Below, piece by piece: positions 1-64,000 of a stretch of DNA of 64,000 bases (position 1 is the first letter of the stretch; each line of letters opens with the position of its first letter). Below the pieces are notes generated by a model that saw nothing but the letters and a program-made list of their open reading frames with translations, was not told the origin of the DNA and did not search any database. This DNA is from an uncultured Flavobacteriaceae bacterium. GTDB lineage: Bacteria > Bacteroidota > Bacteroidia > Flavobacteriales > Flavobacteriaceae. A program made the translations under genes and the position numbers. Where the stretch lies: the NCBI GenBank assembly GCA_947501625.1, contig CANMWN010000001.1, positions 381,319 through 445,318 on the forward strand, read 5' to 3'.

Positions 1-23
1 GTACGTGTAATTTTTGATAAAAA

Positions 24-449
24 ATGTCTCAAAATTCTTCTGTAAAAATAACATCTAAAAAACTTGACTTACAAGTTTGTTATGACTTCGTTCATGATGC
101 TTCTTGTGGCGGAATTGCACTTTTTGTTGGTACTGTAAGAAACAAAACTCAAGAAAAAGAAGTTACTTTACTAAATTTTTCGGCATACAAAGAAATGGCT
201 ACCAAAGAAATGGAGAAAATCGCCATAAATGCTTTAGAACAATTTGACATTTTAAAAATTGCTATTCATCATGCTGAAGGCGAATTAAAAATTGGAGAGA
301 TTCCAGTAATTATCGCAGCATCTTCTCCACATAGAAAAACGGCATTTGAAGCCTGTCAATATGCAATAGATACTTTGAAAGAAACAGTACCAATCTGGAA
401 AAAAGAACATTTTATTGATGGCGAAGTTTGGGTAAATTCAACTCCGTGA
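24..449 (+). CDS. moaE: Molybdopterin synthase catalytic subunit MoaE
   Basis: 141 aa; aligns along its length with E. coli MoaE (..FxGxVRN....LxxYxxMxxK....., ..HRxGExxxGExxVxxxxxSxHRxxAFEAxQxxxDxLKxxxPxWKxE). Lies beside a Mo-cofactor gene cluster. Confidence 0.88.
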   Translation: MSQNSSVKITSKKLDLQVCYDFVHDASCGGIALFVGTVRNKTQEKEVTLLNFSAYKEMATKEMEKIAINALEQFDILKIAIHHAEGELKIGEIPVIIAASSPHRKTAFEACQYAIDTLKETVPIWKKEHFIDGEVWVNSTP

Positions 450-524
450 TATTTAAATTGAGTCAGTAACATATTTAAAAAACTAAACTGTAAAGATGGT
501 GTTCTATAATTATTTAGATAGTTT

Positions 525-594
525 TGTCATTCCTGCGAAGGCAGGAATCCATTACAAAGTTTGGGTTTAGATTCCTGCCTTCGCAGGAATGACA
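525..594. repeat. Compound inverted repeat: two copies of an 8-bp-stem hairpin (attcctgc-GAAG-gcaggaat) in opposite orientation, forming a 25-bp perfect inverted repeat with a 20-nt spacer
   Basis: tgtcattcctgcgaaggcaggaatc (525-549) is the exact reverse complement of gattcctgccttcgcaggaatgaca (570-594); each arm is itself a hairpin with a GAAG/CTTC tetraloop. Sits in the moaE-rluF intergenic region. Confidence 0.8.
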
Positions 595-614
595 ACTGAA
601 ATTAATATGACTTA

Positions 615-1340
615 ATGAAAGAAACACGAATAAATAAATATTTAAGTGAAGTTGGTTATTGTTCAAGACGTGCTGCTGACAAGTTGATTGATCAAGGACG
701 TATTAGCATTAATGGGAAAATTCCTGTAATGGGAACAAAAATTACCGAAAATGATGAAGTAAGAGTTGATGGGAAATTAATTTCTGAATCCAACGAAAAA
801 CCTGTCTATATAGCCTTTAATAAACCCAAAGGAATTGTTTGTACTACCGATACTAAAAGAGAACGAAATAATATTATAGATTATATCAATTACCCTTCGC
901 GCATTTTCCCAATTGGAAGACTAGATAGACCAAGTGAAGGCTTGATTTTTTTAACCAATGATGGTGATATTGTCAACAAAATCTTACGCGCACGCAACAA
1001 TCACGAAAAGGAATATATTGTAGCGGTCAATAAACCAATTACTAATGATTTTATAAAAAAAATGGGAAATGGCGTTCCGATTTTGGACACTTATACCAAA
1101 AAGTGTTTTATTGAGCAAACTGGTGAAAAACAGTTTAGAATTATTTTGACACAAGGTTTAAATCGACAAATTAGAAGAATGTGTGAGCATTTTGACTACC
1201 GAGTTACAAAACTAAAACGAACTCGAATCATGAATGTTAATTTGGATATACCAATTGGAAAATGGCGTGATTTGACTGCAAAAGAACTTAAAGAAATTAA
1301 TCGATTAACTTCAGATTCAACCAAAACACATGACAGTTAA
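615..1340 (+). CDS. rluF: 23S rRNA pseudouridine synthase, RluF/RsuA family (S4 domain + PseudoU_synth_2)
   Basis: 241 aa; near-colinear with E. coli RluF (RLNKY.SE.G.CSRR.AD..I..G....NG; FPIGRLD..S.GLIFLTN.GD.VNKILRA.N.HEKEY.V.V.KPIT..FI..M..GVPIL; [34 protein letters not shown]). Confidence 0.9.
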
Positions 1341-2529
1341 ACTCGGTTTAAAAGAGAATTGGAAACAGTTTACAATTCTCGTAATTGTCAATGCTTTTGT
1401 TGGAGCAATGGTTGGTTTAGAACGTACTATATTTCCTAAATTCGCTGAACTAGAATTCGGAATTTCTTCGAAAACTGCTATTTTATCTTTTATCGTTGCT
1501 TTTGGAATTTCTAAAGCCATTACCAACTATTTTACAGGGAAACTCGCCAATAAATATGGTAGAAAAAACTTGTTGATTATTGGTTGGATAATTGCGCTAC
1601 CTATTCCTTTTATTTTGCTGAATGCAACTTCATGGAATTGGGTTGTTTTTGCGAATGTTTTATTGGGAATTAATCAAGGATTGACATGGAGTAGTACCGT
1701 TGTTATGAAAATAGATTTGGTGGGTGAAAAAGATAGAGGTTTAGCCATGGGAATTAATGAATTTGCTGGTTATTTTGCTGTTGGTATTGTTGCTTTTTTA
1801 ACAGGGATTATTGCTCAAGAATATGGTATAAAGCCATTTCCATTTTATTTAGGAATCGGTATTTCAATTATAGGATTATTGACTTCTATTCTTTTTGTAA
1901 AAGACACACGAAAGTTTGTGAATATTGAGCAACAAGAATCTAAAAACGAAACGTTAAATAATGTCTTTATTGAAACTACTTTTAAAGACAAAACTCTAAG
2001 TTCAATTACGCAAGCAGGATTAGTCAACAACCTAAATGACGGAATGATTTGGGGAATTCTACCTATACTATTGTTTGCTTTGAATTATGACACTAAAAAT
2101 ATTGGAATTATCGCAGCCATATATCCCACAGTTTGGGGAATTGGACAGTTATTTACAGGGGAAATGGCAGATATATATTCAAAAAAAGCAATGCTCTTTT
2201 GGGGAATGCTACTACAAGGATTTGCGATAATATTACTTCCTTTTCTTACAAAATTCTACCAACTTGCAATTATTTCTGCAATATTAGGTTTTGGAACTGC
2301 ATTGGTTTATCCAACTTTTTTATCGGCTATTGCAAATGCTACTTCTCCAAATCAGCGAGCAGAAAGCATTGGAGTTTTTAGACTTTGGAGAGATTTAGGT
2401 TACGCTATTGGCGCAATACTATCAGGAATTATTGCTGATATTTATGGAATAGAAAGTGCAATTATTAGTATTGGAATATTAACTGTAATTTCTTCAATTG
2501 TCATAAAGTTGAGAATGAAAGAAGTTTAA
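1330..2529 (+). CDS. MFS-type transporter
   Basis: 399 aa, about 12 predicted TM helices, typical MFS loop motifs (G.N.FAGY, DIYSKK). Start overlaps the rluF stop by 11 nt; the true start may be a downstream Met. Confidence 0.7.
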
Positions 2530-3623
2530 AATCTTAAAACTCCACCTTCTAAACTCAGCACATTTGTTTCAGGATACTTTTCTTTGAATAACAACGTTGC
2601 CATCATGCTAGTATTCCCACGATTGCAAACCATTATATATTTTTTAGAGATATCTTGAACCCCTTCTAACCATACATCAATATCATAAAAAGGTACATTT
2701 TCATCAATTTTAAATGGAACTTCTGGTTCATCGTCAAGTACTGAAACGATTTTTATTGCATCTCTATTTTCAGAAAGCAATTCTTTAAAGTCAGTTTGAG
2801 AAATGATTAATTCTTCAGGAGTTTCAGGTATTGTATTTTTATAACTCTCTTTTTCAAAATCCAGTGAAATCTTTTGTTTTGTAGCAATATTCTTTGGTTT
2901 TAATTTCATTCGATATTGAGAATTATCCAAACTATTGTAAATTAATAATTCGTTAATAATTGGTTTTCCAAGTTCAGTAATAATCTTAAGCACTTCATTA
3001 GCTTGCATTAAACCAATAATCCCAACAATAGAATTGAGCGTTCCTAATTCGGAACAATTTGGAATACTTGTAGTAGGAATTTCAGGAAAAGCATCTCGAA
3101 GATTGGCAGTCCTATCACCATTTTCATTTAAATAATTAAACGTTGCTACATAGCCATCAAACTTATATAATGAACCATAAACAAGGACCTTATCTTCTAA
3201 TACACATGTATCGTTCAACAAATATTTAGTAGGCAAATCATCAGTACAATCTAGGATAACATCAGCACTTGAAATTAATAATTTTACATTGTCTTTAGAA
3301 ACCATTTCGTTAGAAAAAGTTACTGTTACTAAAGGTGAAATAGATTGAATATAGTTTGATAAAACTTCAGCTTTAGATTTTCCAATATCCTCAGTTTTGT
3401 AAAATACTTGACGATGTAAATTACTAACATCAACGGTATCAAAATCAACTAAATGAATATTTCCAATTCCGCTTCCTGCAAGGTAAACTGCCGCAACTGA
3501 ACCTAATCCTCCGCAACCAACAATTGTCACACTTGCTTTTTGCAATCGTTGTTGACCTTTATCTCCCAGTTCTTTGAGTGTAGTTTGTCTTTTATATAAA
3601 TTTTTAGCAGAAATCATTTGCAT
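2526..3623 (-). CDS. moeB: Molybdopterin-synthase adenylyltransferase MoeB/MoeZ (ThiF domain + C-terminal rhodanese domain)
   Basis: 365 aa; ThiF/E1 nucleotide-binding fold (VTIVGCGGLGSVAAVYLAGSGIGNIHLVDFDTVDVSNLHRQ) and a C-terminal rhodanese-like segment with an active-site Cys (YIMVCNRGNTSM). Confidence 0.82.
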   Translation of the reverse strand: MQMISAKNLYKRQTTLKELGDKGQQRLQKASVTIVGCGGLGSVAAVYLAGSGIGNIHLVDFDTVDVSNLHRQVFYKTEDIGKSKAEVLSNYIQSISPLVTVTFSNEMVSKDNVKLLISSADVILDCTDDLPTKYLLNDTCVLEDKVLVYGSLYKFDGYVATFNYLNENGDRTANLRDAFPEIPTTSIPNCSELGTLNSIVGIIGLMQANEVLKIITELGKPIINELLIYNSLDNSQYRMKLKPKNIATKQKISLDFEKESYKNTIPETPEELIISQTDFKELLSENRDAIKIVSVLDDEPEVPFKIDENVPFYDIDVWLEGVQDISKKYIMVCNRGNTSMMATLLFKEKYPETNVLSLEGGVLRF

Positions 3624-3806
3624 TTACTCCAACATCATGTTTCTAATTGCCAAAACTAACATTACAAAACCAGCAATAAAAAAAACAAAACCAACAAGTG
3701 CTTGCCTTTTACTTTTCACTTGATCTTTTACAAATCGCATTGTAAAAGTGTTAAACAATACAAGTATTATTCCAACACTCATACATAAAAATCCTATTGA
3801 TAACAT
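3624..3806 (-). CDS. Small two-TM membrane protein, hypothetical
   Basis: 60 aa with two hydrophobic helices; tightly packed between moeB and the DinB-like gene (no gap), which suggests translational coupling. Confidence 0.35.
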   Translation of the reverse strand: MLSIGFLCMSVGIILVLFNTFTMRFVKDQVKSKRQALVGFVFFIAGFVMLVLAIRNMMLE

Positions 3807-3815
3807 ATTAATTTT

Positions 3816-4262
3816 TTAATTTAAAATTTGTTTAAGATGATGTTCCAAATGATTCACATAATCATTAATCCAAAATCTCATAGTCTCTGGTTCAGTATCC
3901 TTATAAATGATTATTTTATAATCTAAAACTTCATCCGTATAAGTTTCAATTACTTTTAAAATTCTTGTATTTAATGATATGAAAAAAGACATTAGTTCTT
4001 CTATGTCTGCATTTTGATAATCATTAGCATCAACCAATTCTTCTTGAGAATAGTGACATAATATATATGGCTTTTCGGCAAATTTAATTTCAGTAAATCT
4101 TTGTAAGTTATATACTCCTGAATCAATCAAATGCCCTAAAATCTCTTTTTTTGACCATTTTTTTTCTGATGGCTTATGGGAAATTTTTAACTTGTTTTCT
4201 GTGCTAAAAAAAGTTTCTAATGAGGTTAATAAACTTTTCATTTTAGTAATATCTTCTATCAT
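3816..4262 (-). CDS. DinB/YfiT-like (DinB_2 superfamily) putative metal-dependent protein
   Basis: 148 aa; H..D...Y...R...I and a C-terminal HLEHH histidine cluster typical of DinB_2 four-helix-bundle proteins. The family assignment is tentative. Confidence 0.4.
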   Translation of the reverse strand: MIEDITKMKSLLTSLETFFSTENKLKISHKPSEKKWSKKEILGHLIDSGVYNLQRFTEIKFAEKPYILCHYSQEELVDANDYQNADIEELMSFFISLNTRILKVIETYTDEVLDYKIIIYKDTEPETMRFWINDYVNHLEHHLKQILN

Positions 4263-5389
4263 AACAATTCCTTCTTAGCCTTTTCATAATCTTCAGGCGT
4301 ATTAATATTCTGTATATAATAATTTTCTACCTCAACAATTTCTACATCTGAATTTATTAGTACTTTTCTCGGACAAGAATAGCCTTGCGATAAATAATTC
4401 AACAAAATTGGATATGCTTTTGGTTCCCAAATAGTAATTAATGGTTCAGGAAATTCACTATCTTTTCCTTTGAATGCTGTTGCTATTTTCTTCGGGTTTC
4501 GATGTTTTAATAAATGATGAATCATTTTTCTATTTACATAAGGCAAATCCGTAGCAATTACAAACCAAGCAGTATTAGGATTTTCCATAAAAGCAGAACA
4601 AATACCACCAAAAGGACCTAAATCTTTAAATTTATCTGTTATAATATTTCGAGAAGCATTGATGTCTTCTCTTACCGACAAGTATACTCCTTTTTGTTCT
4701 TTATTGTAGTGTAAAAATATACGACTTAATTGCTCATATAAATATTCACTTTGAGGTTGTCCATGATATTCCAACATTGATTTATCAGTTCCCATTCGAG
4801 TACTTTTTCCTCCTGTCAAAATAAGTGCTTGTACTGGCGGAATTTCTTCTGCTATCAATCGATTGATATGAATAGAAATTGCTTCTACATCATCAATCAT
4901 ATAACATTTTAGGTTTTCAATAGTAGGAAATTTTTCAATCAAAAAGTCAAAATACTTGGAGTCTTCATTCATCTTAATGACAAACTGTATATTATTCAAT
5001 TGATCTAACCTTTTTAATACTGATGCTTCTTTTTCATTATCCAAAATCAATACCTGCTTTTCTGCTTGATAATGATTTCCGTTTACACACACTAAATCAT
5101 ATTGATTGAACTGAATTCTGGCATTAAATTTATTTAAAAGAGTTTGAGAATTTACATCTAAATTTCCTGAATGATGAAATGTAAATATATCTAATTCAGG
5201 CGCAACAATTTCATCATTATGACTTGCATCCAAATATGCAATTTTTGTTGTTTTTTGCTGTTTTTTAGCAATTTTTTGAACTAAATCGGTAATTATTGAG
5301 CATTTTACACCCAAAAATGCAATTTCGTTAGTTGCATATATTCCGTTGTTTCTACGTACTAATTTTGTATGTTTTTGGTGTTTACTCAT
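4259..5389 (-). CDS. mobA: Molybdenum cofactor guanylyltransferase MobA domain protein with a ~190-aa N-terminal extension (possible degenerate MobB-like domain)
   Basis: C-terminal half matches MobA (LILTGGKSTRMGTDKSMLEY.G.P...; DLGPFGGI; ATDLPY; NINTPEDY). The N-terminal half has no clear P-loop. Confidence 0.6.
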   Translation of the reverse strand: MSKHQKHTKLVRRNNGIYATNEIAFLGVKCSIITDLVQKIAKKQQKTTKIAYLDASHNDEIVAPELDIFTFHHSGNLDVNSQTLLNKFNARIQFNQYDLVCVNGNHYQAEKQVLILDNEKEASVLKRLDQLNNIQFVIKMNEDSKYFDFLIEKFPTIENLKCYMIDDVEAISIHINRLIAEEIPPVQALILTGGKSTRMGTDKSMLEYHGQPQSEYLYEQLSRIFLHYNKEQKGVYLSVREDINASRNIITDKFKDLGPFGGICSAFMENPNTAWFVIATDLPYVNRKMIHHLLKHRNPKKIATAFKGKDSEFPEPLITIWEPKAYPILLNYLSQGYSCPRKVLINSDVEIVEVENYYIQNINTPEDYEKAKKELL

Positions 5390-5859
5390 TAATTTTTAAT
5401 ATCAGATTTTCCTCCTGTTTTCTCAATCAACTTCACCTCTTTAATAACCATTTTTTGTGAAATAGATTTACACATATCATATACTGTTAGTGCAGCAACA
5501 TTTGCACCAGTTAAAGCTTCCATTTCTACACCAGTTTTCCCTTCAATTTCTACCGAACAATTAATTTCAATTTCCTCTTGATTGATGATTTCAATATCAA
5601 TATCAACTCCTTGAATTAGTAAGGGATGACACATTGGAATTAAGTCTGAAGTTTTTTTCACTGCTTGAATACCTGCAATAATAGCAGTTTGAAAAACTGG
5701 GCCTTTTTTTGTTAACAATTCATTATTTTCAAAATGAGAAATTACTTCACTTCCCAAAAACATAGTTGCTCTCGCCAACGCTTTCCTTTTGGTGATTTTC
5801 TTATCACCAACATTTACCATTTTAGGTTGATTCTTTTTATTTATATGTGAAAAATCCAT
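5389..5859 (-). CDS. moaC: Cyclic pyranopterin monophosphate synthase MoaC
   Basis: 156 aa; MoaC signatures (MVNVGDK..T.R.A.A; TGVEMEALTGANVAALTVYDMCK). Confidence 0.88.
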   Translation of the reverse strand: MDFSHINKKNQPKMVNVGDKKITKRKALARATMFLGSEVISHFENNELLTKKGPVFQTAIIAGIQAVKKTSDLIPMCHPLLIQGVDIDIEIINQEEIEINCSVEIEGKTGVEMEALTGANVAALTVYDMCKSISQKMVIKEVKLIEKTGGKSDIKN

Positions 5860-5884
5860 TTAAATAGTTTTAAGTCTTGAATGC

Positions 5885-6241
5885 TTAGTTTTTAGTTAGA
5901 TTCTGTTGAGACGTTTTAACTATTGATGTTAATATTCTTATCAATTCATCAATATCCAAAATTAAAGGTTTAACATCTAAATTTGTTAATTCACTTCCTT
6001 CTAATAAACGTAACCAATATTTTGTCTCTCTTGCTTCTTTTGAAGAAATTGACATTTTAGCCGTAAAATCTCTTTTACTTTGTCCTGCTAAAGCCTCTTC
6101 AATATTTGCTCCAATTGAGGTTCCACTTCTAAGTAGTTGCTTTGATATGATATATTCTTTTTCAACTAATAGTTTTTTATAAAGCGAAATTATTTTAAGT
6201 GAAAATTGAAAACTTTTTTCTTGTACAATACTATTCTTCAT
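5885..6241 (-). CDS. Four-helix-bundle protein (TIGR02436 / 23S rRNA intervening-sequence protein family)
   Basis: 118 aa; the characteristic ..Q..RS..SIGANIAEA.......DF..K..IS.KEA.ET.YWL.LL pattern. Embedded in the Mo-cofactor operon between moaC and moeA. Confidence 0.6.
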   Translation of the reverse strand: MKNSIVQEKSFQFSLKIISLYKKLLVEKEYIISKQLLRSGTSIGANIEEALAGQSKRDFTAKMSISSKEARETKYWLRLLEGSELTNLDVKPLILDIDELIRILTSIVKTSQQNLTKN

Positions 6242-6264
6242 AACTCAAAATTAAACACTTAAAA

Positions 6265-7449
6265 TTAACAACTCCGATATTTAATTACTGGAAAAATTGC
6301 TCCTTCTTTAAACTCACTTTTTTCTGCAGGTAATTCTATAAACGCATCAACTTCTACTAAATTTGCCAAATCTCCTGAACCCTTTCCAGCAATAGGAATT
6401 GCATACATACTACCGTTCCTGTATTCTAACTTCACTTGCATAAAATATGTCAATGCAGGTTTAAAGGTAATATCATTTGCAAGAATTGCAAGGTTTTTAT
6501 TTTCAAGATTTAACCCCAAAGATGTATCTAACCAAGGATAAAAATATTTTACACAACTCACAAAAGTAGAAATCGGATTTCCAGGAAAAGCAAATACAAT
6601 GGTGCTACTTCCCCTTCTCTTTTTCCCATCCTGTTCACTCATACCAGAAGTGGCAGTGTCACCGAACCAAAAAGGTTTTCCCGGTCTTTGTGCCACTTTA
6701 TGAAATAGTTTTTTAACTCCCAATTCATCTAACACTTCAGGAATAAAATCAAACTTCCCTTTGCTCACTGCACCGCTAAAGAGCAAAACATCATAATCAG
6801 ATAAAAAGCCTTCAATCTTTTGTTTCAGTTCATTTTTATCATCCGTAATATGAGCAGTGCCAGCAATAATATCTTTCTTTTTTAACAAAGAAACTAAGGT
6901 GTGAACATTTGATCTACGTATTTGATATTCTTTTGGTATTTCAGAAACCTCAACCAATTCATCACCTGTAGAAACAATCATTACTTTAGGATTTTTAGCC
7001 ACTCTAACTTTTGATTTCCCAACAGTTGCCAACACACCAATTTCGGCAGAAGAGATTAATGTATTCTCAGTTATAAGAATATCGCCTTTATTCTTATCAT
7101 TTCCTTTTTTGTGAATGTTTTTATAATAATCAATCGTATCAATATTGACAGTCGCTTCTCCATTTTCAATAGTTACTTGCTCGTAAGGAATTACAACATC
7201 ACAATTTTTTGGCAATATTGCTCCTGTCATTACTTCGATACAATTTTGACCATTTTTTAAAGTCAGTTGCTCGCTTCCAGCCGCTTGAATCCCTTCTATT
7301 TTAAAAATTCTTTGTCCATCAAAAAAAGAGTTGTGTGAGATCCCAATTCCATCCATTGAAACTCTATTGAAAGGAGGAAAATCTCTATCAGCATAGATAT
7401 TTTCTTTTAACACTCTTCCTAAAGAATTGGCAAAATCAACTTCTTCCAC
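6265..7449 (-). CDS. moeA: Molybdopterin molybdenumtransferase MoeA
   Basis: 394 aa; MoeA architecture (MDGIGI; GAILP.N.D.VI; ST.GDEL; GKP...G), ending with a MoeA_C-like domain. Confidence 0.85.
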   Translation of the reverse strand: MEEVDFANSLGRVLKENIYADRDFPPFNRVSMDGIGISHNSFFDGQRIFKIEGIQAAGSEQLTLKNGQNCIEVMTGAILPKNCDVVIPYEQVTIENGEATVNIDTIDYYKNIHKKGNDKNKGDILITENTLISSAEIGVLATVGKSKVRVAKNPKVMIVSTGDELVEVSEIPKEYQIRRSNVHTLVSLLKKKDIIAGTAHITDDKNELKQKIEGFLSDYDVLLFSGAVSKGKFDFIPEVLDELGVKKLFHKVAQRPGKPFWFGDTATSGMSEQDGKKRRGSSTIVFAFPGNPISTFVSCVKYFYPWLDTSLGLNLENKNLAILANDITFKPALTYFMQVKLEYRNGSMYAIPIAGKGSGDLANLVEVDAFIELPAEKSEFKEGAIFPVIKYRSC

Positions 7450-7515
7450 ACCGTAATTTTGGGTGTGGTTTAGAATTATTTCAAGGGCTTTATGTGTGGT
7501 TGTTAGTTTGATTTA

Positions 7516-7788
7516 TTATAAATTTATATATCCAAAAAACGCAAAATAGATACTAAAAACAATTCCTGTTAAAGTAATCATCCATGAATATTGTTTAAGT
7601 CGTTTAATACTCCTCAAAATAAAGAATAAAACTAGAGTTATAATCATTATTAGAGGTTGAAAAATAAAAATTGCCAACCCACCTAAACCAACATTTTCAG
7701 GTTGATTTTTACTTGCAATGATTATACTAATAAAAGCCATAATAATCAAAACAGTAATGTTATAAATAATATTATTAATTTCTTTCAT
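7516..7788 (-). CDS. Small membrane protein, hypothetical (start trimmed to the internal Met to avoid overlapping moaA)
   Basis: The listed ORF 7516..7863 overlaps the moaA 3' end by 68 nt. An internal MKEINN start at about 7788 gives a 90-aa three-TM protein directly after the moaA stop. Confidence 0.35.
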   Translation of the reverse strand: MKEINNIIYNITVLIIMAFISIIIASKNQPENVGLGGLAIFIFQPLIMIITLVLFFILRSIKRLKQYSWMITLTGIVFSIYFAFFGYINL

Positions 7789-7795
7789 AATTATT

Positions 7796-8785
7796 TTACC
7801 CTCCAATAGTTGACATACTTTCAGAAACATCAGAGTTACGTTGCTTTTCAGCCACAAAACCATCTTTGGGTTTCTTGGCTACTATTGATAAGAACAGTTT
7901 TTTTAAATCTTCATTTGATGCTCCGTTTCTAATAAAGTCTCGCACATTAAAAACACCATCATCAAACAAACAATTCTTAAATATTCCTGTTGCAGTAATT
8001 CGAATTCGATTACAATCTCCGCAAATAGTACGCGTAAATGCAGGAATAATTCCAAATGTTCCTGTATAGTTATTCACTTTAAAATTTCGAGAAGTGGACG
8101 ATTTACCATCAACCAATTTCTCAATATTGTCGTATTTCGTTTCTATTTCTGATAAAATCTTATTGTAATCCCAAACATCTTTTTCTTCTTTCAAACCAAC
8201 TCCATTAAACGGCATTTCTTCAATAAACCGAACAGCAATATTTTTATCTTTGGTCAATTCAACAAAATCTGCAAGTTCATCTGTATTAATTCCAGATTGC
8301 ACGACAACATTCAGTTTTAAATTAATATTACTTTTTTCAAGCAGTTCAAGCGTTTCATAAACTTCATCAAAAACATCTCTTCGAGTAATATCAGCAAACT
8401 TCTTTTTATCAAGACTATCAATACTTAAATTAATTGATTTAATTTTTAATCTTTCAATTGTTTTTATGTGTTTTCTTATTAAAGCACCATTGGTTGTAAT
8501 ATTGATTTCGTCCAACAAATCGTTGAAATCCAACATTTCTAAGAATTTTACAAAGTCTTTTCTTACAAATGGTTCGCCTCCAGTCAATCGCACTTTATTA
8601 ACTCCCAACTCACTCAACACGCGAGTAATACGATACATTTCTTTATAAGTCAGCAACTCTTTTCTATCAACAATATTAATTCCTTGTGCAGGCATGCAAT
8701 ATTGGCAACGCAAGTTACAACGATCGGTAACTGCCAATCGCAAATAAGTTATTTGTCTACCAAAATTGTCTATTAACTGATTCAT
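7796..8785 (-). CDS. moaA: GTP 3',8-cyclase MoaA (radical SAM)
   Basis: 329 aa; radical-SAM CNLRCQYCMP motif, a C-terminal GTP-binding region and a C..C.R.R.T..G C-terminal Fe-S cluster. Confidence 0.92.
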   Translation of the reverse strand: MNQLIDNFGRQITYLRLAVTDRCNLRCQYCMPAQGINIVDRKELLTYKEMYRITRVLSELGVNKVRLTGGEPFVRKDFVKFLEMLDFNDLLDEINITTNGALIRKHIKTIERLKIKSINLSIDSLDKKKFADITRRDVFDEVYETLELLEKSNINLKLNVVVQSGINTDELADFVELTKDKNIAVRFIEEMPFNGVGLKEEKDVWDYNKILSEIETKYDNIEKLVDGKSSTSRNFKVNNYTGTFGIIPAFTRTICGDCNRIRITATGIFKNCLFDDGVFNVRDFIRNGASNEDLKKLFLSIVAKKPKDGFVAEKQRNSDVSESMSTIGG

Positions 8786-8789
8786 TTTT

Positions 8790-10058
8790 CTATTTAATTC
8801 TTGAATTAATATAATCCAAAATTATGTTCGTTGCTCCTATATTTTGAGAAATAAAATTCTTCGTTATTTCTCCTTTTTTAATCCTATCATCAGCATCAGT
8901 AAATAATTCTTTTAACTGACCGTCAAATTCTTCTTTGCTATACACCACAAAACAACCTCCTTCATTCACCAATTCAACTGCTTCTCTAAATTTATCGTAT
9001 TCTGGGCCTATAATTATTGGAATTCCAAAAGTTGCTGGTTCTAAAATATTGTGTAATCCTGTTTTAAAGCCTCCACCTACATAAGCAATATCGGCATAAC
9101 TATAAATCTTGGTGAGGATTCCAATAGTATCAATAATAAAAACTTGTGAGTTTTTTAAATCTTGATTTTCTTTATCGGAAAACAATACAGTTTTTTTATT
9201 AAGACTATTCTTTAATTCACTTATTTCTTTAGCATCAATATTGTGTGGCGCTATAATAAATTTCTCATCTTCTGATGCTTTGTTATTTATGTAATCTATT
9301 ATTAATTCTTCATCTTCTTTCCAAGTGCTACCTGCAACAAAAGTTAATTGCTGTTGTTTAAACGTTTCTATATAGTCAAGATGATTGTTTTGTTTGGTTA
9401 TTTCATAAACTCTATCAAAACGTGTATCGCCGCTCACAGTAACATTATGAAATCCAATGGATGCCAATAGTTTTTCAGAATTGATATCTTGAACAAAAAA
9501 GTGTGAAAAATTTTGCAATGAATTTCGCATCCACGAACCAAAGGGTCTAAAGAAAGATTGACTTTTTCTAAAAATTCCTGAAACTAATATGGTCTCAACA
9601 GATTTTCTTTTTAGTTCCTTTAAAATGTTAGGCCAAAATTCATATTTGACAAAAATGGCAATTTCAGGATGCACTAAATCAATAAATTTTATTGCATTAG
9701 ATTTAGTATCTAACGGCAAATAACAAACAACATCAACTTCATCATAATTCTTTCGAACTTCATAACCAGATGGCGAAAAAAATGTCAGTACAATTTTATG
9801 ATTACTATATTCTTTTCTAATCTTTTCAATAATTGGCCTTCCTTGTTCAAATTCTCCTAATGAAGCACAGTGTATCCAAATTACTTTATCGGTCTTAGAA
9901 ATATTTTCAATTAAATTCTGAAATGTATCTTTTCGTCCTTCAACAAAAAGTTTAATTTTTTTATTGAATCGCGCTATAATTTGAAGAAAAAAACGAGCAA
10001 TGGAAACAATTAAATTGTACAAAAAATACATCATACAACAAAGGTACGAAATAGGCAC
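8790..10058 (-). CDS. waaA: 3-deoxy-D-manno-octulosonic acid (Kdo) transferase KdtA/WaaA
   Basis: 422 aa; N-terminal WIHCASLGEFEQGRPII..I and a C-terminal GT-B domain (GGSF...GHN..EPA..G.P...GP) typical of Kdo transferases. Sits 4 nt upstream of moaA. Confidence 0.7.
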   Translation of the reverse strand: MPISYLCCMMYFLYNLIVSIARFFLQIIARFNKKIKLFVEGRKDTFQNLIENISKTDKVIWIHCASLGEFEQGRPIIEKIRKEYSNHKIVLTFFSPSGYEVRKNYDEVDVVCYLPLDTKSNAIKFIDLVHPEIAIFVKYEFWPNILKELKRKSVETILVSGIFRKSQSFFRPFGSWMRNSLQNFSHFFVQDINSEKLLASIGFHNVTVSGDTRFDRVYEITKQNNHLDYIETFKQQQLTFVAGSTWKEDEELIIDYINNKASEDEKFIIAPHNIDAKEISELKNSLNKKTVLFSDKENQDLKNSQVFIIDTIGILTKIYSYADIAYVGGGFKTGLHNILEPATFGIPIIIGPEYDKFREAVELVNEGGCFVVYSKEEFDGQLKELFTDADDRIKKGEITKNFISQNIGATNIILDYINSRIK

Positions 10059-10112
10059 AAAAAAACTCCCAAACTTTCGTTTGGGAGTTTCAATATTTTA
10101 ATCTTTTATTTC

Positions 10113-10373
10113 TTAAGCCTCAAATGGAACTATAGAAACATATGATCTATTATCTCTTTTCTTAGTGAATTTCACTACACCATCAACCTTAGCATGTAAA
10201 GTATGGTCTTTTCCCATATATACATTTTCGCCTGGATTGTGAGTAGTACCTCTTTGACGGATAATAATGTTACCTGCCATAGCAGCTTGTCCTCCAAAAA
10301 TTTTAACTCCTAAACGTTTCGATTCTGATTCTCTACCATTCTTCGAACTTCCGACTCCTTTTTTATGTGCCAT
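10113..10373 (-). CDS. rpmA: 50S ribosomal protein L27
   Basis: 86 aa; [28 protein letters not shown]....G.II.RQRGT..H.G.NV..GKD.TL.A is the canonical bL27 sequence. Confidence 0.95.
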
Positions 10374-10395
10374 TTTATTACGGTTTTAGTGTTAA

Positions 10396-10896
10396 TTAAC
10401 TTAAAGCTGCAATTAAATCAGCTTTTTTCATAGAAGAAATACCTGTGATTCCTTTTGCTTTTGCTAATTCTTTTAATTCAGCAACAGTCATTTTGCTAAA
10501 GTCTTGCGTTGCTTCAACTTTAGTTTCTTCAACTTTTACTGCTTCTTTTTTAGGCGCTGCTTTCTTTGCAGGTGCTTTTTTAGCTCCTGAAGCGGCAATG
10601 CTTTCAATTTGAATTTCAGTAAAAGATTGTCTATGACCATTCTTTTTTCTATATCCTTTTCTACGTTTTTTCTTAAAAACGATAACTTTATCACCTTTTA
10701 GGTGACTTAAGATTTTGGCAGTCACTGCTGCTCCTTCTATAGCTGGGGCGCCAATAGTTACTTTACCATCATCTAAAAGAAGAACGTTATCAAAAGTTAC
10801 TTTTGATCCCTCATCTCCTTGTAAACGATGAACAAATACTTTTTGGTCTTTCGCTACTTTAAATTGCTGCCCTGCTATCTCTACGATTGCGTACAT
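10396..10896 (-). CDS. rplU: 50S ribosomal protein L21 with a Lys/Ala-rich C-terminal extension
   Basis: N-terminal ~105 aa match bL21 ([14 protein letters not shown].....V....L.GD.G..V....VLL; V.FKK.RRK.Y.RK.GHRQ..T...I). This is followed by a ~60-aa [12 protein letters not shown] / SAP-like tail ([16 protein letters not shown]...KADLIAAL). Confidence 0.9.
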
Positions 10897-11007
10897 ACGA
10901 TTAAATTTAAAATTCGCTTTGTTAAAAATGAGTGCAAATATATTTCTTTTTTCTGAATCTACAAAGTAAGATTTGCAATTTAAATGATTTGCAAATCAGC
11001 AGTTTAC

Positions 11008-11886
11008 TTATTTAGTTTTCTTGTTGGCCAAATACACTCCTAAAAGGATAATTATTGCTCCAACAAATTGCATAAAACTAATTTTTTCTCCATCCATAAA
11101 ACCCCATAAAACAGCAACTAAAGTCATTAAATAAGTAACTGAAGAAGCAAAAACAGGTGTGGCAATTTGCACCAGTTTATTAAACAAAACTTTGGCTAAT
11201 GCAGTGCCAAATAAAGACAAGATGACTACATAAAATATGGAAAGTGAAAATGTTTCTTTATTATATATTGTTTTGGTAAAAAAATCAGTGAATAATAGAA
11301 TTAATATTGCAGGGACTATAATTGCTGCAAAATTACCAACAGCAATAGCCATTGGTTTTACTTCTTGTAAGTGTTTTTTTATAATATTTACATTAAAGGC
11401 ATACATTATTGTAGCTAATATTACAAAACCTGCGTACAAGTAATTTTGATGTGGATTTAGTTTAGCACCATTTGCTATTAAAAGTGCGGTACCTAAAAAT
11501 CCAATTATTACTCCTACCAACTGTCGCTTAGTTGAAATGATTTTAAATATTGCAGCACCAATTAAAATAGTATTTAACGGCACCAAAGAATTTAATATTG
11601 AAGCAACTGCACTATCAACTTCAGTCTCGGCAACAGCAAAAAGAAAAGCCGGAAAAAATGTACCTAAAAATCCAGAAATAATTAACCACTTCCATTTATC
11701 TCTCTCTATAGTTTTTATGGTTCTATAACCAAATGCAAACAAAAAAAGTCCACTAAAAATAACTCTTAAAGCACCTAATTCTATTGGTGTTAATCCAACT
11801 AGTCCTTTTTTTATCAATATGAATGAACTTCCCCAAATAAGAGAAAGAATGATAAGAAAAGTCCATTTTTGATAATTATTTGACAT
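11008..11886 (-). CDS. EamA/DMT-family transporter
   Basis: 292 aa, ten TM helices, duplicated EamA domains. Confidence 0.7.
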   Translation of the reverse strand: MSNNYQKWTFLIILSLIWGSSFILIKKGLVGLTPIELGALRVIFSGLFLFAFGYRTIKTIERDKWKWLIISGFLGTFFPAFLFAVAETEVDSAVASILNSLVPLNTILIGAAIFKIISTKRQLVGVIIGFLGTALLIANGAKLNPHQNYLYAGFVILATIMYAFNVNIIKKHLQEVKPMAIAVGNFAAIIVPAILILLFTDFFTKTIYNKETFSLSIFYVVILSLFGTALAKVLFNKLVQIATPVFASSVTYLMTLVAVLWGFMDGEKISFMQFVGAIIILLGVYLANKKTK

Positions 11887-11972
11887 TGAATATTTTTAAG
11901 CGGTACAAAAGTCTGACTTTTATTCGGAAAACTACTAGTTTCTATGTAATTTTGTAAGAAAATAAAACTATT

Positions 11973-12311
11973 ATGAAAATATTAAAATACATCTTAAGCC
12001 TAACTATCGTTTTAACTCTTGCGTCTTGTAAAAGTGATGCTAACTCAAAAGTTGCAACTGTTGAAAAGGGAATTCAGAATATTGAAGTTGCTATTGAAGG
12101 TATGACTTGTGAAATTGGTTGTGCAAAATTAATCGAATCTAAAGTACATAAATTAGCTGGAGTTACAGTTTCAGAAGTAGATTTTGAAAACAAAGTTGGC
12201 AAAATTACTTTTGATAATTCTAAAATTTCTCAAGACGAAATCGTAAAAACTATTACTGGAATTGCAGGTGGAGAATTATACAAAGTTACTGATATAAAGA
12301 CTATTAAATAG
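11973..12311 (+). CDS. Heavy-metal-associated (HMA) domain lipoprotein / copper chaperone-like
   Basis: 112 aa; lipoprotein signal (LASC) and HMA metal-binding motif (GMTCEIGC). Confidence 0.7.
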   Translation: MKILKYILSLTIVLTLASCKSDANSKVATVEKGIQNIEVAIEGMTCEIGCAKLIESKVHKLAGVTVSEVDFENKVGKITFDNSKISQDEIVKTITGIAGGELYKVTDIKTIK

Positions 12312-12343
12312 TTTTTATTATTTCTTTAACAGTTTTTTTCTTG

Positions 12344-12351
12344 TATATTTG
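12344..12351 (+). promoter_or_regulatory. Bacteroidetes sigmaA -7 box (TAtaTTTG) upstream of the Cys-rich lipoprotein gene
   Basis: tatatttg is 41 nt upstream of the ATG at 12392 and matches the TAnnTTTG consensus. Confidence 0.4.
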
Positions 12352-12391
12352 CCTCATTATTTAACTTATAACTTAAATTAAACCCAAAATC

Positions 12392-12781
12392 ATGAAATTA
12401 TTAAAAGGAATTTTTGTAATCGTTTTAGTTGCTGTAGTTGCAGTTTCTTGTAAAGATGCAAAAAAAGATGCAGACGCTGTTAAAGATGGTGTTGAAACTG
12501 TAGTTGAAGAAACTAAAGAAGAAGTAAAAGACGCTGACAAGTTAGCTGCAAAAACTGACTGTTCAAAAGTAAAATGTGATGATGCGAATTGTTCAGACAA
12601 AGATTGTTTAAAATGTGCAGCAAAACGTGCTGAATGTAAAGCTAAAAAAATGGCTGATGAAGCCAAAGAAAGCGTTGAGAAAGGTACTGAAGAACTAAAA
12701 GAAAAAGGTGAAAAAGTACTTGAAGACGGAAAAGAAGTAATTAAAGAAGAAGTTAAAAAAGTGGAAAAAGCACTTGAATAA
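12392..12781 (+). CDS. Secreted Lys/Glu-rich, Cys-cluster lipoprotein (hypothetical; possible metal binder)
   Basis: 129 aa; lipobox VAVSC, then a charged low-complexity sequence with CSKVKCDDANCSDKDCLKCAAKRAEC. Sits beside the HMA lipoprotein and the heme A synthase gene. The antisense ORF 12373..12666 is discounted. Confidence 0.5.
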   Translation: MKLLKGIFVIVLVAVVAVSCKDAKKDADAVKDGVETVVEETKEEVKDADKLAAKTDCSKVKCDDANCSDKDCLKCAAKRAECKAKKMADEAKESVEKGTEELKEKGEKVLEDGKEVIKEEVKKVEKALE

Positions 12782-12800
12782 TTTTTTAAAATACTTATCT

Positions 12801-12832
12801 AAAAAGGGTTCCAAAATTGGAACCCTTTTTTA
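12801..12832 (+). terminator. Rho-independent terminator
   Basis: gggttccaaaattggaaccc hairpin followed by a T-run, directly after the stop at 12781. Confidence 0.7.
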
Positions 12833-12871
12833 TTTAATTAAAGTATCTTTGTAATCGAAATTTCATCATTT

Positions 12872-13894
12872 ATGAAAAAGCGATTTCCTAAAATTGTTAA
12901 ACTAACTTTAATCTCGGTTTATCTAATTTTTCTGGCAGGTGCAACCGTTAGAATGACTGGATCAGGAATGGGATGTCCTGATTGGCCAAAATGTTTTGGA
13001 TATTTGATTCCACCAACAACCGAAGCGGAATTGCTTTGGCATCCAAATAAAGATTACAATAAAAAAGTGGTAATCATAAAAGATGAAACACTACTTGTAG
13101 CCAAGAAAACTTTTAAATCTTCTCTTAAATTTAATTCTGAAAATTGGAAACCATATAAAAAACACAATTATGCAAAGTTTAATGTATTTCATACTTGGAC
13201 AGAGTATATAAATAGGCTTGCCTCTGCAGTCTCAGGAATTTTCTTTCTCTTTTTGATTATTGTTTCTACTAAGTTTTGGAAAGAAAATAAGTGGATTCCT
13301 ATAATTTCATTTATCGCATTTTTCTTAATGCTTTTTGAAGCATGGTTAGGAAAAACAGTAGTTGATTCAGTTTTAAAACCATCTGTAATTACGGTACATA
13401 TGGTTGTTGGCTTGATTATCGTAGCGCTTATGTTAACGCTACATTATATTGTAAATAAACACAAAAAAACTCCAAAGAAAACGAATAAATTATTCACAAA
13501 TTTGCTTTGGGTTGCAGCCATTTTTTCGTTGATTCAAATTGCACTTGGAACTCAAGTACGACAATATGTAGATGAGCAAGTAAAACTCTTGGGATTCGAA
13601 AACAAACAATTGAGTTTATTAGCGCCTGATTTAAAATTTTACATCCATAGATCATTTACTATCGCTATTGTTTTAGTAAATTTTTGGTTGTTTTATTTGA
13701 ACGAAAAATTAACGCTTGGTTATAAAAAAGTAAATTGGATAATCGTCCTTTTAGGTATTGAAGTTATAAGCGGAATATTGATGTATTATGCAGATTTTCC
13801 AATCGGAACGCAAGCAGTTCACTTACTCTTCGGAATATTTTTATTCAGTATTCAGTTTTACTTACTATTACAGAGTAGAACAACAAAAAACTAA
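12872..13894 (+). CDS. ctaA: Heme A synthase (COX15/CtaA family)
   Basis: 340 aa polytopic membrane protein with the N-terminal MTGSGMGCPDWPKCFG motif characteristic of CtaA/COX15, and conserved His in the TM helices. Confidence 0.8.
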   Translation: MKKRFPKIVKLTLISVYLIFLAGATVRMTGSGMGCPDWPKCFGYLIPPTTEAELLWHPNKDYNKKVVIIKDETLLVAKKTFKSSLKFNSENWKPYKKHNYAKFNVFHTWTEYINRLASAVSGIFFLFLIIVSTKFWKENKWIPIISFIAFFLMLFEAWLGKTVVDSVLKPSVITVHMVVGLIIVALMLTLHYIVNKHKKTPKKTNKLFTNLLWVAAIFSLIQIALGTQVRQYVDEQVKLLGFENKQLSLLAPDLKFYIHRSFTIAIVLVNFWLFYLNEKLTLGYKKVNWIIVLLGIEVISGILMYYADFPIGTQAVHLLFGIFLFSIQFYLLLQSRTTKN

Positions 13895-14451
13895 TTCTTC
13901 CACTCTATACTCTGCATCAAGTTTTTAATATCTTTCTCGATATATTTTATTGCAGGGTAAATAGAATCGTAGTTTGGCTTCACATTGAAATATAAAGATC
14001 CGTACAAAACATTTTTAATACTATCTGTTGCGTGAAATTGCAAATTCGAAGCAACATCTCCTTCTACATTTATTATTTTCCCATATACTTTTGAGTATTC
14101 ATTTTCATAAGGTTGACTAATGCCTATTCCATCAGCCTTTACAGTATGCTCAAAGGTTAATTTTTCCACTTCTCTTAAAACTTCATCCAAATTATTATTA
14201 ACTCTTCTATAAGTTACATGAACCGTTGCGTCTAATAACGGATAGTTTATTTTTAACCAACAATTATTTTCAAAATTTACGATAGAGTTTTGCGCTATTT
14301 GAAAAGTATAAGGGCAACCACTCACAACTTTTTGATAAGATGCTTCTGGGTAATCTAATTTTAAAAAAGCCTTAGGTTTAGGTAAAACCTCCTCTTTACA
14401 TCTTGTAAAAAAGATTACTATTAATAGAAAAGATAGGTGTTTAATTTTCAT
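13891..14451 (-). CDS. gldD: Gliding motility lipoprotein GldD
   Basis: 186 aa lipoprotein (signal + FTRC) immediately downstream of the gldE-like gene. The gene order gldD-gldE-ssb-mutY matches the F. johnsoniae gld locus as I recall it. Confidence 0.62.
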   Translation of the reverse strand: MKIKHLSFLLIVIFFTRCKEEVLPKPKAFLKLDYPEASYQKVVSGCPYTFQIAQNSIVNFENNCWLKINYPLLDATVHVTYRRVNNNLDEVLREVEKLTFEHTVKADGIGISQPYENEYSKVYGKIINVEGDVASNLQFHATDSIKNVLYGSLYFNVKPNYDSIYPAIKYIEKDIKNLMQSIEWKN

Positions 14452-15766
14452 CTTTTTCAGTTGGGTTTATGGTCACTTTCACCTGTTTTAATCTGCGTTT
14501 ATCAACTGCTTCAACTTTAAACGCTAGATTATTAAACTTTATTACTTCTTTTACTTTCGGAAACTTTCCTGAGATTTCTAATATAAAACCAGCCAAAGTT
14601 TCGGTTTCACCTTTATCTTCTTCGAAGAGTTCTTCTTCAATATCTAAAACTTTAGAAAAGTCTTTGATAGATGTTTTTCCGTCAAATACGTAATTATGTT
14701 CATCAATCTTAGAATAAGACAAATCATCGTCATCAAATTCGTCAGAAATATCTCCAACAATTTCTTCGATGATATCTTCTAATGTTACTATGCCACTTGT
14801 TCCGCCATATTCATCGACAACAATAGCAAGGTGAATCTTTTTTTCCTGAAATTCTTTTAATAAATCATCTAATTTCTTGTTTTCAGGAACATAAAATGGC
14901 TCTCTCAACAACTTTTGCCATTTAAAATTCTTTTTATTCAAATGTGGCAATAAATCTTTGGCGTATAAAACACCAACAATTTCGTCAACCGATTCATGAT
15001 AAATAGGATTTCTAGAAAATCCGTTTTTAACAATCTGAGCAACAACATTTTCATAAGATTCATCATCGGCAATTGCAAACATATCAATTCGAGGTTTCAT
15101 AATCTGAACCGTCTCAGTGTTCCCAAAATTTACAATTCCCTCTAAAATTTTTTGTTCATCATCAGTTGTAGCATCATCGGAAGTTAATTCCAATGCTTGT
15201 GATAATTTTTCGACTGATAAGTTTGTTTGTTTTTGTCCCAATCGATTTTCAACAAAGTTGGTCAAGCTCATTAACGGAACACTAAAAGGTGTCAATACCT
15301 TATTCAAAAAGTTAATTGGCGTAACCATAAAAGTTGCTAATTTCATAGCATTTCGAGTTGCATATACTTTTGGCAAAACCTCACCAAACAACAAAATTAA
15401 AAAGGTTACTAAACCAACTTCAATAGCAAAACGCAAATACGTATTTTCAATACTACTAAATATTTCTTCGCCCAAAAAAGCAAATACCAACACAATTAAA
15501 ATATTGATAAAATTATTGGATATAAGTATGGTTGCTAATAGTTTTTTGGGATTTTCAAGCAATTTTACAACCGTCTGTTGTTTCTTAGATTTTGAATTGG
15601 CTGCTTCGTCTAAATCAGTTTGAGAAAGTGAGAAAAAAGCAACTTCAGTACCTGAAATAAATGCTGAACACACCAATAAAATGAACAAAACAATAAACCA
15701 TAACAAGATTATCTTGTTAAATAGTAGGAGTGAAAGAGAAAATAAACTCGAGGGTTCTGGATCCAA
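14441..15766 (-). CDS. gldE: Gliding motility protein GldE (DUF21 + tandem CBS + CorC/HlyC transporter-associated domain)
   Basis: 441 aa; N-terminal four-TM DUF21, CBS pair, C-terminal CorC_HlyC domain (GxxxTLAGFILE.....P). The family is also known as a hemolysin-C / CorC Mg/Co efflux family. Confidence 0.75.
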   Translation of the reverse strand: MDPEPSSLFSLSLLLFNKIILLWFIVLFILLVCSAFISGTEVAFFSLSQTDLDEAANSKSKKQQTVVKLLENPKKLLATILISNNFINILIVLVFAFLGEEIFSSIENTYLRFAIEVGLVTFLILLFGEVLPKVYATRNAMKLATFMVTPINFLNKVLTPFSVPLMSLTNFVENRLGQKQTNLSVEKLSQALELTSDDATTDDEQKILEGIVNFGNTETVQIMKPRIDMFAIADDESYENVVAQIVKNGFSRNPIYHESVDEIVGVLYAKDLLPHLNKKNFKWQKLLREPFYVPENKKLDDLLKEFQEKKIHLAIVVDEYGGTSGIVTLEDIIEEIVGDISDEFDDDDLSYSKIDEHNYVFDGKTSIKDFSKVLDIEEELFEEDKGETETLAGFILEISGKFPKVKEVIKFNNLAFKVEAVDKRRLKQVKVTINPTEKDEN

Positions 15767-15788
15767 TTAATAATTGATTTAATTAAAC

Positions 15789-16220
15789 TTAAAACGGTAA
15801 ATCATCATTTTCTTCAACAACATTTTGATTTTCCACATTTTTTGGCTGACTTACAGGTTGAGAAGGCGTATTTCCTAATTCTCTTTTGGTAGATAAAAAT
15901 GTCATATCAACTACATGAATTTCGGTTGAATAGCGCTTCACTCCATCTTCACCTTCCCACTGTCTGGTTTTTATTCTACCTTCACAATATACTTTATCAC
16001 CTTTGGTCAAATATTTTTCACAAATTTCAGCCAATTTATTTCTTACAACTACATTGTGCCATTCGGTAGTTGTAATTTTTTCACCTGTTTTTTTATTGGT
16101 GTATGATTCGTTAGTTGCCACAGGAAATCTACCAATAGAATTCTTATCGTCAAAATAATGCATTTTCACTTCATCTCCCAAATGTCCTATCAACATTACT
16201 TTATTTAAGGTTCCTGCCAT
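15789..16220 (-). CDS. ssb: Single-stranded DNA-binding protein
   Basis: 143 aa; OB-fold core (MAGTLNKVMLIGHLG.....; TEWH.VV....LAE....YL.KG..V..EG...TR.WE...G..R..TEI) and an acidic C-terminal tail ending DDLPF. Confidence 0.92.
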   Translation of the reverse strand: MAGTLNKVMLIGHLGDEVKMHYFDDKNSIGRFPVATNESYTNKKTGEKITTTEWHNVVVRNKLAEICEKYLTKGDKVYCEGRIKTRQWEGEDGVKRYSTEIHVVDMTFLSTKRELGNTPSQPVSQPKNVENQNVVEENDDLPF

Positions 16221-16497
16221 AACTATTTATTGTTTTAAATATCAAAAATACTAAAAATATCAATTGGTGAGAAAAAAGTAATTGTGATAATGTCATTTTG
16301 AGCACAGTCGAAAAATCTTTTTAAAGATTCTTCATTTCATTCAGAATAACAATTGACTTTGTAACTTATTCTCACTAACTTTACCTATCGGACGATAAAA
16401 TCAATTGAAACTGAATTTATCTTAAACCATTAGGCAAAATATAACCAAAACCATCTAAAAAAATAGAAATAATAAAGATACCAGAATATTGATTATG

Positions 16498-16515
16498 CAT
16501 TACGATATCGTAATG
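16498..16515. repeat. 18-bp perfect palindrome cattacgat|atcgtaatg in the 470-bp AT-rich non-coding region upstream of the RT gene
   Basis: Exact dyad symmetry; followed 3 nt later by a second hairpin aatcct-aaagtg-aggatt (16519-16536). It lies about 180 nt upstream of the RT start codon. Confidence 0.75.
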
Positions 16516-16692
16516 TCAATCCTAAAGTGAGGATTTAAATGAAGTTGACTCTTTTTAGATTAACTTTTAATTATTATATCTTTTAAGTTCAAATTATTTA
16601 TAATACTAATATATTTATAATATAATCTCGCTTTTAATTCTTATTAATTAAATTATGATTTATAACTTATTAAAGTTCATACACAAGAGAAT

Positions 16693-18387
16693 ATGCCTGG
16701 TATCTTTTTAGATGAAATTTCCCGAGAAAAAGTAGTTCAAAAATTTAATAATATTAGTTCCATTAATGAATTTGCTTCACTTCTAAATTTTATAGAGAGG
16801 AATAACACTCTTCTTCTAGATAAAAAGAAATTCACACCAATTAACTCAAAGTATTTATACCATTTATCAATAACTAAAGACAAAAGATATAAAGAGTTCA
16901 GTATCTCCAAAAAAAGTGGAAAAGAAAGAAAAATTGAATCACCAGATGAACTCTTGAAAAGGGTACAAAAACTAATTAATTTTTTATTGCAAGTTATTTT
17001 CGAACCATATTCACATTACAGTTCAAATGGCTTTTTGTTTGGAAAAGGAATCATAAGGAATGCAAAACCTCACATTAATAAAAAATATGTTTTAAATTTA
17101 GATATTAAAGATTTCTTTCCATCAATAAACTTTAGAAGAATAAAAGTGGTTTTAGAATTAAACCCATTCAACTTGAAGGATGAAAGAGAAAGAATATCTT
17201 TTCTAATAGCCAATATTTGCACTTATAAAAATCATCTTCCGCAAGGGGTTCCAACTTCTCCTATTTTATCCAATATTGTAACACAAAGATTAGATAGAAA
17301 ATTAACAAAAGAATGTTTAGGTTTAAATATTAAATACACTAGATATGCCGATGATTTAACATTTTCAAGTAATCAGAATATCCTTAACTCTAGTTTTATT
17401 AAAAAGGTTGAACAAATTGTTCAATCTGAAAACTTTGAACTTAACAACAATAAAACAAGACTGCAAACTTCTATGCAAAGGCAACAGGTTACAGGATTGG
17501 TAGTAAACGAAAAGTTAAATATTAAAAGAGAATATTTACAAAAAGTTAGAGCAATGCTCAACAACTGGGAAAAAGGAGGGTTGAATTACGCAGAACTTAT
17601 TTTTAGAAAGCATCAACCAATTGAAAAGAAAGGATATCCTTTTAAGAATGTCTTATTAGGTCATATTTCATTTATTAAACAAATAAAGGGCGCCGAAAAT
17701 AACATCTCCTTAAAACTAATAGAAAAATATACTTTATTAAATAACTTAATAGATTATAGTTTTATAAAAAATAAAGCCGTAAAAGAGAAGTTAATTAGTG
17801 ACAACCATAAAATGGAACAAATACCATTATTAAACAATCAAACTGAAAACGATAAATTTATATCCTTTTGCACTTCTGCTTTTCATCAAATAGAAAACTT
17901 GTTAAATTATTATTACTGGTCAAAATTCAAATTTATTGACTTACTTGAACACCTTTTATTAAATAACCCATCATTTAAGAAGAGGTATAAAAATCTTGAT
18001 AATGCAAAAAATAATTTTAAAAAAATAAGTGAACTGAATATAAATTTAATAGTTTATTTATATGAAAAAGAGTTCTTTTTTGACAAAAAAATATACTACA
18101 AACAAGAAATAACCAAATTAAGAGAAATAAGAAATGATGATTCACATAGATGTTCTGTCATTGATGTTAACAAAGACGAAATCAATAATGAATATGCTAA
18201 GTTAGAAGCAAAAAAAATTGATTTTAAAAAAAGAGGAAAAAATCTAGTATACAGTAACAAGGAGAAAAAGTTTATTTTAAAGTATGAATCTTTTCTTTTT
18301 TTAGAAAACAAGAATTATAAGGAAGTTAGACGCATTTTAAAAGATATTACACTAAATATTAAAAATACTTTGCCTAACAACGTATAA
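16693..18387 (+). CDS. Retron-type reverse transcriptase (Ec86-like RT core) with a ~250-aa C-terminal extension carrying a HEPN-like Rx4H motif
   Basis: 564 aa. The RT core aligns closely with Ec86 RT: domain 1 KKSGKERKIESP; retron-specific NAxxH (RNAKPH); domain 2 LNLDIKDFFPSI; domain 4 LPQGVPTSPILSNI; domain 5 YTRYADDLTFSS (Ec86: YTRYADDLTLSA); domain 7 QQVTGLVVN (retron VTG). About 290 aa follow the VTG motif (Ec86 has about 70), including ..LREIRNDDSHR.. = R-N-x3-H. GC content is lower than in the flanking genes. Confidence 0.85.
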   Translation: MPGIFLDEISREKVVQKFNNISSINEFASLLNFIERNNTLLLDKKKFTPINSKYLYHLSITKDKRYKEFSISKKSGKERKIESPDELLKRVQKLINFLLQVIFEPYSHYSSNGFLFGKGIIRNAKPHINKKYVLNLDIKDFFPSINFRRIKVVLELNPFNLKDERERISFLIANICTYKNHLPQGVPTSPILSNIVTQRLDRKLTKECLGLNIKYTRYADDLTFSSNQNILNSSFIKKVEQIVQSENFELNNNKTRLQTSMQRQQVTGLVVNEKLNIKREYLQKVRAMLNNWEKGGLNYAELIFRKHQPIEKKGYPFKNVLLGHISFIKQIKGAENNISLKLIEKYTLLNNLIDYSFIKNKAVKEKLISDNHKMEQIPLLNNQTENDKFISFCTSAFHQIENLLNYYYWSKFKFIDLLEHLLLNNPSFKKRYKNLDNAKNNFKKISELNINLIVYLYEKEFFFDKKIYYKQEITKLREIRNDDSHRCSVIDVNKDEINNEYAKLEAKKIDFKKRGKNLVYSNKEKKFILKYESFLFLENKNYKEVRRILKDITLNIKNTLPNNV

Positions 18388-18572
18388 AATTAATTGCTAG
18401 TTTTAGCCTACTTACGAAAATCCTTGCGAATTTTCTATTTGGTTTGTATTTGCTAAATTAGTTACTTAAACTACGCAACTAATCTTATACAAAACCGTTG
18501 AAGCACATTCAGCAAAGTTGAACTTTTGTTTCTTCGTGCTTCGCACTCCCATCCCAAAAGATTGTGCTTCAA

Positions 18573-18847
18573 CAGACCTGCTAAACCAAATTATTTAGTA
18601 TAGTGATATTTAAAATTAATATCACCTTTGCTGGGCATCGAGCCAAAACGATGCACCAACTTTTACTAAACATAATTTGGCTCTGCAATTTTTGCTCCCA
18701 ATAATCGAAATTTGGCAAATAACGCAAGACTCGCTTGCTATTCGATAAATTATTATCAGATTGATATAGGAAGTCTAATATCTGATAATAATTGCCCAAA
18801 TTCCTTATATTTACTCAAAAATTACAGAACTACGTTTAGCAGGTCTG
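18573..18847 (+). ncRNA. Candidate retron non-coding RNA (msr-msd) or small TIR-bounded element: 275 bp flanked by perfect 14-bp inverted repeats, multiple internal hairpins
   Basis: cagacctgctaaac (18573-18586) and gtttagcaggtctg (18834-18847) are exact reverse complements (a1/a2-like). The interior has hairpins gtgatatt/aatatcac, gcatcg/cgatgc, atcgaa[gcaag..cttgc]ttcgat, and a 14-bp perfect stem aattattatcagat/atctgataataatt (18748-18761 / 18780-18793) near the 3' end, as expected for an msd stem. It lies downstream of the RT and ends 28 nt before the mutY stop. Confidence 0.35.
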
Positions 18848-18875
18848 ATACATAAAATTATACTATACGCCATAA

Positions 18876-19919
18876 TTATGTGATTTTGATAAATTGTTCA
18901 ATAAAACTATCTATCAGTCTTGGTACTGGAAAATCATGAATATTTTTCCAATCAATAATTAAATCTTTTTTAGTTGTTTTCAAAATCCAAAAATGCGTGT
19001 ATAAATGTTGGTGAGATAGTTTATGTACAATTTCTTGCGAGTTATATAAACTCAATTCATACATTTCTTTTCCAACTATTTTTTTGAATTGCATATCTTT
19101 TGCCAACTCATTTTTATCAATAGTTTTGTCAGTTTCAATCAAAGGAAACTCATATAATCCTTGCCAAATTCCTTTCTGTGTTCTTTGATTTAAAATAGTC
19201 TTATCGTCAGGAGTAACAACAACCAAATAATTAAAGTATCGTTTCTTTATCTTAATTTTCTTCTCCTTGCAAGGCAATTCTTTGATTTTCTTTTTCTCAA
19301 GTGCAATACACTTATCATTCAGCGGACAAATATCACAGTCAGGATTTTGAGGTTTACACATTCTTGCACCAAACTCCATAATCGCTTGATTATGAGTCGC
19401 AGAATTTTTAACATCAATTAATTCTTGCGCCAATTCTTTAAAATACTTAATCCCTTTGGTTGAATTTATTGCCAAGTCAACACCATAAAAACGTGCTAAC
19501 ACTCTATATACATTACCATCAACTACTGCAGTTGGTTCATCAAAACAAATAGAAGCAATTGCCGAAGCTGTATAATCTCCTACTCCTTTTAACTTTAGTA
19601 TTTCTTTATAAGTAGCAGGAAAATTCCCGTTTAACTCCTTAACAATATAGTTGGCAGAGAAGTGTAAATTTCGTGCTCTAGAATAATAACCTAATCCTTG
19701 CCATAATTTTAGCACTTCTTGAATATCGGCATTAGCCAAATCAAAAACTGTTGGATATTTTTCTATAAAATTCAAATAATATGGCAGTCCTTGATCTACT
19801 CGAGTTTGCTGTAAAATAATTTCGGACATCCAAATAAAATATGGATTGGTCGTTTGCCTCCAAGGCAAATCTCTTTTATTGTCTAAGTACCAATTTATGA
19901 GAATGTTAGAAAAATTCAT
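18876..19919 (-). CDS. mutY: A/G-specific adenine DNA glycosylase MutY
   Basis: 347 aa; HhH-GPD glycosylase core with the 4Fe-4S cluster loop (C.....C..C.L...C) and a C-terminal NUDIX-like domain. Confidence 0.9.
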   Translation of the reverse strand: MNFSNILINWYLDNKRDLPWRQTTNPYFIWMSEIILQQTRVDQGLPYYLNFIEKYPTVFDLANADIQEVLKLWQGLGYYSRARNLHFSANYIVKELNGNFPATYKEILKLKGVGDYTASAIASICFDEPTAVVDGNVYRVLARFYGVDLAINSTKGIKYFKELAQELIDVKNSATHNQAIMEFGARMCKPQNPDCDICPLNDKCIALEKKKIKELPCKEKKIKIKKRYFNYLVVVTPDDKTILNQRTQKGIWQGLYEFPLIETDKTIDKNELAKDMQFKKIVGKEMYELSLYNSQEIVHKLSHQHLYTHFWILKTTKKDLIIDWKNIHDFPVPRLIDSFIEQFIKIT

Positions 19920-20028
19920 TTACTATAGATAGAAAGACAAAAATACATGAATTAACCACTTAAGTAAGAACTTTTATTCTTTTAAATTTTAACCATTTAA
20001 CCTTTTGATGTTGAATTTATTATATATA

Positions 20029-20036
20029 TATTTGCA
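20029..20036 (+). promoter_or_regulatory. Bacteroidetes sigmaA -7 box (TAtaTTTG) upstream of hup
   Basis: tatatttg is about 42 nt upstream of the HU start codon, in the divergent mutY/hup intergenic region. Confidence 0.4.
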
Positions 20037-20077
20037 CTCTTTTAAAATTTAAAACCCAATTATAAACATATATAAAA

Positions 20078-20368
20078 ATGACAAAAGCAGAAATTGTATC
20101 GAGTATTTCAGAAAAATCAGGTATTGAAAAAGGTGATGTTTTAGCAACAGTTGAGGCATTTATGGACGAAGTAAAAGATTCTTTAGAAAACGGTGAGAAT
20201 GTATATTTAAGAGGATTTGGAAGTTTCATCATCAAGACAAGAGCTGAAAAAACTGGAAGAAATATTTCTAAGAATACAACAATAAAAATTCCTGCTCATA
20301 ATATACCTGCTTTCAAACCTGCAAAAGTGTTTGTAGAAGGAGTAAAGAGTAAAGTAGCTGTAAAATAA
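20078..20368 (+). CDS. hup: DNA-binding protein HU
   Basis: 96 aa; canonical HU/IHF sequence (MTKAEIV..I......K.D....V.AF.D.V...L..GE.V.L.GFGSF....RA...GRN..). Confidence 0.92.
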   Translation: MTKAEIVSSISEKSGIEKGDVLATVEAFMDEVKDSLENGENVYLRGFGSFIIKTRAEKTGRNISKNTTIKIPAHNIPAFKPAKVFVEGVKSKVAVK

Positions 20369-20405
20369 TTATAGCATTATAACAATTTAAAAATAGTATA
20401 GAATT

Positions 20406-20498
20406 ATGCCAAGTGGTAAAAAAAGAAAAAGAGCTAAGATTTCTACGCACAAGCGTAAAAAGAGAGCAAGAGCTAACAGACACAAGAAGAAGAAGTAA
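20406..20498 (+). CDS. 30-aa extremely basic micro-protein (MPSGKKRKRAKISTHKRKKRARANRHKKKK); possible ribosome-associated peptide
   Basis: ATG at 20406 and TAA at 20496-20498, 38 nt after hup. It is not in the ORF track because it falls below the length cutoff. It is 60% Lys/Arg. The function call is speculative. Confidence 0.3.
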   Translation: MPSGKKRKRAKISTHKRKKRARANRHKKKK

Positions 20499-20649
20499 GT
20501 TTTAACTTACTTTTTCTTTTATTAGAAAAAACAAACGTTCTTTGAAAATGAAACTTTAAAAACATTAAAGTTTCTACAGGTTAAAACCCTGTGAAAATTT
20601 ATAAACCAATCTATATAGAAATTTTATATAGATATAAAACAAACTCGGA

Positions 20650-22182
20650 GTGAAGACAGAACTAATAATAAGATCCGGTTCCTCTGATATTGATTTTGCC
20701 TTATTAAAGGATGGTAAACTTATTGAATTAAATAAGGAAACAAATGATAACAAAATCTCGGTTGGAGATATTTTCCTTTCCAAAATTGGAAAGACTCTTA
20801 CTGGATTAAACGCAGCTTTTGTAAATGTAGGCTACCAAAAAGATGGTTTTTTACATTATCATGATTTAGGTGCACAGTTATCATCGCTTTCCAAATTCAT
20901 TAAAGGAGTAAACACAGGCAAACAAAAAGATTTCACTTTAAAAAATTTCCATTTTGAAAAAGATATTGATAAAAATGGAAATATCAATGATGTACTTAAA
21001 ACAGGACAAGATTTATTGGTTCAGATTGTAAAAGAACCAATTTCTACCAAAGGACCTCGGCTAAATGCTGAGCTCTCAATTGCTGGTAGATATTTAGTTT
21101 TAGTTCCTTTTTCGAATCGTATTTCGGTATCACAAAAGATTGCCGACAACAAAGAAAAAGATAGATTAAAACGATTAATGAAAAGTATTAAACCTAAAAA
21201 TTTTGGAGTTATCGTAAGAACTGTTGCACAGAATAAAAAAGTAGCAGATTTAGACAAAGACTTACAGAATTCTTTAGAAAGATGGGTGGCTATGTGCAAG
21301 CAAATAAAAAGATCAAAGGCACCTACCAAAGTTTTAAGTGAATTAAACAGAGCATCTTCTATTTTAAGAGATGTATTTAATGATTCTTTCAGCAAAATTG
21401 TCGTAGATGACGAATCTCTTGCAACAGAGATTAAAGATTATCTACAAGAAATTGCTCCAGAAAAAGAATCGATAGTGAAACTACACAAATCAAGTATTCC
21501 GATTTTTGAAAAATATGGTATTGAACGCCAAATCAAAACATCATTCGGAAAAACTGTTTCTATGAGTAAAGGAGCATATTTGGTTATTGAACATACCGAA
21601 GCATTACACGTTATTGATGTAAATAGTGGTAATCGTTCTAATAAAGCCAAATCGCAATCCGATACTGCCCTTGAAGTAAATTTATTGTCGGCTACAGAAA
21701 TTGCTAGACAATTACAATTACGAGATATGGGAGGAATTATAGTTGTTGATTTTATCGATATGCACAAAAGTGAAGATCGTCAAAAACTATATGATCATTT
21801 AAGAAAAGAAATGGCGTTTGATCGTACAAAGCATAAGATTTTACCTCCAAGTAAGTTTGGATTGGTTCAAATAACTCGACAAAGAGTTCGACCAGAAATG
21901 GTTATTAAAACAAGAGAGCCAAACCCAAATCAAAATGGAGAAGTAGAAGCGCCAATTGTATTGATTGAAAAAATTGAAAATGAACTTGATAAATTAATGA
22001 GTTTCAAGAAGTATAAAAAGATTGTGCTAAATGTACATCCTTTCATTGCTTCATACCTTAAACAAGGATATCCATCTATACAAGTTAGATGGTTCCTAAA
22101 GTACAAAAAGTGGATTAAAATTTTGCCTCGTGATGCTTACCAGTATTTACAATATCGTTTTGATAGACAAAAAGATAAGTAA
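20650..22182 (+). CDS. rng: Ribonuclease G/E family endoribonuclease
   Basis: 510 aa; S1 domain followed by the RNase E/G catalytic core (DVNSG motif, Zn-link-like C-terminus). GTG start. Confidence 0.85.
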   Translation: MKTELIIRSGSSDIDFALLKDGKLIELNKETNDNKISVGDIFLSKIGKTLTGLNAAFVNVGYQKDGFLHYHDLGAQLSSLSKFIKGVNTGKQKDFTLKNFHFEKDIDKNGNINDVLKTGQDLLVQIVKEPISTKGPRLNAELSIAGRYLVLVPFSNRISVSQKIADNKEKDRLKRLMKSIKPKNFGVIVRTVAQNKKVADLDKDLQNSLERWVAMCKQIKRSKAPTKVLSELNRASSILRDVFNDSFSKIVVDDESLATEIKDYLQEIAPEKESIVKLHKSSIPIFEKYGIERQIKTSFGKTVSMSKGAYLVIEHTEALHVIDVNSGNRSNKAKSQSDTALEVNLLSATEIARQLQLRDMGGIIVVDFIDMHKSEDRQKLYDHLRKEMAFDRTKHKILPPSKFGLVQITRQRVRPEMVIKTREPNPNQNGEVEAPIVLIEKIENELDKLMSFKKYKKIVLNVHPFIASYLKQGYPSIQVRWFLKYKKWIKILPRDAYQYLQYRFDRQKDK

Positions 22183-22204
22183 AGCATTACTCAATATCAA
22201 AGAA

Positions 22205-22242
22205 GTAAAAAACCCATTGCAAAATTGCAATGGGTTTTTTTA
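22205..22242. terminator. Bidirectional Rho-independent terminator between rng and umuD
   Basis: aacccattgcaaaattgcaatgggtt hairpin with an A-run 5' and a T-run 3', so it can serve the convergent genes on both strands. Confidence 0.7.
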
Positions 22243-22265
22243 TGCTAAAATATTATTTTTAACTT

Positions 22266-22703
22266 CTACACACTTTTTATAACATTGGTAACAATTCCCC
22301 AAATCAAGAAATTATTTTCTTCGGTTATTTCAATAATTGGATAATCTGGGTTTTCAGGTTTTAACCATACTTTACTGCCATCTACTCGCAATCTTTTTAC
22401 GGTAAATTCACCATCAATAAAACAAACAGCAATTTTATTATTAGTTGGTTCTATACTTCTATCAATCACCAATAAATCCTTATCATTTATACCAGCATCA
22501 ATCATCGATTGTCCACTTACTTTCGCGAAAAAAGTCGCTTCTTTATTCTTTATCAGTTCTTCATCTAACGAGATTCTAGTTTCTCTAAAATCATCGGCAG
22601 GAGAAGGAAATCCAGCAGAAATACCTGTGTCAAAAAAAATAGCGCCATCGCTATCAGTTGCTTTTGGGTTAAAAAAAGTTAAGGGTTGTGTGTCTAATTT
22701 CAT
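22266..22703 (-). CDS. umuD: UmuD-like S24 peptidase (translesion synthesis accessory protein); start trimmed to the internal Met
   Basis: Colinear with E. coli UmuD (FPSPA.D....RI.L...LI....ATFF.K.SG.SMID.GI.D.DLL..D......N..I....DGEFTVK.L); Ser (GQSM) and Lys (KRL) catalytic dyad; no HTH. The listed ORF start at 22793 would overlap umuC; the Met at about 22703 avoids this. Confidence 0.8.
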   Translation of the reverse strand: MKLDTQPLTFFNPKATDSDGAIFFDTGISAGFPSPADDFRETRISLDEELIKNKEATFFAKVSGQSMIDAGINDKDLLVIDRSIEPTNNKIAVCFIDGEFTVKRLRVDGSKVWLKPENPDYPIIEITEENNFLIWGIVTNVIKSV

Positions 22704-22720
22704 TTTATAAAAATAAGGAA

Positions 22721-23974
22721 TTATTTTACGTTTATCACTTCGTTTATATTTGTTGTGTATTTTGGAGATAAGCGCTCTTGACGCATTTTCCAAGTGCGTT
22801 GCAAATCTTGGTTTGCAAGTTTTATTTTATCGGCTTTAAACTTTTTATTAACCTTATCAATTGCACTCATCAAAGACTTGTGCTTTGGATTTTCTTGAGT
22901 AAATAAATCTAATTGAAAATTATTTTCGGGAACCAAACCTGTAACAATAACACCTGCACGTTTATATTTTATGCCTTTTTTAAAAATTGATTCAACTGCC
23001 TCAACGGCTGCTTTACTTATGGTAAGTGATGAATTTGTAGGCTGTGAAAATAGTATAGTTTTACTTGCTCTATGCTGTTCGGTATCTTTTTTATGTCTAT
23101 GGCTACTCAGCAATATAATAATCATATAACAACTACTTTTTTGGTTACGCAATTTTTCTGCACTACTCATAGCAAACGTAGAAATTCGTTCTTTAATATT
23201 GTTTAGGTCAGAAAAAGTAGTTTCAAAACTTCGTGTAGTTGCAATGGACTTTTTGTTTTTAAGTTTGTTTAACCTTAGTGTAGGCTTGCCTAATAAGTCT
23301 TGTTGTAATTCCCACAATGTTATAGAATACGTTTTGCGAACCCATTCACTGTTCAATTGTGTAAAATCATAAGCGGTTATACAGCCTCTTGCCTTTAATT
23401 TTTTTTGCAATCTATATCCTATTCCCCAAACTTTTTCAATCGATAGCCATTTCAATGCTTTTATTCTTTTTTCTTCAGAATCTATGACACAAACTCCTTT
23501 ACTTTGTTTAAGGTTTGTACGCGCAATTTTATTAGCAATTTTACTCAGACCTTTGGTTGGTGCAATTCCTACACAAGTTGGAATTCCTGTCCATTGCAAA
23601 ATTCGCTCCCTTATTTTTAATGCTTCCTTTTGATAATCAAAATCTTTAAAACCTCTGAATTCCAAAAAAGCCTCATCAATAGAATAAATTTCAACATCTG
23701 GAGAAAATTGCCCTAAAATACTCATTACACGTTCACTCATGTCTCCATATAAGGGATAATTAGAAGAAAACACATGGATATTATTTTCACGACAAACTCT
23801 TTCCCACTTAAAAATAGGCGCACCAAAAGGCAATATTTTTTTTACCTCATCACTCATAGAAATAACACAGCCATCATTATTGGATAATATGGCGACTGGT
23901 TTATTGCGCAATTGCGGTTTAAAAACACGCTCACAAGACGCATAAAAATTATTACAATCTACAAGGGCAAACAT
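22721..23974 (-). CDS. umuC: Y-family DNA polymerase V catalytic subunit UmuC
   Basis: 417 aa; N-terminus MFALVDCNNFYASCERVF.P.L..KPV.VLSNNDGCVI is near-identical in pattern to E. coli UmuC. Confidence 0.85.
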   Translation of the reverse strand: MFALVDCNNFYASCERVFKPQLRNKPVAILSNNDGCVISMSDEVKKILPFGAPIFKWERVCRENNIHVFSSNYPLYGDMSERVMSILGQFSPDVEIYSIDEAFLEFRGFKDFDYQKEALKIRERILQWTGIPTCVGIAPTKGLSKIANKIARTNLKQSKGVCVIDSEEKRIKALKWLSIEKVWGIGYRLQKKLKARGCITAYDFTQLNSEWVRKTYSITLWELQQDLLGKPTLRLNKLKNKKSIATTRSFETTFSDLNNIKERISTFAMSSAEKLRNQKSSCYMIIILLSSHRHKKDTEQHRASKTILFSQPTNSSLTISKAAVEAVESIFKKGIKYKRAGVIVTGLVPENNFQLDLFTQENPKHKSLMSAIDKVNKKFKADKIKLANQDLQRTWKMRQERLSPKYTTNINEVINVK

Positions 23975-24010
23975 GTTATAAAAATACTAATTATTATAGT
24001 ACATTTGAGT

Positions 24011-24646
24011 ATGCGTAAACTGTTAAAATTTGGGTTGAAAATTGGTATCCTTATTGTAGCTGTTATTTTTATTTCCAATGTTTATGTTGAACAAAAAGCA
24101 AAAGGAAAAACATATAATAGTGTCAATGATATTCCGTATAATAAAGTTGGTTTAGTTCTAGGAACCTCAAAGTATGTTGCTAGCGGACGCGTAAACTTAT
24201 TTTACCAATTTAGAGTAAATGCCGCAATAGAATTATACAAGGCTGGAAAAGTCAAGTATATTATTGTGAGTGGTGATAATGGGACAAAAAATTACGATGA
24301 GCCAACAGCATTTAAGGAAGATTTGATTAAGGGTGGAATTCCAGCAGAAAATATTTATTTAGATTATGCAGGATTTAGAACATTAGATTCGGTAGTGAGA
24401 TGTAAAGAAATATTTGGGCAAGAATCAGTAACAATTATTTCTCAACAGTTTCACAACAAACGTGCAATTACGATTGCGAATGCTAAAAATATTGATGCAA
24501 TAGGTTATAACGCGCGTGATGTTGGAGGTAATAGCGGAACAAAAGTTAAAATTCGTGAATTGTTGGCGCGCGTTAAATTGAGTTTAGATTTATTGTTTCA
24601 TAAACAGCCTAAATTTCTTGGCGAAAAAGTTATTATTCCTGATTAA
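24011..24646 (+). CDS. SanA/YdcF-family (DUF218) membrane-anchored protein
   Basis: N-terminal TM anchor then a DUF218 core (YIIVSGDNG...YDEP......L...G.P...I.LDYAGFRTLDS). Start chosen at MRKLLKF; the ORF extends upstream to 23912 and overlaps the umuC start on the opposite strand. Confidence 0.65.
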   Translation: MRKLLKFGLKIGILIVAVIFISNVYVEQKAKGKTYNSVNDIPYNKVGLVLGTSKYVASGRVNLFYQFRVNAAIELYKAGKVKYIIVSGDNGTKNYDEPTAFKEDLIKGGIPAENIYLDYAGFRTLDSVVRCKEIFGQESVTIISQQFHNKRAITIANAKNIDAIGYNARDVGGNSGTKVKIRELLARVKLSLDLLFHKQPKFLGEKVIIPD

Positions 24647-24849
24647 TCTTCAACGTACTCCAAGATATCTGAAGGCTGGCAATCTAATGCCTTGCAAATA
24701 GCTTCCAACGTAGAAAAACGTACGGCTTTTGCCTTGCCAGATTTTAAAATAGAAAGGTTGGCAGTAGTAATTCCAATAATTTCTGCCAAGTCTTTACTTT
24801 TCATTTTGCGCTTGGCAAGCATCACATCAAGGTTTACAATTATTGCCAT
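24643..24849 (-). CDS. XRE-family helix-turn-helix transcriptional regulator (YozG-like)
   Basis: 68 aa; a classic Cro/C1 HTH (LAKRKMKSKDLAEIIGITTANLSILKSGKAKAVRFSTLEAICKALDCQPSDIL). Confidence 0.8.
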   Translation of the reverse strand: MAIIVNLDVMLAKRKMKSKDLAEIIGITTANLSILKSGKAKAVRFSTLEAICKALDCQPSDILEYVED

Positions 24850-24851
24850 AG

Positions 24852-25373
24852 TTATATTGTTAATTCGTTTTCAACTTGTAATTCAATACCTCTTTTGACT
24901 ATTTGTGCAAAAATAAAGATAATTCCTGCCAAGAAAATAAAATCACTAGAGAATAAATCCATTGGAAACTCATATCTCTTTCCAAGAAATTGCACATGTG
25001 TATTATGAATCATTGCAATAATCCATAAGAAGAAAATATTAGAACTTATCTTTTGCATCATTGTGTGAACTTGAGTGTTGAATGGTTTTTCTAAATTTAA
25101 CTTGCTCAACAATTTTGTAATCAACAACGCAATGTATGCTTCAATTGCAAATATGAATACTTTATAACCTACAATCATAGAATATTGATAAAAACTATGA
25201 TTGTAATAATCCCAAAGATTTAAGTCACCAAACATATTTTTTGATGCTTCAGGATTCCCAACACTTATAAAATAATTGATGAGTATAACACCAGTTTTGA
25301 TTAACAAACCAATAAAGACTGCCCATGCAATCACATACATTATTTTTAATAAATTTTCTGTTTTTGATCTCAT
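24852..25373 (-). CDS. DUF2975-like four-TM membrane protein (partner of the XRE regulator)
   Basis: 173 aa; membrane topology and pairing with a 68-aa XRE HTH gene 3 nt downstream. The C-terminus ends in ENELTI, as does its upstream paralog. Confidence 0.45.
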   Translation of the reverse strand: MRSKTENLLKIMYVIAWAVFIGLLIKTGVILINYFISVGNPEASKNMFGDLNLWDYYNHSFYQYSMIVGYKVFIFAIEAYIALLITKLLSKLNLEKPFNTQVHTMMQKISSNIFFLWIIAMIHNTHVQFLGKRYEFPMDLFSSDFIFLAGIIFIFAQIVKRGIELQVENELTI

Positions 25374-25375
25374 AA

Positions 25376-25939
25376 TTATATAGTTAAATCGTTTTCATTT
25401 TTTATCATTGTACCTTCTTTAAAAACCTCAGATAAGAAATACAATAGATAACCTAAGATTATGAATATTATCAATTCAGTTGATACCAAATCTATAATTC
25501 GATTGTTAGTTTTTGACCAAAATAATAACACAATATCAATAGTATAAGTGCCAAATGCAAAAATCAAAAATGACTTTCCTGCTTTCTTAAATGAATTGCT
25601 GATTCCTTCTTGAAAAAAATTATTTTGTGAGAGCAATTTTATTGTTCTATTAAGGTAAATTAATCCTTTTATTATAAAACCATAAAGTAGTATATATAGA
25701 ATTGCGAATATTAAATATGTAGTAATTGATAATTTGACGTTACTATTTGTTATATCTACTTTTGAAAAAAAAGGTTCTTTTGGTAAAACCCAATTTTTTG
25801 ATAATTGAAAAGTCCATTTTAAATTTTCTAATATTTTAATAAAAACAAATACTATCGCAATAAAATAAACTGTGTTAAATGCTTTTATGCCTTTTGAAGA
25901 TGATTTATGCCTCATTGTTAAAAAAATTTGTTTGAGCAA
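25376..25939 (-). CDS. Membrane protein, paralog of the adjacent DUF2975-like gene
   Basis: 187 aa, multi-TM; the C-terminus KNENDLTI resembles the VENELTI end of the downstream gene. Confidence 0.4.
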   Translation of the reverse strand: MLKQIFLTMRHKSSSKGIKAFNTVYFIAIVFVFIKILENLKWTFQLSKNWVLPKEPFFSKVDITNSNVKLSITTYLIFAILYILLYGFIIKGLIYLNRTIKLLSQNNFFQEGISNSFKKAGKSFLIFAFGTYTIDIVLLFWSKTNNRIIDLVSTELIIFIILGYLLYFLSEVFKEGTMIKNENDLTI

Positions 25940-26052
25940 ATATATAAAAATTATTGAAAAACAACAATAAATTATTAAAAAAAGATATTTTATTGATTTT
26001 TGTGAAGTTTGTTAAAGAGTTGAAATTATGATTATCTATATTTGTTTTATAA

Positions 26053-27201
26053 ATGAATTTTCCTAAAAAACTACATAAAAAACTAACTAAACGAAAAGAA
26101 GAAAATGCTTTGCGTCAACTTTCTATATCAACAGATTTGGTTGATTTTTCTTCCAATGATTATTTGGGTTTTGCAAAATCAAAAGAAATTTTTCAAAAAA
26201 CACATCAATATTTAATTGAGAATAGTTTGGAACAAAATGGAGCAACTGGTTCTAGATTGCTAACAGGAAATCATAAATTATATAATAACGTTGAAAAACT
26301 ATTGTGTAATTTTCATAATACGGCATCAGCCACCATTTTTAATTCAGGTTATGATGCTAATGTTGGTTTCTTTTCATCGGTTCCTCAAAAAGGAGATGTC
26401 ATTTTATATGACGCTTTAATTCATGCTTCTATACGAGACGGAATTAGACTTTCCAATGCTAAATCATATAGTTTTAAACACAATGATTTAGAAGATTTAA
26501 AAAAAAGAATTTTGTCTGTTCGAGCGCAGTCGAGAACTATTGATTCAGAAATATATATTGTTACCGAATCTATTTTCTCAATGGATGGAGATTCTCCAGA
26601 TTTAGTATCAATGTCTGAACTAGCCAAAAACAATAATGCTTATCTTGTTGTTGATGAAGCTCATGCAGTGGGAGTTTTTGGAAAGAATGGTTGTGGATTG
26701 ATACAGAAATTGGGATTAGAAAAAGATGTTTTTGCAAGAATAGTGACTTTTGGTAAGGCTTTAGGCTGTCATGGTGCAGCAATTTTGGGAAGTGAAGAAT
26801 TGAAATCGTATTTAACCAATTTTGCTCGTAGCCTAATTTATACAACTGCACTTCCTCCTCATTCCTTAGCAACAATTAAAGTTGCTTGCGAACAATTATT
26901 AATTACAGATTCTATTGAAAAACTACATCAAAACATTCAATATTTTAAATCAGAAATAAAGAAAAAAAACCTTCAAGAATTGTTTATTGACAGTAATTCT
27001 GCAATTCAATGTTGTATCATTTCAAGAAATGAAAATGTCAAAAGATCTTCAACTAAAATGAGGGAAAAAGGCTTTGATGTAAAACCAATTTTATCACCAA
27101 CAGTCTCAGAAGGACAAGAGCGATTACGTTTTTGTATTCATAGCTATAATTCAGAAGAAGAAATAGGCAAAGTTCTAAAACTACTCGCTACCTTTGTATA
27201 A
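26053..27201 (+). CDS. bioF: 8-amino-7-oxononanoate synthase BioF (class II PLP acyltransferase)
   Basis: 382 aa; PLP-Lys motif TFGKALG, and DEAHAVG. First gene of a bio cluster (bioD, bioA, bioB nearby). Confidence 0.75.
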   Translation: MNFPKKLHKKLTKRKEENALRQLSISTDLVDFSSNDYLGFAKSKEIFQKTHQYLIENSLEQNGATGSRLLTGNHKLYNNVEKLLCNFHNTASATIFNSGYDANVGFFSSVPQKGDVILYDALIHASIRDGIRLSNAKSYSFKHNDLEDLKKRILSVRAQSRTIDSEIYIVTESIFSMDGDSPDLVSMSELAKNNNAYLVVDEAHAVGVFGKNGCGLIQKLGLEKDVFARIVTFGKALGCHGAAILGSEELKSYLTNFARSLIYTTALPPHSLATIKVACEQLLITDSIEKLHQNIQYFKSEIKKKNLQELFIDSNSAIQCCIISRNENVKRSSTKMREKGFDVKPILSPTVSEGQERLRFCIHSYNSEEEIGKVLKLLATFV

Positions 27202-27214
27202 ATAAACAACCAAT

Positions 27215-27592
27215 ATGAATGATAATTATACAGTTTTAGCTGTTTTCGAATATTCAACAGAAGCAAATTTGATAAAATCAAAATTGGACTCAGAGAATAT
27301 TAGAACCTTATTGATGGATGAAAAAACTATCGATTCTGACCCATTAATTAGTCAAGCAATTGGTGGCGTTAAATTGCAAGTTCATAATGAAGATTTAGAC
27401 AAAGCAATTGAAATATATAATGAAATTAGAACATATAAAATTCAAGAGAATGGAGATCCTATTCACTGTCCTAATTGCAATTCAAATCGAATTTTAGGTG
27501 CTCCTGCAAAACGAAAGAATTTATTTTATATGTTATTTCCCTTTTTTGAAAAATCAAAGAATATTTGTAACGATTGTAAAACAGTTTTTTAA
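27215..27592 (+). CDS. DUF2007-like domain protein with a C-terminal zinc ribbon
   Basis: 125 aa; N-terminal putative signal-transducing DUF2007 fold and a CPNCNS...CNDC four-Cys ribbon. Confidence 0.4.
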   Translation: MNDNYTVLAVFEYSTEANLIKSKLDSENIRTLLMDEKTIDSDPLISQAIGGVKLQVHNEDLDKAIEIYNEIRTYKIQENGDPIHCPNCNSNRILGAPAKRKNLFYMLFPFFEKSKNICNDCKTVF

Positions 27593-27594
27593 GT

Positions 27595-28203
27595 ATGAAA
27601 AAATATTTCATTACAGGCATTTCTACAGAAGTAGGTAAGACAATTGCTTCTGCGATAATAGTTGAAGCGTTACAAGCAGATTATTGGAAACCCGTTCAGG
27701 CAGGTGAGTTAAAGAATTCGGATACACAAAAAATTCAAAATTTAATCAGTAATAAAAAATCTAAATTTCATCCAAATTCCTATGCATTAGAAACTCCTAT
27801 GAGCCCTCATGCAGCAGCAGAAATTGATGGAGTAATTATTGAATTGAAAAATATAAAGGAACCTAAGACAAAAAATAATTTAGTTGTTGAAGGTGCTGGA
27901 GGATTGCTAGTTCCATTAAACGATTCTAAAACAATTTTAGATATTATAAGACCTGAATACAAAGTGATTGTGGTTTCGCGTCATTATTTAGGGAGTATAA
28001 ATCATACATTATTAACAATAAAGTTATTGCTAGAAAAAGGATTTGACGTTTCAATTGTTTTTAGTGGAAATGAACATAAAACAACGGAAGACATTATTAA
28101 AAAAATGTCAAATATTGAAATAATAGGAAGGATTGAAGAAGAGCCTTATTTTGATAAAAATGTTATCAAAGAATATGCTGATTTGTTTAGAGATAAATTA
28201 TGA
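27595..28203 (+). CDS. bioD: Dethiobiotin synthetase BioD
   Basis: 202 aa; P-loop GISTEVGKT, then YWKPVQAG and VVEGAGG, which are BioD hallmarks. Confidence 0.85.
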   Translation: MKKYFITGISTEVGKTIASAIIVEALQADYWKPVQAGELKNSDTQKIQNLISNKKSKFHPNSYALETPMSPHAAAEIDGVIIELKNIKEPKTKNNLVVEGAGGLLVPLNDSKTILDIIRPEYKVIVVSRHYLGSINHTLLTIKLLLEKGFDVSIVFSGNEHKTTEDIIKKMSNIEIIGRIEEEPYFDKNVIKEYADLFRDKL

Positions 28204-29465
28204 GTTTACAAGAAAGAGATAAAAAACATTTGTGGCATCCACTAAAACAACACCAAACACATCCAGAAAGTTTGGCAATTGTAAAAGCAAATGGATGTAT
28301 TTTAACTGATGAAAATGGCAATGAATATATAGATGCGATTTCCTCTTGGTACACTTGTATGTATGGACATTGTAATGATTTTATTACTAGTAAAGTTTAC
28401 GAACAAATGCAGCAGTTGGATCAAGTAATGTTTAGTGATTTTACACACGAACCTGCTGTAAAACTTTCGGAAGAACTGATTGAAATTTTACCTAAAAATC
28501 AGAATAGAATCTTTTTTAATGACAATGGATCAACAGCTGTTGAAGCAAGTATTAAAATGGCACTGCAATACTATTATAATAAAGGAGAAAAACGCGCTAC
28601 ATTTATTGCTTTTGAAAACGGGTTTCATGGAGATACTTTTGGAGCGATGGGAGTTTCTGGACTATCGGTATATAATGGTCCATTTGAAGATTTACTGATT
28701 GATGTCTTAAGAATTCCAACTCCAAATGGAGTTAATCATCAAGAAATTTTAAGTTTATTAGAAAATTATATTTCCAATTATAAGATTGCGGGTTTTATAT
28801 ACGAACCCTTATTGCAAGGCGCTGCAGGAATGAAAATTCACGATGCAGAAGGATTGAATGAAATTTTGCGTTTTTGCAAAGAGCATAAAATCCTAACTAT
28901 TGCTGATGAGGTAATGACTGGTTTTGGAAAAACAGGTAAGAATTTTGCTTCCGATTTTATGCAAACAAAACCTGATATTATTTGCTTGAGTAAAGCCTTA
29001 ACTGCAGGTTTACTTCCTATGGCAATTACTTCATGTACCGAGGAGATTTACAACGCTTTTTTAAGTGATGAAATGTCTAAAGGGTTTTTCCATTGCCATA
29101 CGTATTCTGCCAATCCTGTTGCTTGTGCTGCAGCGATTGCTGGAATTGAATTATTAAAATCCGATGAAATCCAACAAAATATTAAAGAAATTATCGCTTC
29201 TCACAAGCAATTTAATGAACAAATAAAAAATCATCCTAAAGTAAAATCTACAAGACAGTTAGGAGTTGTTTTTGCACTTGATTTAAACACTCAAACAGAA
29301 CGTTATGGAGGCTTACGAGATAAGTTGTTGACATTTTTTATGGATAGAGGCGTATTCCTTCGACCATTAGGGAATACAATTTATATTCAAGTGCCTTATG
29401 TGATTACTAAAGAAGAGTTGGAAAAAGTATATAAAACTATTGAAGAGTCTCTTTCGATAGTTTAA
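28200..29465 (+). CDS. bioA: Adenosylmethionine-8-amino-7-oxononanoate aminotransferase BioA
   Basis: 421 aa class III aminotransferase; DEVMTGFGKTG PLP-Lys motif. Overlaps the bioD stop by 4 nt. Confidence 0.85.
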   Translation: MSLQERDKKHLWHPLKQHQTHPESLAIVKANGCILTDENGNEYIDAISSWYTCMYGHCNDFITSKVYEQMQQLDQVMFSDFTHEPAVKLSEELIEILPKNQNRIFFNDNGSTAVEASIKMALQYYYNKGEKRATFIAFENGFHGDTFGAMGVSGLSVYNGPFEDLLIDVLRIPTPNGVNHQEILSLLENYISNYKIAGFIYEPLLQGAAGMKIHDAEGLNEILRFCKEHKILTIADEVMTGFGKTGKNFASDFMQTKPDIICLSKALTAGLLPMAITSCTEEIYNAFLSDEMSKGFFHCHTYSANPVACAAAIAGIELLKSDEIQQNIKEIIASHKQFNEQIKNHPKVKSTRQLGVVFALDLNTQTERYGGLRDKLLTFFMDRGVFLRPLGNTIYIQVPYVITKEELEKVYKTIEESLSIV

Positions 29466-29490
29466 ATTTGCAGTTCGAAATCAACTTTTT

Positions 29491-30645
29491 ATGCAAAATC
29501 CAATTTCAATAACTTCTATGGCTTCTATTTCTTCTTTAGGAAGTCATCCTGAAACTATTTGGAAAAATTATTGTAACCCTAATCACAACTTTGTGTTGAA
29601 GGATTTTGGAAATTCAAAAGAATACATTGCTCCTTTATCAGATTTTGAAAATGTCGAAATTGAAAAATTAAGAGAGTCTAATAATAAGTATAAAAACCTA
29701 GACAAATCCGTTTTAATGGCGCTATTTGCTTCAAGAAAAGCAGTTGAAAATACCAATTGGAAAGATGGAGATTTTGGTATAAATATTGGTTCTTCCCGCG
29801 GAGCGACTTCGTTGTTCGAAAAGCATTACAAAGAATTTTTAGAAAGAAATAAGACTAATCCTTTAGCTTCACCTACCACAACTTTAGGAAATATTTCTTC
29901 TTGGATTGCTCATGACTTGCAATCGCAAGGACCAACTATTAGCCATTCTATTACTTGTTCAACTGCTCTACATGCTTTGATAAATGGAATAGCTTGGATT
30001 AACAGTGGAATGTGTGATAAATTTTTGGTTGGCGGAACTGAAGCACCATTGACCGATTTTACTATTGCTCAAATGAAAGCAATGAAGATTTATGCTTCTA
30101 ATGAGGAAACTTCTTATCCTTGCCGAACTTTAGATTTTGCAAAAAAGAAAAATACTATGATTTTGGGTGAAGGTGCCTCGATAATGTGTTTGCAAAAAGG
30201 GAAAAAAGAAAATGCAATAGCAACTATTGAAGGAATTGGTTATGCAACTGAAATTTTAGAGCACAATACTTCTATTTCTGATGATGCTCTATGTTTTCAA
30301 AAATCAATGAGTATGGCATTGAAAAACACTTCTCTTTCTGATGTAAATACCATTGTCATGCATGCGCCAGGAACTATTAAAGGTGATAGTTCAGAGTATA
30401 AGGCAATACAAACTATTTTTGGAGACTCTATTCCTGCACTCACTTCTAATAAATGGAAAATAGGACATACTTTTGGTGCTTCAGGTGCTTTGAGTTTAGA
30501 ATTCGCCATATTGATGTTACAACATCAAAAATTTATTGACATCCCTTTTTTAGAAAATCAAAAACACCCAAAACAACTTAAAAAAATACTCGTAAATGCT
30601 GTTGGTTTTGGCGGAAATGCAGTGAGTGTATTACTTAGTTTATAA
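29491..30645 (+). CDS. Beta-ketoacyl-ACP synthase-like condensing enzyme embedded in the bio operon (possible pimeloyl-ACP synthesis role)
   Basis: 384 aa thiolase-fold KAS I/II-like protein: active-site Cys (ITCSTALHA), His motifs (HAPGT; GHTFGASG). Confidence 0.65.
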   Translation: MQNPISITSMASISSLGSHPETIWKNYCNPNHNFVLKDFGNSKEYIAPLSDFENVEIEKLRESNNKYKNLDKSVLMALFASRKAVENTNWKDGDFGINIGSSRGATSLFEKHYKEFLERNKTNPLASPTTTLGNISSWIAHDLQSQGPTISHSITCSTALHALINGIAWINSGMCDKFLVGGTEAPLTDFTIAQMKAMKIYASNEETSYPCRTLDFAKKKNTMILGEGASIMCLQKGKKENAIATIEGIGYATEILEHNTSISDDALCFQKSMSMALKNTSLSDVNTIVMHAPGTIKGDSSEYKAIQTIFGDSIPALTSNKWKIGHTFGASGALSLEFAILMLQHQKFIDIPFLENQKHPKQLKKILVNAVGFGGNAVSVLLSL

Positions 30646-30705
30646 TTTGTTTTATAGGTTCATTTAAATTATATTTGAGTTTACTAAACTTTTAAAATTA
30701 TTGTT

Positions 30706-31281
30706 ATGATTGAATGGTATTCTGATCTTGAATTATTTCCTAAAATTTATTGGTCTATAGCATTATTAGGCTCATTAATATTTATTATAACTTTAATATT
30801 AACTTTTCTTGGTGGTGAAGTTGATGATGTTGGAGATGTCGATGCAGAAGTTAGTGCTGATATGGGTGCTGGATTTCAATTTATTACTTTTAAAAATTTA
30901 GTAGGCTTTTTTACAATATTCGGTTGGAGTGGAATAGCTTGTATTGACTCAAACTTATCTAGACCAACTACAATTATAATATCAGTTATTTGTGGATTGA
31001 TAATGATGGTAATTATGGCTGCTATGTTTTTTTATATGAAAAAATTGAATGATAGTGGAACACTTCAGTTGAAAAATGCTAAAAATGCAGTCGGAGAAGT
31101 TTATTTAACTATTGGCGCTAATAGATCGAGAATAGGTAAGGTGAGTGTTAGAATTCAAGGAGCCTTAAGAGAATTGGAGGCTATCACTGACTCTGAATCT
31201 GATTTAGAAACTGGAACAGTAATTAAAGTCAAGGATATTACTGATAACGGAATATTAATTGTTGAACTACTTAAAAACTAA
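30706..31281 (+). CDS. NfeD-like membrane protein (flotillin-associated, OB-fold C-terminus)
   Basis: 191 aa; N-terminal TM helices and a C-terminal beta-rich segment. Immediately upstream of the flotillin gene (3-nt gap), the typical nfeD-floT pairing. Confidence 0.5.
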   Translation: MIEWYSDLELFPKIYWSIALLGSLIFIITLILTFLGGEVDDVGDVDAEVSADMGAGFQFITFKNLVGFFTIFGWSGIACIDSNLSRPTTIIISVICGLIMMVIMAAMFFYMKKLNDSGTLQLKNAKNAVGEVYLTIGANRSRIGKVSVRIQGALRELEAITDSESDLETGTVIKVKDITDNGILIVELLKN

Positions 31282-31283
31282 CT

Positions 31284-32717
31284 ATGACTACATTTTCTTT
31301 ACAAGCAAGTGCTTTTGGATTGCCTTTAGCAATTATATTTGCCATTCTATTTATTTTCCTATTTCTTATAATTCTAATAAGACGCTATAAAAGGTGTCCT
31401 TCAGATAGAATTTTAGTTGTTTATGGAAAAGTTGGTGGTGGAAAATCGGCTAAATGTATTCATGGTGGTGCAGCATTTATTTTACCAGTTATTCAAGATT
31501 ATCAATTTTTAGATTTAACTCCTATATCAATAGAAGTAAATTTAGTTAACGCACTTTCTAAACAAAACATTCGTGTGAATGTTCCTTCTCGTTTCACAAT
31601 TGGTATTTCAACTGAACCTGGAATTATGCAGAATGCTGCTGAAAGACTTTTAGGGTTGAATCAAGATAACATTCAAGAATTAGCTCAAGAAATTATTTTC
31701 GGACAATTACGTTTAGTAGTTGCTTCAATGGATATTGAAGAGATAAATTCAGATAGAGATAAATTTTTATCAAATATTTCTCAGAGTGTTGAGTCTGAAC
31801 TTAAAAAAGTAGGTTTAAAATTAATAAATGTAAATATTACTGATATTGTTGATGAGTCAGGATACATTGAAGCATTAGGTAAAGAGGCCGCTGCTCATGC
31901 AATAAATGCTGCTAGAAAATCTGTTGCAGAAAAAACTAGAGATGGTTCTATTGGTGAAGCAAATGCTGTTCAAGATGAAAGAACTCAAGTCGCTGCTGCT
32001 AATGCACAAGCTGTTGAAGGAGAAAATACGGCTAAAATTGCTGTTGCTAATTCTGATTCATTACGTAGGCAAAGAGAAGCTGAAGCTGAACGCGTTGCTA
32101 TTGCGTCAGAAAAAGTACAAACAGCAAAAGCATTAGAAGAATCTTATGCAGCAGAAAAAGAAGCTGAATCTGCAAGAGCAGAAAGAGAACGTTCTTCTCA
32201 AATGGCAGATATTATTGTTCCAGCTGAAATTGATAAACGAAAAGTTGAAATTGATGCAGAAGCAGAAGCAGAACGAATAAGAAGAAGAGCGAAAGGTGAA
32301 GCAGATGCAATATTATTTAAAGCTCAAGCTGAAGCAAAAGGTTTATACGAAGTTTTAACTAAGCAAGCACAAGGTTTAGATCAGATTGTAAAAGCTGCAG
32401 GAAATAATTCTAAAGATGCTGTATTATTATTAATTGCTGATAAACTGCCAGAATTAGTTAAAACACAAGCTGAAGCTATTAAAAATATTAAGATTGATAA
32501 AGTAACAGTTTGGGAAAATGGAAATGGTAAAGATGGTAAATCCTCTACTTCAAATTTCATTTCAGGCATGTACAAAGCTGTACCTCCTTTACAAGAAATG
32601 TTTAATATGGCAGGTATGGACTTGCCGGAATATTTAAAAGGAAAAGAAAAAATAGAAGACGTAAAAGAAATAAAAAATCCTAAAATTGACCCTAAAAAAA
32701 CAGAGGATAAAAAATAG
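31284..32717 (+). CDS. Flotillin-family SPFH/band-7 protein
   Basis: 477 aa; N-terminal TM, SPFH domain, and a long Ala/Glu-rich coiled coil (AEAERVA..EKVQTAKA..). Confidence 0.75.
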   Translation: MTTFSLQASAFGLPLAIIFAILFIFLFLIILIRRYKRCPSDRILVVYGKVGGGKSAKCIHGGAAFILPVIQDYQFLDLTPISIEVNLVNALSKQNIRVNVPSRFTIGISTEPGIMQNAAERLLGLNQDNIQELAQEIIFGQLRLVVASMDIEEINSDRDKFLSNISQSVESELKKVGLKLINVNITDIVDESGYIEALGKEAAAHAINAARKSVAEKTRDGSIGEANAVQDERTQVAAANAQAVEGENTAKIAVANSDSLRRQREAEAERVAIASEKVQTAKALEESYAAEKEAESARAERERSSQMADIIVPAEIDKRKVEIDAEAEAERIRRRAKGEADAILFKAQAEAKGLYEVLTKQAQGLDQIVKAAGNNSKDAVLLLIADKLPELVKTQAEAIKNIKIDKVTVWENGNGKDGKSSTSNFISGMYKAVPPLQEMFNMAGMDLPEYLKGKEKIEDVKEIKNPKIDPKKTEDKK

Positions 32718-32748
32718 GATAAATTCAATTTAAAGGAATAGATTTTTT

Positions 32749-32756
32749 TACATTTG
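32749..32756 (+). promoter_or_regulatory. Bacteroidetes sigmaA -7 box (TAcaTTTG) upstream of bioB
   Basis: tacatttg is about 20 nt upstream of the bioB ATG at 32776. Confidence 0.4.
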
Positions 32757-32775
32757 CCAAACTAAACAAGACTTT

Positions 32776-33879
32776 ATGAGCGTAGTAAGACACGATTGGA
32801 CAAGAGAAGAAATATTAGAGATTTACAACAAGCCAATGATGGAGTTGTTGTATGAAGCTGCAAGTGTACATCGTGCAAATCACGATCCTAATCTAGTTCA
32901 AGTTTCAACATTACTTTCTATTAAAACTGGTGGTTGCCCAGAAGATTGTGGATATTGTCCACAAGCAGCAAGATATCATACCGACATTGAAGGTAATGAC
33001 TTAATGAGTGTTCAGCAAGTAAAAGCACAAGCCTTGCAAGCAAAATCTGGAGGTTCTTCTAGAGTATGTATGGGTGCTTCTTGGAGAAATGTAAAAGACG
33101 GTCCTGAGTTTGAACAGGTGTTGGAAATGGTTAGAACTATTAACAAACTAGATATGGAAGTTTGTTGTACGCTAGGAATGTTGACCGAGAATCAAGCACA
33201 AAGATTAGCTGAAGCAGGTTTATATGCCTATAATCACAATTTAGACACTTCTGAAGAATATTATAAAGAGGTAATCTCAACTCGAGGTTATGAAGATAGA
33301 ATTAAGACCATTGAAAACGTTCGTAAAACTAACGTAACAGTTTGTTCAGGTGGAATAATTGGAATGGGAGAAAAATTGGAAGACAGAGCTGGAATGTTAG
33401 TTTCACTTTCTACTTTTAATCCTCATCCAGAATCAGTTCCTATCAATGCATTAGTTCCTGTTGAAGGAACGCCATTGGAAGAACAACAAGTTGTTGAAAT
33501 TTGGGAAATGATTAGAATGGTTGCGACTGCAAGAATTGTAATGCCTAAAACTCAAGTAAGATTGAGTGCTGGAAGAACACAAATGTCGCAAGAAGGTCAA
33601 GCGATGTGTTTCTTTGCTGGTGCTAATTCAATATTTGCAGGTAATAAATTATTAACAACTCCAAATCCTGATGTAAATGAGGATATGAAAATGTTTGATA
33701 AACTTGGATTAACTCCAAGTAAGCCATTTATCAATATTATGAAAAAACCTGAAACTGTTGAGGCAGCAGATTCTAAATTTAAGCCGTTGGGTGAGAAACC
33801 AAAGTGGACACGTCCTGAACACAAAATTGAACGAAATGAAGAGGCTAAAGAAAAAGCCAAAGAATTGAGAAAAGTATAA
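32776..33879 (+). CDS. bioB: Biotin synthase BioB (radical SAM)
   Basis: 367 aa; CPEDCGYCPQ radical-SAM cluster motif and the downstream CxxxGxxxxxR/auxiliary cluster residues. Separated from bioFDA by the nfeD-flotillin pair. Confidence 0.9.
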   Translation: MSVVRHDWTREEILEIYNKPMMELLYEAASVHRANHDPNLVQVSTLLSIKTGGCPEDCGYCPQAARYHTDIEGNDLMSVQQVKAQALQAKSGGSSRVCMGASWRNVKDGPEFEQVLEMVRTINKLDMEVCCTLGMLTENQAQRLAEAGLYAYNHNLDTSEEYYKEVISTRGYEDRIKTIENVRKTNVTVCSGGIIGMGEKLEDRAGMLVSLSTFNPHPESVPINALVPVEGTPLEEQQVVEIWEMIRMVATARIVMPKTQVRLSAGRTQMSQEGQAMCFFAGANSIFAGNKLLTTPNPDVNEDMKMFDKLGLTPSKPFINIMKKPETVEAADSKFKPLGEKPKWTRPEHKIERNEEAKEKAKELRKV

Positions 33880-33881
33880 AT

Positions 33882-33917
33882 AAAAAAACTCCGAAGATTT
33901 CTTCGGAGTTTTTTTAT
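33882..33917. terminator. Bidirectional Rho-independent terminator (bioB / rseP convergent)
   Basis: ctccgaagatttcttcggag hairpin flanked by an A-run and a T-run. Confidence 0.75.
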
Positions 33918-33935
33918 GTTATTTTTTACTGGTTT

Positions 33936-35267
33936 TTATAATTGTCCAGTTATCCATTTATAAATGTCATTACCATTAGCAAGTAACAGTAGTGCCATTA
34001 ATAAAACAAATCCAGTGATTTGAGCGTATTCTAAGAATTTGTCACTAGGTTTTTTACCAGTTATCATTTCCCATAAAGTAAACATGACATGACCTCCATC
34101 TAATGCAGGAATTGGTAGTAAGTTCATAAATCCAAGCATTAAAGATAAAAAGGCTGTGATTGCCCAGAATGCTGGCCAACTCCAAGTTGAAGGAAAGATA
34201 CTTCCAATAGCAATAAACCCTCCTAAACTACTTGCACCTTTAGAAGTAAATACAAATTTGAATTGAACTACAATATCATGTAATTTCCAATATGCTTCAG
34301 AAACACCTCTAGAGATACTTTCTGAAAAACTATATGAAATATCAGTCGTCTTTATATAGTCTTTATCTGTTGGTTTTGGAGCAATTCCAATTTTACCTTT
34401 TTTTCCAAGAGTAACAGTTAAATCTTTTAATTCACCATTACGTTCAACTTTTAGATTTACAGTTTCTTTTGAATTTTGTATTCCGTAAGTAACATCAGAC
34501 CAGTATTCAACTGGTTTTTCATTTACTGCAATTATTTTGTCGGATTTTAATAAACCTGCTTGTGCAGCAGTTGAGCCTTCAACAACCGAATCTAAAACAA
34601 AAGGAAAACGAGGTGACATTGCTGTCATCCCACTACTTTTGAAAATCTGCATATCAATATCCTCAGGAAGTTTTATTTGCTCTGTTTCACCGTTTAGATG
34701 TTTTACGGTAAGTGTTTTTGTGCCTCTCAACAAAAGAAAATTATTAATATCTCTTACATCCGTCATTTCCTTTCCATCAGCCAACAATAATTGGTCTCCT
34801 TGTTGCACACCATAATCTTCCAATACTTTTGCTACTCCAAAACCATATTTTACATCTTCAGTTTTTACGGTATTTTCTCCCCAAATACTGAATATCATGA
34901 TATAAATTAAAAAACCTAAAATAAAGTTTACAATAACTCCACCAAGCATAATAATCAAACGCTGCCATGCTGGTTTTGAACGGAATTCCCAAGGTTGCGC
35001 TGGTTGTTTCATTTGCTCAGTATCCATACTTTCATCAATCATCCCAGATATTTTTACATATCCTCCAAGTGGCAACCATCCAACTCCATATTCAGTTCCT
35101 CCTTTAGTGAATTTGAATAACTTCTTTCCCCAAGCATCAAAAAATAAATAGAATTTTTCAACTCTAGTTTTGAATAGTTTGGCAGGAATAAAATGTCCTA
35201 ATTCGTGCAAAACAATTAAAAATGATAAACTCAATAAAAATTGTGCTGCTTTTATTAATATCTCCAT
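33936..35267 (-). CDS. rseP: RIP site-2 zinc metalloprotease RseP
   Basis: 443 aa; HELGH zinc motif in TM1, PDZ domain(s), and a C-terminal LDGG motif. Confidence 0.85.
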   Translation of the reverse strand: MEILIKAAQFLLSLSFLIVLHELGHFIPAKLFKTRVEKFYLFFDAWGKKLFKFTKGGTEYGVGWLPLGGYVKISGMIDESMDTEQMKQPAQPWEFRSKPAWQRLIIMLGGVIVNFILGFLIYIMIFSIWGENTVKTEDVKYGFGVAKVLEDYGVQQGDQLLLADGKEMTDVRDINNFLLLRGTKTLTVKHLNGETEQIKLPEDIDMQIFKSSGMTAMSPRFPFVLDSVVEGSTAAQAGLLKSDKIIAVNEKPVEYWSDVTYGIQNSKETVNLKVERNGELKDLTVTLGKKGKIGIAPKPTDKDYIKTTDISYSFSESISRGVSEAYWKLHDIVVQFKFVFTSKGASSLGGFIAIGSIFPSTWSWPAFWAITAFLSLMLGFMNLLPIPALDGGHVMFTLWEMITGKKPSDKFLEYAQITGFVLLMALLLLANGNDIYKWITGQL

Positions 35268-35397
35268 ATACTTTTTCTAATTCTTAAAAAACGCACAAAT
35301 GTACGGTTTTAAATATAGTTTTAAAACTTTAATAGCTTGTAAACCTTTTGTTTTAACAAAGTTTTATCAATGAATTGAAAAAAAATGTTGATTATTG

Positions 35398-35405
35398 TAC
35401 ATTTG
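35398..35405 (+). promoter_or_regulatory. Bacteroidetes sigmaA -7 box (TAcaTTTG) upstream of the SCO1 gene
   Basis: tacatttg is about 20 nt upstream of the ATG at 35425. Confidence 0.4.
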
Positions 35406-35424
35406 CCAAAAATAATGCTGTAAA

Positions 35425-36102
35425 ATGAATATTAAATTTATCAAAAAATCATTTCCACTACTTTTAATAATGGCTGTATTTTCAGTTATTATGGTTTTTA
35501 TTATTTATTCAATTTTAAACCCTCAAAAGAGATTGCCAGTTTATAATCCTGCTGATGTAAATCCTAGATTGGTAGATAAATCAATAAAACACGTTCGTAA
35601 AAATCATAAGATTGCAGATTTTTCTTTAATCAATCAAAATGGAGAAACAATTACTCAAGATGATTATAATGACAAAATTTACGTAGCCGATTTTTTCTTT
35701 ACACGTTGTCAATCTATTTGCCCTGTAATGACAAATAATATGGCAAAAATTCAAGAAGAATTTAAAGAAGATAATGCAATTAAATTTTTATCACACTCTG
35801 TAACTCCTGTGATGGACAGTATTCCTGTTTTAAGGGAATATGCTGATATGAAGGGAGTTATTGATTCAAAATGGAATGTAACTACTGGAGATAAAAAACA
35901 CATTTATGATTTGGCTCGAAAAAGTTATTTTGCTGTTCTTGACGAAGGAGATGGTGGCGATCAAGATTTTATTCATACCGAAAATTTTGTACTTGTGGAT
36001 AAAAAACGACAAATTCGCGGTTACTACGATGGAACTGATGATGAAGAAATGAAAGAATTAATTGAAGACATTAAATTACTTCAACAAGAGTATTCTAAAT
36101 AA
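35425..36102 (+). CDS. SCO1/SenC-family copper chaperone (thioredoxin fold)
   Basis: 225 aa; N-terminal TM anchor and the CxxxC copper-binding motif (CQSICP) in a thioredoxin-like domain. Confidence 0.8.
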   Translation: MNIKFIKKSFPLLLIMAVFSVIMVFIIYSILNPQKRLPVYNPADVNPRLVDKSIKHVRKNHKIADFSLINQNGETITQDDYNDKIYVADFFFTRCQSICPVMTNNMAKIQEEFKEDNAIKFLSHSVTPVMDSIPVLREYADMKGVIDSKWNVTTGDKKHIYDLARKSYFAVLDEGDGGDQDFIHTENFVLVDKKRQIRGYYDGTDDEEMKELIEDIKLLQQEYSK

Positions 36103-36139
36103 CTACAAATTTTTCTACTTTAGAATGATTCTAATTTAG

Positions 36140-36147
36140 TATATTTG
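36140..36147 (+). promoter_or_regulatory. Bacteroidetes sigmaA -7 box (TAtaTTTG) upstream of feoA
   Basis: tatatttg is about 23 nt upstream of the feoA ATG. Confidence 0.4.
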
Positions 36148-36169
36148 CCTTTCATTTTTTTTGCATTAA

Positions 36170-36397
36170 ATGCCAACCATCGCTACATTAAAACAAGGAG
36201 AAAAAGGAATTATCAAAGAATTTGATATCGATATTATTCCACTCAAACTTATCGAAATGGGTTGTTTACCAGGAAACCATGTTGAGATGGTTCAATTTGC
36301 ACCATTTAATGACCCTCTATATATCAATATTAATGATAGTTATGTAGCCATAAGAAAAGAAACTGCTGAACAAATTTCAATCAAAATAATTGAATAA
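36170..36397 (+). CDS. feoA: Ferrous iron transport protein FeoA
   Basis: 75 aa SH3-like FeoA domain; directly precedes feoB. Confidence 0.8.
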   Translation: MPTIATLKQGEKGIIKEFDIDIIPLKLIEMGCLPGNHVEMVQFAPFNDPLYININDSYVAIRKETAEQISIKIIE

Positions 36398-36406
36398 ATT
36401 AAAACT

Positions 36407-38515
36407 ATGAGCGTTGAAACTTTAAAAGTTGCTTTGATTGGAAATCCTAATACTGGAAAGACTTCAGTTTTTAATCACCTCACAGGTTTAAATCAACAAG
36501 TTGGAAATTATCCTGGAATTACAGTAGAGAAAAAAGTAGGTTATTGTAAACTTACTAGACATCAAAAGGCAAAAATTATTGATTTGCCTGGAACTTATAG
36601 TCTAAATGCTTCTTCATTAGATGAAAGCGTAGTTATTGAACTATTGATGAACAAAAAGGACGAAAATTATCCTGATGTTGCAGTAGTAGTTACGGAAGTT
36701 GAAAACCTTAAAAGAAATCTCTTACTTTTTACTCAAATTAAAGACCTTGAAATCCCTACAATTCTCGTCATCAATATGTCCGATAGAATGAAAAGAAAAG
36801 GCATTTCTATTGATGTTGAAACCCTCGAGAAAGAGTTGGACACTAAAATTGCTTTGGTGAGTTCTAGAACCAAAGATGGAATAGAAAAGATTAAAGAAAT
36901 AATAATAGACTATAAAACTCTTAATTCAAATACGTGTTTAGAAGCATCGGATATTGATAAAGAATACTTTTCTAGACTTCAAAAAGTTTTTCCAAATCAA
37001 AGTTTATATAAATTATGGTTAGTCATAACACAAGATGTGAATTTTGGAAAAATTGAGAAAAAACAATTAAAAGAAAAAGCGTCATTCGCTACCAAATCGT
37101 CATCAGAAATAAAGAGATTACAGCAAAAGGAAACGATTGCACGTTATAAATTTATTAATAATGTATTGAAAAAAAGTTATGTTGTAGATAAATCAAAAGC
37201 AACCGACTTACGTGGAGTTTTAGACAGAATCTTGACTCACAAAATCTTTGGATATGTAATATTTTTTGGAATTTTACTATTCATATTTCAGTTATTATTT
37301 CACTGGAGCAGTGTCCCTATGGACTTTATCGATAGTTCATTTGCTTCACTTGGAGATTGGACAAGAAATTATTTACCAGAAGGAAAATTTACCGATCTAT
37401 TGGTTGATGGAATTATTGCTGGATTAGGCGGAGTTGTAATTTTCATTCCTCAAATTGCATTTTTGTTTTTGTTTATTTCCATATTGGAAGAAAGCGGTTA
37501 TATGAGTCGTGTCGTTTTCTTAATGGATAGAATAATGAGGCGTTTTGGATTGAGTGGAAAGAGTGTTGTTCCGCTTATTTCTGGTACTGCTTGTGCCATA
37601 CCTGCAATTATGGCTACACGTAATATTGAAAGTTGGAAAGAGCGATTGATAACCATATTGGTTACTCCTTTTACTACTTGTTCGGCAAGATTACCTGTTT
37701 ATGCTATATTGATTGCTTTAGTGATTCCAAATGAAAGAGTTTTTGGAATTTTTAATGCTCAAGGACTAACCTTAATGTTATTATATTTATTAGGTTTTAC
37801 AAGTGCTATTATTGCGGCATTTATATTGAACAAAACTCTAAAAATAAAGAGCAAATCTTATTTTGTAATTGAAATGCCTAATTATAAAGTGCCATTAATA
37901 AGAAATGTATTTATCAATGTTTATGAAAAAACAAAAGCCTTTTTAATTGATGCTGGTAAAATCATTTTAGCAATATCGATTATTTTATGGTTTTTGGCTT
38001 CGTATGGACCAAGTGAAAACTTTTCTAATGCTGAAGAAATAGTTAAGAAAGAATATGTAAACGAGCAGATAAGTGATGTTGAGTTGGATGATAAGATAGC
38101 TGCTTATAAATTGGAACATTCTTATATTGGTATTGTTGGAAAAACAATTGAACCAGTCATAAAACCTTTGGGATATGATTGGAAAATCGGAATTGCATTG
38201 GTAACATCATTTGCAGCAAGAGAAGTTTTTGTTGGAACATTGGCAACAATTTATAGTGTTGGTAGTGCTGGTGAAGAAGAGGAAACTATCAAACAAAAAA
38301 TGGCTGCTGAAGTATATCCAAATGGACAGAAAATATTTACCATGGCAAGTGGGATTTCCTTATTGTTATTTTATGCTTTTGCGATGCAGTGTATGGCTAC
38401 ATTGGCGATTGTAAAAAAGGAAACGAATAGTTGGAAATGGCCAATGATTCAATTGATTGGAATGTCTACTATTGCTTATATTTCCGCTTTAATTGCATTT
38501 CAATTTTTAAAATAG
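36407..38515 (+). CDS. feoB: Ferrous iron transporter FeoB
   Basis: 702 aa; N-terminal G-domain (GNPNTGKTS, DLPG), then a polytopic membrane domain with gate motifs. Confidence 0.9.
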   Translation: MSVETLKVALIGNPNTGKTSVFNHLTGLNQQVGNYPGITVEKKVGYCKLTRHQKAKIIDLPGTYSLNASSLDESVVIELLMNKKDENYPDVAVVVTEVENLKRNLLLFTQIKDLEIPTILVINMSDRMKRKGISIDVETLEKELDTKIALVSSRTKDGIEKIKEIIIDYKTLNSNTCLEASDIDKEYFSRLQKVFPNQSLYKLWLVITQDVNFGKIEKKQLKEKASFATKSSSEIKRLQQKETIARYKFINNVLKKSYVVDKSKATDLRGVLDRILTHKIFGYVIFFGILLFIFQLLFHWSSVPMDFIDSSFASLGDWTRNYLPEGKFTDLLVDGIIAGLGGVVIFIPQIAFLFLFISILEESGYMSRVVFLMDRIMRRFGLSGKSVVPLISGTACAIPAIMATRNIESWKERLITILVTPFTTCSARLPVYAILIALVIPNERVFGIFNAQGLTLMLLYLLGFTSAIIAAFILNKTLKIKSKSYFVIEMPNYKVPLIRNVFINVYEKTKAFLIDAGKIILAISIILWFLASYGPSENFSNAEEIVKKEYVNEQISDVELDDKIAAYKLEHSYIGIVGKTIEPVIKPLGYDWKIGIALVTSFAAREVFVGTLATIYSVGSAGEEEETIKQKMAAEVYPNGQKIFTMASGISLLLFYAFAMQCMATLAIVKKETNSWKWPMIQLIGMSTIAYISALIAFQFLK

Positions 38516-38553
38516 TTTTGTAATATTTGTATAGACTCTTCGACTTATAAATT

Positions 38554-38685
38554 ATGATAAACACACAAGAAATATTAGTTTACATTACTGTTTTTTTAGC
38601 AGTTGCTTATCTTGTCAAAAAGTATTTTTACAAGCCAAAAAAGGCTGTAAAATCTTGTGGTAAAGATAAGTGTGGTTGTCATTAA
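38554..38685 (+). CDS. FeoB-associated Cys-rich small membrane protein
   Basis: 43 aa (MINTQEILVYITVFLAVAYLVKKYFYKPKKAVKSCGKDKCGCH): one TM helix and a C-terminal CxxxxCxC cluster, immediately after feoB. Not in the ORF track because it falls below the length cutoff. Confidence 0.5.
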   Translation: MINTQEILVYITVFLAVAYLVKKYFYKPKKAVKSCGKDKCGCH

Positions 38686-39846
38686 TCATCCTCTAAACAA
38701 AAAGAAATCATCTTTCATATGCTCAATTTGAGCATCTTCATTGGTTATGATATAGTCGATGGCTTGTGAAGTAAATGTATCTCCTTTTTCGGTCAATGAA
38801 ACTATATCATTATCAATATGAATCATGTTATTTTTTAAGGCTAAATCCAAAACTACTTTAGAACGAACTTTTTGCCAATTAATATGTTCATTCAAGTGAT
38901 TTACATGGCGTTCACTTTCTTCCGAATGGTTTTTTAAATGTAGTAAGAACGTTAACAAAGAAACTTCTGTGCGTTGTTGTTTTTCTCTATACATTACAGA
39001 AATTAAACCCTTATTAGGAGCAAATAAATACACTACTAAAAATAGCAATCCAAGCATCGTAGTTATGGATCCTGAAATAGAAGCATCTAACCAATACGCA
39101 AACCAATAACCACTTATTGCGCCAAAAACACCAAAACCAATGGCAAGTAATAACATTTTTTTCAGGTCTTTGGTTAATAAATAAGCAGCAGCAGCAGGAG
39201 CAATCATTAAGGCTACAACCAAAATTGCACCAACTGCATCAAATGCTCCAACTGTTGTTACAGATGAAACAGACATCAATCCGTAGTGAATAATTGCAGG
39301 AGAAAAGCCTAAAGATGCAGCAAGCCCTTTATCAAATGTACTTACCTTTAATTCCTTAAAAAATCCTATCAATAAAGTTACTGTTATTAGTAAAATTATT
39401 CCAATGATCCAAAGAGATTTTGGTCCAAAATCTACTCCATCAATAAGCAATCTATCAAATGGAGCAAAGGCTAATTCGCCTAATAAAACTGCATCAACAT
39501 CAAGATGAACGTCATTAGCATTTTTTGCAATCATGATCACACCAATGCTGAACAATGCTGGAAATACCAAACCAATGGCAGTGTCTTCTTTTACCAATCC
39601 AGTTTTTTGAATATACTCAACAAGAATCACTGTAATAATTCCTGTTAATGCTGCTAATAAAATAAGTAAAGGCGAGTTTAAATTGTGTGTAATAAAGAAT
39701 CCTATAACAATTCCAGGCAAAATAGAATGACTAATTGCATCACTAATCATAGCCATTTTGCGCAGGACTAAAAATGTTCCAGGAATTGCACAAGCAATAG
39801 CGACTAGACTTGCAATAAGTTGTATTTCTATTTGAGCGCTATTCAT
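38686..39846 (-). CDS. Metal (Mn/Zn/Fe) ABC transporter permease with a ~95-aa C-terminal cytoplasmic extension
   Basis: 386 aa; ABC-3 permease core (about 290 aa, 8-9 TM), then a soluble tail (LLHLKNH...LTEKGDTFTSQAIDYII) resembling a winged-helix / DtxR-like domain. Confidence 0.78.
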   Translation of the reverse strand: MNSAQIEIQLIASLVAIACAIPGTFLVLRKMAMISDAISHSILPGIVIGFFITHNLNSPLLILLAALTGIITVILVEYIQKTGLVKEDTAIGLVFPALFSIGVIMIAKNANDVHLDVDAVLLGELAFAPFDRLLIDGVDFGPKSLWIIGIILLITVTLLIGFFKELKVSTFDKGLAASLGFSPAIIHYGLMSVSSVTTVGAFDAVGAILVVALMIAPAAAAYLLTKDLKKMLLLAIGFGVFGAISGYWFAYWLDASISGSITTMLGLLFLVVYLFAPNKGLISVMYREKQQRTEVSLLTFLLHLKNHSEESERHVNHLNEHINWQKVRSKVVLDLALKNNMIHIDNDIVSLTEKGDTFTSQAIDYIITNEDAQIEHMKDDFFLFRG

Positions 39847-40963
39847 TATTCGATTGTTGATTATATAAGTTTGAAGCAGTTTTAAAACCTTCTTGAGTGA
39901 GACTCCACATATTCCCTTGAAGATTTACATAGTTTTTGTCGACCAATTTTTGAAGTGTTTTGCGTGTAAACCCTTGGAAGTTGTTTAATATTTTAATAGT
40001 ATGTGGATGTGAAATATCTTCGTGTGTTTCTGCAATATTGTACATAAATGCAAGTGTTTTATGCAGCTCTAAATCCCTTCGATTTTTAATGAACCTAATT
40101 TGTTTAAAAAGCAACCCTCTACTTGGTGAAAATATAAAAGAAAACATGACAAAAACGGATGCGACCAATACAATAACTGGTCCAGTTGAAAGATTGTTTT
40201 GACTAGCACTAATTGCCGTTCCTACAACTCCAGAAAACGCTCCAAAAATTGCAGCGAGAATTACCATTACTCCCAAACTATTGGTCCATTGTCTTGCCGC
40301 TGCCGCTGGTGCTAATAGCATAGCACTCATTAAAACAACTCCAACGGTTTGTAAGCCTAAAACAATAGCTAATACTATAAATGAAGTGATTAGAATATCA
40401 ATAAATTTAGTATTAAATCCAATTGTTTTAGTATAGTCGGCATCAAACAATAAGATTTTAAATTCCTTCCAAAATAGCAATAAAACTACTAAACAAATTC
40501 CTGTAATAATAGCCATCAACCACACATCACTTTCAACTAATGTTGCTGCTTGACCAAACAAATATTTATCCAATCCTGCTTGATTGGCATTTGGTTGTTT
40601 TTGAATAAAGGTCAAAAGCAACATTCCAAATCCAAAAAATAATGAAAGTATTAAACCTAGAGCAGTATCGGACTTTAAATGTGTTTTTGTAATAATTCCA
40701 CGTATCCAAAAAGTTCCAATGAGTCCACTTATAAGCGCTCCCAATAATAGTGTATTACTATCTTTTGCTCCTGTTAAAAGAAAAGCAATCGCAATTCCAG
40801 GCAATGCAGCATGTGAAATAGCATCTCCAAGTAAACTCTGTTTCCTAAGCACAGCAAAACTTCCTAACATGCCAGTAACTGCTCCTAAAATAGCTGTTCC
40901 AAGTGTGATGGTGCGTAGTGTGTAATCACTAAAAACTAAAGAAAAATACTCTTGGATATCCAT
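39839..40963 (-). CDS. Metal ABC transporter permease (second subunit), also with a ~85-aa C-terminal extension
   Basis: 374 aa; ABC-3 permease core plus a tail (KTLAFMYNIAETHEDISHPHTI..LQKLVDKNYVNLQGNMWSLTQEG) with a winged-helix-like pattern. Confidence 0.78.
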   Translation of the reverse strand: MDIQEYFSLVFSDYTLRTITLGTAILGAVTGMLGSFAVLRKQSLLGDAISHAALPGIAIAFLLTGAKDSNTLLLGALISGLIGTFWIRGIITKTHLKSDTALGLILSLFFGFGMLLLTFIQKQPNANQAGLDKYLFGQAATLVESDVWLMAIITGICLVVLLLFWKEFKILLFDADYTKTIGFNTKFIDILITSFIVLAIVLGLQTVGVVLMSAMLLAPAAAARQWTNSLGVMVILAAIFGAFSGVVGTAISASQNNLSTGPVIVLVASVFVMFSFIFSPSRGLLFKQIRFIKNRRDLELHKTLAFMYNIAETHEDISHPHTIKILNNFQGFTRKTLQKLVDKNYVNLQGNMWSLTQEGFKTASNLYNQQSNNE

Positions 40964-41700
40964 TATTCTTGAATACTTACTTTATAATTTATACCGTACG
41001 TTTTTGTTAAATTATCGTCATTAAAGATGTCTTTCACAGGTCCAGTTGCAATCTTTTTTACATTCAAGAAAGTCACCCAATCAAAATACTCAGGAACAGT
41101 TTGTAAATCATGATGTACAACAATCACAGTTTTTCCAGCCTTTCTAAGTTCTTTGAGAATATTTATTATGGCTATTTCAGTTGTTGCATCCACACCTTGA
41201 AAAGGCTCATCCATAAAGTATATTGATGCATTTTGAACTAATGCTCTGGCTAAGAAAATTCGCTGCTGTTGCCCTCCAGATAATTGACTTATTTGTCGGT
41301 TTTTAAAAGAAAGCATCCCAACTTTTTCTAGGGCTTCAAGTGCTGCTTTTTTTTCTTTTTGTCGAGGTCTTTTTATCCAGCCTAAGCTTCCATAAGTTCC
41401 CATCATCACAACGTCTAAAGCAGTTGTTGGAAAATCCCAATCTACACTTCCTTTTTGAGGTACATAAGCAACTAATTTACGTTGCTCTTCATATGGTTTT
41501 CCATAAATACTTACACTTCCAGCTATAGGATTTAAGATTCCTAAAATAGATTTTATCAAAGTAGATTTTCCAGCACCGTTGGGCCCAACAATTGCCATCA
41601 AAACACCTTCAGGAATCTCAAGGTCAATATCCCATAATACAGGCTTATAGTTATAAGCAACTGTTAAATCATCTACTTTTACGGCTATATTCTTTTCCAT
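40963..41700 (-). CDS. Metal ABC transporter ATP-binding protein
   Basis: 245 aa; Walker [10 protein letters not shown], signature LSGGQQQR, Walker B FMDEP. Confidence 0.85.
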
Positions 41701-42611
41701 TATTTAAGTGCGTTTACAATCGTATTTACGTTGTATTCAAACATTCCTATATAAGTTCCTTCAACCGTTCCAGCATTTCCTAAAGCATCAGAATATAAAG
41801 TCCCACCAATAATTACTTCGTGACCTTTTGATTTTACAGCAGCTTGTAATGCTTCAATCGTTCGTTTTGGTACTGAACTTTCTACAAAAATTGCTTTTAC
41901 TTTTTTATCAATGATAAATGCTGCCAATTTCTGTACGTCTTGAACTCCTGCTTCTGTTGCAGTTGACAACCCTTGTAAACCTACTACTTCAAAACCATAG
42001 TTTTTACCAAAATAATTAAAAGCATCATGCGCTGTAACCAAAATTCTTTTTTCTGCCGGAAGCGTTTCAATAATTGAGTTTATTCTTGTTTGCAAATTAT
42101 TTAGTTTTAACAAATACTGCTTTTCATTTTCTATATAGTTGGAAGCATTATTAGGATCTTTTTCTGATAAAACTTTAGTTACTTTATTAGCAAATTTCTT
42201 GAAGTATGAGATGTTGAACCATACATGAGGATCGTAATTTGAAGCAAAATAATCTGAACCAATTAGTGTAGTTTTATCTAGTCCATCAGTTAAAGCAATT
42301 GGAGTTTTTGTTGCGCTTCCCATCTTTTCAAACACCTCAACAAGTTTACCTTCAAGGTGCAATCCATTGTAAAAAATGATATCGGCATTTAAAAGTTTAG
42401 AAACATCACCTTCACTTGCTTTGTATAAATGTGGATCAACTCCACTTCCCATTAATCCTTGAACATTTATATGTTCTCCTCCTATATTTTTAACCAAATC
42501 GGTAATCATTGTTGTCGTAGTTACAACATTAAGTTTCCCGTTTTCTTTAACTTCTTTTTTACAACTAATAATTATAGTTGTGATTAACAATATGAGTATA
42601 AACTTTTTCAT
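41700..42611 (-). CDS. Metal ABC transporter substrate-binding lipoprotein (TroA/ZnuA/SitA cluster 9)
   Basis: 303 aa; lipobox IISC and cluster-9 SBP fold with metal-ligand His/Asp positions (DPH.Y; H.EG; AHDAF). Confidence 0.82.
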
Positions 42612-43291
42612 TTTAATTTATGAGTATTTATGTTTTTAACAAATAGATTTTTAGCAACTTCTTCAGTGATTAATATTTTTTGCTCGTTTAAAATTACTTC
42701 AAGGGATTTATCAAAAGATTCTCTATGAACAATCTTTATTTTATTTCCAATCGCTATTCCTTTATTGTTTAAATATTTTAAGAATACATCAGACGAATCT
42801 TTAACACCAACTATTGAACTTTCTTGATCAATTTCTAATTCAGACAATAATTTTTTAGTAAATATTGGGATATTTCCATTTTTATCAGGTATTGGATCTC
42901 CATGAGGATCTACTTCAGGAAATCCAAGAAATTTATCCAAATTATCTATTAAAGTTTCTGACTTCACATGTTCCAATTGCTCTGCTATCTCATGTACCTC
43001 ATCCCATCTGTATGAAAGATGTTTTACTAAAAAAACCTCCCATAAACGATGACTTCTAATAATGGATACTGCTGTTTTTTTACCTTGATCTGATAGTTTT
43101 ACGCCTTGATATTTTTTGTAATTGACTAATTTTTTATCAGCCAATTTTTTAACCATATCAGTTACTGATGATGCTTTTGTAACCAATTTGTTTGCTAAAT
43201 CATTGGTGCTAACATTGCTTTCAGACTTTTTTGAAAGGCTAAATATTGCCTTTAAATAGTTCTCTTCGGTATATGATAAATTACTTTTCAC
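42608..43291 (-). CDS. DtxR/MntR-family metal-dependent transcriptional regulator with a C-terminal FeoA-like domain
   Basis: 227 aa; N-terminal wHTH (YLKAIF.L), metal-binding dimerisation domain (HRLWE.FL...L), C-terminal SH3-like FeoA domain. First gene of the metal ABC operon. Confidence 0.78.
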   Translation of the reverse strand: MKSNLSYTEENYLKAIFSLSKKSESNVSTNDLANKLVTKASSVTDMVKKLADKKLVNYKKYQGVKLSDQGKKTAVSIIRSHRLWEVFLVKHLSYRWDEVHEIAEQLEHVKSETLIDNLDKFLGFPEVDPHGDPIPDKNGNIPIFTKKLLSELEIDQESSIVGVKDSSDVFLKYLNNKGIAIGNKIKIVHRESFDKSLEVILNEQKILITEEVAKNLFVKNINTHKLK

Positions 43292-43361
43292 GATACAAAT
43301 ATACTTATAAATTTACATTTGTATAAAAAAATATTTAGATTAGTCTAAAAATTATATACAT

Positions 43362-44147
43362 TTGCCAAAAATTAAAGCAATAATGAAGCAAATAATAACC
43401 ATACTATTCATATTTACATCGCTAACCATATTTTCTCAAAATATTATTACCGATAGACCTGACCAAACCGAAGCCTCTTCTACCATCCCTAAAAATAGTT
43501 TTCAGATAGAAATGGGAATTGTCTCTCAAACTTCTAACGATAGTAGATTAACAAATTTTGCTGGGCCATCAACACTTCTTAGATATGGATTATCAAAAAC
43601 AGTAGAATTGCGTTTATTTAATCAATTTGAATCAAATAAACTGGAATTGGAAGGTGGAAACACTAAAAGTTCAGGGTTAAGTGATATTGAAATTGGTGCA
43701 AAAATTCAATTGCTAAAAAAAGAAGACGTAAATACTGAAATTGCATTTATTTCTCATGCAATAATTCCAACTGCTAAAGATGAGTTATCAAATAATAATC
43801 TTGGAACAATTAATAAATTATCCATTTCTCACGCTATCACTGATAATATTGGGATTGGGTACAATATTGGATATGACTATGTAAATAAAACAAGTGCTTT
43901 AACATATTCTGTCGCACTAGGATTTGCTTTGGGTGAGAAATTTGGAATATATGTTGAGCCTTTTGGTGCTTTGACAGAAGGAAACAACTTTGAGAGCAAT
44001 TTTGATGCTGGACTTACATATTTAGCAAAAAATAATTTGCAATTAGACGTTTCTTATGGAACAGGATTGAATAACGACATGCAATATGCTTCTGCCGGAT
44101 TTAGTTGGAATATTCCTAAATTTTTGAAGAAGAATAAAGATAATTAA
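43362..44147 (+). CDS. Outer-membrane beta-barrel protein (MetA-pathway-of-phenol-degradation-like transporter family, PF13557)
   Basis: 261 aa; signal peptide, alternating amphipathic beta-strand pattern, and a C-terminal aromatic residue context. TTG start. Confidence 0.5.
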   Translation: MPKIKAIMKQIITILFIFTSLTIFSQNIITDRPDQTEASSTIPKNSFQIEMGIVSQTSNDSRLTNFAGPSTLLRYGLSKTVELRLFNQFESNKLELEGGNTKSSGLSDIEIGAKIQLLKKEDVNTEIAFISHAIIPTAKDELSNNNLGTINKLSISHAITDNIGIGYNIGYDYVNKTSALTYSVALGFALGEKFGIYVEPFGALTEGNNFESNFDAGLTYLAKNNLQLDVSYGTGLNNDMQYASAGFSWNIPKFLKKNKDN

Positions 44148-44184
44148 TCTTATTTTTGAGTTACTAAAAACTCGAAAATAAATC

Positions 44185-45054
44185 TTGAAAAAGTTAGTAC
44201 ATGATTTAAAAATATCTCGTCCTGGACTGTGGTTTCCAACTGTTTGGATTTATTTAGTTCCATTCAGTTTAGCAACTAATTTTTGGGAATCTTATCTATT
44301 TTGGATTGGTTTGTTTTTTGTCACTTTTCCGTTGAATTATCTCGTGTATGGGATGAATGATTATAATGATCAAAAAGCAGATGAACTCAATGAAAGGAAA
44401 GGAAATTTTATTTTCGGCGCAAAGTCTTCTAAAAGTCAGTTAGAAGGATTATTGACTAAAATTTCAATCGTCATTTTACCATTTATAATCTTCTTTACCA
44501 TAATTAAAGGTTATAAAATGCTATTACTTTTATTATTTATGATTGTCATAAATGTAGTTTATAACTTCAAGCCATTTCGAATAAAAGAACGCCCACCGTT
44601 TGAGATTTGTATTCAAATTGGTTATGTATTTACTGCTTTTTTTAGTGTGTTATTAAATGATTTAAATCAATTGCCTTGGCAAACGATTTTATATTTGACT
44701 TTGTTTGCTTTTCAAGCACATATTGCTGGAGAAATTATGGATATCGAACCTGATATTAGGGCTGGTAAAAAGACAACTGCAACATTAATCGGAAGAAAAA
44801 AGACGAAATTATTTATGCTATTTCTTCTTTTAATTGAAACGTATATACTTTCAGTTTGGTTTCAAGATTATATATTGGCTGGATTTTTAGGTATATTTTC
44901 TATTTGGTTAATTCTCGACGTATTTATCTTTTTTAAAGAAAAACCGTACAATTTATTTCAAATGAAATTATTTGGATTTGCAATGAATATATCTGCAATC
45001 TTATCAATGATTTGGATACTTTATTCAGGTAAATTATTACAGCCAGTATTTTAA
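44185..45054 (+). CDS. UbiA-family prenyltransferase
   Basis: 289 aa, eight TM helices; Asp-rich motif YGMNDYNDQKAD (NDxxDxxxD) and a second D-rich motif DIEPDIRAGKKT. Confidence 0.65.
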   Translation: MKKLVHDLKISRPGLWFPTVWIYLVPFSLATNFWESYLFWIGLFFVTFPLNYLVYGMNDYNDQKADELNERKGNFIFGAKSSKSQLEGLLTKISIVILPFIIFFTIIKGYKMLLLLLFMIVINVVYNFKPFRIKERPPFEICIQIGYVFTAFFSVLLNDLNQLPWQTILYLTLFAFQAHIAGEIMDIEPDIRAGKKTTATLIGRKKTKLFMLFLLLIETYILSVWFQDYILAGFLGIFSIWLILDVFIFFKEKPYNLFQMKLFGFAMNISAILSMIWILYSGKLLQPVF

Positions 45055-45953
45055 CCTTTTTTCATACTGATTAAATACACACCAATTACAACAAATAAAC
45101 AACTAAGAATTTTAATCAAATTTATGTCTTGTGCATATTCTGTTTGATTGAATGCATATGCATACAGAGCAACCATTATAAAACTAATTGCTGGTTGGAG
45201 ATATACATAACTTCCAGCTACAGATGGAGCAACATGGTTTAATGCATAAATGTTAAATAAATATGCAAAAAACGTTGTGCCCAAAATAACAAATACTAAA
45301 GTTAAATATGTACTCGTTGTAAAAGCGGAAAAATTGGTGGTTAATAAATCTTGAATTCCGAAAGGAAACATAAATATAAAACCAAAAAGAAAGATCCAAC
45401 TAATAATTGTAATTGTGTTGTATTTTTTCATCAATGGTTTTACAATAACTAAGTAAAAACCGTAGGAACAAGCATTAATAAAAATAAACAAATTTCCTAA
45501 TAAGGAACTTGTTCCGCCAGCTTTATTTCCATAGGCAATTAAAACAATAGCGCCGACACTTCCAATTGCAATTCCTAACAATTTATTGAAAGTAATTTTC
45601 TCCTTTAGAATAAAAAAACTATAAATCAAAACTATAACAGGAAGAGAAGTCATGATAATTGAAGCATCAATTGGTGAAGTTAAATTAAGGCCATGAAAAA
45701 ACAATAATTGATTAATAGCAATTCCAAAAATTCCACAAAAAATTAATCGGACGAAATCTTTCTTCTCTACTTTTTCTTTGATAAAACTTTTAAGAATCCA
45801 GAATAAAATTCCAGCACCTAAAATTCTTAGAAAAATAAAAGCGGAAGGTCCAATTTTGTTTGGCATTATGCCTTTGGCAATGATATAATTAGCGCCATAA
45901 ATAAGATTGGCTCCTAATAAGGCAAAATGTGCTTTGTAGAGGTTTTTAGTCAA
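45051..45953 (-). CDS. EamA/DMT-family transporter
   Basis: 300 aa, ten TM helices, duplicated EamA repeats. Confidence 0.7.
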   Translation of the reverse strand: MTKNLYKAHFALLGANLIYGANYIIAKGIMPNKIGPSAFIFLRILGAGILFWILKSFIKEKVEKKDFVRLIFCGIFGIAINQLLFFHGLNLTSPIDASIIMTSLPVIVLIYSFFILKEKITFNKLLGIAIGSVGAIVLIAYGNKAGGTSSLLGNLFIFINACSYGFYLVIVKPLMKKYNTITIISWIFLFGFIFMFPFGIQDLLTTNFSAFTTSTYLTLVFVILGTTFFAYLFNIYALNHVAPSVAGSYVYLQPAISFIMVALYAYAFNQTEYAQDINLIKILSCLFVVIGVYLISMKKG

Positions 45954-46324
45954 TATTTTTTAATTGTTTGAACAGATGTAAAATTACAAAAACCATTTTA
46001 CTGATTGTGTTTTTATAGTTGAGATATATTCATTAAGTCATCAAAGATATTAATTGATGCAAACACTTCACTGTTTTCTATATAAAACGTAAATTTGCCA
46101 ATTCATATGAGAATCGAGGTGCATCGATGCAAAGCATCGAACTCTTTTCAGCAGAATAAAAAACAAAATCGTTAAGAATTTCTGAAACCTTGGAATAAAT
46201 TTAGATTTTGTTTTTGGTTTTCCGAAAGGAAAAATTCATTTGAAAAGTGTCCTTTCTTTTGGTTCGTTTTCTTTGAATAAGCAAAGAAAATGAAGAGAAC
46301 AATTAGATAATGATATTTTAGATT

Positions 46325-49270
46325 ATGCAATACGATCATAAAAAAATAGAAGAATTTTGGCAAGAATACTGGTCAAAGAATGAAACTTTTAAAGCAAGTA
46401 ATACTTCTGATAAACCCAAATATTATGTGTTGGACATGTTCCCTTATCCTTCAGGAGCAGGACTGCATGTTGGACATCCATTAGGTTATATTGCATCAGA
46501 TATTTATGCGCGTTATAAGCGTCATAAAGGATTTAATGTGTTGCATCCTCAAGGTTATGATTCGTTTGGATTACCTGCCGAGCAATATGCGATTCAAACT
46601 GGTCAACATCCTGCGAAAACAACTGAGGAAAATATAAAAACATACAGAAGACAGTTAGATAGAATTGGTTTTTCGTTTGATTGGTCTAGAGAAGTTAGAA
46701 CTTCTAATCCAGAATATTATAAATGGACACAATGGATTTTTATCCAACTCTTTAATTCTTGGTATAATAAAGATTCTGATAAAGCCGAAGATATATCTAC
46801 GCTTGTTTCAATCTTTTCTGCAAATGGAAACAGCGAAGTAAATGCAGTATGCGATGAAGATATTTCTATTTTTTCTGCGGATGAATGGAACGCATTCTCA
46901 GATAAAGAACAACAAGAAATATTATTACAATATCGATTGACTTTCTTGTCTGATACTGAAGTAAATTGGTGTCCAGCATTAGGAACAGTATTGGCAAACG
47001 ATGAAATAGTGAACGGAGTTTCCGAACGTGGAGGTCATCCAGTTGTCCGTAAAAAAATGACACAATGGTCAATGCGAATTTCTGCTTATGCACAACGATT
47101 GTTAGACGGATTAAACACGATTGATTGGCCGCAACCTTTAAAGGATTCTCAAACCAATTGGATTGGTCGTTCGCAAGGTGCTATGGTTTCTTTTGATGTT
47201 GATGAACACGACGCAAAAATTGATGTATTTACCACACGTCCTGATACTATTTTTGGAGTGTCATTTATGACTTTGGCTCCTGAACACGAATTAGTCTCAC
47301 GTATCGTGACTCATGAGCAAAAAGATGAGGTAAATGCTTATGTTGAGGCAACTGCTAAGCGTAGTGAACGTGACAGAATGGCTGATGTAAAAACCATTTC
47401 TGGTGTGTTTACTGGAGCCTATGCATTGCATCCTTTTACTGGCGAAAAAGTTCAGATATGGATTGGAGATTATGTATTAGCGAGTTACGGAACTGGTGCT
47501 GTAATGGCTGTTCCTTGCGGAGACCAGCGTGATTATGACTTTGCGAAACATTTTGGAATTGATATTCCAAATATTTTTGAAGGCGTTGATATTTCTGAGC
47601 AAGCCAATGATGCTAAAGATGGAATAAAACTCGCAAATTCTGATTTCTTAAATGGACTGAATTATAAGAAAGGAATGAAAACCGTGATTTACGAATTAGA
47701 AAAACGCGGTTTTGGTTACGGAAAAACAAATTACCGTTTGCGTGATGCTGTATTTTCTCGTCAGCGATATTGGGGAGAGCCTTTTCCTGTTTATTACAAA
47801 GACGGAATGCCGCAAATGATTGATGCAAAACATTTACCAATTGTGTTGCCAGAAGTAGAAAAATATTTACCAACTGAAGACGGAAAACCTCCTTTAGGAA
47901 ATGCTGATGTTTGGGCTTGGGATACAACTAAAAATGAAGTTGTTTCTAATGATTTAATTAATAATGAAACTATTTTCCCTCTAGAATTAAACACAATGCC
48001 TGGATGGGCGGGAAGTTCTTGGTATTTCAATAGATATATGGATGCTCATAATGAAAATGAGTTTGCAAGTAAAGAAGCATTAGATTATTGGAAAGAGGTA
48101 GATTTATATATTGGAGGAAGCGAACATGCAACAGGACATTTGTTATACGCTCGTTTTTGGCAGAAATTCTTATTTGATAGAGAGTTAGTTCCTGTAGGTG
48201 AGTTTGCTAAAAAACTGATCAATCAAGGGATGATTACGGGAACGAGTGCGTTTGTTTATAAAGTTTTTGGATCGTTAAGATTCCCAAAAGTATTTCTTTC
48301 AAAAGGTTATTATGAAAGAGCGAAAGATAACTTGGGCATGCTTCATTCAAGATTAAAAACAATACACAACGAAAGTAATAAATCATGGGAACCATACATA
48401 GATTATGATTTGGACATTATTCCTCATCACACAGATGTTAGTTTTGTAGACTCTTCAGATGAATTAGATATTGAGAAATATAAAAAATGGCGTCCAGAAT
48501 TTAGTGATGCTATTTTTATAGGTGAAAAAGGACAAATAATTGATTGTGATAATGATAAATATATTGTAGGTCGCGAAGTAGAAAAAATGTCGAAGTCGAA
48601 GTACAATGTTGTCAATCCAGATAATATATGTGAAGAATATGGCGCGGATAGTTTGCGATTGTTTGAGATGTTCTTAGGGCCATTAGAGCAATCAAAACCT
48701 TGGAAAACGTCAGGTATTTCTGGAGTGTATTCTTTCTTAAAGAAACTATGGAAATTATACCATTCTGGAGAGAATGGAGAATTTATAGTTTCTCAAGATG
48801 CAGCAACTAAGGATGAATTAAAAACGTTGCATAAAACCATCAAAAAAGTTGATGAAGATATCGCCAATTTCTCTTTCAATACATCAGTAAGTTCGTTTAT
48901 GATTGCTGTGAATGAGTTAAGTGCATTGAAATGTAACAAGCGAGAAATTTTAGAACCATTAGCGGTTTTAATTTCTCCTTATGCACCGCATATTGCTGAA
49001 GAGTTGTGGAGTAAATTAGGTCATACAACTTCAATTTCAACTGCTGAGTTTCCTGTTTTTGAGGAGAAGCATCTAGTAGAAAGTACAAAGAACTACCCAA
49101 TTTCTTTTAATGGCAAAATGCGTTTTACGTTAGAATTGCCATTGGACATGAATAAAGAAGAAATTGAAAAAACAGTGATGGCTTACGAAAAAACACAAGA
49201 ACAATTGGCTGGACGAACACCAAAGAAAGTAATTGTAGTTCCTGGAAAAATTGTAAACATCGTAGGATAA
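46325..49270 (+). CDS. leuS: Leucyl-tRNA synthetase
   Basis: 981 aa; class I HIGH (PYPSGAGLHVGHP) and KMSKS motifs, CP1 editing domain and LeuRS-specific insertions. Confidence 0.95.
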   Translation: MQYDHKKIEEFWQEYWSKNETFKASNTSDKPKYYVLDMFPYPSGAGLHVGHPLGYIASDIYARYKRHKGFNVLHPQGYDSFGLPAEQYAIQTGQHPAKTTEENIKTYRRQLDRIGFSFDWSREVRTSNPEYYKWTQWIFIQLFNSWYNKDSDKAEDISTLVSIFSANGNSEVNAVCDEDISIFSADEWNAFSDKEQQEILLQYRLTFLSDTEVNWCPALGTVLANDEIVNGVSERGGHPVVRKKMTQWSMRISAYAQRLLDGLNTIDWPQPLKDSQTNWIGRSQGAMVSFDVDEHDAKIDVFTTRPDTIFGVSFMTLAPEHELVSRIVTHEQKDEVNAYVEATAKRSERDRMADVKTISGVFTGAYALHPFTGEKVQIWIGDYVLASYGTGAVMAVPCGDQRDYDFAKHFGIDIPNIFEGVDISEQANDAKDGIKLANSDFLNGLNYKKGMKTVIYELEKRGFGYGKTNYRLRDAVFSRQRYWGEPFPVYYKDGMPQMIDAKHLPIVLPEVEKYLPTEDGKPPLGNADVWAWDTTKNEVVSNDLINNETIFPLELNTMPGWAGSSWYFNRYMDAHNENEFASKEALDYWKEVDLYIGGSEHATGHLLYARFWQKFLFDRELVPVGEFAKKLINQGMITGTSAFVYKVFGSLRFPKVFLSKGYYERAKDNLGMLHSRLKTIHNESNKSWEPYIDYDLDIIPHHTDVSFVDSSDELDIEKYKKWRPEFSDAIFIGEKGQIIDCDNDKYIVGREVEKMSKSKYNVVNPDNICEEYGADSLRLFEMFLGPLEQSKPWKTSGISGVYSFLKKLWKLYHSGENGEFIVSQDAATKDELKTLHKTIKKVDEDIANFSFNTSVSSFMIAVNELSALKCNKREILEPLAVLISPYAPHIAEELWSKLGHTTSISTAEFPVFEEKHLVESTKNYPISFNGKMRFTLELPLDMNKEEIEKTVMAYEKTQEQLAGRTPKKVIVVPGKIVNIVG

Positions 49271-49271
49271 A

Positions 49272-49784
49272 ATGATTCAACGATTAGCAGAAATAGACCT
49301 AAAAACTAAGTACGGAGAATTCCACGAAATCCTTTTTAACGATGGTAAACAAGATTCGTTTGCACTAGTTATGGGAGATATTTCAGAAGAAGAAAACGTA
49401 TTGTGTAGAGTACATTCTTCTTGTATTTTCGGTCATCATTTTAATAGTATTGAATGTGATTGTAGAGAGCAAATGGAAATTTCTCAAGAATTAATTCAAC
49501 GTGAAGGAAAAGGAATTGTAATTTGGCTAGAGCAAGAAGGGAAAGGAAATGGTCATTATGCTTTACTAAAAAGCACAACGTTTAAAAAACAAGGAATGTC
49601 ACAAGCAGAAGCCTATGTTGCTACTGGATTTAAAAAAGACGCGCGTGATTTTAAAGTTGCTGCTGAAATTCTAAAAGAATTAAAAGTGAGGTCAATTCGA
49701 ATGTTGACCAACAATCCTAAAAAAGTATCTACACTTACTGAACATGGAATTAATGTTGTGGGAACTCAACAAACTAAATTATAG
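49272..49784 (+). CDS. ribA: GTP cyclohydrolase II (RibA-like), short form
   Basis: 170 aa; colinear with E. coli RibA including the zinc-binding C..(x10)..CDC (RVHSSC...SIECDC) and LTNNPKK, but lacking about 25 C-terminal residues. Confidence 0.72.
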   Translation: MIQRLAEIDLKTKYGEFHEILFNDGKQDSFALVMGDISEEENVLCRVHSSCIFGHHFNSIECDCREQMEISQELIQREGKGIVIWLEQEGKGNGHYALLKSTTFKKQGMSQAEAYVATGFKKDARDFKVAAEILKELKVRSIRMLTNNPKKVSTLTEHGINVVGTQQTKL

Positions 49785-49787
49785 TTT

Positions 49788-50045
49788 ATGGATTTTAACT
49801 ATGAAATAATCGGAACCTTGGCGGCAATTCTTACAACTATTTCTTTTGTACCACAAGTAGTTAAAATTTGGAAGTTGAAATCGGCAGAGAATGTATCACT
49901 TTCTATGTATTTGGTTTTATTTACAGGACTTATTTTATGGCTTTGGTATGGTTTCTTGATTGATAGTTTCTCAATAAAATTTGCCAACACAATCACATTA
50001 GTTTTAGTCAGTTTTATTATTTACTTCAAGATAAAATACAAATAG
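49788..50045 (+). CDS. SemiSWEET / PQ-loop small sugar transporter
   Basis: 85 aa, three TM helices; PQ motif (SFVPQVVKIWK). Confidence 0.6.
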   Translation: MDFNYEIIGTLAAILTTISFVPQVVKIWKLKSAENVSLSMYLVLFTGLILWLWYGFLIDSFSIKFANTITLVLVSFIIYFKIKYK

Positions 50046-50111
50046 TATTCTTGGTATATTTATTGATGCTATTCCTCAAAATATTGAGTATATTTACTTC
50101 AAATTTCTTTC

Positions 50112-51563
50112 ATGTCCAATTCAAAACTGTCTTTGCAATACCGCTTATTTCTATCAATGATATTATTGATATTAATTGCTTCTATATTGATTGCAGTTGT
50201 TACAATTTTTCAATACAATGAACAGGCAGAAGAGTACAATACAGGTAGACTTGAAAGGAAAGAAAGAGCTATTACACATCATTTTGATGTAGAGATTAAT
50301 AATACTACCTATCAAGTTGGAACAAACGAACTTCTAACAATTTTCAGAAAAAAAATATTTGAAATGTCCAAAGTTCATAATTTAGAATTAGGGATTTATG
50401 ACTTAAATGGTAATTTTATAATTTCATCCAATAGAGACTTCACTAAAGATACTATTGTAAGAAAAATTGAGCCTGCAATTTTAGATAAAATTGAAGATGC
50501 TGGCTCCCATAGGTTTGTGAAACGAGAAGAGTTGAACGGTAAAGAATACCAGTCATTATATACTTATTTATTTGATCAAAAATCAAAACCAATTGGGATT
50601 TTACATTTACCTTATCTTGAAGATAGCACTGAACAAGATAGAGAATTGAAAGAATTTTTATCACGACTTGGTTTAGGGTTTTTAGTAATGTTTTTAGTTG
50701 GTTTAGCACTGGCCTATTTTATCTCAAGTTACATTACTAGGTCTATAAAAACGGTAAGTGATAAAATGAGTCAAACTCGAATTTTTAAACGAAACGAAAA
50801 GATTGTTTTAAAAGATGCAAGTTCAGAGATTCATAATTTAGTTGATTCCTATAATAGTATGATTGATGAATTGGAAGAAAGTGCAGTAAAATTGGCACAA
50901 AGTGAGCGTGAACAGGCTTGGCGTGAAATGGCAAAGCAAGTAGCTCATGAAATTAAGAATCCTTTGACGCCAATGAGATTAACAGTTCAAAGTTTTGAAC
51001 GTAAATTTGATGCTAATGATCCTCAAATAGGTAAAAAATTAAAAGAGTATAGTCAAACGTTGATTCAACAAATTGATGTGATGAGTTCCATTGCTTCTGC
51101 TTTTTCTGATTTTGCCAAAATGCCAACTTCGAAAAGAGAAAGAATAAATATTGTTGAAGTTGTAAAACACGCTACTGAAATTTTTACTGAACCCTATATT
51201 TCTTTCATTTCTGATAAAAAAGAAATTATTGCCAATCTTGATAAAATACAATTAACACGTATAGTTACTAATTTGATTAAGAATGCTACTCAAGCAATGG
51301 AAGGTGTTGAATCACCATCGGTAGAAATAAAATTATATGATGATGAAGCAACTGTAAAAATTGTTGTTTCTGATAATGGAAAAGGAATATCGGAAGAAAC
51401 AAAAGATAAAGTTTTTGAACCAAAATTCACCACTAAATCAAGCGGAATGGGACTTGGATTGCCGATGATAAAAAGTATTATTGAAGCCTATGGAGGTGAC
51501 ATATCTTTTGAATCTATAGTAAACAAAGGAACCGTTTTTTCTGTAATTTTGCCTAAAGAATAA
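50112..51563 (+). CDS. Two-component sensor histidine kinase
   Basis: 483 aa; two TM helices flanking an extracytoplasmic domain, HAMP-like linker, HisKA H-box (AHEIKNPLTPM), and HATPase_c N/G1/G2 boxes. Confidence 0.8.
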   Translation: MSNSKLSLQYRLFLSMILLILIASILIAVVTIFQYNEQAEEYNTGRLERKERAITHHFDVEINNTTYQVGTNELLTIFRKKIFEMSKVHNLELGIYDLNGNFIISSNRDFTKDTIVRKIEPAILDKIEDAGSHRFVKREELNGKEYQSLYTYLFDQKSKPIGILHLPYLEDSTEQDRELKEFLSRLGLGFLVMFLVGLALAYFISSYITRSIKTVSDKMSQTRIFKRNEKIVLKDASSEIHNLVDSYNSMIDELEESAVKLAQSEREQAWREMAKQVAHEIKNPLTPMRLTVQSFERKFDANDPQIGKKLKEYSQTLIQQIDVMSSIASAFSDFAKMPTSKRERINIVEVVKHATEIFTEPYISFISDKKEIIANLDKIQLTRIVTNLIKNATQAMEGVESPSVEIKLYDDEATVKIVVSDNGKGISEETKDKVFEPKFTTKSSGMGLGLPMIKSIIEAYGGDISFESIVNKGTVFSVILPKE

Positions 51564-51574
51564 ACCAAATTAAA

Positions 51575-52351
51575 ATGAACTACGAAAATATCTTATTAAA
51601 TCAAGAAGAACATATTTTAACAATTACGATTAATCGACCAAATCAATTAAATGCTTTAAATAAAGCTACAATTTTAGAGTTGCACAATGCTTTTACTGAT
51701 GCCAATTCAGACAATTCAGTTAAAGCGATTATTGTTACAGGTTCAGGGACTAAAGCCTTTGTTGCAGGTGCTGATATCAAAGAATTTGCTCATTTTGATG
51801 TTGAGCAAGGAGGAACATTGGCAAAAAATGGACATGATTTATTGTTCAATTTTGTAGAAAATTTATCAACTCCAGTAATTGCTGCTGTTAACGGATTTGC
51901 TCTAGGTGGCGGACTTGAATTGGCGATGGCTTCTCATTTTAGAATTGCAAGTACAAATGCAAAAATGGGATTACCTGAAGTTTCATTAGGAGTTATTCCA
52001 GGATATGGAGGGACGCAAAGATTACCTCAACTAGTTGGGAAAGGAAAAGCAATGGAAATGATTATGACTGCCAATATGTTAACTGCTGAAGAGGCGAAAG
52101 AAAATGGTTTGGTAAATCACGTTGTTGAGCAAGAAGAGTTATTACCATTGGCTAAAAAACTAGCAAGTAAAATTACTCGTAATTCTAGTAGTGCCATTTC
52201 TTATGCAATAAATGCTGTAAATGCTAATTTTAAAGACGGAGTTGACGGTTATAATGTTGAAATTACAAATTTTGGTGAATGTTTTGGCACTAAAGATTTC
52301 ACTGAAGGAACTACTGCATTCTTAGAAAAAAGGAAACCAAAATTTTCTTAA
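51575..52351 (+). CDS. Enoyl-CoA hydratase/isomerase family protein
   Basis: 258 aa; crotonase fold motifs (AAVNGFALGGGLELAMA; GLPE...G). Confidence 0.85.
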   Translation: MNYENILLNQEEHILTITINRPNQLNALNKATILELHNAFTDANSDNSVKAIIVTGSGTKAFVAGADIKEFAHFDVEQGGTLAKNGHDLLFNFVENLSTPVIAAVNGFALGGGLELAMASHFRIASTNAKMGLPEVSLGVIPGYGGTQRLPQLVGKGKAMEMIMTANMLTAEEAKENGLVNHVVEQEELLPLAKKLASKITRNSSSAISYAINAVNANFKDGVDGYNVEITNFGECFGTKDFTEGTTAFLEKRKPKFS

Positions 52352-52361
52352 TTCAAATTAT

Positions 52362-52394
52362 AAAAAAAAGCGAACTATCAGGTTCGCTTTTTTA
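52362..52394 (+). terminator. Rho-independent terminator
   Basis: agcgaactatcaggttcgct hairpin followed by a T-run. Confidence 0.75.
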
Positions 52395-52435
52395 AATCAC
52401 CAAAAAAATAAGGCAGTAATTTGATGACAACTAAA

Positions 52436-52990
52436 TTATAATTTGAAATTTTCTATATACTTTCTACCGTTATTTATAATTACTACTTTATACTTCCCTT
52501 TTTTATTTTTTGATAAATGATATACTCTTTCGATAATATCTTGTCCTTTTAAAGTTTCATTAAAAATCTTTTTATGATTATAATAAAGAGAAATTTTTAG
52601 TGGCTCTTTATCAAAAGCTAGTTTTGAAATAGAGATTAGATTATTAAACTTTTTTACCACGGGTTTAAAAATTGTTTTTTCTCTATTAGTTAGATATGAA
52701 ACTTTTCCATTTACTACTTTAAAAGTTTTTATTTTTATTTCAAACCCTTTATCTATTTCGGCAGTAAAAATTCCGTCTTCAAACAGTGTTGAGTTAATTA
52801 TATCTGAAGCATTACCAGAGTTTTTAATCTTTAAATGATAAACCATTTGTTGATTTTCATCTTTAATGATTAAAGTTTTCCCTTTATAATCATTCTCTTT
52901 ATTTAAGAGTGTACCGTTTTTATTTGCGTAGTTAAATAATGTTCCAAACATAAATATTACTACTAAACTTTTTCTAATTGTTTTTTTCAT
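52436..52990 (-). CDS. Secreted/lipoprotein of unknown function
   Basis: 184 aa with an N-terminal signal peptide and Lys-rich beta-strand-like repeats; no recognisable family. Confidence 0.4.
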   Translation of the reverse strand: MKKTIRKSLVVIFMFGTLFNYANKNGTLLNKENDYKGKTLIIKDENQQMVYHLKIKNSGNASDIINSTLFEDGIFTAEIDKGFEIKIKTFKVVNGKVSYLTNREKTIFKPVVKKFNNLISISKLAFDKEPLKISLYYNHKKIFNETLKGQDIIERVYHLSKNKKGKYKVVIINNGRKYIENFKL

Positions 52991-53186
52991 TTTTTATTTT
53001 TTAAAAATATTTTGATGTTACAAATGTATAGCGAGGTTAAAATTCAAAAAACAATTAAATTCACTTATTTATATGCTATATTGCATATAAAATTAAACAA
53101 ATCATAATATTAGAGTTAAAATAACATATATATAAGTTAATATTTAATATTTTTCAGAGGTTCTGTTTTGTAAATTTGCTTTAGAT

Positions 53187-54065
53187 ATGTTAGTTATGAA
53201 TGTAAAACCTACTTTAGAAAAAATAAGTACAAACTTTGGAAGTTCTGTTTTGGTAAAAAAGCATACTGAATTTTTACAAAAATTTAAGGCTTCTTGGCAC
53301 TTTCATCCTGAAATAGAACTAGTATATATAAACAAAGGAAGTGGGAAAACTCATATTGGTAATCACCTTTCTTATTTTAATAATAGCCAATTAGTTTTAA
53401 TAGGTTCAAATTTGCCTCATAATGGATTTACAGATAGACTTACAACCAATGGGTCCGAAACTTTAATCCAATTTATGCCAGACTTTTTAGGTCAAGGTTT
53501 TTTTGAAGCAAAAGAAATGAAATCAATAAAAAACTTATTTGAAAAAGCCAAAAAAGGAATTGTATTTGGAAAAAAAACAAAGAATAAAATTGGTTATAAA
53601 ATTGAAAAGTTATCAGAGAAAAAAGGATTTAAACAAATATTATATTTATTAGATATTCTACATATTTTATCAAAATCCAAAGATTATACTATTCTAAATG
53701 CTGATGGATTTGCTTTTGAAATTCATCCACAAGATAATAGTAAAATAGATATGATTTTTAGTTATATCAATGAAAATTTTAGCCAACAGATTACTTTAAA
53801 TGAAATAGCAGATAAAGTTAGCATGACAGTTCCAGCTTTTTGTAGGTTTTTTAAAAAAACAACAGGAAGAACTTTTACTAAAATTGTAAATGAGTATAGA
53901 GTTGTTCATGCCACAAAATTATTGGCAGAAAATCAAAAAAGTATTACAGATATATGTTTTGAATGTGGGTTTAATAATTTTTCTCATTTCAATAAATTAT
54001 TTAATGAATTTACTGGAAAATCTGCATCTAGATACAGAAAAGAGATGTTAAGCTTAGTACAATAG
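53187..54065 (+). CDS. AraC-family transcriptional regulator (cupin sensor + AraC HTH)
   Basis: 292 aa; N-terminal cupin (WHFHPE.ELVYI..G) and C-terminal dual HTH (ITLNEIADKVSMTVPAFCRFFKK; CGFNNFSHFNKLF). Confidence 0.8.
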   Translation: MLVMNVKPTLEKISTNFGSSVLVKKHTEFLQKFKASWHFHPEIELVYINKGSGKTHIGNHLSYFNNSQLVLIGSNLPHNGFTDRLTTNGSETLIQFMPDFLGQGFFEAKEMKSIKNLFEKAKKGIVFGKKTKNKIGYKIEKLSEKKGFKQILYLLDILHILSKSKDYTILNADGFAFEIHPQDNSKIDMIFSYINENFSQQITLNEIADKVSMTVPAFCRFFKKTTGRTFTKIVNEYRVVHATKLLAENQKSITDICFECGFNNFSHFNKLFNEFTGKSASRYRKEMLSLVQ

Positions 54066-54067
54066 AA

Positions 54068-54754
54068 TTATTTTTCTCCATTCCATTCAGCATAAAACTG
54101 AGTTAAATATTGCTCCATAAATTTATGTCTATTATCGGCAATTTGCCGACCTGTTTTGGTATTCATTTTATCTTTAAGCAAAAGTAGTTTTTCATAAAAA
54201 TGATTGATGGTTGGAGTCTCAGATTTTTTATATTCTTCTTTAGACATATGTAGGTTTGGTTCAATTTCTGGGTTATATAATGCCCTATTTTTAAACCCTC
54301 CATAATTGAAACAACGAGCTATTCCGATGGCTCCAATTGCATCTAATCTGTCTGCATCTTGAACAATTGATAACTCAGGAGAAGAAAACCTATTATTATT
54401 TTCTAGTGAGTTTTTAAATGAAATAAATTTAATAATATTTGTAACATGTTCTATAACAGTACTATCAACATCTTGAGATAAAAGAAATTTACTTGCAACC
54501 TTGGGACCTATTGTTTCATCTCCATTATGGAATTTTGCATCTGCAATATCATGAAGTAATGCACCTAAAGAGACAATAAAAACATCAACATTTTCACTCT
54601 TAGCAATAAGTAGAGAATTTTTATACACCCTTTCTATATGAAACCAATCGTGACCTCCTTCAGCACCTTGTAGTGTTTCTTTGACAAATGCAATAGTGTT
54701 ATTTATTACTTTTTGTTGGTCAAAATTCATTTTATAAAAATAAAAAATCCCCAA
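54068..54754 (-). CDS. HD-domain phosphohydrolase
   Basis: 228 aa; HD motif (H...RV......LLHDIADAKFH) and downstream D. Confidence 0.7.
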   Translation of the reverse strand: MGIFYFYKMNFDQQKVINNTIAFVKETLQGAEGGHDWFHIERVYKNSLLIAKSENVDVFIVSLGALLHDIADAKFHNGDETIGPKVASKFLLSQDVDSTVIEHVTNIIKFISFKNSLENNNRFSSPELSIVQDADRLDAIGAIGIARCFNYGGFKNRALYNPEIEPNLHMSKEEYKKSETPTINHFYEKLLLLKDKMNTKTGRQIADNRHKFMEQYLTQFYAEWNGEK

Positions 54755-54793
54755 AATAAATTGAGGATTTTGAAAACTTTTAAATATTATTTA

Positions 54794-55204
54794 TTAGCAA
54801 TATTCATCATAAGCGCCTGCTAAATTTGCAGCAATAGCTTGAGCAGAACGACCTTCAATATGATGGCGCTCTAACATGTGAACTAATTGTCCATCTTTAA
54901 ATAAAGCAATTGCAGGAGAAGATGGTGGAAAAGGAATCATATACTCCCTTGCTTTATTTGTAGCTTCCTTATCAACGCCAGCAAAAACCGTAGTCAAATT
55001 AATTGGATGTTTATCATTTCCTAATGATGCTATTGCACCAGGACGAGCAGTACCTGCAGCACAGCCGCATACCGAATTTACCATGACTAATGTAGTCCCT
55101 TCTTTTGCCAATGCATTTGCTACTTCTTCTGTTGTATGTAATGATGTAAAACCAGCTTTTTCAAGTTCTGCTTGCATAGGTTTTACGATTTCTTCTGGAT
55201 ACAT
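54794..55204 (-). CDS. Bacilliredoxin-family (BrxA/BrxB, DUF1094) thiol-disulfide protein
   Basis: 136 aa; thioredoxin-like with the CGC redox motif (NSVCGCAAGTARPG), typical of YphP/YqiW bacilliredoxins. Confidence 0.68.
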   Translation of the reverse strand: MYPEEIVKPMQAELEKAGFTSLHTTEEVANALAKEGTTLVMVNSVCGCAAGTARPGAIASLGNDKHPINLTTVFAGVDKEATNKAREYMIPFPPSSPAIALFKDGQLVHMLERHHIEGRSAQAIAANLAGAYDEYC

Positions 55205-55294
55205 AATTTTATGTTTTATAAATATATTGCAAAGATAAATAAAATTAGTACGATATCATACTTGTTAGTATCTTTGAACTATCAATAATAATTT

Positions 55295-56062
55295 ATGGGA
55301 TTTTTTGCAAAATATTTAGGAGCATCATTGGGATGGTCATTTGGAGGACCTATTGGAGCAATCATTGGATTTGTTTTAGGAAGTGTGGTTGATGGATTGG
55401 GTGATTCCAATGGAAGTTTTGAATACAGAACTGAAAATTCTCGACAACAAAATAGACCATTTAGAAGGCCTCAAAGAACAGAATCAGGAGATTTTGAATT
55501 AAGTTTATTGGTATTAGCAGCAGTTGTAATTAAGGCTGATGGTAAAATTGATCAGCGAGAGTTAAAATATGTTAGAGATCAATTTATACATATGTATGGT
55601 ACAGCACGAGCTCAAAAAGCATTCAAATTATTTAATGGGATTATCAAAAAAAATGACATTTCTACTCGTCAAGTTTGTATGCAAATTCGTCAAAATATGA
55701 CACACGCCTCTAGATTGCAATTATTACATTTTTTATTCGGAATTTCAAAAGCTGATGGACATGTAAATGAAAAAGAAGTGCAAATGATTCAAAAAATTGC
55801 AGGTTATTTATATATCAATAACCGTGATTTTGAATCAATTAAAGCAATGTTTTATAGTTCTTCTAACAATGCTTATAAAATTTTGGAAATCGATAAATCT
55901 GCTACTAACACAGAAGTGAAAAAAGCTTATAGAAGGTTAGTAAAAAAACACCATCCAGATAAATTACAGCACTTAGGAAAGGAACATTTAAAAGGTGCTG
56001 AAGAAAAGTTTAGACAGATTCAGAAAGCCTATGAAACAATTCAAAAAGAACGAGGAATGTAA
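55295..56062 (+). CDS. TerB-domain + C-terminal J-domain protein (DjlA-like co-chaperone)
   Basis: 255 aa; N-terminal Gly-rich TM, TerB-like middle domain, C-terminal DnaJ J-domain (YKILEIDKSATNTEVKKAYRRLVKKHHPDK). Confidence 0.7.
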   Translation: MGFFAKYLGASLGWSFGGPIGAIIGFVLGSVVDGLGDSNGSFEYRTENSRQQNRPFRRPQRTESGDFELSLLVLAAVVIKADGKIDQRELKYVRDQFIHMYGTARAQKAFKLFNGIIKKNDISTRQVCMQIRQNMTHASRLQLLHFLFGISKADGHVNEKEVQMIQKIAGYLYINNRDFESIKAMFYSSSNNAYKILEIDKSATNTEVKKAYRRLVKKHHPDKLQHLGKEHLKGAEEKFRQIQKAYETIQKERGM

Positions 56063-56067
56063 TTTTT

Positions 56068-56982
56068 ATGAAAATAAATAAAATTTATATTGTTTCATTC
56101 TTTTGTTTTGCGTTGTTTTATACTTCACTGGCTCAACAAGATCCACATTATACTCAGTACATGTATAATCAAAATGTTATAAATCCTGCTTATGCTGGTT
56201 CAAAAGAAACTTTGAGCATAAGCTTGTTAGGAAGATCACAATGGGTTGGTTTCTCTGGTGCTCCAAACACTTTTACTCTAGCGTTACATTCTCCAATAGG
56301 TCAAAAAACTGGTTTAGGTTTGTCAATTATACATGATGAAATAGGTCCAGTTAAAGAAGATAATATTTTTACTGACTTTTCTTATACAATTTCACTTTCT
56401 GAAGAAAAAAAAATAGCTTTTGGAATAAAAACTGGAGCAACGTTTTTAAATGTTAAGTCTATTGAAGGATTAGATGCTGATGCAACTTTAAACGAACCTA
56501 TACAGAATACATTTTTAAATTTTGGAGCAGGATTGTTTTATTATACCAAGAATTTTTATGCAGGTTTTTCTATTCCTAATTTTTTAAAAACACGACATCT
56601 TGAAACAACAGAAGGTATTTCATCAACAGTTTCAGAGAGAAAGCATTATTTCTTTACTTCTGGATATGTGTTTGATGTTTCTGAAACTATAAAAATAAAA
56701 CCTTCAACAATGATAAAGTCAACTTCGGGAGCGCCTTTATCAATAGATTTATCTTTAAATACTTTGATTAATGATAAATTTGAATTAGGTGTGAATTATA
56801 GATTTGATGACTCTGTGAGTGCAATTTTCGGGATTCAGGTTAACAAAGATTTAAAATTGGGTTATGCATATGATTACACAACTTCAAACTTGGGGCAATT
56901 CAATTCTGGTTCTCATGAAATGATTTTAATTTTCGATTTTAAAATTATAAAAGGAAGACTTAAATCACCAAGGTACTTTTAA
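56068..56982 (+). CDS. Type IX secretion system membrane protein, PorP/SprF family
   Basis: 304 aa; signal peptide then the family-defining N-terminus QQDPHYTQYMYNQNVINPAYAG and an outer-membrane beta-barrel pattern. Confidence 0.75.
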   Translation: MKINKIYIVSFFCFALFYTSLAQQDPHYTQYMYNQNVINPAYAGSKETLSISLLGRSQWVGFSGAPNTFTLALHSPIGQKTGLGLSIIHDEIGPVKEDNIFTDFSYTISLSEEKKIAFGIKTGATFLNVKSIEGLDADATLNEPIQNTFLNFGAGLFYYTKNFYAGFSIPNFLKTRHLETTEGISSTVSERKHYFFTSGYVFDVSETIKIKPSTMIKSTSGAPLSIDLSLNTLINDKFELGVNYRFDDSVSAIFGIQVNKDLKLGYAYDYTTSNLGQFNSGSHEMILIFDFKIIKGRLKSPRYF

Positions 56983-57000
56983 TAAATTGTCAAAAAAATT

Positions 57001-57310
57001 AGTGACTTCAATATAGAATCTAGTGTCTAAATACATGGTTAGTACGAAAACTCTATTATTAAATTCAAATTTAATAATGGGTTTTTAATAAGGAAAAAGC
57101 ACTCATTATCTATGGATGAGTGCTTTTCTGTTTTTATAAATTTAAAAAAAATAAAAAAAATGTGACTTATTAAAAAAGTTGGTGTCTTAATAAATGGTTA
57201 GTATAGGAAAACATTTCATTAATTCACTCTTGAAGTTGTGAAATGTCCCCAAAGATCCTAGGCATCCGTTTTCTATGAGCGGATGCTTTTCTTTTTTATA
57301 AATTTAAATA
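57001..57310 (+). repeat. Tandem duplication (2 x ~160 bp) of an intergenic unit, each ending in a hairpin terminator with a conserved loop and covarying stem
   Basis: Unit A starts gtgacttcaa..ggttagtacgaaaac and ends with the hairpin aagcactcat-tatctatgg-atgagtgctt + tttctgtttttataaatttaaa. Unit B starts gtgacttatt..ggttagtataggaaaac and ends with gcatccg-ttttctatga-gcggatgc + ttttcttttttataaatttaaa. Confidence 0.7.
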
Positions 57311-58192
57311 ATCGCTTAATTTTTCTGGCCCTTCAAGTACTGTTCTAACTATTTGAATTGTACCATCATCATGTGTCGTAGTGTGCCATTTAATCAATGT
57401 AATTTCTGCATTTTCAATTTCAATACCTGTAATGGCTCTTGGATGCACACAACTACCATCGTTAAAATAAGGCAATTCATTAGGCTCAGGAAAACGTGGT
57501 CTATGTGTATGGCCAGCAATTACCATTTGATTATCATTATTTATAATCCACTTTTTTATTCTTCGTTCAACTTTTATCAACTCTTTATAATTTTTTGCTG
57601 GACTTGTTGGATCTTTAATACCAAATACTTTTTGAAGCGGTTGCCAGAAAAAGCGTACTAAAAAACGACTTAATTTCCATAAGGCATAATTAAAGAAATC
57701 AGCTTGGTGACCATGAATTAATAAGATATTTTTTTTATAACCATCAAAATTTAAAATAATACTTTCATAAAACTTAAGCCCTTGAAAAAGTGGTTTTTGC
57801 TCTCCAGTGATTACATCAAAATAGGAGCTTAAAAATCGCTCAACATAACTTGGATTTCTATAAACCATATCATGATTCCCATAAATCATATGTAATCTTT
57901 TTTGATCATGAAACTGCTTTAATAATACATAGATATTCTTATGTGAATCAAAAATTGTTTCAAATTTTCTATTTTCCCATAATTCATCTCCATCTCCTAA
58001 TTCAAAATAGGAAAACCCATCATCAAAATAAGTTTTTAATGCGTGGAAATAAACTTGTTTATTGTGTGAAAAATCATCAGCATAACTATTATCTCCTCTA
58101 TGGCAATCGCTAAAAAAAATTAATTTAGAATTTTTATCTATTGCAATATGCTTTGCGTTTTGATATGCTCTAGAAAGTAACTGCTGAATCAT
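57296..58192 (-). CDS. Calcineurin-like metallophosphoesterase
   Basis: 298 aa; MPE signature (GD..D; GDGDELWEN; GNHD; GH.H). Confidence 0.75.
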   Translation of the reverse strand: MIQQLLSRAYQNAKHIAIDKNSKLIFFSDCHRGDNSYADDFSHNKQVYFHALKTYFDDGFSYFELGDGDELWENRKFETIFDSHKNIYVLLKQFHDQKRLHMIYGNHDMVYRNPSYVERFLSSYFDVITGEQKPLFQGLKFYESIILNFDGYKKNILLIHGHQADFFNYALWKLSRFLVRFFWQPLQKVFGIKDPTSPAKNYKELIKVERRIKKWIINNDNQMVIAGHTHRPRFPEPNELPYFNDGSCVHPRAITGIEIENAEITLIKWHTTTHDDGTIQIVRTVLEGPEKLSDYLNL

Positions 58193-58328
58193 AAATTATT
58201 TTGACTATAAATGTTGTATTTGAACAAAAATAATTAAATAATTAATTAAACCTTGAAAAGTCATTGTTTTAAAGGGAATTTCATACAAATTTAGTAATTT
58301 CGCAAACTAATTGATTAGTACGTAGAAG

Positions 58329-61300
58329 ATGAGTAAAAAATTCAGAGAATATAAAGGATTAGACCTTCCAAAAGTTGCAAATGACACACTTCAATATTGG
58401 GAAGAAAATTCAATTTTTGAAAAAAGTATAACTACTCGTGAAGGAAATAAACCTTTTGTGTTTTTTGAAGGACCTCCTTCAGCAAATGGATTGCCTGGAA
58501 TTCACCACGTAATGGGACGATCAATTAAGGATATTTTTTGCCGATATAAAACCTTACAAGGATATCAGGTAAAAAGAAAAGCAGGTTGGGATACACATGG
58601 TTTACCAATCGAATTGGGTGTAGAAAAAGAGTTAGGTATTACAAAAGAGGATATTGGTAAAAAAATAAGTGTAGAAGAATATAACGAGGCTTGTAGAAAA
58701 GCGGTAATGCGTTATACTGATGTTTGGGAAAATCTTACCAAAACAATGGGACATTGGGTTGATATGAACGACCCATATGTTACCTATCATTCAAAATATA
58801 TGGAATCTGTTTGGTGGCTTTTAAAACAGATTTATAATAAAGATTTATTATACAAAGGATACACTATACAACCTTATTCTCCTAAGGCTGGAACAGGATT
58901 GAGTTCTCATGAGATCAATCAACCTGGAGCCTATCAAGATGTTACGGATACAACTATTGTCGCGCAGTTTAAAGCATTAAGTGAAAGTTTGCCTAGTTTT
59001 TTAAACAACAAGGGTGCAATTCATTTTTTGGCTTGGACCACAACTCCTTGGACACTGCCAAGTAATACTGCTTTAACTGTAGGTCCAAAAATTGATTATG
59101 TATTAGCAAAAACTTTCAATCAATATACTTTTGAGCCAGTTAATTTAGTGTTAGCAAAAGCATTAGTTGGTAAACAGTTTGGAAAGAAATACAACCAAGT
59201 AGAAGAAGTCTCAGAGTTGTCTAATTATAAAAGCGGAGATAAAAAAATACCATTTTTTATTGATACTGAATTCAAAGGAGCAAATTTAGTTGGTATAAAA
59301 TACGAGCAATTATTGCCATATACACTTCCGTATCAAAATCCAGAAAATGCTTTTAGAGTTATTTCTGGTGATTTTGTAACAACCGAAGACGGTACAGGAA
59401 TAGTTCATACGGCTCCTACTTTTGGAGCAGATGATGCATTGGTTGCTAAACAAGCAATTCCTGAAGTTCCACCAATGTTAGTATTGGATAAAAATGAAAA
59501 TCCAGTTCCTTTAGTAGATTTACAAGGTAGATTTACAAGTCATATGGGAGAATTTGCTGGGAAGTATGTGAAGAATGAATATTACAATGCAGATGAAACT
59601 CCTGAAAAATCAGTTGATGTAGAAATTGCTATTAAATTAAAAGAAGAAAATAAAGCATTTCATGTAGAAAAGTATAAACACAACTATCCTCATTGTTGGA
59701 GAACAGATAAGCCAATTTTATATTACCCGCTAGATTCTTGGTTTATCAAAGTCACTGAAAAGCGTGATAGAATGTTTGAGCTAAATGAGCAAATAAACTG
59801 GAAGCCAAAATCTACAGGAGAAGGACGATTTGGAAATTGGTTGAAAAATGCAAATGATTGGAATTTATCTCGCTCTCGTTATTGGGGAATTCCATTACCA
59901 ATTTGGAGAACTGAGGATGGAACCGAAGAAATGATTATTGGCTCAGTTGAAGAATTAAAAAATGAGATGAAACGTGCTGTTGATGCTGGCTTAATGAAAA
60001 CAGATATTTATCCAGAATTTGAAGTTGGAAATATGTCTGAAGAGAATTATGATAAAATTGATTTGCATAAAAATATTGTGGATCAGATTACATTAGTTTC
60101 TCCTTCAGGTAAACCAATGAAGCGTGAAGCAGATTTGATTGATGTTTGGTTTGATTCAGGTTCAATGCCTTACGCTCAATGGCATTATCCATTTGAGAAT
60201 AGAGATTTAATAGAAGAAAATAAATTTTTCCCTGCCGATTTTATTGCTGAAGGTGTAGATCAAACTCGTGGATGGTTTTATACGCAACATGCTATTGGAA
60301 CGTTGGTTTTTGACTCAATGGCTTATAAAAATGTTGTTTCTAACGGACTTGTTTTAGACAAGCATGGAAAGAAAATGTCTAAGCGACTTGGAAATGGAGT
60401 TGATCCATTTGAAACAATGGAAAAATATGGAGCAGATGCCACACGCTGGTATATGATCTCTAATGCTAATCCTTGGGATAATTTAAAATTTGATGTTGAT
60501 GGTATTGATGAAGTAAAACGTAAATTCTTCGGAACATTATATAATACTTATTCTTTCTTTTCTTTATATGCCAATATTGATAATTTTAATTATTCGGAAA
60601 AAGAGATAGATATAAAAGATAGACCAGAAATTGATCGTTGGATTTTATCGGAATTGAATACTTTGATTAAGTATGTTGAGGAGTCGTTTGATGATTATGA
60701 GCCTACAAAAGCAGCTCGCGCTATTCAGAATTTTGTTACTGAAAACTTAAGTAATTGGTTTGTAAGATTAAGTAGAAGACGTTTTTGGAAAGGAGATTAT
60801 CAACAAGATAAAATTTCAGCGTATCAAACATTATATACTTGTTTGTTAACAGTTGCTAAATTAGGCTCGCCTATTGCGCCATTCTTTATGGATAATCTAT
60901 ATAAAGATTTAACTTCTGCAACAGGAAAAGGAAAAGGCTTAGAGTCTGTTCATATTGATAATTTTCCAACTTATGATGCTTCATTGGTAGATGTTGATTT
61001 GGAAAGAAAAATGCAAAAAGCACAGAAGATAGCATCAATGGTATTATCGCTTCGTAAAAAAGAGATGATTAAAGTTCGTCAACCATTACAAAGAATAATG
61101 ATTCCAGTTCTGGACAATCAAGATAGAGAAGATATATTAGCAATTCAAGATTTAATAATTTCGGAAGTAAATGTTAAAGAAATTGAATTGATTGATGATG
61201 CTTCAGATATACTTGTTAAAAACATAAAACCTAATTTTAAAGTGCTTGGGCCTAAGTATGGTAAGGATATGCGCTTGATAGGTGCTAAAATTCAGAAATT

Positions 61301-61736
61301 TGGACAAGAAGATATCAACAAAATTGAAAAAGACGGCGAAATTGCTATTAAAATCAATGATAATTTTGTAAAATTGTCTGTTGATGAGGTAGAAATTTCT
61401 TCACAAGACATCGAAGGTTGGTTAGTTGCTAATCAAGGAAATTTAACAGTTGCACTTGATGTTACAATTACCGATGATCTTAGAAAAGAAGGAAATGCAC
61501 GTGAATTGATTAATAGAGTTCAAAACTTACGTAAAGATTCAGGTTTTGAAGTGACTGATAAAATTAAATTGAGCGTAGAAAAAAATAAAATATTAGAAGA
61601 ATCCGTTTTTGCTAATGAGCAATATATTAAAAACGAAACTTTGACAAATGATTTAGTGTTTGTAGATAGTTTGACTAACGGTGTTGATATTGCTTTTGAT
61701 GATGTAGAAACAAAAATATTAATAGAGAAAAATTAA
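58329..61736 (+). CDS. ileS: Isoleucyl-tRNA synthetase (type 2 / eukaryote-like form)
   Basis: 1135 aa; HIGH-class motif (PPSANGLPGIHHVMG), KMSKR (KMSKS) motif, and a long C-terminal extension typical of Bacteroidetes IleRS. Confidence 0.95.
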   Translation: MSKKFREYKGLDLPKVANDTLQYWEENSIFEKSITTREGNKPFVFFEGPPSANGLPGIHHVMGRSIKDIFCRYKTLQGYQVKRKAGWDTHGLPIELGVEKELGITKEDIGKKISVEEYNEACRKAVMRYTDVWENLTKTMGHWVDMNDPYVTYHSKYMESVWWLLKQIYNKDLLYKGYTIQPYSPKAGTGLSSHEINQPGAYQDVTDTTIVAQFKALSESLPSFLNNKGAIHFLAWTTTPWTLPSNTALTVGPKIDYVLAKTFNQYTFEPVNLVLAKALVGKQFGKKYNQVEEVSELSNYKSGDKKIPFFIDTEFKGANLVGIKYEQLLPYTLPYQNPENAFRVISGDFVTTEDGTGIVHTAPTFGADDALVAKQAIPEVPPMLVLDKNENPVPLVDLQGRFTSHMGEFAGKYVKNEYYNADETPEKSVDVEIAIKLKEENKAFHVEKYKHNYPHCWRTDKPILYYPLDSWFIKVTEKRDRMFELNEQINWKPKSTGEGRFGNWLKNANDWNLSRSRYWGIPLPIWRTEDGTEEMIIGSVEELKNEMKRAVDAGLMKTDIYPEFEVGNMSEENYDKIDLHKNIVDQITLVSPSGKPMKREADLIDVWFDSGSMPYAQWHYPFENRDLIEENKFFPADFIAEGVDQTRGWFYTQHAIGTLVFDSMAYKNVVSNGLVLDKHGKKMSKRLGNGVDPFETMEKYGADATRWYMISNANPWDNLKFDVDGIDEVKRKFFGTLYNTYSFFSLYANIDNFNYSEKEIDIKDRPEIDRWILSELNTLIKYVEESFDDYEPTKAARAIQNFVTENLSNWFVRLSRRRFWKGDYQQDKISAYQTLYTCLLTVAKLGSPIAPFFMDNLYKDLTSATGKGKGLESVHIDNFPTYDASLVDVDLERKMQKAQKIASMVLSLRKKEMIKVRQPLQRIMIPVLDNQDREDILAIQDLIISEVNVKEIELIDDASDILVKNIKPNFKVLGPKYGKDMRLIGAKIQKFGQEDINKIEKDGEIAIKINDNFVKLSVDEVEISSQDIEGWLVANQGNLTVALDVTITDDLRKEGNARELINRVQNLRKDSGFEVTDKIKLSVEKNKILEESVFANEQYIKNETLTNDLVFVDSLTNGVDIAFDDVETKILIEKN

Positions 61737-61740
61737 AATT

Positions 61741-62121
61741 ATGGAAACAACTCCACAAAGATATTCAGATAAAGAATTAGAAGAATTCAGAGAAATAATT
61801 TTAGCGAAAATCGCACATGCAGAAGAAGATTTGCATTTATTAAAAGGTGCGTTTAAGAATGATAGAAATAACGGTACAGAAGACACTTCACCTACCTTTA
61901 AAGCATTTGAAGAAGGCTCTGAAACAATGAGTAAAGAGGCGAATGTGCAATTGGCAATTCGTCAAGAAAAATTTATTAGAGATTTGAATAATGCGATTAT
62001 GAGAATTGAAAATAAAACATATGGAATTTGTCGTGTAACTGGTAAATTGATTCAAAAAGAACGTTTAAAATTAGTTCCACATGCTACTTTAAGCATTGAG
62101 GCTAAAAAAATGCAATCATAA
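61741..62121 (+). CDS. DksA/TraR-family regulator (Cys-depleted zinc-finger variant)
   Basis: 126 aa; coiled-coil N-terminus and a DksA C-terminal region (YGICRVTGKLI...L..P.A) with only one Cys retained. Conserved position between ileS and lspA. Confidence 0.65.
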   Translation: METTPQRYSDKELEEFREIILAKIAHAEEDLHLLKGAFKNDRNNGTEDTSPTFKAFEEGSETMSKEANVQLAIRQEKFIRDLNNAIMRIENKTYGICRVTGKLIQKERLKLVPHATLSIEAKKMQS

Positions 62122-62132
62122 AAAGCGACTCT

Positions 62133-62759
62133 TTGAAAAAGTATTTATTTGTCATTTTTATTGTTCTTCTTATAGACCAACTTTCTAAAATTTATATTAA
62201 AACTCACTTTTATTTAGGTGAACATATTAATATTTTAGGATTGGATTGGGCGCAAATCAGATTTGTAGAGAATAACGGAATGGCTTGGGGAACGGAGTTT
62301 GGAGGAAGAAAAGGTAAATTATTTTTAACGCTTTTTCGTTTGGTTGCTATTACCGGAATTGGCTATTGGTTAGTCACAACTGTGAAAAATAATGGGCCTA
62401 AATTATTAGCATTTGCAGTTTCTTTAATTTTTGCCGGTGCTTTTGGGAATATTATTGATTCAGTAATATACGGAACTATTTTTGATGCTTCTACACCTCA
62501 ACATATTGCAACTTTATTTGCTGAAAACACTTATGATTCTTTATTTCATGGAAAGGTAGTAGATATGCTTTATTTCCCGTTTATTGAAAATGGTGTATTC
62601 CCTTCATGGTTTCCGTTTGTAGGTGACGAAACATTTACATTTTTTAACGCTATTTTCAATGTAGCCGACTTTGCTATTTCTTGCGGTGTTGGAATTTTAA
62701 TTGTATTCAACAAAAGAGTTTTTCCTAAAGAAACTAGTACTGAAGTTTCAGAAAATTAA
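62133..62759 (+). CDS. lspA: Lipoprotein signal peptidase II
   Basis: 208 aa; LspA motifs (NNGMAWG; FNVADFAISCG) and conserved ileS-lspA linkage. Confidence 0.9.
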   Translation: MKKYLFVIFIVLLIDQLSKIYIKTHFYLGEHINILGLDWAQIRFVENNGMAWGTEFGGRKGKLFLTLFRLVAITGIGYWLVTTVKNNGPKLLAFAVSLIFAGAFGNIIDSVIYGTIFDASTPQHIATLFAENTYDSLFHGKVVDMLYFPFIENGVFPSWFPFVGDETFTFFNAIFNVADFAISCGVGILIVFNKRVFPKETSTEVSEN

Positions 62760-62805
62760 AATCGGCATATTTATTTTTAAGTAATATTTTGTATAAATTC
62801 GTTGT

Positions 62806-64000
62806 ATGCAAAATACTTCTTTGGATATTCAAGTTAAAACACTCCCTAACAGTCCAGGAGTATATCAATATTTTGATAAAAACGATGTAATTATATATGT
62901 AGGTAAAGCAAAAAACTTAAAGAAACGAGTTGCTTCTTATTTTACCAAAAAACATGAAAATGGGAAAACAAGAATTCTCGTTCGCAAGATTGTAAGAGTT
63001 GAGCATATTGTTGTTGAAACTGAGTCTGATGCGCTGTTACTCGAAAACAATCTTATAAAAAAATATCAGCCTAGATATAATGTATTGTTGAAAGATGATA
63101 AATCTTATCCTTGGATTTGCATTAAAAAAGAACGTTTTCCGCGTATTTTTTCAACCCGACGAGTTATTAAAGACGGTTCAGAATATTTTGGTCCCTATAC
63201 AAATGTTAGAACCGTAAATACGCTGTTGGAATTGATAAGGGAATTATATCAATTACGCACTTGTAATTATGATTTGTCACAAGAGAAAATCAATGCAAAA
63301 AAATATAAGGTTTGTTTAGAGTATCATTTAGGGAACTGTAAAGGTCCTTGTGAAGGTTTACAAACCGAAAAAAGTTACCAAGAAGACGTGCTAGCAATTA
63401 GAAATATAATAAAAGGGAATTTTAAAGATAGTTTAGAACGATTTAATGAAATGATGTTGAATTTTGCTAATGAAATGAAATTTGAAGAGGCTCAAAAAAT
63501 AAAAGAGAAATTAGCATTATTAGAAAATTATCAAGCCAAATCAACAATTGTAAGTCCGAGTATAAATAATGTAGATGTATTTTCTATAATTTCAGATGAA
63601 GGTTATGGTTATGCTAATTTTTTCAAAATTATGAATGGTGCAATTATACAGTCATACACTACCGAAATTAAAAAGAAATTGGACGAGACAGATAAAGAAT
63701 TATTAGAATTATTTATAGTTGAAACTAGAAGTAGGTTTAATTCGCTATCCAAGGAAATTTATGTTCCTTTTCATGTAGATGTTGGAGAAGCTATGAAAGT
63801 CACTGTACCAAAACTAGGGGATAAAAAGCGTATTGTAGAGTTATCCATCAGAAATGCAAAATACTATCGTCAAGAACAATTCAAGCAAATAAAAATTGTA
63901 GATCCTGACCGACATGTAAAACGAATTATGGCTCAAATGCAGAAAGATTTAAGGCTCAAAGTTGAGCCAAGGCATATTGAGTGTTTTGATAATTCAAATA
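62806..64000 (+). CDS. uvrC: Excinuclease ABC subunit C UvrC (5' portion; runs off the end of the window)
   Basis: ATG at 62806; the open frame continues to the window end. N-terminal GIY-YIG nuclease domain (LPNSPGVYQYFDKNDVIIYVGKAKNLKKRVASYF) followed by the UvrB-interacting region. Confidence 0.85.
   Translation, partial: MQNTSLDIQVKTLPNSPGVYQYFDKNDVIIYVGKAKNLKKRVASYFTKKHENGKTRILVRKIVRVEHIVVETESDALLLENNLIKKYQPRYNVLLKDDKSYPWICIKKERFPRIFSTRRVIKDGSEYFGPYTNVRTVNTLLELIRELYQLRTCNYDLSQEKINAKKYKVCLEYHLGNCKGPCEGLQTEKSYQEDVLAIRNIIKGNFKDSLERFNEMMLNFANEMKFEEAQKIKEKLALLENYQAKSTIVSPSINNVDVFSIISDEGYGYANFFKIMNGAIIQSYTTEIKKKLDETDKELLELFIVETRSRFNSLSKEIYVPFHVDVGEAMKVTVPKLGDKKRIVELSIRNAKYYRQEQFKQIKIVDPDRHVKRIMAQMQKDLRLKVEPRHIECFDNSN

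Follow-up and report, generated by a model that had tools for sequence, protein, structure and literature searches.

A probable self-contained retron of Bacteroidota that joins an Eco2-like reverse transcriptase to a HEPN-like domain

Introduction

A single plus-strand gene stands between ssb and mutY, both on the minus strand, in the 64-kb stretch of DNA that was analysed (the window), part of a marine Flavobacteriaceae genome. The initial annotation described it as a retron reverse transcriptase (RT) with a fused effector, which raises the question of what kind of element this is, where it ends and what its extra protein domain may do. Our best explanation, which we consider probable, is a self-contained retron consisting of an ncRNA and one protein with an Eco2/Ec67-clade RT and, fused to its C-terminus, a HEPN-type ribonuclease domain.

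Results

Locus and insertion site

The segment between ssb (15789-16220) and mutY (18876-19919), originally given as 2.65 kb, measures 2,655 bp (positions 16221-18875) and holds one 564-aa ORF, with flanks of 472 bp upstream and 488 bp downstream, close to the earlier figures of about 470 and 490 bp. It had been called AT-rich, and this is true of the island as a whole (26.0% GC, vs 30.6% for the window) and of its upstream flank (21.8%), but not of the downstream flank, which at 32.6% GC is not AT-rich.

Comparison with three relatives agreed with the adjacency of ssb and mutY expected where the island is absent, as the two genes lie directly side by side there, 7-12 bp apart, within the common gene order RNase G-HU-mutY-ssb-gldE-gldD-COX15. 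The island is located between the two genes as described, but its insertion point is inside the mutY 3' end. Relatives' DNA matches window positions 16259-16150 at 85-87% identity, its translation agreeing with their MutY C-termini, and the stranded remnant comprises the last 9 ancestral mutY codons (about 16235-16261). The new MutY C-terminus, IKIT-stop (18876-18890, minus strand), comes from the right filler, which also carries inverted repeats of 11 bp (18497-18507 with 18563-18573) and of 14-25 bp (18573-18597 with 18823-18847). The left filler had no match in any family locus compared. The island is a composite of the retron unit, a separate repeat element and unrelated filler DNA (Table 1). 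Although the insertion junctions carry a direct repeat of 5-8 bp (AATTG), we do not claim a target-site duplication, because excision would leave the mutY frame unrestored.

Table 1. Coordinates of features in and around the island (window positions).
Feature	Positions	Strand	Basis or detail
Stranded 3' end of ancestral mutY (codons DIFSIFDI-stop) and ssb upstream region	16221..16261	-	alignment with relatives
Left filler of insertion	16262..16429		hairpin and GTCATTTTGAGCACAGTCGAAAAATC-type repeat
Conserved 5' leader of shared unit	16430..16473	+	sharp left homology boundary, between A and TTAGGCAAAATAT
Candidate retron ncRNA (msr-msd), ~234 nt	16474..16707	+	conservation, covariation, RNAalifold
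a2, AAAGATACCAG	16474-16484	+	
Second helix	16486-16490 paired with 16690-16694	+	
msr hairpin	16497-16516	+	
Small hairpin	16518-16535	+	
AT-rich central stretch, putative msd template	16541-16676	+	
Conserved TCATACACAAGAGAAT	16677-16692	+	
a1, CTGGTATCTTT	16697-16707	+	overlaps RT codons 2-5
RT-HEPN fusion gene, 564 aa	16693-18387	+	ORF, profile and structure matches
Retron RT domain, aa ~50-340	16840..17712	+	
NAxxH motif	17056-17073	+	
YADD box	17335-17367	+	
VTG	17488-17508	+	
C-terminal HEPN-like domain, aa ~361-564	17773..18384	+	
Catalytic-type motif REIRNDDSHRC (R480, N481, H485, R486)	18121-18153	+	
~110-nt repeat element directly 3' of stop codon	18389..18500	+	nhmmer copies at other loci; hairpin GAAAATCC..GAATTTTC, invariant ACGCAAC, 3' end ACAAAACCG with the boundary before TT
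Right filler of insertion	18498..18891		inverted repeats and new MutY C-terminus

The reverse transcriptase

The five RT motifs quoted in the initial annotation were all found in place: RNAKPH (aa 122-127), DIKDFFPSI (aa 137-145), LPQGVPTSPILSN (aa 182-194), YTRYADDLTFS (aa 215-225) and VTGLVVN (aa 266-272). Thus the NAxxH and VTG signature of retron RTs occurs here with an intact YADD box, and all three elements were invariant across 40 aligned homologues. The best PADLOC models for the protein were those of retron types XI, XII and I-C (E 1e-98 to 1e-86), with retron models scoring 297-330 bits (type XI 329, type XII 316) and the XI models aligning to aa 50-361 only; the RT_IX model reached only 178 bits. 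NCBIfam retron TIR and Ec67 models gave 264-289 bits, as against 80 bits for the group II model (cutoff 300) and 41-51 bits for Drt2/Drt3a. The nearest PDB sequences and folds were Eco2/Ec67, Ec86 and Eco7 (E 2e-36 for the sequence matches to Ec67 and Ec86), in keeping with the Ec86-like RT first proposed. Placement in the group II intron or DGR lineages found no support, and by these sequence comparisons the RT classifies as a retron type, not as group II intron, DGR or Abi/UG.

A conserved ncRNA upstream of the RT

Both flanks had been described as highly structured, which held only for the ~234-nt ncRNA upstream; the downstream flank lies outside the retron. About 260 nt upstream of the RT were conserved across all family loci, and conservation of the upstream flank with other loci was limited to 16430-16692, so that only ~235-265 nt of it belong to the retron. 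When nucleotide homology was compared between loci standing in unrelated contexts, it began at exactly 16430 with four loci (L081, L003, L004 and L005), at 16426 with L001 and at 16433 with L006.

In 24 loci the a2/a1 stem and second helix were paired in 87% of cells, with 9/16 pairs changing on both sides; none of 500 shuffles reached the observed score, and slid controls paired at 33-49%. Compensatory a2/a1 combinations included AAAGATACCAG/CTGGTATCTTT, AAAGACACCAG/CTGGTGTCTTT, GGGCACCTGAA/TTCAGGTGTCC and AACGCCCGAC/GTCGGGTGTT. RNAalifold independently recovered both helices, G-U pairs within them assign the ncRNA to the plus strand, and the fold had a z-score of -3.0. The arrangement is that of a retron, with paired a2/a1 ends in an ncRNA upstream of the RT and on the same strand. 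At the 3' end of a2, where retrons have a conserved branching guanosine, G16484 was G in 24/24 sequences and is a candidate for the priming G, although the model has it base-paired to a C in a1.

The middle ~135 nt of this RNA (14% GC) folded no better than shuffles, with z-scores near 0, so a long msd hairpin is unsupported here, whereas retrons usually have a stable msd stem. A helix ATTGA/TCAAT around the msr hairpin gained no support from sequence variation, judged by eye. The longer downstream inverted repeat was the first candidate for a1/a2 and was dropped, since that DNA showed no conservation at any of the family loci. Rfam searches of 15500-19500 with E up to 10 gave chance matches only, and we found no promoter ahead of a2.

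The C-terminal HEPN-like domain

The C-terminal extension of the RT, in which a fused effector had been anticipated, is a conserved domain of ~205-225 aa, for which a confident, all-alpha structure was predicted. In the model it has the four-helix up-and-down core and Rx4-6H motif of the HEPN superfamily, and its best structural template was 2hsb. By analogy, this domain would be a HEPN-type ribonuclease. RNxxxHR is invariant in alignments of both fused and split forms. The C-terminal 204 aa alone matched nothing in PADLOC or Pfam, and two stand-alone homologues matched HEPN_Swt1 weakly (E ~0.03 only). The protein had no significant match to curated HEPN family profiles, a profile of the fused and split domains matched no PDB sequence, and Foldseek of the C-terminal model against the PDB returned nothing significant.

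Homologues and the split form

As the initial annotation had concluded, the locus lacks a separate effector gene. No neighbor gene was conserved across 14 family loci and contexts varied at 7 further ones, which indicates that the RT-HEPN unit is self-contained. Family members were not consistently found in defence islands, only L097 adjoining an Mrr gene and an AAA ATPase. Using a domain alignment, we found nine loci with a split form, in all of which (9/9) the HEPN-like domain has its own gene, which overlaps the 3' end of a related RT gene or directly adjoins it; these loci also bear long-range inverted repeats upstream. At 50% identity the effector domain family fell into 180 clusters, most of them stand-alone proteins 220-315 aa long. 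In viral contigs we found only one distant split-type relative and no ncRNA core motif; plasmid matches were to the RT domain alone, and the C-terminal domain had no match in phage genomes.

The downstream repeat and mobility

Copies of the ~110-nt repeat were found with nhmmer at L001, L006, L003, L081 and L009. Two L009 copies lie away from the RT; the repeat is not retron-specific, and the downstream flank, made of this separate repeat and unique DNA, is not part of the retron. The L001 copy of the unit is 98-99% identical and stands within different flanks, and this 98% identity falls off sharply after about 18497.

We compared the unit with integron cassettes, which have an attC site (R''-L''...L'-R' imperfect hairpin, GTTRRRY core, crossover between G and TT) and an IntI integrase. 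In favor are the right boundary of the mobile unit, between G and TTAGGC, and the occurrence of the repeat at several loci, but the repeat does not form a single attC-like hairpin. No integrase was found in the family loci examined. One copy of the repeat adjoins an IS1182-like transposase.

Discussion

Proposed mechanism

An intact RT of retron type, an ncRNA that is conserved and covaries, and a HEPN-like fold with invariant catalytic-type residues come together in an autonomous single-gene unit, and a split two-gene form exists. From Eco2 (PMC12916289) and type IX (bioRxiv 10.64898/2026.07.14.737667) we infer msDNA synthesis, an RNase activity and its target, a trigger and a defence phenotype, and the RT-HEPN retron is likely to be an anti-phage system. 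One transcript region would carry the structured ncRNA, then the RT-HEPN protein. The RT would bind the msr hairpins, prime from a guanosine near the a2/a1 stem (possibly the invariant G16484) and copy the AT-rich msd template into msDNA, and the msDNA-RT complex would keep the fused HEPN domains inactive. On phage infection the msDNA might be cut, modified or sequestered; the HEPN domains, probably as dimers with a composite Rx4H site, would then become active and cleave host RNA, most likely tRNA, so that translation stops and the infection is aborted.

Alternative explanations

The unit could instead be a retron whose C-terminal domain is a structural, oligomerisation or nucleic-acid-binding module, with the toxic effector elsewhere or with a different role for the element, for example in cassette addiction or in regulation. 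We regard this alternative as unlikely. We give a smaller chance to the view that a mobile element landed by chance in the mutY 3' end and is now decaying and without function. The composite island with its unexplained filler DNA and the interrupted ORFs at two family loci (L005 and L006) fit decay, but the ORF here is full-length with all catalytic motifs present, a near-identical copy exists at another locus, and more than 100 full-length homologues retain both domains and the ncRNA. Least probable of all is an Abi/UG (DRT-class) RT fused to HEPN, as in AbiA of Lactococcus, that synthesizes DNA on no dedicated msr-msd template and is not a retron; the RT here did not fall in the AbiA/UG-Abi lineage.

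Returning to the retron, a wider reading is possible, and we offer it tentatively. RT-HEPN may be an unclassified retron type. Its fused version, made of a single gene, would occur mainly in Flavobacteriia and other Bacteroidota, and a split version of greater diversity would have a gene for a ~250-aa HEPN-like protein after the RT gene; neither Pfam nor PADLOC contains the effector family (~180 clusters). The fused form may move as a discrete ~2.07-kb promoter-proximal cassette (16430-18497) bounded at the G-TT junction by the ~110-nt repeat, suggesting that Flavobacteriaceae have a cassette system mobilised in trans, integron-like or of another kind.

As the effector family is invisible to the PADLOC and Pfam models tested, RT-HEPN systems are missed by those models. 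The unit would be a minimal ~2-kb retron from Bacteroidota, a phylum with little retron study, and so compact a unit could interest retron-based genome engineering there. One RT-effector pair occurring in both fused and split versions also amounts to a natural experiment in effector recruitment by retrons.

Comparison with known systems

Mestre et al. (2020; PMC7736814) described 13 retron types; there, HEPN occurs as a stand-alone type IX protein, and the fusions of RT clade 8 carry a Toprim, TIR or protease domain. The RT-HEPN architecture matches none of the 13, as the initial annotation had suspected, and we found no account of it in literature searches covering RT-HEPN retrons, 'type XIV' and retrons of Flavobacterium. 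Eco2 (Ec67), of type I-C1, is an RT-Toprim fusion (PMC12916289; PMC7736814), whereas the C-terminal domain here is all-alpha and HEPN-like and the family alignment lacks the Toprim motifs EGxxD and DxD, which sets it outside type I-C; the host phylum here is Bacteroidota, and the ncRNA matches no Rfam family. Types XI (RT-protease) and XII (RT-TIR) of RT clade 8 are likewise single-gene fusions and supplied the top-scoring RT models (PMC7736814), but Pfam found neither the trypsin-like protease domain of type XI nor the C-terminal TIR_2 of type XII, and NCBIfam Retron_TIR (NF042941; 289 bits, cutoff 600) covered the RT part only. RT-HEPN would be the fourth (or later) effector fusion in the Eco2-like clade of single-polypeptide retrons.

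Type IX (Kva2, Sen3, Yin1) consists of an RT, a HEPN protein and a winged-helix protein (bioRxiv 10.64898/2026.07.14.737667; PMC7736814); its msDNA restrains HEPN until a phage nuclease frees it and tRNA is cleaved (bioRxiv 10.64898/2026.07.14.737667). The unit here resembles it in its putative HEPN RNase effector, and template 2hsb is also that reported by Mestre et al. for the type IX HEPN. In type IX, however, HEPN is encoded by a separate upstream gene alongside the winged-helix protein, with an RT of clade 7, whereas here the HEPN-like domain is fused, no flanking gene accompanies it and the RT_IX score is low; the canonical H of Rx4-6H is missing from the type IX HEPN (PMC7736814), and the canonical RNxxxH is invariant here. 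RT-HEPN would link the RT-nuclease caging seen in Eco2 with the HEPN tRNase that msDNA restrains in type IX, both of them mechanisms solved recently.

Insertion of a Retron-Type Gene in mutY

The 2,655 bp that separate ssb from mutY contain a single long ORF. Three relatives were compared, the closest whose contigs could be used (MutY 74-76% identical to that of the window); they share with the window the gene order RNase G-HU-mutY-ssb-gldE-gldD-COX15, with orthologues 77-95% identical. In all three, just 7-12 bp lie between mutY and ssb, the adjacency that the initial annotation expected where the island is absent, which identifies the intervening 2,655 bp as inserted DNA. Aligned at the nucleotide level, the relatives' DNA matches window 18993-18892 and picks up again at 16259-16150. 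Thus, whilst the island does separate the two genes as first described, the insertion point is not between them but within the mutY reading frame, some 11 codons short of the ancestral stop. The mutY remnant contains a Bacteroidota -7 box (TATTTTTG), some 22 nt ahead of the ssb ATG, and the relatives have this box as well. One relative carries an IS-type gene (HTH_38 + rve; locus L104, 2979-3953) between HU and mutY, so mobile DNA has struck this neighborhood independently.

The segment had been called AT-rich, which applies to the island overall (26.0% GC, versus 30.6% for the window) and its upstream flank (21.8%), but not to the downstream flank (32.6%). The inserted DNA at 16262-16429 and 18498-18891 had no match among the compared loci. 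Two adjoining inverted-repeat structures at 18497-18847 likewise matched nothing there, bar one weak match at window 42848-42896. Window 16285-16340 contains GTCATTTTGAGCACAGTCGAAAAATC, then a hairpin (AAATCTTTTTAAAGATT). Strings resembling it, of the form GTCATTCTGAG...GTCGAAG, are also present ahead of the retron in locus L006; this could be an intergenic repeat dispersed in Bacteroidota.

Features of the RT-HEPN island and of compared loci (L-numbers; locus-own positions). The caret marks the junction in repeat sequences cited in the text.
Feature	Position	Strand	Description
ssb	15789-16220	minus	
Ancestral mutY 3' end, stranded	16221-16261	minus	last nine codons, DIFSIFDI and stop; adjoins ssb
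a2 AAAGATACCAG	16474-16484	plus	11 nt, pairs with a1
RT-HEPN ORF	16693-18387	plus	564 aa, sole long ORF of island
a1 CTGGTATCTTT	16697-16707	plus	overlaps RT codons 2-5, pairs with a2
~110-nt repeat	18389-18500		directly after RT-HEPN stop codon
Inverted repeat GTTGAAGCACA / TGTGCTTCAAC	18497-18507 with 18563-18573		
Inverted repeat CAGACCTGCTAAAC... / ...GTTTAGCAGGTCTG	18573-18597 with 18823-18847		MITE-like, ~275 bp
New MutY tail	18876-18890	minus	IKIT and stop; present-day C-terminus
mutY	18876-19919	minus	
~110-nt repeat copies	L001 2013-2134; L006 7763-7880; L003 7707-7826; L081 3742-3844		after RT
~110-nt repeat, four copies	L009 2543-2662, 4029-4151, 5678-5763, 7715-7774		
Split form	L085-L092 and L094, e.g. 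L085 3348-4817 + 4821-5528		clade-8-like retron RT + HEPN-like homologue
RT + HisKin-conflict (PF22561) fusion	L014 5965-8502; L027 5989-8079; L062 5995-8100		
RT + Mrr_cat nuclease domain fusion	L028 5965-7563		

The Reverse Transcriptase and Its Candidate ncRNA

All RT motifs quoted in the initial annotation were found at the expected residues, and Pfam RVT_1 covers aa 71-269. The top PADLOC models were retron RT-Protease_XI (329 bits), RT-TIR_XII (316 bits) and RT-Toprim_I-C (297 bits), aligning to the RT part in every case. Among NCBIfam models, retron TIR and Ec67 reached 264-289 bits, as against 80 bits for the group II intron (cutoff 300) and 41-51 bits for Drt2/Drt3a. The nearest PDB sequences were Ec67/Eco2 and Ec86 (E 2e-36), and retron signature residues N123, A124, H127, Y218, D220, D221, T267 and G268 were invariant across 40 homologues. 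With retron models scoring best, the enzyme is retron-type, as proposed, and does not group with group II, DGR or CRISPR-associated RTs. Mestre et al. (2020, PMC7736814) place types I-C, XI and XII together as RT clade 8, in which the RT is fused to a Toprim, TIR or protease domain.

Conservation among all family loci, down to 53% protein identity, covers the 260 nt that precede the RT and leaves out the 209 nt next to ssb. The flanks had been described as highly structured; this suits only the upstream ncRNA. Pairing of the closing repeats a2 and a1 is kept elsewhere with other sequences (cores CCAG/CTGG, CCTG/CAGG, CTTG/CAAG and CCCG/CGGG). In a 24-locus alignment this stem and a 5-bp second helix were 87% paired, with both-side changes in 9 of 16 pairs and a covariation score reached by none of 500 shuffles; sliding the partner out of place lowered pairing to 33-49%. 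RNAalifold, run on 13 full-length sequences, returned the same two helices plus an msr hairpin at 16497-16516. G-U pairs are frequent, G16497-U16516 being invariant, and show that folding takes place on the plus strand. The central ~135 nt (14% GC) folds no better than shuffles, so no msd stem of the kind usual in model retrons is evident. Rfam gave no match for the ncRNA. The 12-mer TCATACACAAGA at its 3' end, just before a1 (16677-16688), also ends the repeat-element copies preceding the ncRNA in L001, L004 and L009, where it lies ~270 nt ahead of the RT start. In L015 the msr core hairpin (TGCATTGTGTTTTCGCAATGT, 353-373) is found ~200 nt before an RT of 384 aa (546-1700) that has no HEPN-like domain, so this ncRNA family is not confined to the fusion proteins.

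The C-Terminal Domain as Probable Partner of the RT

Searched alone, residues ~361-564 matched nothing in Pfam or PADLOC. Over 100 full-length homologues were found, nearly all of them in Flavobacteriia or other Bacteroidota, and in this part D370, M374, E375, C393, F397, Q399, E401, N402, E458, R477, R480, N481, H485, R486 and R546 are invariant. An AlphaFold model of aa 337-564 (61-sequence alignment) was confident (pLDDT 91.6) and all-alpha, and R480-N-D-D-S-H485 is the canonical HEPN Rx4H motif. Foldseek with this model found no significant match, the family profile matched no PDB sequence, and Pfam HEPN_Swt1 was touched by just two stand-alone homologues (E ~0.03). The fused effector suggested earlier corresponds to this conserved all-alpha domain with an Rx4H motif, which has no Pfam HEPN match of its own; we consider it probably a HEPN domain.

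With the domain alignment as query, nine split-form loci were found among metagenome and viral contigs. In these a related RT gene (418-542 aa; top PADLOC models again XI, XII and I-C) is followed by a second gene (235-281 aa) that overlaps or abuts it and encodes a homologue of the fused domain, for which PADLOC has no model. Invariant D, M, Q, E and R-N-x3-H-R are common to both forms, and the split-type loci have 12-16-nt long-range inverted repeats at equivalent upstream positions. One of these contigs (L094) comes from a viral collection. Exhaustive phmmer against 1.84 billion representatives gave 180 clusters at E <= 1e-3, mostly stand-alone proteins of 220-315 aa, with a few fused (~550 aa). 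Encoded either as neighbor or as fusion, the domain therefore behaves as the functional partner of the RT, here the effector. Modular effector swapping is known for this RT clade, and the HisKin-conflict or Mrr_cat fusions that the nearest other Bacteroidota RT relatives carry, also as single genes and within this RT group, are consistent with it.

Autonomy and Cassette-Like Boundaries

No separate effector gene had been noticed beside the RT, and comparison agreed: no neighboring ORF family is common to the 14 family loci, bar two syntenic Flavobacterium genomes, and neighbors are unrelated in seven further loci. The full protein was on none of the plasmids searched, and the C-terminal domain in none of the phage genomes. 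Locus L001 (a Polaribacter MAG) holds a 98% identical copy over 2.1 kb with different flanks. Six loci whose surroundings are unrelated show nucleotide homology that starts sharply at window 16430. Most other family members have housekeeping neighbors; one adjoins an AAA_15/AAA_21 ATPase and an Mrr restriction enzyme (L097, 1-2706), another Fic and Transposase_mut (L100, 1-438 and 4881-6089). The RT-HEPN frame is broken in L005 (6001-7689; 421-aa ORF) and L006 (6001-7685; 204-aa and 304-aa ORFs), which are either decaying copies or MAG assembly errors.

The ~110-nt repeat family has a hairpin (GAAAATCC..GGATTTTC), an invariant ACGCAAC and the 3' end ...ACCG^TTAG(G)C, which in several loci also lies directly upstream of the ncRNA. 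The repeat flanks other single genes as well as the retron unit, so that 16430-18497 resembles a cassette with G^TT as its boundary, integron-like in logic, and the junctions (...ACCG^TTAGGC) resemble an integron cassette boundary. An attC-like hairpin fold was not found for the repeat, nor an integrase in the DNA of the compared loci. One repeat copy in L009 abuts an IS1182-like transposase.

Proposed Mechanism and Relation to Known Retrons

In Eco2, msDNA cages the fused nuclease, and a phage nuclease degrading msDNA unleashes tRNA cleavage (PMC12916289); in type IX retrons a HEPN tRNase is held in check by msDNA until a phage nuclease sets it free (bioRxiv 10.64898/2026.07.14.737667). By analogy with both, the RT would make msDNA from 16474-16707, and the msDNA complex would hold the HEPN sites inactive until its perturbation during infection activated RNA cleavage, leading to abortive infection. 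The parts of a retron unit are present in the window; the activities (msDNA synthesis, RNA cleavage and abortive infection) we infer from these systems.

No description of a retron RT-HEPN fusion was found in the literature searched, and neither the 13-type scheme (PMC7736814) nor PADLOC 2.0 has a model for the C-terminal domain, in keeping with the earlier remark that the architecture could not be placed in a described retron type. Retrons with a fused effector, HEPN domains as retron effectors and RT-HEPN fusions (AbiA) had all been described separately, and the unit is therefore a variation on known kinds.

What the first reader, a model, noticed from the sequence alone, without database searches (positions are those of the whole stretch)
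17620..18387. C-terminal ~250-aa extension of the retron RT with a HEPN-like Rx4H motif (RNDDSH)
A typical retron RT ends about 70 aa after the VTG motif. This protein continues for about 290 aa. Near residues 475-482 sits LREIRNDDSHR, an arginine followed by a polar Asn and a His four residues later. This is the canonical HEPN RNase signature (Rx4-6H with a polar residue after the Arg) as in AbiA and Abi_2 proteins, and the surrounding sequence is predicted helical. An RT-HEPN fusion is known for AbiA-type RTs, but here the RT core is clearly retron-like. This suggests a retron whose toxin or effector is a fused HEPN ribonuclease.
Basis: inference. Interest (0 to 1): 0.7.

Follow-up and report, generated by a model that had tools for sequence, protein, structure and literature searches.

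The report
Retron reverse transcriptase fused to HEPN
This gene encodes a bacterial retron reverse transcriptase whose tail is a predicted HEPN-type RNA-cutting domain, so one protein plus its small RNA probably forms a whole anti-phage system, in an arrangement I could not find in the retron classification, databases or papers I checked.

Summary
ORF 16693-18387 (+) encodes 564 aa. It has a retron-type RT (NAKPH 123-127, YADD 218-221, VTG 266-268) followed by a ~215-aa all-helical C-terminal domain (aa ~352-564) carrying LREIRNDDSHRC. The catalytic pair is R480/H485, not R477/H482.

The element is a retron. About 260 nt upstream are conserved, with an a1/a2 stem (16474-16484 / 16697-16707) paired in 15/15 loci and compensatory changes at four positions. 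The ~1.96-kb cassette sits in different contexts in Flavobacteriaceae.

In Prevotella/Bacteroidales the same RT lineage and the same HEPN-like family occur as two adjacent genes. The RT resembles the Toprim/TIR/protease-fused retron RTs (types I-C, XII, XI). No source I checked describes an RT-HEPN retron.

Verdict: a new variant of a known kind. RNase activity, msDNA and defence are untested.

The parts
16430..16473 (+). Left edge of the conserved cassette (leader upstream of a1). Includes the TAGGCAAAATAT box shared by many loci.
   Evidence: blastn of the window against 24 related loci: similarity starts at 16426-16474 in all of them, and the flanks differ.
16474..16484 (+). a1, the 5' arm of the retron ncRNA closing stem (AAAGATACCAG).
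   Evidence: Complementary to 16697-16707. The nine core pairs are paired in 15/15 loci, with both-sides changes at 4 positions.
16485..16545 (+). Conserved msr-like part of the ncRNA, with hairpins SL1 (16497-16516) and SL2 (16518-16535).
   Evidence: Most conserved non-coding stretch in 16 loci. SL1 is recovered by RNAalifold. Both hairpins appear in the MFE fold, z = -4.2.
16546..16671 (+). Variable AT-rich central part of the ncRNA, the candidate msd template region.
   Evidence: Poorly conserved, with indels between loci. It lies between the conserved msr part and the conserved 3' box. Its assignment as msd rests on position only.
16672..16692 (+). Conserved 3' box AAAGTTCATACACAAGAGAAT immediately before a2. 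Candidate RT recognition and priming region.
   Evidence: TACAYRAGWGAATA matched in all 16 loci aligned. A related box, CATACATAAAGAAAAGAT, lies upstream of the split-system RTs.
16697..16707 (+). a2, the 3' arm of the closing stem (CTGGTATCTTT). It overlaps codons 2-5 of the RT gene.
   Evidence: In L023 and L024 the same element lies upstream of the RT start, so it is conserved as RNA and not as coding sequence.
16693..18387 (+). RT-HEPN fusion gene, 564 aa plus stop.
   Evidence: ORF list. Full-length intact orthologs in 11 of 13 genome loci. About 100 full-length clusters in the protein database, named only 'reverse transcriptase domain-containing protein' or similar.
16903..17499 (+). RT catalytic domain (aa 71-269), with NAKPH (17059-17073), YADD (17344-17355) and VTG (17488-17496).
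   Evidence: Pfam RVT_1 E 5.6e-27. PADLOC retron RT models up to 329 bits. NCBIfam retron models. Motifs verified by translation.
17500..17745 (+). RT thumb / region Y continuation (aa 270-351).
   Evidence: PADLOC RT models align to aa ~340-360. BLASTP to the split-system RT aligns through aa 349.
17746..18384 (+). HEPN-like C-terminal domain (aa 352-564). Contains the family-specific N-terminal helix with D370-N371-x-x-M374 (17800-17817).
17887..17907 (+). QIENLLN in the long helix aa 385-411. Q399 and E401 are invariant and N405 is nearly invariant. Candidate for the upstream acidic residue of the HEPN active site.
   Evidence: HEPN anatomy from PMC3710099.
18130..18147 (+). RNDDSH, the Rx4H motif (R480, N481, H485). 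Predicted catalytic residues.
   Evidence: Invariant in 140 sequences. Located at the end of helix aa 472-484 and the first residue of the following loop, as described for HEPN domains.

Best explanation
Window 16430-18400 is a compact, self-contained retron cassette. It has an upstream msr/msd-type non-coding RNA closed by an a1/a2 stem, and a single gene for a retron reverse transcriptase fused at its C-terminus to a canonical (Rx4H) HEPN domain.

Proposed mechanism:
1. The RT uses the ncRNA to make msDNA (inferred from the retron hallmarks).
2. The RT-HEPN protein assembles on the msDNA into an oligomer in which the HEPN sites are kept inactive. This is inferred by analogy with Eco2 (RT-Toprim) and type IX Kva2, and from the established need of HEPN RNases to pair two Rx4-6H sites.
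3. A phage factor that degrades or modifies the msDNA releases the HEPN domains.
4. The freed HEPN domains cut cellular RNAs, most likely tRNA or rRNA, without metal. This stops translation and aborts the infection (inferred).

Shown here: the domain architecture, the HEPN fold and motif conservation, the ncRNA closing stem, the mobility of the cassette, and a split two-gene version of the same system.

Not shown: msDNA production, RNase activity, toxicity, and defence.
For: Retron RT:
- Pfam RVT_1.
- Best PADLOC models are RT-Protease_XI (329 bits), RT-TIR_XII (316) and RT-Toprim_I-C (297).
- NCBIfam retron TIR, Ec67 and St85 models match the RT part, all below their cut-offs.
- The best PDB sequence hit of the family profile is Retron Ec67.
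- NAxxH, YADD and VTG are present. These are the motifs defined in PMC7736814.

ncRNA:
- About 260 nt upstream are conserved in 16 loci.
- The a1/a2 core of 9 bp is paired in 15/15 loci. Both-sides changes occur at 4 positions: AT/GC, TA/CG, CG/TA and AT/TA.
- The fold has z = -4.2.

HEPN domain:
- Invariant R480-N481-x3-H485, Q399 and E401.
- Model pLDDT 94.6, pTM 0.90.
- Sub-threshold Pfam hits among relatives include DUF4145 x3, HEPN_LA2681, HEPN pEK499_p136 and Ribonuc_2-5A, beside about ten unrelated single hits. Two of these carry HEPN in their Pfam name, and I take the other two to be HEPN-type from my own knowledge.
- The motif position matches the published HEPN anatomy.

Functional coupling of RT and HEPN:
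- The same HEPN-like family (743 clusters) is encoded 1-2 nt downstream of a 482-486-aa RT with the same best PADLOC models, in every place examined for three proteins.
- RT and HEPN parts are 33% and 34% identical to the fused protein.

Mobility and defence context:
- Only the ~1.96-kb cassette is shared between genomes.
- The split versions sit next to WYL, TmtA, SLFN_AlbA_2, integrase and relaxase genes.

Precedents:
- Eco2 msDNA cage and tRNA cleavage (PMC12916289).
- Type IX HEPN cleaves rRNA and tRNA after a phage exonuclease cuts the msDNA (10.64898/2026.07.14.738597).
Against: - No sequence model of any HEPN family reaches significance on this protein. The PDB sequence search finds nothing for the domain.
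- Foldseek against the PDB gave no significant hit with the first, shallower model.
- I could not inspect residue-level superposition of R480/H485 on a known HEPN active site, because model coordinates are not exposed.
- The msd part and the branching G are not identified.
- Only the a1/a2 stem and one hairpin have comparative support. RNAalifold on the MAFFT alignment missed a1/a2 because of register shifts.
- Rfam has no match.
- Several relatives carry frameshifted or truncated copies, so some copies are decaying.
- Placement with the Toprim/TIR/protease RT group rests on HMM scores, not on a phylogeny.
Confidence: 0.7

Rival explanations
1. The HEPN domain is an active RNase but serves retron biogenesis, not toxicity. 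It would process the msr/msd transcript or trim the RNA part of the msDNA.
For: The domain is covalently tied to the enzyme that handles the ncRNA. Part of the retron RNA is removed during maturation (established retron knowledge). Nothing here tests toxicity. The conserved ncRNA boxes could be cleavage sites.
Against: In the retrons studied so far, fused or adjacent enzymatic modules act as effectors: Toprim in Eco2 and HEPN in type IX. The closest RT relatives carry Toprim, TIR or protease in the same position. The closest structural neighbours are HepT-type toxins and AbiA. The split versions lie in defence/ICE contexts.
Confidence: 0.12
2. The domain has a HEPN fold but is not a nuclease. 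It acts as a nucleic-acid-binding or oligomerisation module that holds msDNA or ncRNA, and any effector function lies elsewhere.
For: Some HEPN domains are non-catalytic binders (PMC3710099). No activity data exist. The cassette contains no other gene.
Against: According to PMC3710099, non-catalytic HEPNs have lost the Rx4-6H motif. Here R, the following N and H are invariant across 140 sequences down to ~20% identity, together with an upstream acidic residue. That pattern points to catalytic constraint. A retron without an effector would lack a defence output.
Confidence: 0.1
3. The resemblance to HEPN is a generic helical-bundle match, and the domain belongs to an unrelated all-alpha family with a chance R...H motif.
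Confidence: 0.05

Closest known systems
Retron types I-C (Ec67/Eco2, RT-Toprim), XII (RT-TIR) and XI (RT-protease): 'clade 8' single-protein retrons of Mestre et al. 2020
   Same: The RT is most similar to these: they are the best PADLOC, NCBIfam and PDB hits. The architecture is the same, with the effector domain fused to the RT C-terminus and no accessory gene. The cassette is compact, with the ncRNA upstream.
   Different: The fused domain is neither Toprim, TIR nor protease. The C-terminal piece hits none of those models, and the NCBIfam scores are far below the family cut-offs (289 vs 600; 264 vs 450). The predicted chemistry is a metal-independent HEPN RNase. The same lineage also exists as a two-gene split form.
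Retron type IX (e.g. Retron-Kva2): RT + separate HEPN + winged-helix protein
   Same: A retron whose effector is a HEPN nuclease. Kva2 cleaves rRNA and tRNA after a phage exonuclease cuts the msDNA, which is the best functional precedent.
   Different: In type IX the HEPN is a separate protein paired with a WH protein, is linked to clade 7 RTs, and lacks the canonical His of Rx4-6H (PMC7736814). Here the HEPN is fused, has a canonical invariant RNx3H, has no WH partner, and the RT_IX model scores only 178 bits against 329 for XI. PADLOC matched only RT models on the C-terminal pieces, so no non-RT model, including any for a type IX effector, matched.
AbiA (Lactococcus), an Abi/UG-class RT fused to a C-terminal HEPN (PDB 8oz7)
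   Different: AbiA belongs to the Abi/UG lineage, which is phylogenetically distant from the group II intron lineage, and is reported to make untemplated DNA covalently bound to the RT. Here the RT has the retron NAxxH and VTG motifs, retron HMM hits, and an a1/a2-flanked ncRNA. No Pfam family, which would include any AbiA C-terminal HEPN model, matched.
HepT / MNT-associated HEPN toxins (5yep, 8xdj, 7ae2)

Membership tests
Retron (RT + msr/msd ncRNA) | RT with retron-specific region X (NAxxH) and region Y (VTG), plus the YxDD catalytic motif | tested here: met
   NAKPH 123-127, YADD 218-221, VTG 266-268. Definition from PMC7736814.
Retron (RT + msr/msd ncRNA) | RT sequence most similar to known retron RTs | tested here: met
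   The top 25 PADLOC hits are all retron RT models, up to 329 bits. NCBIfam retron models match. PDB hits are Ec67, Ec86, Ec83, Ec78 and Kva2 RTs.
Retron (RT + msr/msd ncRNA) | Adjacent ncRNA closed by inverted repeats a1/a2 | tested here: met
   a1 16474-16484 / a2 16697-16707. The 9 core pairs are paired in 15/15 loci, with compensatory changes at 4 positions.
Retron (RT + msr/msd ncRNA) | Branching G and msd hairpin; production of 2'-5' branched msDNA | not testable with these tools
   The candidate msd region 16546-16671 is variable, and the branching G was not assigned. This needs msDNA isolation or sequencing.
HEPN superfamily | Four-helix up-down bundle fold shared with solved HEPN domains | tested here: met
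HEPN superfamily | Conserved Rx4-6H motif with a polar residue (N/D/H) after the Arg | tested here: met
   R480-N481-D-D-S-H485. R, N and H are invariant in 140 sequences.
HEPN superfamily | [quoted passage not shown] | tested here: met
   Helix aa 472-484 ends with R480/N481, and H485 is the first loop residue. E401 is invariant in the long upstream helix. Anatomy from PMC3710099. Spatial proximity of E401 to the motif was not checked.
HEPN superfamily | Significant match to a curated HEPN-clan sequence model | tested here: not met
   No Pfam hit on the domain even at E <= 10. Only sub-threshold hits to DUF4145, HEPN_LA2681, pEK499_p136 and Ribonuc_2-5A among relatives. Membership therefore rests on fold plus motif.
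HEPN superfamily | Metal-independent RNase activity | not testable with these tools
   Needs biochemistry.
Retron type IX | Separate HEPN gene plus overlapping winged-helix gene next to a clade 7 RT; HEPN lacks the canonical His | tested here: not met
   No accessory genes lie in the cassette. RT_IX scores 178 bits against 329 for XI. The canonical His is present.
Retron types I-C / XI / XII | RT of the same clade | tested here: inconclusive
   These are the best-scoring HMMs, but no phylogeny was built.
Retron types I-C / XI / XII | C-terminal Toprim, trypsin-like protease or TIR domain | tested here: not met
   The piece aa 360-564 hits no PADLOC or Pfam model. NCBIfam whole-protein scores are far below the cut-offs.
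AbiA-type RT-HEPN | Abi/UG-class RT; Pfam AbiA C-terminal HEPN domain | tested here: not met
   The RT is retron-type. No Pfam HEPN hit. Only a structural resemblance of the HEPN part.

The most novel reading that the evidence does not exclude
This is a so-far unclassified retron type that is widespread in Bacteroidota. It occurs fused (RT-HEPN, ~100 clusters, mainly Flavobacteriaceae) and split (RT + HEPN-like protein, >700 clusters, in the places examined Prevotella corporis and other Bacteroidales and metagenome contigs). In this type a canonical HEPN RNase is the effector, and in the fused form one polypeptide plus one ncRNA senses the phage and shuts down translation. That would make it a fourth effector fusion in the Toprim/TIR/protease retron lineage, and a minimal msDNA-gated RNase.
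Probability: 0.55. Interest if true: 0.65.

Novelty: new variant of a known kind. Interest (0 to 1): 0.6.

Why it matters
Retron classification and the detection models checked here list Toprim, TIR and protease as the domains fused to this RT lineage. These were Mestre et al. 2020, PADLOC-DB 2.0 and NCBIfam 2026. HEPN appears there only as a separate, non-canonical protein in type IX.

A canonical HEPN fused to a retron RT would extend the effector range of single-protein retrons. The abundant split version in Bacteroidales, found in several human-associated Prevotella-type contigs, would fill a gap in defence annotation for Bacteroidota. These genes are currently named only 'reverse transcriptase domain-containing protein' and 'hypothetical protein'.

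It would also provide a natural fused/split pair for asking how msDNA gates an effector. Finally, it is a very compact (~2 kb) candidate for an msDNA-controlled RNase. All of this depends on experimental proof of msDNA synthesis, RNase activity and defence.

Tried and rejected
- Direct domain searches of the C-terminal part found nothing beyond the RT thumb: Pfam, PADLOC and NCBIfam.
- PDB sequence searches with the close-family profile gave only chance antibody hits. With the broad profile they gave only the RT part.
The afdb50 library was unavailable.
- Rfam had no retron or other family in 15500-19500.
- RNAalifold on the MAFFT alignment recovered SL1 but not a1/a2, because a1 was misregistered in several rows. 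I replaced it with an anchored pair count.
- The first protein search with the C-terminal domain returned only fragments of at most 315 aa. This briefly suggested a stand-alone domain or a systematically broken gene. tblastn and the later searches showed these are frameshifted or truncated copies, or contig ends, among many intact fusions.
- The search for related loci with the broad alignment failed for lack of a conserved stretch.
- The large inverted repeat downstream (18573-18586 / 18834-18847) was considered as the retron a1/a2. I rejected it because it is not conserved with the cassette in other genomes, whereas the upstream region is.
- The sigma-70 promoter and terminator scan was uninformative.
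- Literature searches for 'RT-HEPN', 'type XIV', 'C-terminal HEPN' plus retron, and Bacteroides/Prevotella plus retron plus HEPN found no description of this architecture. The supplementary tables of Mestre 2020 are not held.
Full report
**1. What is at the coordinates**

The finding lies inside one intact ORF, window 16693..18387 on the + strand, 564 aa. It sits between ssb (15789-16220, -) and mutY (18876-19919, -) in a low-GC genome. The GC content of the ORF region is ~23-28%.

Pfam sees only RVT_1, at aa 71-269. Translation confirms three motifs: NAKPH at 123-127, YADD at 218-221 and VTG at 266-268. It also confirms the string LREIRNDDSHRC at 476-487.

The Rx4H pair is therefore R480/H485, with N481 after the Arg. 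However, RT-type similarity continues to about aa 350, so the added module is ~215 aa (aa ~352-564, nt 17746-18384).

**2. Is the motif more than chance?**

On its own, barely. An R[NDH]x3-5H pattern appears in 7.5% of shuffles of the C-terminal domain. The case rests on relatives.

- A word-indexed search with the domain found eight close relatives at 44-93% identity. In all of them FxFCTxAFHQIENL, EKExxF and RxxRNDxSHRC are invariant.
- An exhaustive HMM search of 1.84 billion representatives with that alignment found 292 proteins at E <= 1e-3, 153 of them at E <= 1e-10.
- In alignments of 132 and 140 of these, with identities down to ~20%, the only invariant columns are Q399, E401, R480, N481 and H485. 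Nearly invariant are Y355, L367, D370, N371, M374, C393, N405 and R486.

**3. What fold is it?**

No curated sequence model recognises the domain. Pfam found nothing even at E <= 10. PADLOC matched only the RT thumb, and NCBIfam found nothing. PDB sequence searches gave chance hits or only the RT part.

Among 132 relatives scanned one by one, the sub-threshold Pfam hits include DUF4145 (three members), HEPN_LA2681, HEPN pEK499_p136 and Ribonuc_2-5A, beside about ten unrelated single hits. Two of these carry HEPN in their Pfam name, and I take DUF4145 and Ribonuc_2-5A to be HEPN-type from my own knowledge.

- With the 140-sequence alignment the model became confident: pLDDT 94.6, pTM 0.90, all five models above 92.
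- Further down came Csm6, sacsin HEPN, ST0689, TT1696, LsoA, RnlA, Csx1, AbiV and HepS.

In the model, R480 and N481 close the helix aa 472-484. H485 is the first residue of the loop leading to the next helix. [quoted passage not shown] The same paper describes a polar residue after the Arg, an upstream conserved acidic residue, and frequent helical inserts (PMC3710099). Here the matching features are N481, the invariant E401 in the long helix aa 385-411, and short helices at aa 414-441.

I could not inspect coordinates, so the spatial proximity of E401 to the motif is inferred.

**4. Is it a retron?**

The RT part scores best with the PADLOC models RT-Protease_XI (329 bits), RT-TIR_XII (316) and RT-Toprim_I-C (297). 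All 25 top hits are retron RT models. NCBIfam gives the retron TIR, Ec67 and St85 models for the RT part, all below their family cut-offs. The family profile's best PDB hit is Retron Ec67. NAxxH and VTG are the retron-specific regions X and Y (PMC7736814).

Upstream, about 260 nt (16430-16692) are conserved in all related loci, while the flanks differ. Within this region:

- a1 (16474-16484, AAAGATACCAG) pairs with a2 (16697-16707, CTGGTATCTTT), which overlaps RT codons 2-5.
- In 15 loci the nine core pairs are always paired. Both sides change at four positions: A-T/G-C, T-A/C-G, C-G/T-A and A-T/T-A.
- In L023 and L024 the same a2 lies upstream of the RT start, so it is constrained as RNA.
- Between the arms lie a strongly conserved 5' part with two hairpins (16497-16516, 16518-16535), a variable AT-rich middle, and a conserved 3' box (16672-16692).
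- The whole region folds with z = -4.2.

Rfam has no match. The branching G and the msd hairpin are not assigned.

**5. Distribution and the split form**

Intact full-length fusions occur in Polaribacter (99% identical), Tenacibaculum discolor, Psychroserpens, Flavivirga, Flavobacterium, Salegentibacter, a Bacteroidales MAG and a Cyclobacteriaceae MAG. About 100 full-length clusters are in the protein database. They are annotated only as 'reverse transcriptase domain-containing/family protein' or 'RNA-directed DNA polymerase'. Only the ~1.96-kb cassette is shared between genomes.

Some copies are broken:

- An extra A in an A5 run splits RT and HEPN in four Tara assemblies.
- A 13-nt deletion breaks the gene in L001.
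- Only the HEPN part remains in L007/L008.

Most of the 292 family representatives are not fusions. They are 220-320-aa proteins. A search with one of them found 743 clusters, all unnamed, including Prevotella corporis and Bacteroidales.

In every place examined for three such proteins, the gene lies 1-2 nt downstream of a 482-486-aa RT. Those RTs have the same best PADLOC models as the window RT. Their RT is 33% identical to the window RT across aa 9-349, and their HEPN partner is 34% identical to the window domain. An ncRNA-like leader with a related 3' box precedes these RTs. The neighbours include WYL, TmtA, SLFN_AlbA_2, DprA, integrases and a relaxase.

So the same RT lineage and the same HEPN-like family occur fused or as adjacent genes. 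This is classic evidence that they work together.

**6. Mechanism**

The points shown here are the architecture, the HEPN fold and motif, the closing stem, the cassette mobility, and the fused/split pairing. The rest is inferred:

1. The RT makes msDNA from the ncRNA.
2. The RT-HEPN assembles on the msDNA so that the HEPN sites are inactive.
3. Phage interference with the msDNA frees them.
4. The HEPN then cleaves tRNA, rRNA or mRNA and halts translation.

The precedents are two studied retrons. In Eco2 (type I-C RT-Toprim), a trimer is caged by msDNA, phage DenB starts msDNA decay, and tRNAs are then cut (PMC12916289). In type IX Retron-Kva2, the HEPN active site is enclosed by the WH protein and msDNA, and a phage exonuclease triggers rRNA and tRNA cleavage (10.64898/2026.07.14.738597). 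That HEPN RNases normally need two Rx4-6H sites brought together is established knowledge. It implies this protein must oligomerise.

Rivals:
- an RNA-processing role in msDNA biogenesis (0.12)
- a non-catalytic binding or oligomerisation module (0.10)
- a generic helical bundle unrelated to HEPN (0.05)

**7. Comparison with what is known**

Mestre et al. 2020 list three domains fused to clade 8 retron RTs: Toprim (I-C), TIR (XII) and protease (XI). HEPN appears only in type IX. There it is a separate protein that lacks the canonical His and is paired with a WH protein on clade 7 RTs.

AbiA is an RT-HEPN fusion, but of the Abi/UG class.

PADLOC-DB 2.0 and NCBIfam 20.0 have no model for this domain or architecture. 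Full-text searches found no description of a retron RT-HEPN fusion or of the split Bacteroidales system. The literature library is incomplete, and the supplementary tables of Mestre 2020 are not held. Prior mention elsewhere therefore cannot be excluded.

**8. Verdict**

This is a new variant of a known kind: a retron with a canonical HEPN domain as fused effector, and a widespread split sibling. It is not a new principle, because HEPN effectors in retrons and RT-HEPN fusions in Abi systems are both known.

- Interest: 0.6.
- Confidence: ~0.9 that the domain is a HEPN fold with a conserved Rx4H site.
- Confidence: ~0.9 that the element is a retron.
- Confidence: ~0.7 for the full effector mechanism.

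Noticed in passing
window 18388-18875: The spacer between the RT-HEPN stop and mutY holds three features. (a) A 63-nt element (18417-18479) is also found downstream of the homologous cassettes in L001 (84%) and L002 (74%). Together with the last RT codons (18376-18499), it also occurs 2 kb upstream of the cassette in L021. (b) A hairpin at 18497-18510 / 18560-18573. (c) A perfect 14-nt inverted repeat, CAGACCTGCTAAAC, at 18573-18586 / 18834-18847, enclosing ~250 nt. This could be the right end of the cassette, a remnant, or a small mobile element. It is unexplained.
   Followed up: partly
L003-L006 (~1481-1521), L001 (~5824-5845), L007 611-1309, L008 184-882: Broken copies in relatives. Four independent Tara assemblies have A6 instead of A5 at aa ~283, which gives overlapping RT (288 aa) and HEPN (275 aa) ORFs. 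L001 has a 13-nt deletion at aa ~201. L007/L008 retain only the HEPN part, with no RT similarity in the 610 nt upstream in L007 (L008 has only ~180 nt upstream before the contig end), next to an LRR protein and DUF6088 + AbiEii. I did not test whether the homopolymer shift is decay, phase variation or a sequencing artefact.
   Followed up: partly
L025-L034 (e.g. L025 3539-5903; L033 3550-5951): A split version of the system occurs in Prevotella corporis and other Bacteroidales and metagenome contigs. A retron RT of 482-486 aa (with ~100 aa beyond the thumb) is immediately followed by a 300-316-aa HEPN-like protein. That protein carries ~60 extra N-terminal residues and a ~70-aa C-terminal tail that looks beta-rich (GxVSSxLPGxxFIKI...). 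The pair lies downstream of a WYL protein and next to TmtA, SLFN_AlbA_2, DprA, integrases and a relaxase. The extra regions were not analysed.
   Followed up: partly
P0064 (784 aa): An RT-HEPN fusion with a further ~300-aa C-terminal region of unknown nature. P0375, P0379 and P0383 (641-771 aa) are related RTs carrying PF22561 instead of the HEPN domain.
   Followed up: no
window 16430-16443 and the same position in L015-L017, L021, L022: A conserved GTTAGGCAAAATAT box marks the left edge of the cassette in many genomes. It could be a promoter element or part of an insertion target. The sigma-70 scan was uninformative for this Bacteroidota sequence.
   Followed up: no
window 22266-23974 (-) and 20078-22182 (+): Ordinary neighbours: a umuD/umuC-like pair, an HU-like protein and an RNase E/G-like protein. 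There is no defence island around the cassette in this genome, unlike the split versions.
   Followed up: no
P0008: JGI names this HEPN-only fragment 'predicted RNase H-like nuclease (RuvC/YqgF family)'. Nothing seen here supports that name.
   Followed up: no

Follow-up and report, generated by a model that had tools for sequence, protein, structure and literature searches.

In integrons, crossover takes place between the G and the TT of the core site (written G/TT below), the bottom strand is the recombination substrate, and a cassette begins with bases complementary to the inverse core of its own attC rather than of the attC before it. The typical attC is about 57 to 141 nt long, and the default maximum attC size in IntegronFinder is about 200 bp. 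Sedentary chromosomal integrons carry long, sequence-conserved attC repeats, such as those of about 125 nt in Vibrio cholerae. Known ORF-less cassettes have an attC of normal size, and their non-coding part occupies the space between it and the cassette start. ORF-less integron gene cassettes have been reported, for example, from Treponema and from an oral metagenome (PMC6557892). Few integrons have been described in Bacteroidetes, including Flavobacteriaceae (PMC9024848), although integrons are recorded from the phylum in reviews (PMC8618304, PMC9668308). Integrase-mediated insertion outside att sites has also been reported (bioRxiv 10.1101/2022.09.11.507474). Weinberg et al. described the DUF1874 motif, a multistem structure found in consecutive intergenic regions and proposed to be an unusually complex attC (Weinberg et al. 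2017, PMC5737381).

The locus described here lies in a 64-kb stretch of Flavobacteriaceae DNA, all of which was analysed (the window). The original prediction concerned a 275-bp element bounded by inverted repeats, which was taken for a retron msr/msd in an atypical position downstream of its reverse transcriptase (RT) or, as a fallback, for a miniature TIR element. Our findings suggested instead that the 275 bp probably make up most of a gene-less mobile cassette, 350 nt long and of the integron type, and do not belong to the retron. With greater confidence, the element can be regarded as a discrete cassette with integron-type ends. The features of the cassette, by position in the window, are as follows.

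18498 to 18847, plus strand: whole ORF-less cassette, 350 nt, defined as the unit shared with metagenome contig L081; no conserved ORF
18498 to 18510, plus strand: 5' half-site TTGAAGCACATTC, from the inverted repeat 18497-18510 / 18560-18573 (93% complementary) and circular-permuted folds
18564 to 18573, plus strand: R''-like inverse core GTGCTTCAAC, with the 7-mer CTTCAAC at 18567-18573, whose last C is the first base of the left arm
18573 to 18586, plus strand: left 14-nt arm, from an inverted-repeat search; identical in L081
18587 to 18833, minus strand: interior, 247 nt, in the position of the attC variable terminal structure, from consensus folds
18834 to 18847, plus strand: right 14-nt arm, in which G18847 is the last cassette base and the G of the G/TT crossover, from the L081 alignment

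The inverted repeats were confirmed, as CAGACCTGCTAAAC at 18573-18586 was the exact reverse complement of GTTTAGCAGGTCTG at 18834-18847, and so was the inner 14-bp stem, in which AATTATTATCAGAT (18748-18761) and ATCTGATAATAATT (18780-18793) were 100% complementary. The element did lie 3' of the RT stop, with its left arm beginning 186 nt after the retron-type RT and its right arm 28 nt from the mutY stop. No target-site duplication was present, in agreement with the earlier description: the 275 bp lacked a flanking direct repeat, and the flanks read ...GCTTCAA and ATACATA.... The extent, however, was revised; the inverted repeats are real, but the conserved unit is larger and spans 18498-18847. 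The arms exceeded chance expectation, because the arm 14-mer, with up to two mismatches allowed, occurred at only these two sites in 64 kb, where 0.18 were expected. The 275 nt gave fold z-scores of -9.5 (plus strand) and -10.6 (minus strand), none of 200 shuffles equalling the real sequence, and the RNA fold energy was -104 kcal/mol on the minus strand vs -81 kcal/mol on the plus strand. In consensus folds, the interior (18587-18833) formed a three-way junction of two composite arms with five hairpins, among them the inner 14-bp stem and a hairpin at 18724-18738. No conserved ORF was found in 18498-18847, neither strand of the cassette had a Bacteroidetes-type promoter (TAnnTTTG), and Rfam searches with E up to 1-10 returned nothing relevant on either strand of 15500-19500, L089 or L081. 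A weak similarity between 18774-18824 and 42848-42896, the latter inside an ORF, was taken as chance.

Among 241 million metagenome records scanned for the two arms at their proper spacing, a single contig matched, L081, which carried neither an RT nor mutY. Aligned in the correct orientation, L081 matched the window from about 18412 to exactly 18847, and the flanks were unrelated; after the right arm, L081 continued with TTAGTAGC and the window with ATACAT. The element in L081 lay between an 87-aa ORF cassette and a 146-aa ORF, in the middle of an array of co-oriented cassettes with the order ...CAAGACCG/TTGTACAAT (87-aa ORF, R'' ATTGTACAAC), ...ACACG/TTGAAGCAC (element), ...GGTCTG/TTAGTAGC (146-aa ORF). 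The same cassette, with the same ends, was thus present in two different arrays. Both arms were intact in L081, and every predicted base pair was kept despite 28 differing columns out of 275. These differences fell 17 times in the 89 unpaired columns and 11 times in the 186 paired ones, and no pair was broken. Four pairs were compensated on both sides; in the hairpin at 18724-18738 the stem was replaced (GCAAG...CTTGC vs GGTTG...CAACC) with pairing kept; and three one-sided changes, which were switches from G.T to Watson-Crick pairs, stayed paired only on the minus strand, as G.U or G.T. Compared with L081, a 72-aa ORF on the minus strand of the element carried a frameshift, and almost all the substitutions that remained in it were non-synonymous. 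Because pairs were kept or compensated while this ORF was frameshifted and changed non-synonymously, comparison of the two copies indicated that the structure of the element is under selection and that protein coding is not. A small protein as the cassette product was rejected, as the 72-aa ORF had no homologue among 5.8 billion proteins and was not conserved as a protein in L081.

Multiple copies had been proposed as a check that would favour a MITE. Apart from the one metagenome match, further copies did not turn up in the 64-kb window or, by blastn, in the 120 Bacteroidota loci searched (the first 96 loci and 20 IMG/VR loci among them). An exact 22-mer of the element was not found in IMG/VR, and plasmid and phage collections matched only the attC part. 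The two known copies both came from similar marine material.

The element directly followed a retron in the window, the features of which are as follows.

16430 to 18497, plus strand: retron gene cassette comprising ncRNA, RT and attC, 2068 nt; homology starts at TTAGGC, and the RT is retron-type
16474 to 16707, plus strand: candidate retron ncRNA (msr/msd), from a 19-locus alignment; fold z = -4.0
16474 to 16490, 16498 to 16515 and 16690 to 16707, plus strand: parts of the ncRNA by alignment, respectively a1, msr hairpin and a2, the last lying over the RT ATG at 16693
16693 to 18387, plus strand: retron-type reverse transcriptase, 564 aa, with a conserved C-terminal domain of unknown type
18369 to 18497, plus strand: attC-like site of the retron cassette, from alignments and a family profile (nhmmer E = 2e-32)
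18369 to 18378, 18382 to 18397, 18416 to 18435, 18475 to 18490 and 18497, plus strand: parts of this site by alignment, respectively R'' TTTGCCTAAC (inside the RT 3' end), L'', hairpin, L' and terminal G

The attC-like site of the retron belonged to a family of repeats of about 125 nt. Family copies followed the RT in L001, L003, L008 and L089-L096, in 3'-truncated form also in L084-L087, and preceded it in L001, L089, L090 and L091. Further copies were present on a T. finnmarkense plasmid (four), at another place in L011, and on 20 IMG/VR contigs. In L089, five copies separated the retron and three ORF cassettes over 4.4 kb, all in a single orientation. Each repeat began with a variable 7-10-mer ending in AAC, a short spacer and the conserved box GTATAAAATTAATTGC, and continued with a variable centre containing a hairpin, the complementary box GCAACTAATCTTATAC, a longer spacer, and G followed by TT. 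The family sites thus had an R box, an unequal spacer and an L box. Within the L-box helix, 6 of 16 pairs had changed on both sides, and none of 500 shuffles reached the observed values. Two positions of the family sites were never paired on the top strand (A.C); on the bottom strand they would be G.T. These comparisons indicated that the repeats are an attC-like family separating co-oriented ORFs in arrays of Flavobacteriaceae. We found no paper describing them, within an incomplete coverage of the literature. Many of the RT-bearing metagenome contigs were only 2.0-2.2 kb long and were broken inside these repeats.

The cassette boundaries were examined by comparing the first 10 nt of a cassette (G/TT plus 7) with the R'' 10-mer of its own site in nine cassette instances. 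The match was 10/10 in seven of the nine: the retron, c2 and c3 cassettes of L089, the ORF-less cassettes of the window and of L081, the cA cassette of L081, and the retron cassette of L001. The c4 cassette of L089 matched its own inverse core at 9/10. The window's retron cassette, read by eye, also gave 9/10 (ATTAGGCAAA vs TTTGCCTAAC), where only the junction base differed (A, with G expected); its start, TTAGGCAAA, was complementary to the R'' of the retron site, in which GCCTAAC occupies 18372-18378. The same inverse cores matched the downstream junction at only 3-6 of 10 positions, the ORF-less cassette giving 4/10 in the window and 3/10 in L081. A wider scan found the downstream complement at 18 of 29 junctions, with a sparser upstream control, and also revealed sites of other sequence families, 95-125 nt long. 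In L011, for example, the boundary CCCG/TTGTAGTGC was matched by the next R'', GCACTACAAC. Across RT loci, the homology start TTAGGC was mostly preceded by the ...CG/ of another attC. As cassette starts matched their own inverse cores, these units appear to be gene cassettes of the integron type, and the retron and the element in the window appear to be two such cassettes.

The terminal G of the retron's site was followed at 18498 by TTGAAGCAC, the start of the ORF-less cassette, which ended at G18847; read as G/TTGAAGCAC, this start matched the cassette's own R'', GTGCTTCAAC, at every position. Homology with L081 ended exactly at G18847. The left end is placed by inference, as 18498-18572 lay outside the family attC consensus; this segment was conserved in L081 and missing after the other family attC copies. 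Set against the inverse core RYYYAAC and the core G/TTRRRY, the element carried CTTCAAC, with Y and not R in the first position, and G18847 followed by TTGAAG would give GTTGAAG, with G and not Y in the last. From R'' to the terminal G, the site measured 281 nt, that is, 281 of the 350 nt of the cassette, vs 95-125 nt for the other sites found here. In folds of the circular form, all 27 bp of the R/L region were paired, leaving neither an unpaired spacer nor extrahelical bases, and the inner box GCTAAAC / GTTTAGC had a polarity opposite to that of canonical L''/L'. When folded as single-stranded DNA, the bottom strand was more stable than the top strand in each of the six family sites tested and in the two copies of the element (-73.0 vs -66.2 and -72.4 vs -70.5 kcal/mol for the element site). 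This bottom-strand bias is shared by the family sites, so that the element's bias towards the minus strand is explained in the same way as that of ordinary sites.

The mechanism that we propose involves a tyrosine recombinase of the integron kind, which would excise the cassette as a circle through crossover at G/TT. In the circle, G18847 would be joined to TTGAAGCACATTC, and the joined sequence would form a 27-bp stem with GATTGTGCTTCAAC and the left arm; the 14-bp arms of the original prediction would be the inner half of this stem. The 247-nt interior would replace the variable terminal structure of an attC and would need to fold on itself for the two halves of the site to come together in single-stranded DNA. 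The folded strand would be the bottom (minus) strand, as in known integrons. We somewhat favour a structure that serves mainly as a recombination site in single-stranded DNA over one that serves as RNA.

The RNA of the retron was also reassigned. The RT matched PADLOC retron RT models at about 1e-98 to 1e-50, its nearest solved structures were the RTs of retrons Ec67, Ec86, Kva2 and Ec78, and its family comprised proteins of roughly 560 aa with a conserved C-terminal domain in Flavobacteriia and Bacteroidota. Related RT loci were compared (80 fetched, of which 19 entered the alignment of the upstream RNA). DNA homology among them began about 260 nt upstream of the RT, spanned from about 16430-16470 to the RT stop, and went no further. 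The upstream RNA contained the invariant core TTGATTATGCATTnCGATATCGnAATGT and a two-part a1/a2 helix in which AAAGATACCAG.AATATT (16474-16490) paired with AATATGCCTGGTATCTTT (16690-16707), covering the RT ATG. Both partners had changed in 7 of the 16 pairs of this helix, as in GATACCAG/CTGGTATC vs GGTATCTG/CAGATACC. Over the 23 pairs tested, which included the msr hairpin, 93.8% of cells were paired vs 35-52% when the partner was slid, and none of 500 shuffles reached the observed values. A nearly invariant G (G16491) followed directly after a1. By alignment, the upstream RNA has the canonical retron layout, with a1, msr hairpins, an AT-rich msd region and an a2 overlapping the RT start. A group II intron, in which an RT ORF is flanked by structured RNA, was rejected, as there was no Rfam match and the RT was retron-type.

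An msr/msd downstream of the RT, with the arms as a1/a2 and the 14-bp stem as the msd stem, would account for a hairpin-containing layout bounded by inverted repeats so close behind a retron-type RT. That reading was refuted, on the terms that the original prediction had itself set, by the absence of the element from all other RT loci together with the presence of a different, covarying and conserved structured RNA upstream over the RT ATG, and we consider it close to impossible. The closest full-context homologue, L002 of Tenacibaculum discolor (RT 92% identical in protein), had just 44 nt separating the RT stop from the following gene, and the RT loci P0004 (88%) and P0003 (90%) also lacked the element, which was found in L081 with no RT. 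Moreover, on the RT strand the left arm was followed by C18587 and not by a priming G, and the arms were invariant in both known copies, offering no compensatory a1/a2 changes. The fallback of a miniature TIR element was right in that the element is a small mobile non-coding unit, and a 275-bp non-autonomous transposon with its transposase elsewhere would explain perfect 14-bp terminal inverted repeats in two unrelated genomic places. A MITE is nevertheless very improbable, given that target-site duplication and dispersed copies were both lacking. Its boundaries also disagreed with the data, because homology between the copies reached 75 nt past the left arm to the G/TT junction, which puts the true ends at the crossover points 18498 and 18847 and not at the outer ends of the inverted repeats. 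Equally improbable is a bidirectional terminator or insulator, selected locally between the convergent RT and mutY genes. The position fits, and strong hairpins would block mutY read-through into antisense RT; against this, the same sequence lay between co-oriented cassettes in L081, where there were no convergent genes, the element is far larger than a terminator needs to be, and no T-run followed the main stems.

A more serious rival is a structured non-coding RNA as the cargo of the cassette, whose fold would be closed by the 14-bp arms while these also serve as the recombination stem. Such a cargo, to which we give a modest chance, could be a mobile regulatory or antisense RNA made from the minus strand (as mutY 3' UTR) or by plus-strand read-through, a version that we hold to be no likelier. 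The very stable and specific fold (z about -10) and the strict conservation of the five hairpins also fit a functional RNA. Further in its favour are the neutral or compensated nature of all substitutions, the three one-sided changes that pair only by G.U on the minus strand, and the lower RNA fold energy of that strand; ORF-less cassettes with regulatory activity are known (PMC6557892). On the other hand, the cassette lacked a TAnnTTTG promoter on both strands and an Rfam match, and the same bottom-strand bias in ordinary family attC sites needs no RNA explanation. A minus-strand RNA would also be antisense to the direction of the array, and the flanking genes differed between the two copies. 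Slightly ahead of the RNA cargo, though still well short of the preferred reading, we place a mobile recombination site of a new class, or a structured nucleic acid that serves two purposes. The element might then be a fully paired, attC-like site of 281 nt with a three-way junction, acted on by a recombinase that is possibly not a canonical IntI. Either of its strands might be recombinogenic, or it might also act as a mobile structured RNA, and it might belong to a largely undescribed cassette-array system of marine Flavobacteriaceae that moves whole retrons (ncRNA and RT); each of these we regard as a minority possibility of the same order.

An integron-type cassette, the reading that we prefer, has to be seen in its genomic setting. 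The neighbouring genes are ssb (15789-16220, minus strand), mutY (18876-19919, minus strand) and a gldE-like CNNM gene. In the nearest relatives (MutY 76% identical), the mutY-ssb gap was 7 nt and the gene order HU, mutY, ssb, gldE, gldD; in the window, a 2.65-kb insertion splits the mutY-ssb pair. Sequence comparison showed one further feature at its edges.

16216 to 16222 and 18869 to 18875, no strand assigned: GCCATAA direct repeat flanking the insertion, the second copy next to the mutY stop codon

The two cassettes fill 16430-18847 of the insertion, which also holds extra sequence of about 207 nt and 21 nt. Next to ssb, at about 16223-16275, lies a relic of the 3' end of the ancestral mutY, in which there is a Bacteroidetes -7 promoter motif. 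The junction bases of the insertion were A/TT and G/AT and not G/TT. Since an A follows G18847 and an A precedes the retron cassette, the insertion is not a textbook product of attC x attI recombination, and we could not reconcile the 7-nt repeat and the mutY relic with a single clean insertion mechanism. Using one Xer-like query in tblastn and phmmer, we detected no integron integrase in the 64-kb window or the fetched loci; the query matched only two T. finnmarkense plasmid loci, its own source. The recombinases beside the plasmid arrays of T. finnmarkense were Xer-like tyrosine recombinases, IS91-associated and below the IntI cut-offs. IS91 units only abutted attC sites in plasmids. Nothing supported IS200/IS605 PATE or omega-RNA, IS110 bridge RNA or IS91 ends as explanations of the element.

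The findings in this study corrected the location of the RNA in this retron family and defined its upstream a1/a2 helix with covariation, which helps the use and classification of the ~560-aa retron RTs of Bacteroidota. They also showed, in marine Flavobacteriaceae, an entire retron (ncRNA, RT and attC) contained in a single cassette of the integron type. Standard tools have a size limit that the attC-like site of the element exceeds (put at about twice that limit in our analysis), and cassettes of this sort would escape them. Should the site prove active, it would be a test of how much structure integron-type recombinases tolerate and of whether extrahelical bases are needed.

Among known systems, the element resembles the integron attC, in particular the long, conserved repeats of sedentary chromosomal integrons. 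Shared features are an imperfect palindrome at the 3' end of the cassette that starts with ...AAC and ends at G/TT, a cassette start complementary to the cassette's own inverse core, arrays of co-oriented ORFs, and a bottom strand that folds better than the top; these likenesses were tested for the ~125-nt family, and for the element the boundary features were tested as well. The element's site differs in its length of 281 nt, in an interior that is a three-way junction rather than a simple stem, and in its fully paired R/L region lacking an unpaired spacer and extrahelical bases, and no IntI gene was found. Like known ORF-less cassettes, the element is short, lacks coding potential, has attC-type crossover ends and lies in arrays; it departs from them in that 281 of its 350 nt lie inside the palindrome and no consensus Bacteroidetes promoter was found. 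The insertion of the retron and ORF-less cassettes between the housekeeping genes mutY and ssb, away from an integrase (none was found within 64 kb), resembles a cluster of attC sites lacking an integron integrase (CALIN). From CALIN and from insertion outside att sites, it differs in its A/TT and G/AT junctions, extra sequence and 7-nt direct repeat. With a retron msr/msd the element shares a structured, non-coding nature, bounding inverted repeats and a place adjoining a retron RT, but it does not co-occur with the RT family, lies on the wrong side of the RT and has no priming G. What it has in common with the DUF1874 motif, compared by description only, is the idea of an attC-like site that is more than a hairpin and lies between consecutive ORFs, whereas neither the element nor the family sites match any Rfam family.

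The retron ncRNA, the reverse transcriptase (RT) gene and an attC-like site of about 125 nt together form a single integron-type cassette (window 16430-18497). The cassette starts with TTAGGC, and the final codons of the RT contain its inverse core R'', GCCTAAC. Arrays in comparison loci L001 and L089-L091 (L089 1-4399) include this retron cassette too, and many of the metagenome contigs carrying it were only about 2.0-2.2 kb long, with ends falling in the flanking repeats. The canonical retron ncRNA candidate, upstream of the RT, occupies 16474-16707, and its invariant core is TTGATTATGCATTnCGATATCGnAATGT. Its predicted parts, on the plus strand, are as follows.

16474-16490, a1, pairing with a2
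16491, nearly invariant G, immediately 3' of a1
16498-16515, msr hairpin
16690-16707, a2, pairing with a1

The a1/a2 helix showed covariation in an alignment across 19 loci.

The gap between mutY and ssb is 7 nt in relatives versus 2.65 kb in the window, where its edges lie at 16216-16275 and 18848-18875. This insertion is flanked by GCCATAA, with 10/11 positions agreeing over ATARTTATGGC, and next to ssb it left a remnant of the former mutY 3' end; the MutY protein of the window has about 8 residues fewer than its relatives do. The remnant contains a TATTTTTG -7 motif, which may now drive ssb.

Downstream of the retron cassette, the ORF-less cassette (18498-18847) has a small hairpin in its 5' portion, at 18536-18546, which reads GTGC-TTC-GCAC, versus GTTC-TAC-GAAC in L081, the one contig found to carry a second copy in a scan of 241 million metagenome records. 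Compared in this way, the hairpin represents an additional compensatory change, outside the 275 bp of the original prediction (18573-18847). A diverged relative of the ORF-less cassette start was found in L001 (2121-2164), 3' of a 98%-identical retron cassette, reading ATGATGTACAATTCACC... against TTGAAGCACATTCAGC... in the window, and its junction reads G|AT. A family of ORF-less cassettes adjoining this retron is therefore possible, with the L001 contig stopping short of the element region.

The arrays also contained attC-like sites of very different sequence, 95-125 nt long (L011 1231-1345 and 2760-2885; L102 5283-5385), and since these divergent sites still keep the rule that a cassette's first bases are complementary to its own R'', the recombinase seems to recognise them by their structure and not by their sequence. 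The attC family pattern occurred in 20 IMG/VR contigs classed as viral (L101-L120), some with two or three copies. Family attC sites on Tenacibaculum finnmarkense plasmids are bordered on their inverse-core side by units that combine an IS91-family transposase with a Xer-like tyrosine recombinase (L082 3007-4134; L083 1893-4131 and 5117-7350). The junction sequence between unit and attC, GCTTCCGAGGTACGAGGATTAGTTCAAC, is identical in three copies, which suggests that these elements insert site-specifically into attC sites.

The same retron also occurs in a different defence neighbourhood: in L084 (3553-5837), the genes that come after an 88%-identical RT and a 3'-truncated attC encode two ThsB-type TIR proteins and a caspase-like peptidase C14, an arrangement also present in L085-L087. 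The RT itself has a conserved C-terminal domain (residues about 360-564; window 17770-18384), for which there was no Pfam match, with the invariant motifs F..CT.AFHQ.EN and R480-N-D-x-S-H485-R. The latter looks like the Rx4H motif of HEPN-type nucleases and could be the effector part of this one-gene retron.
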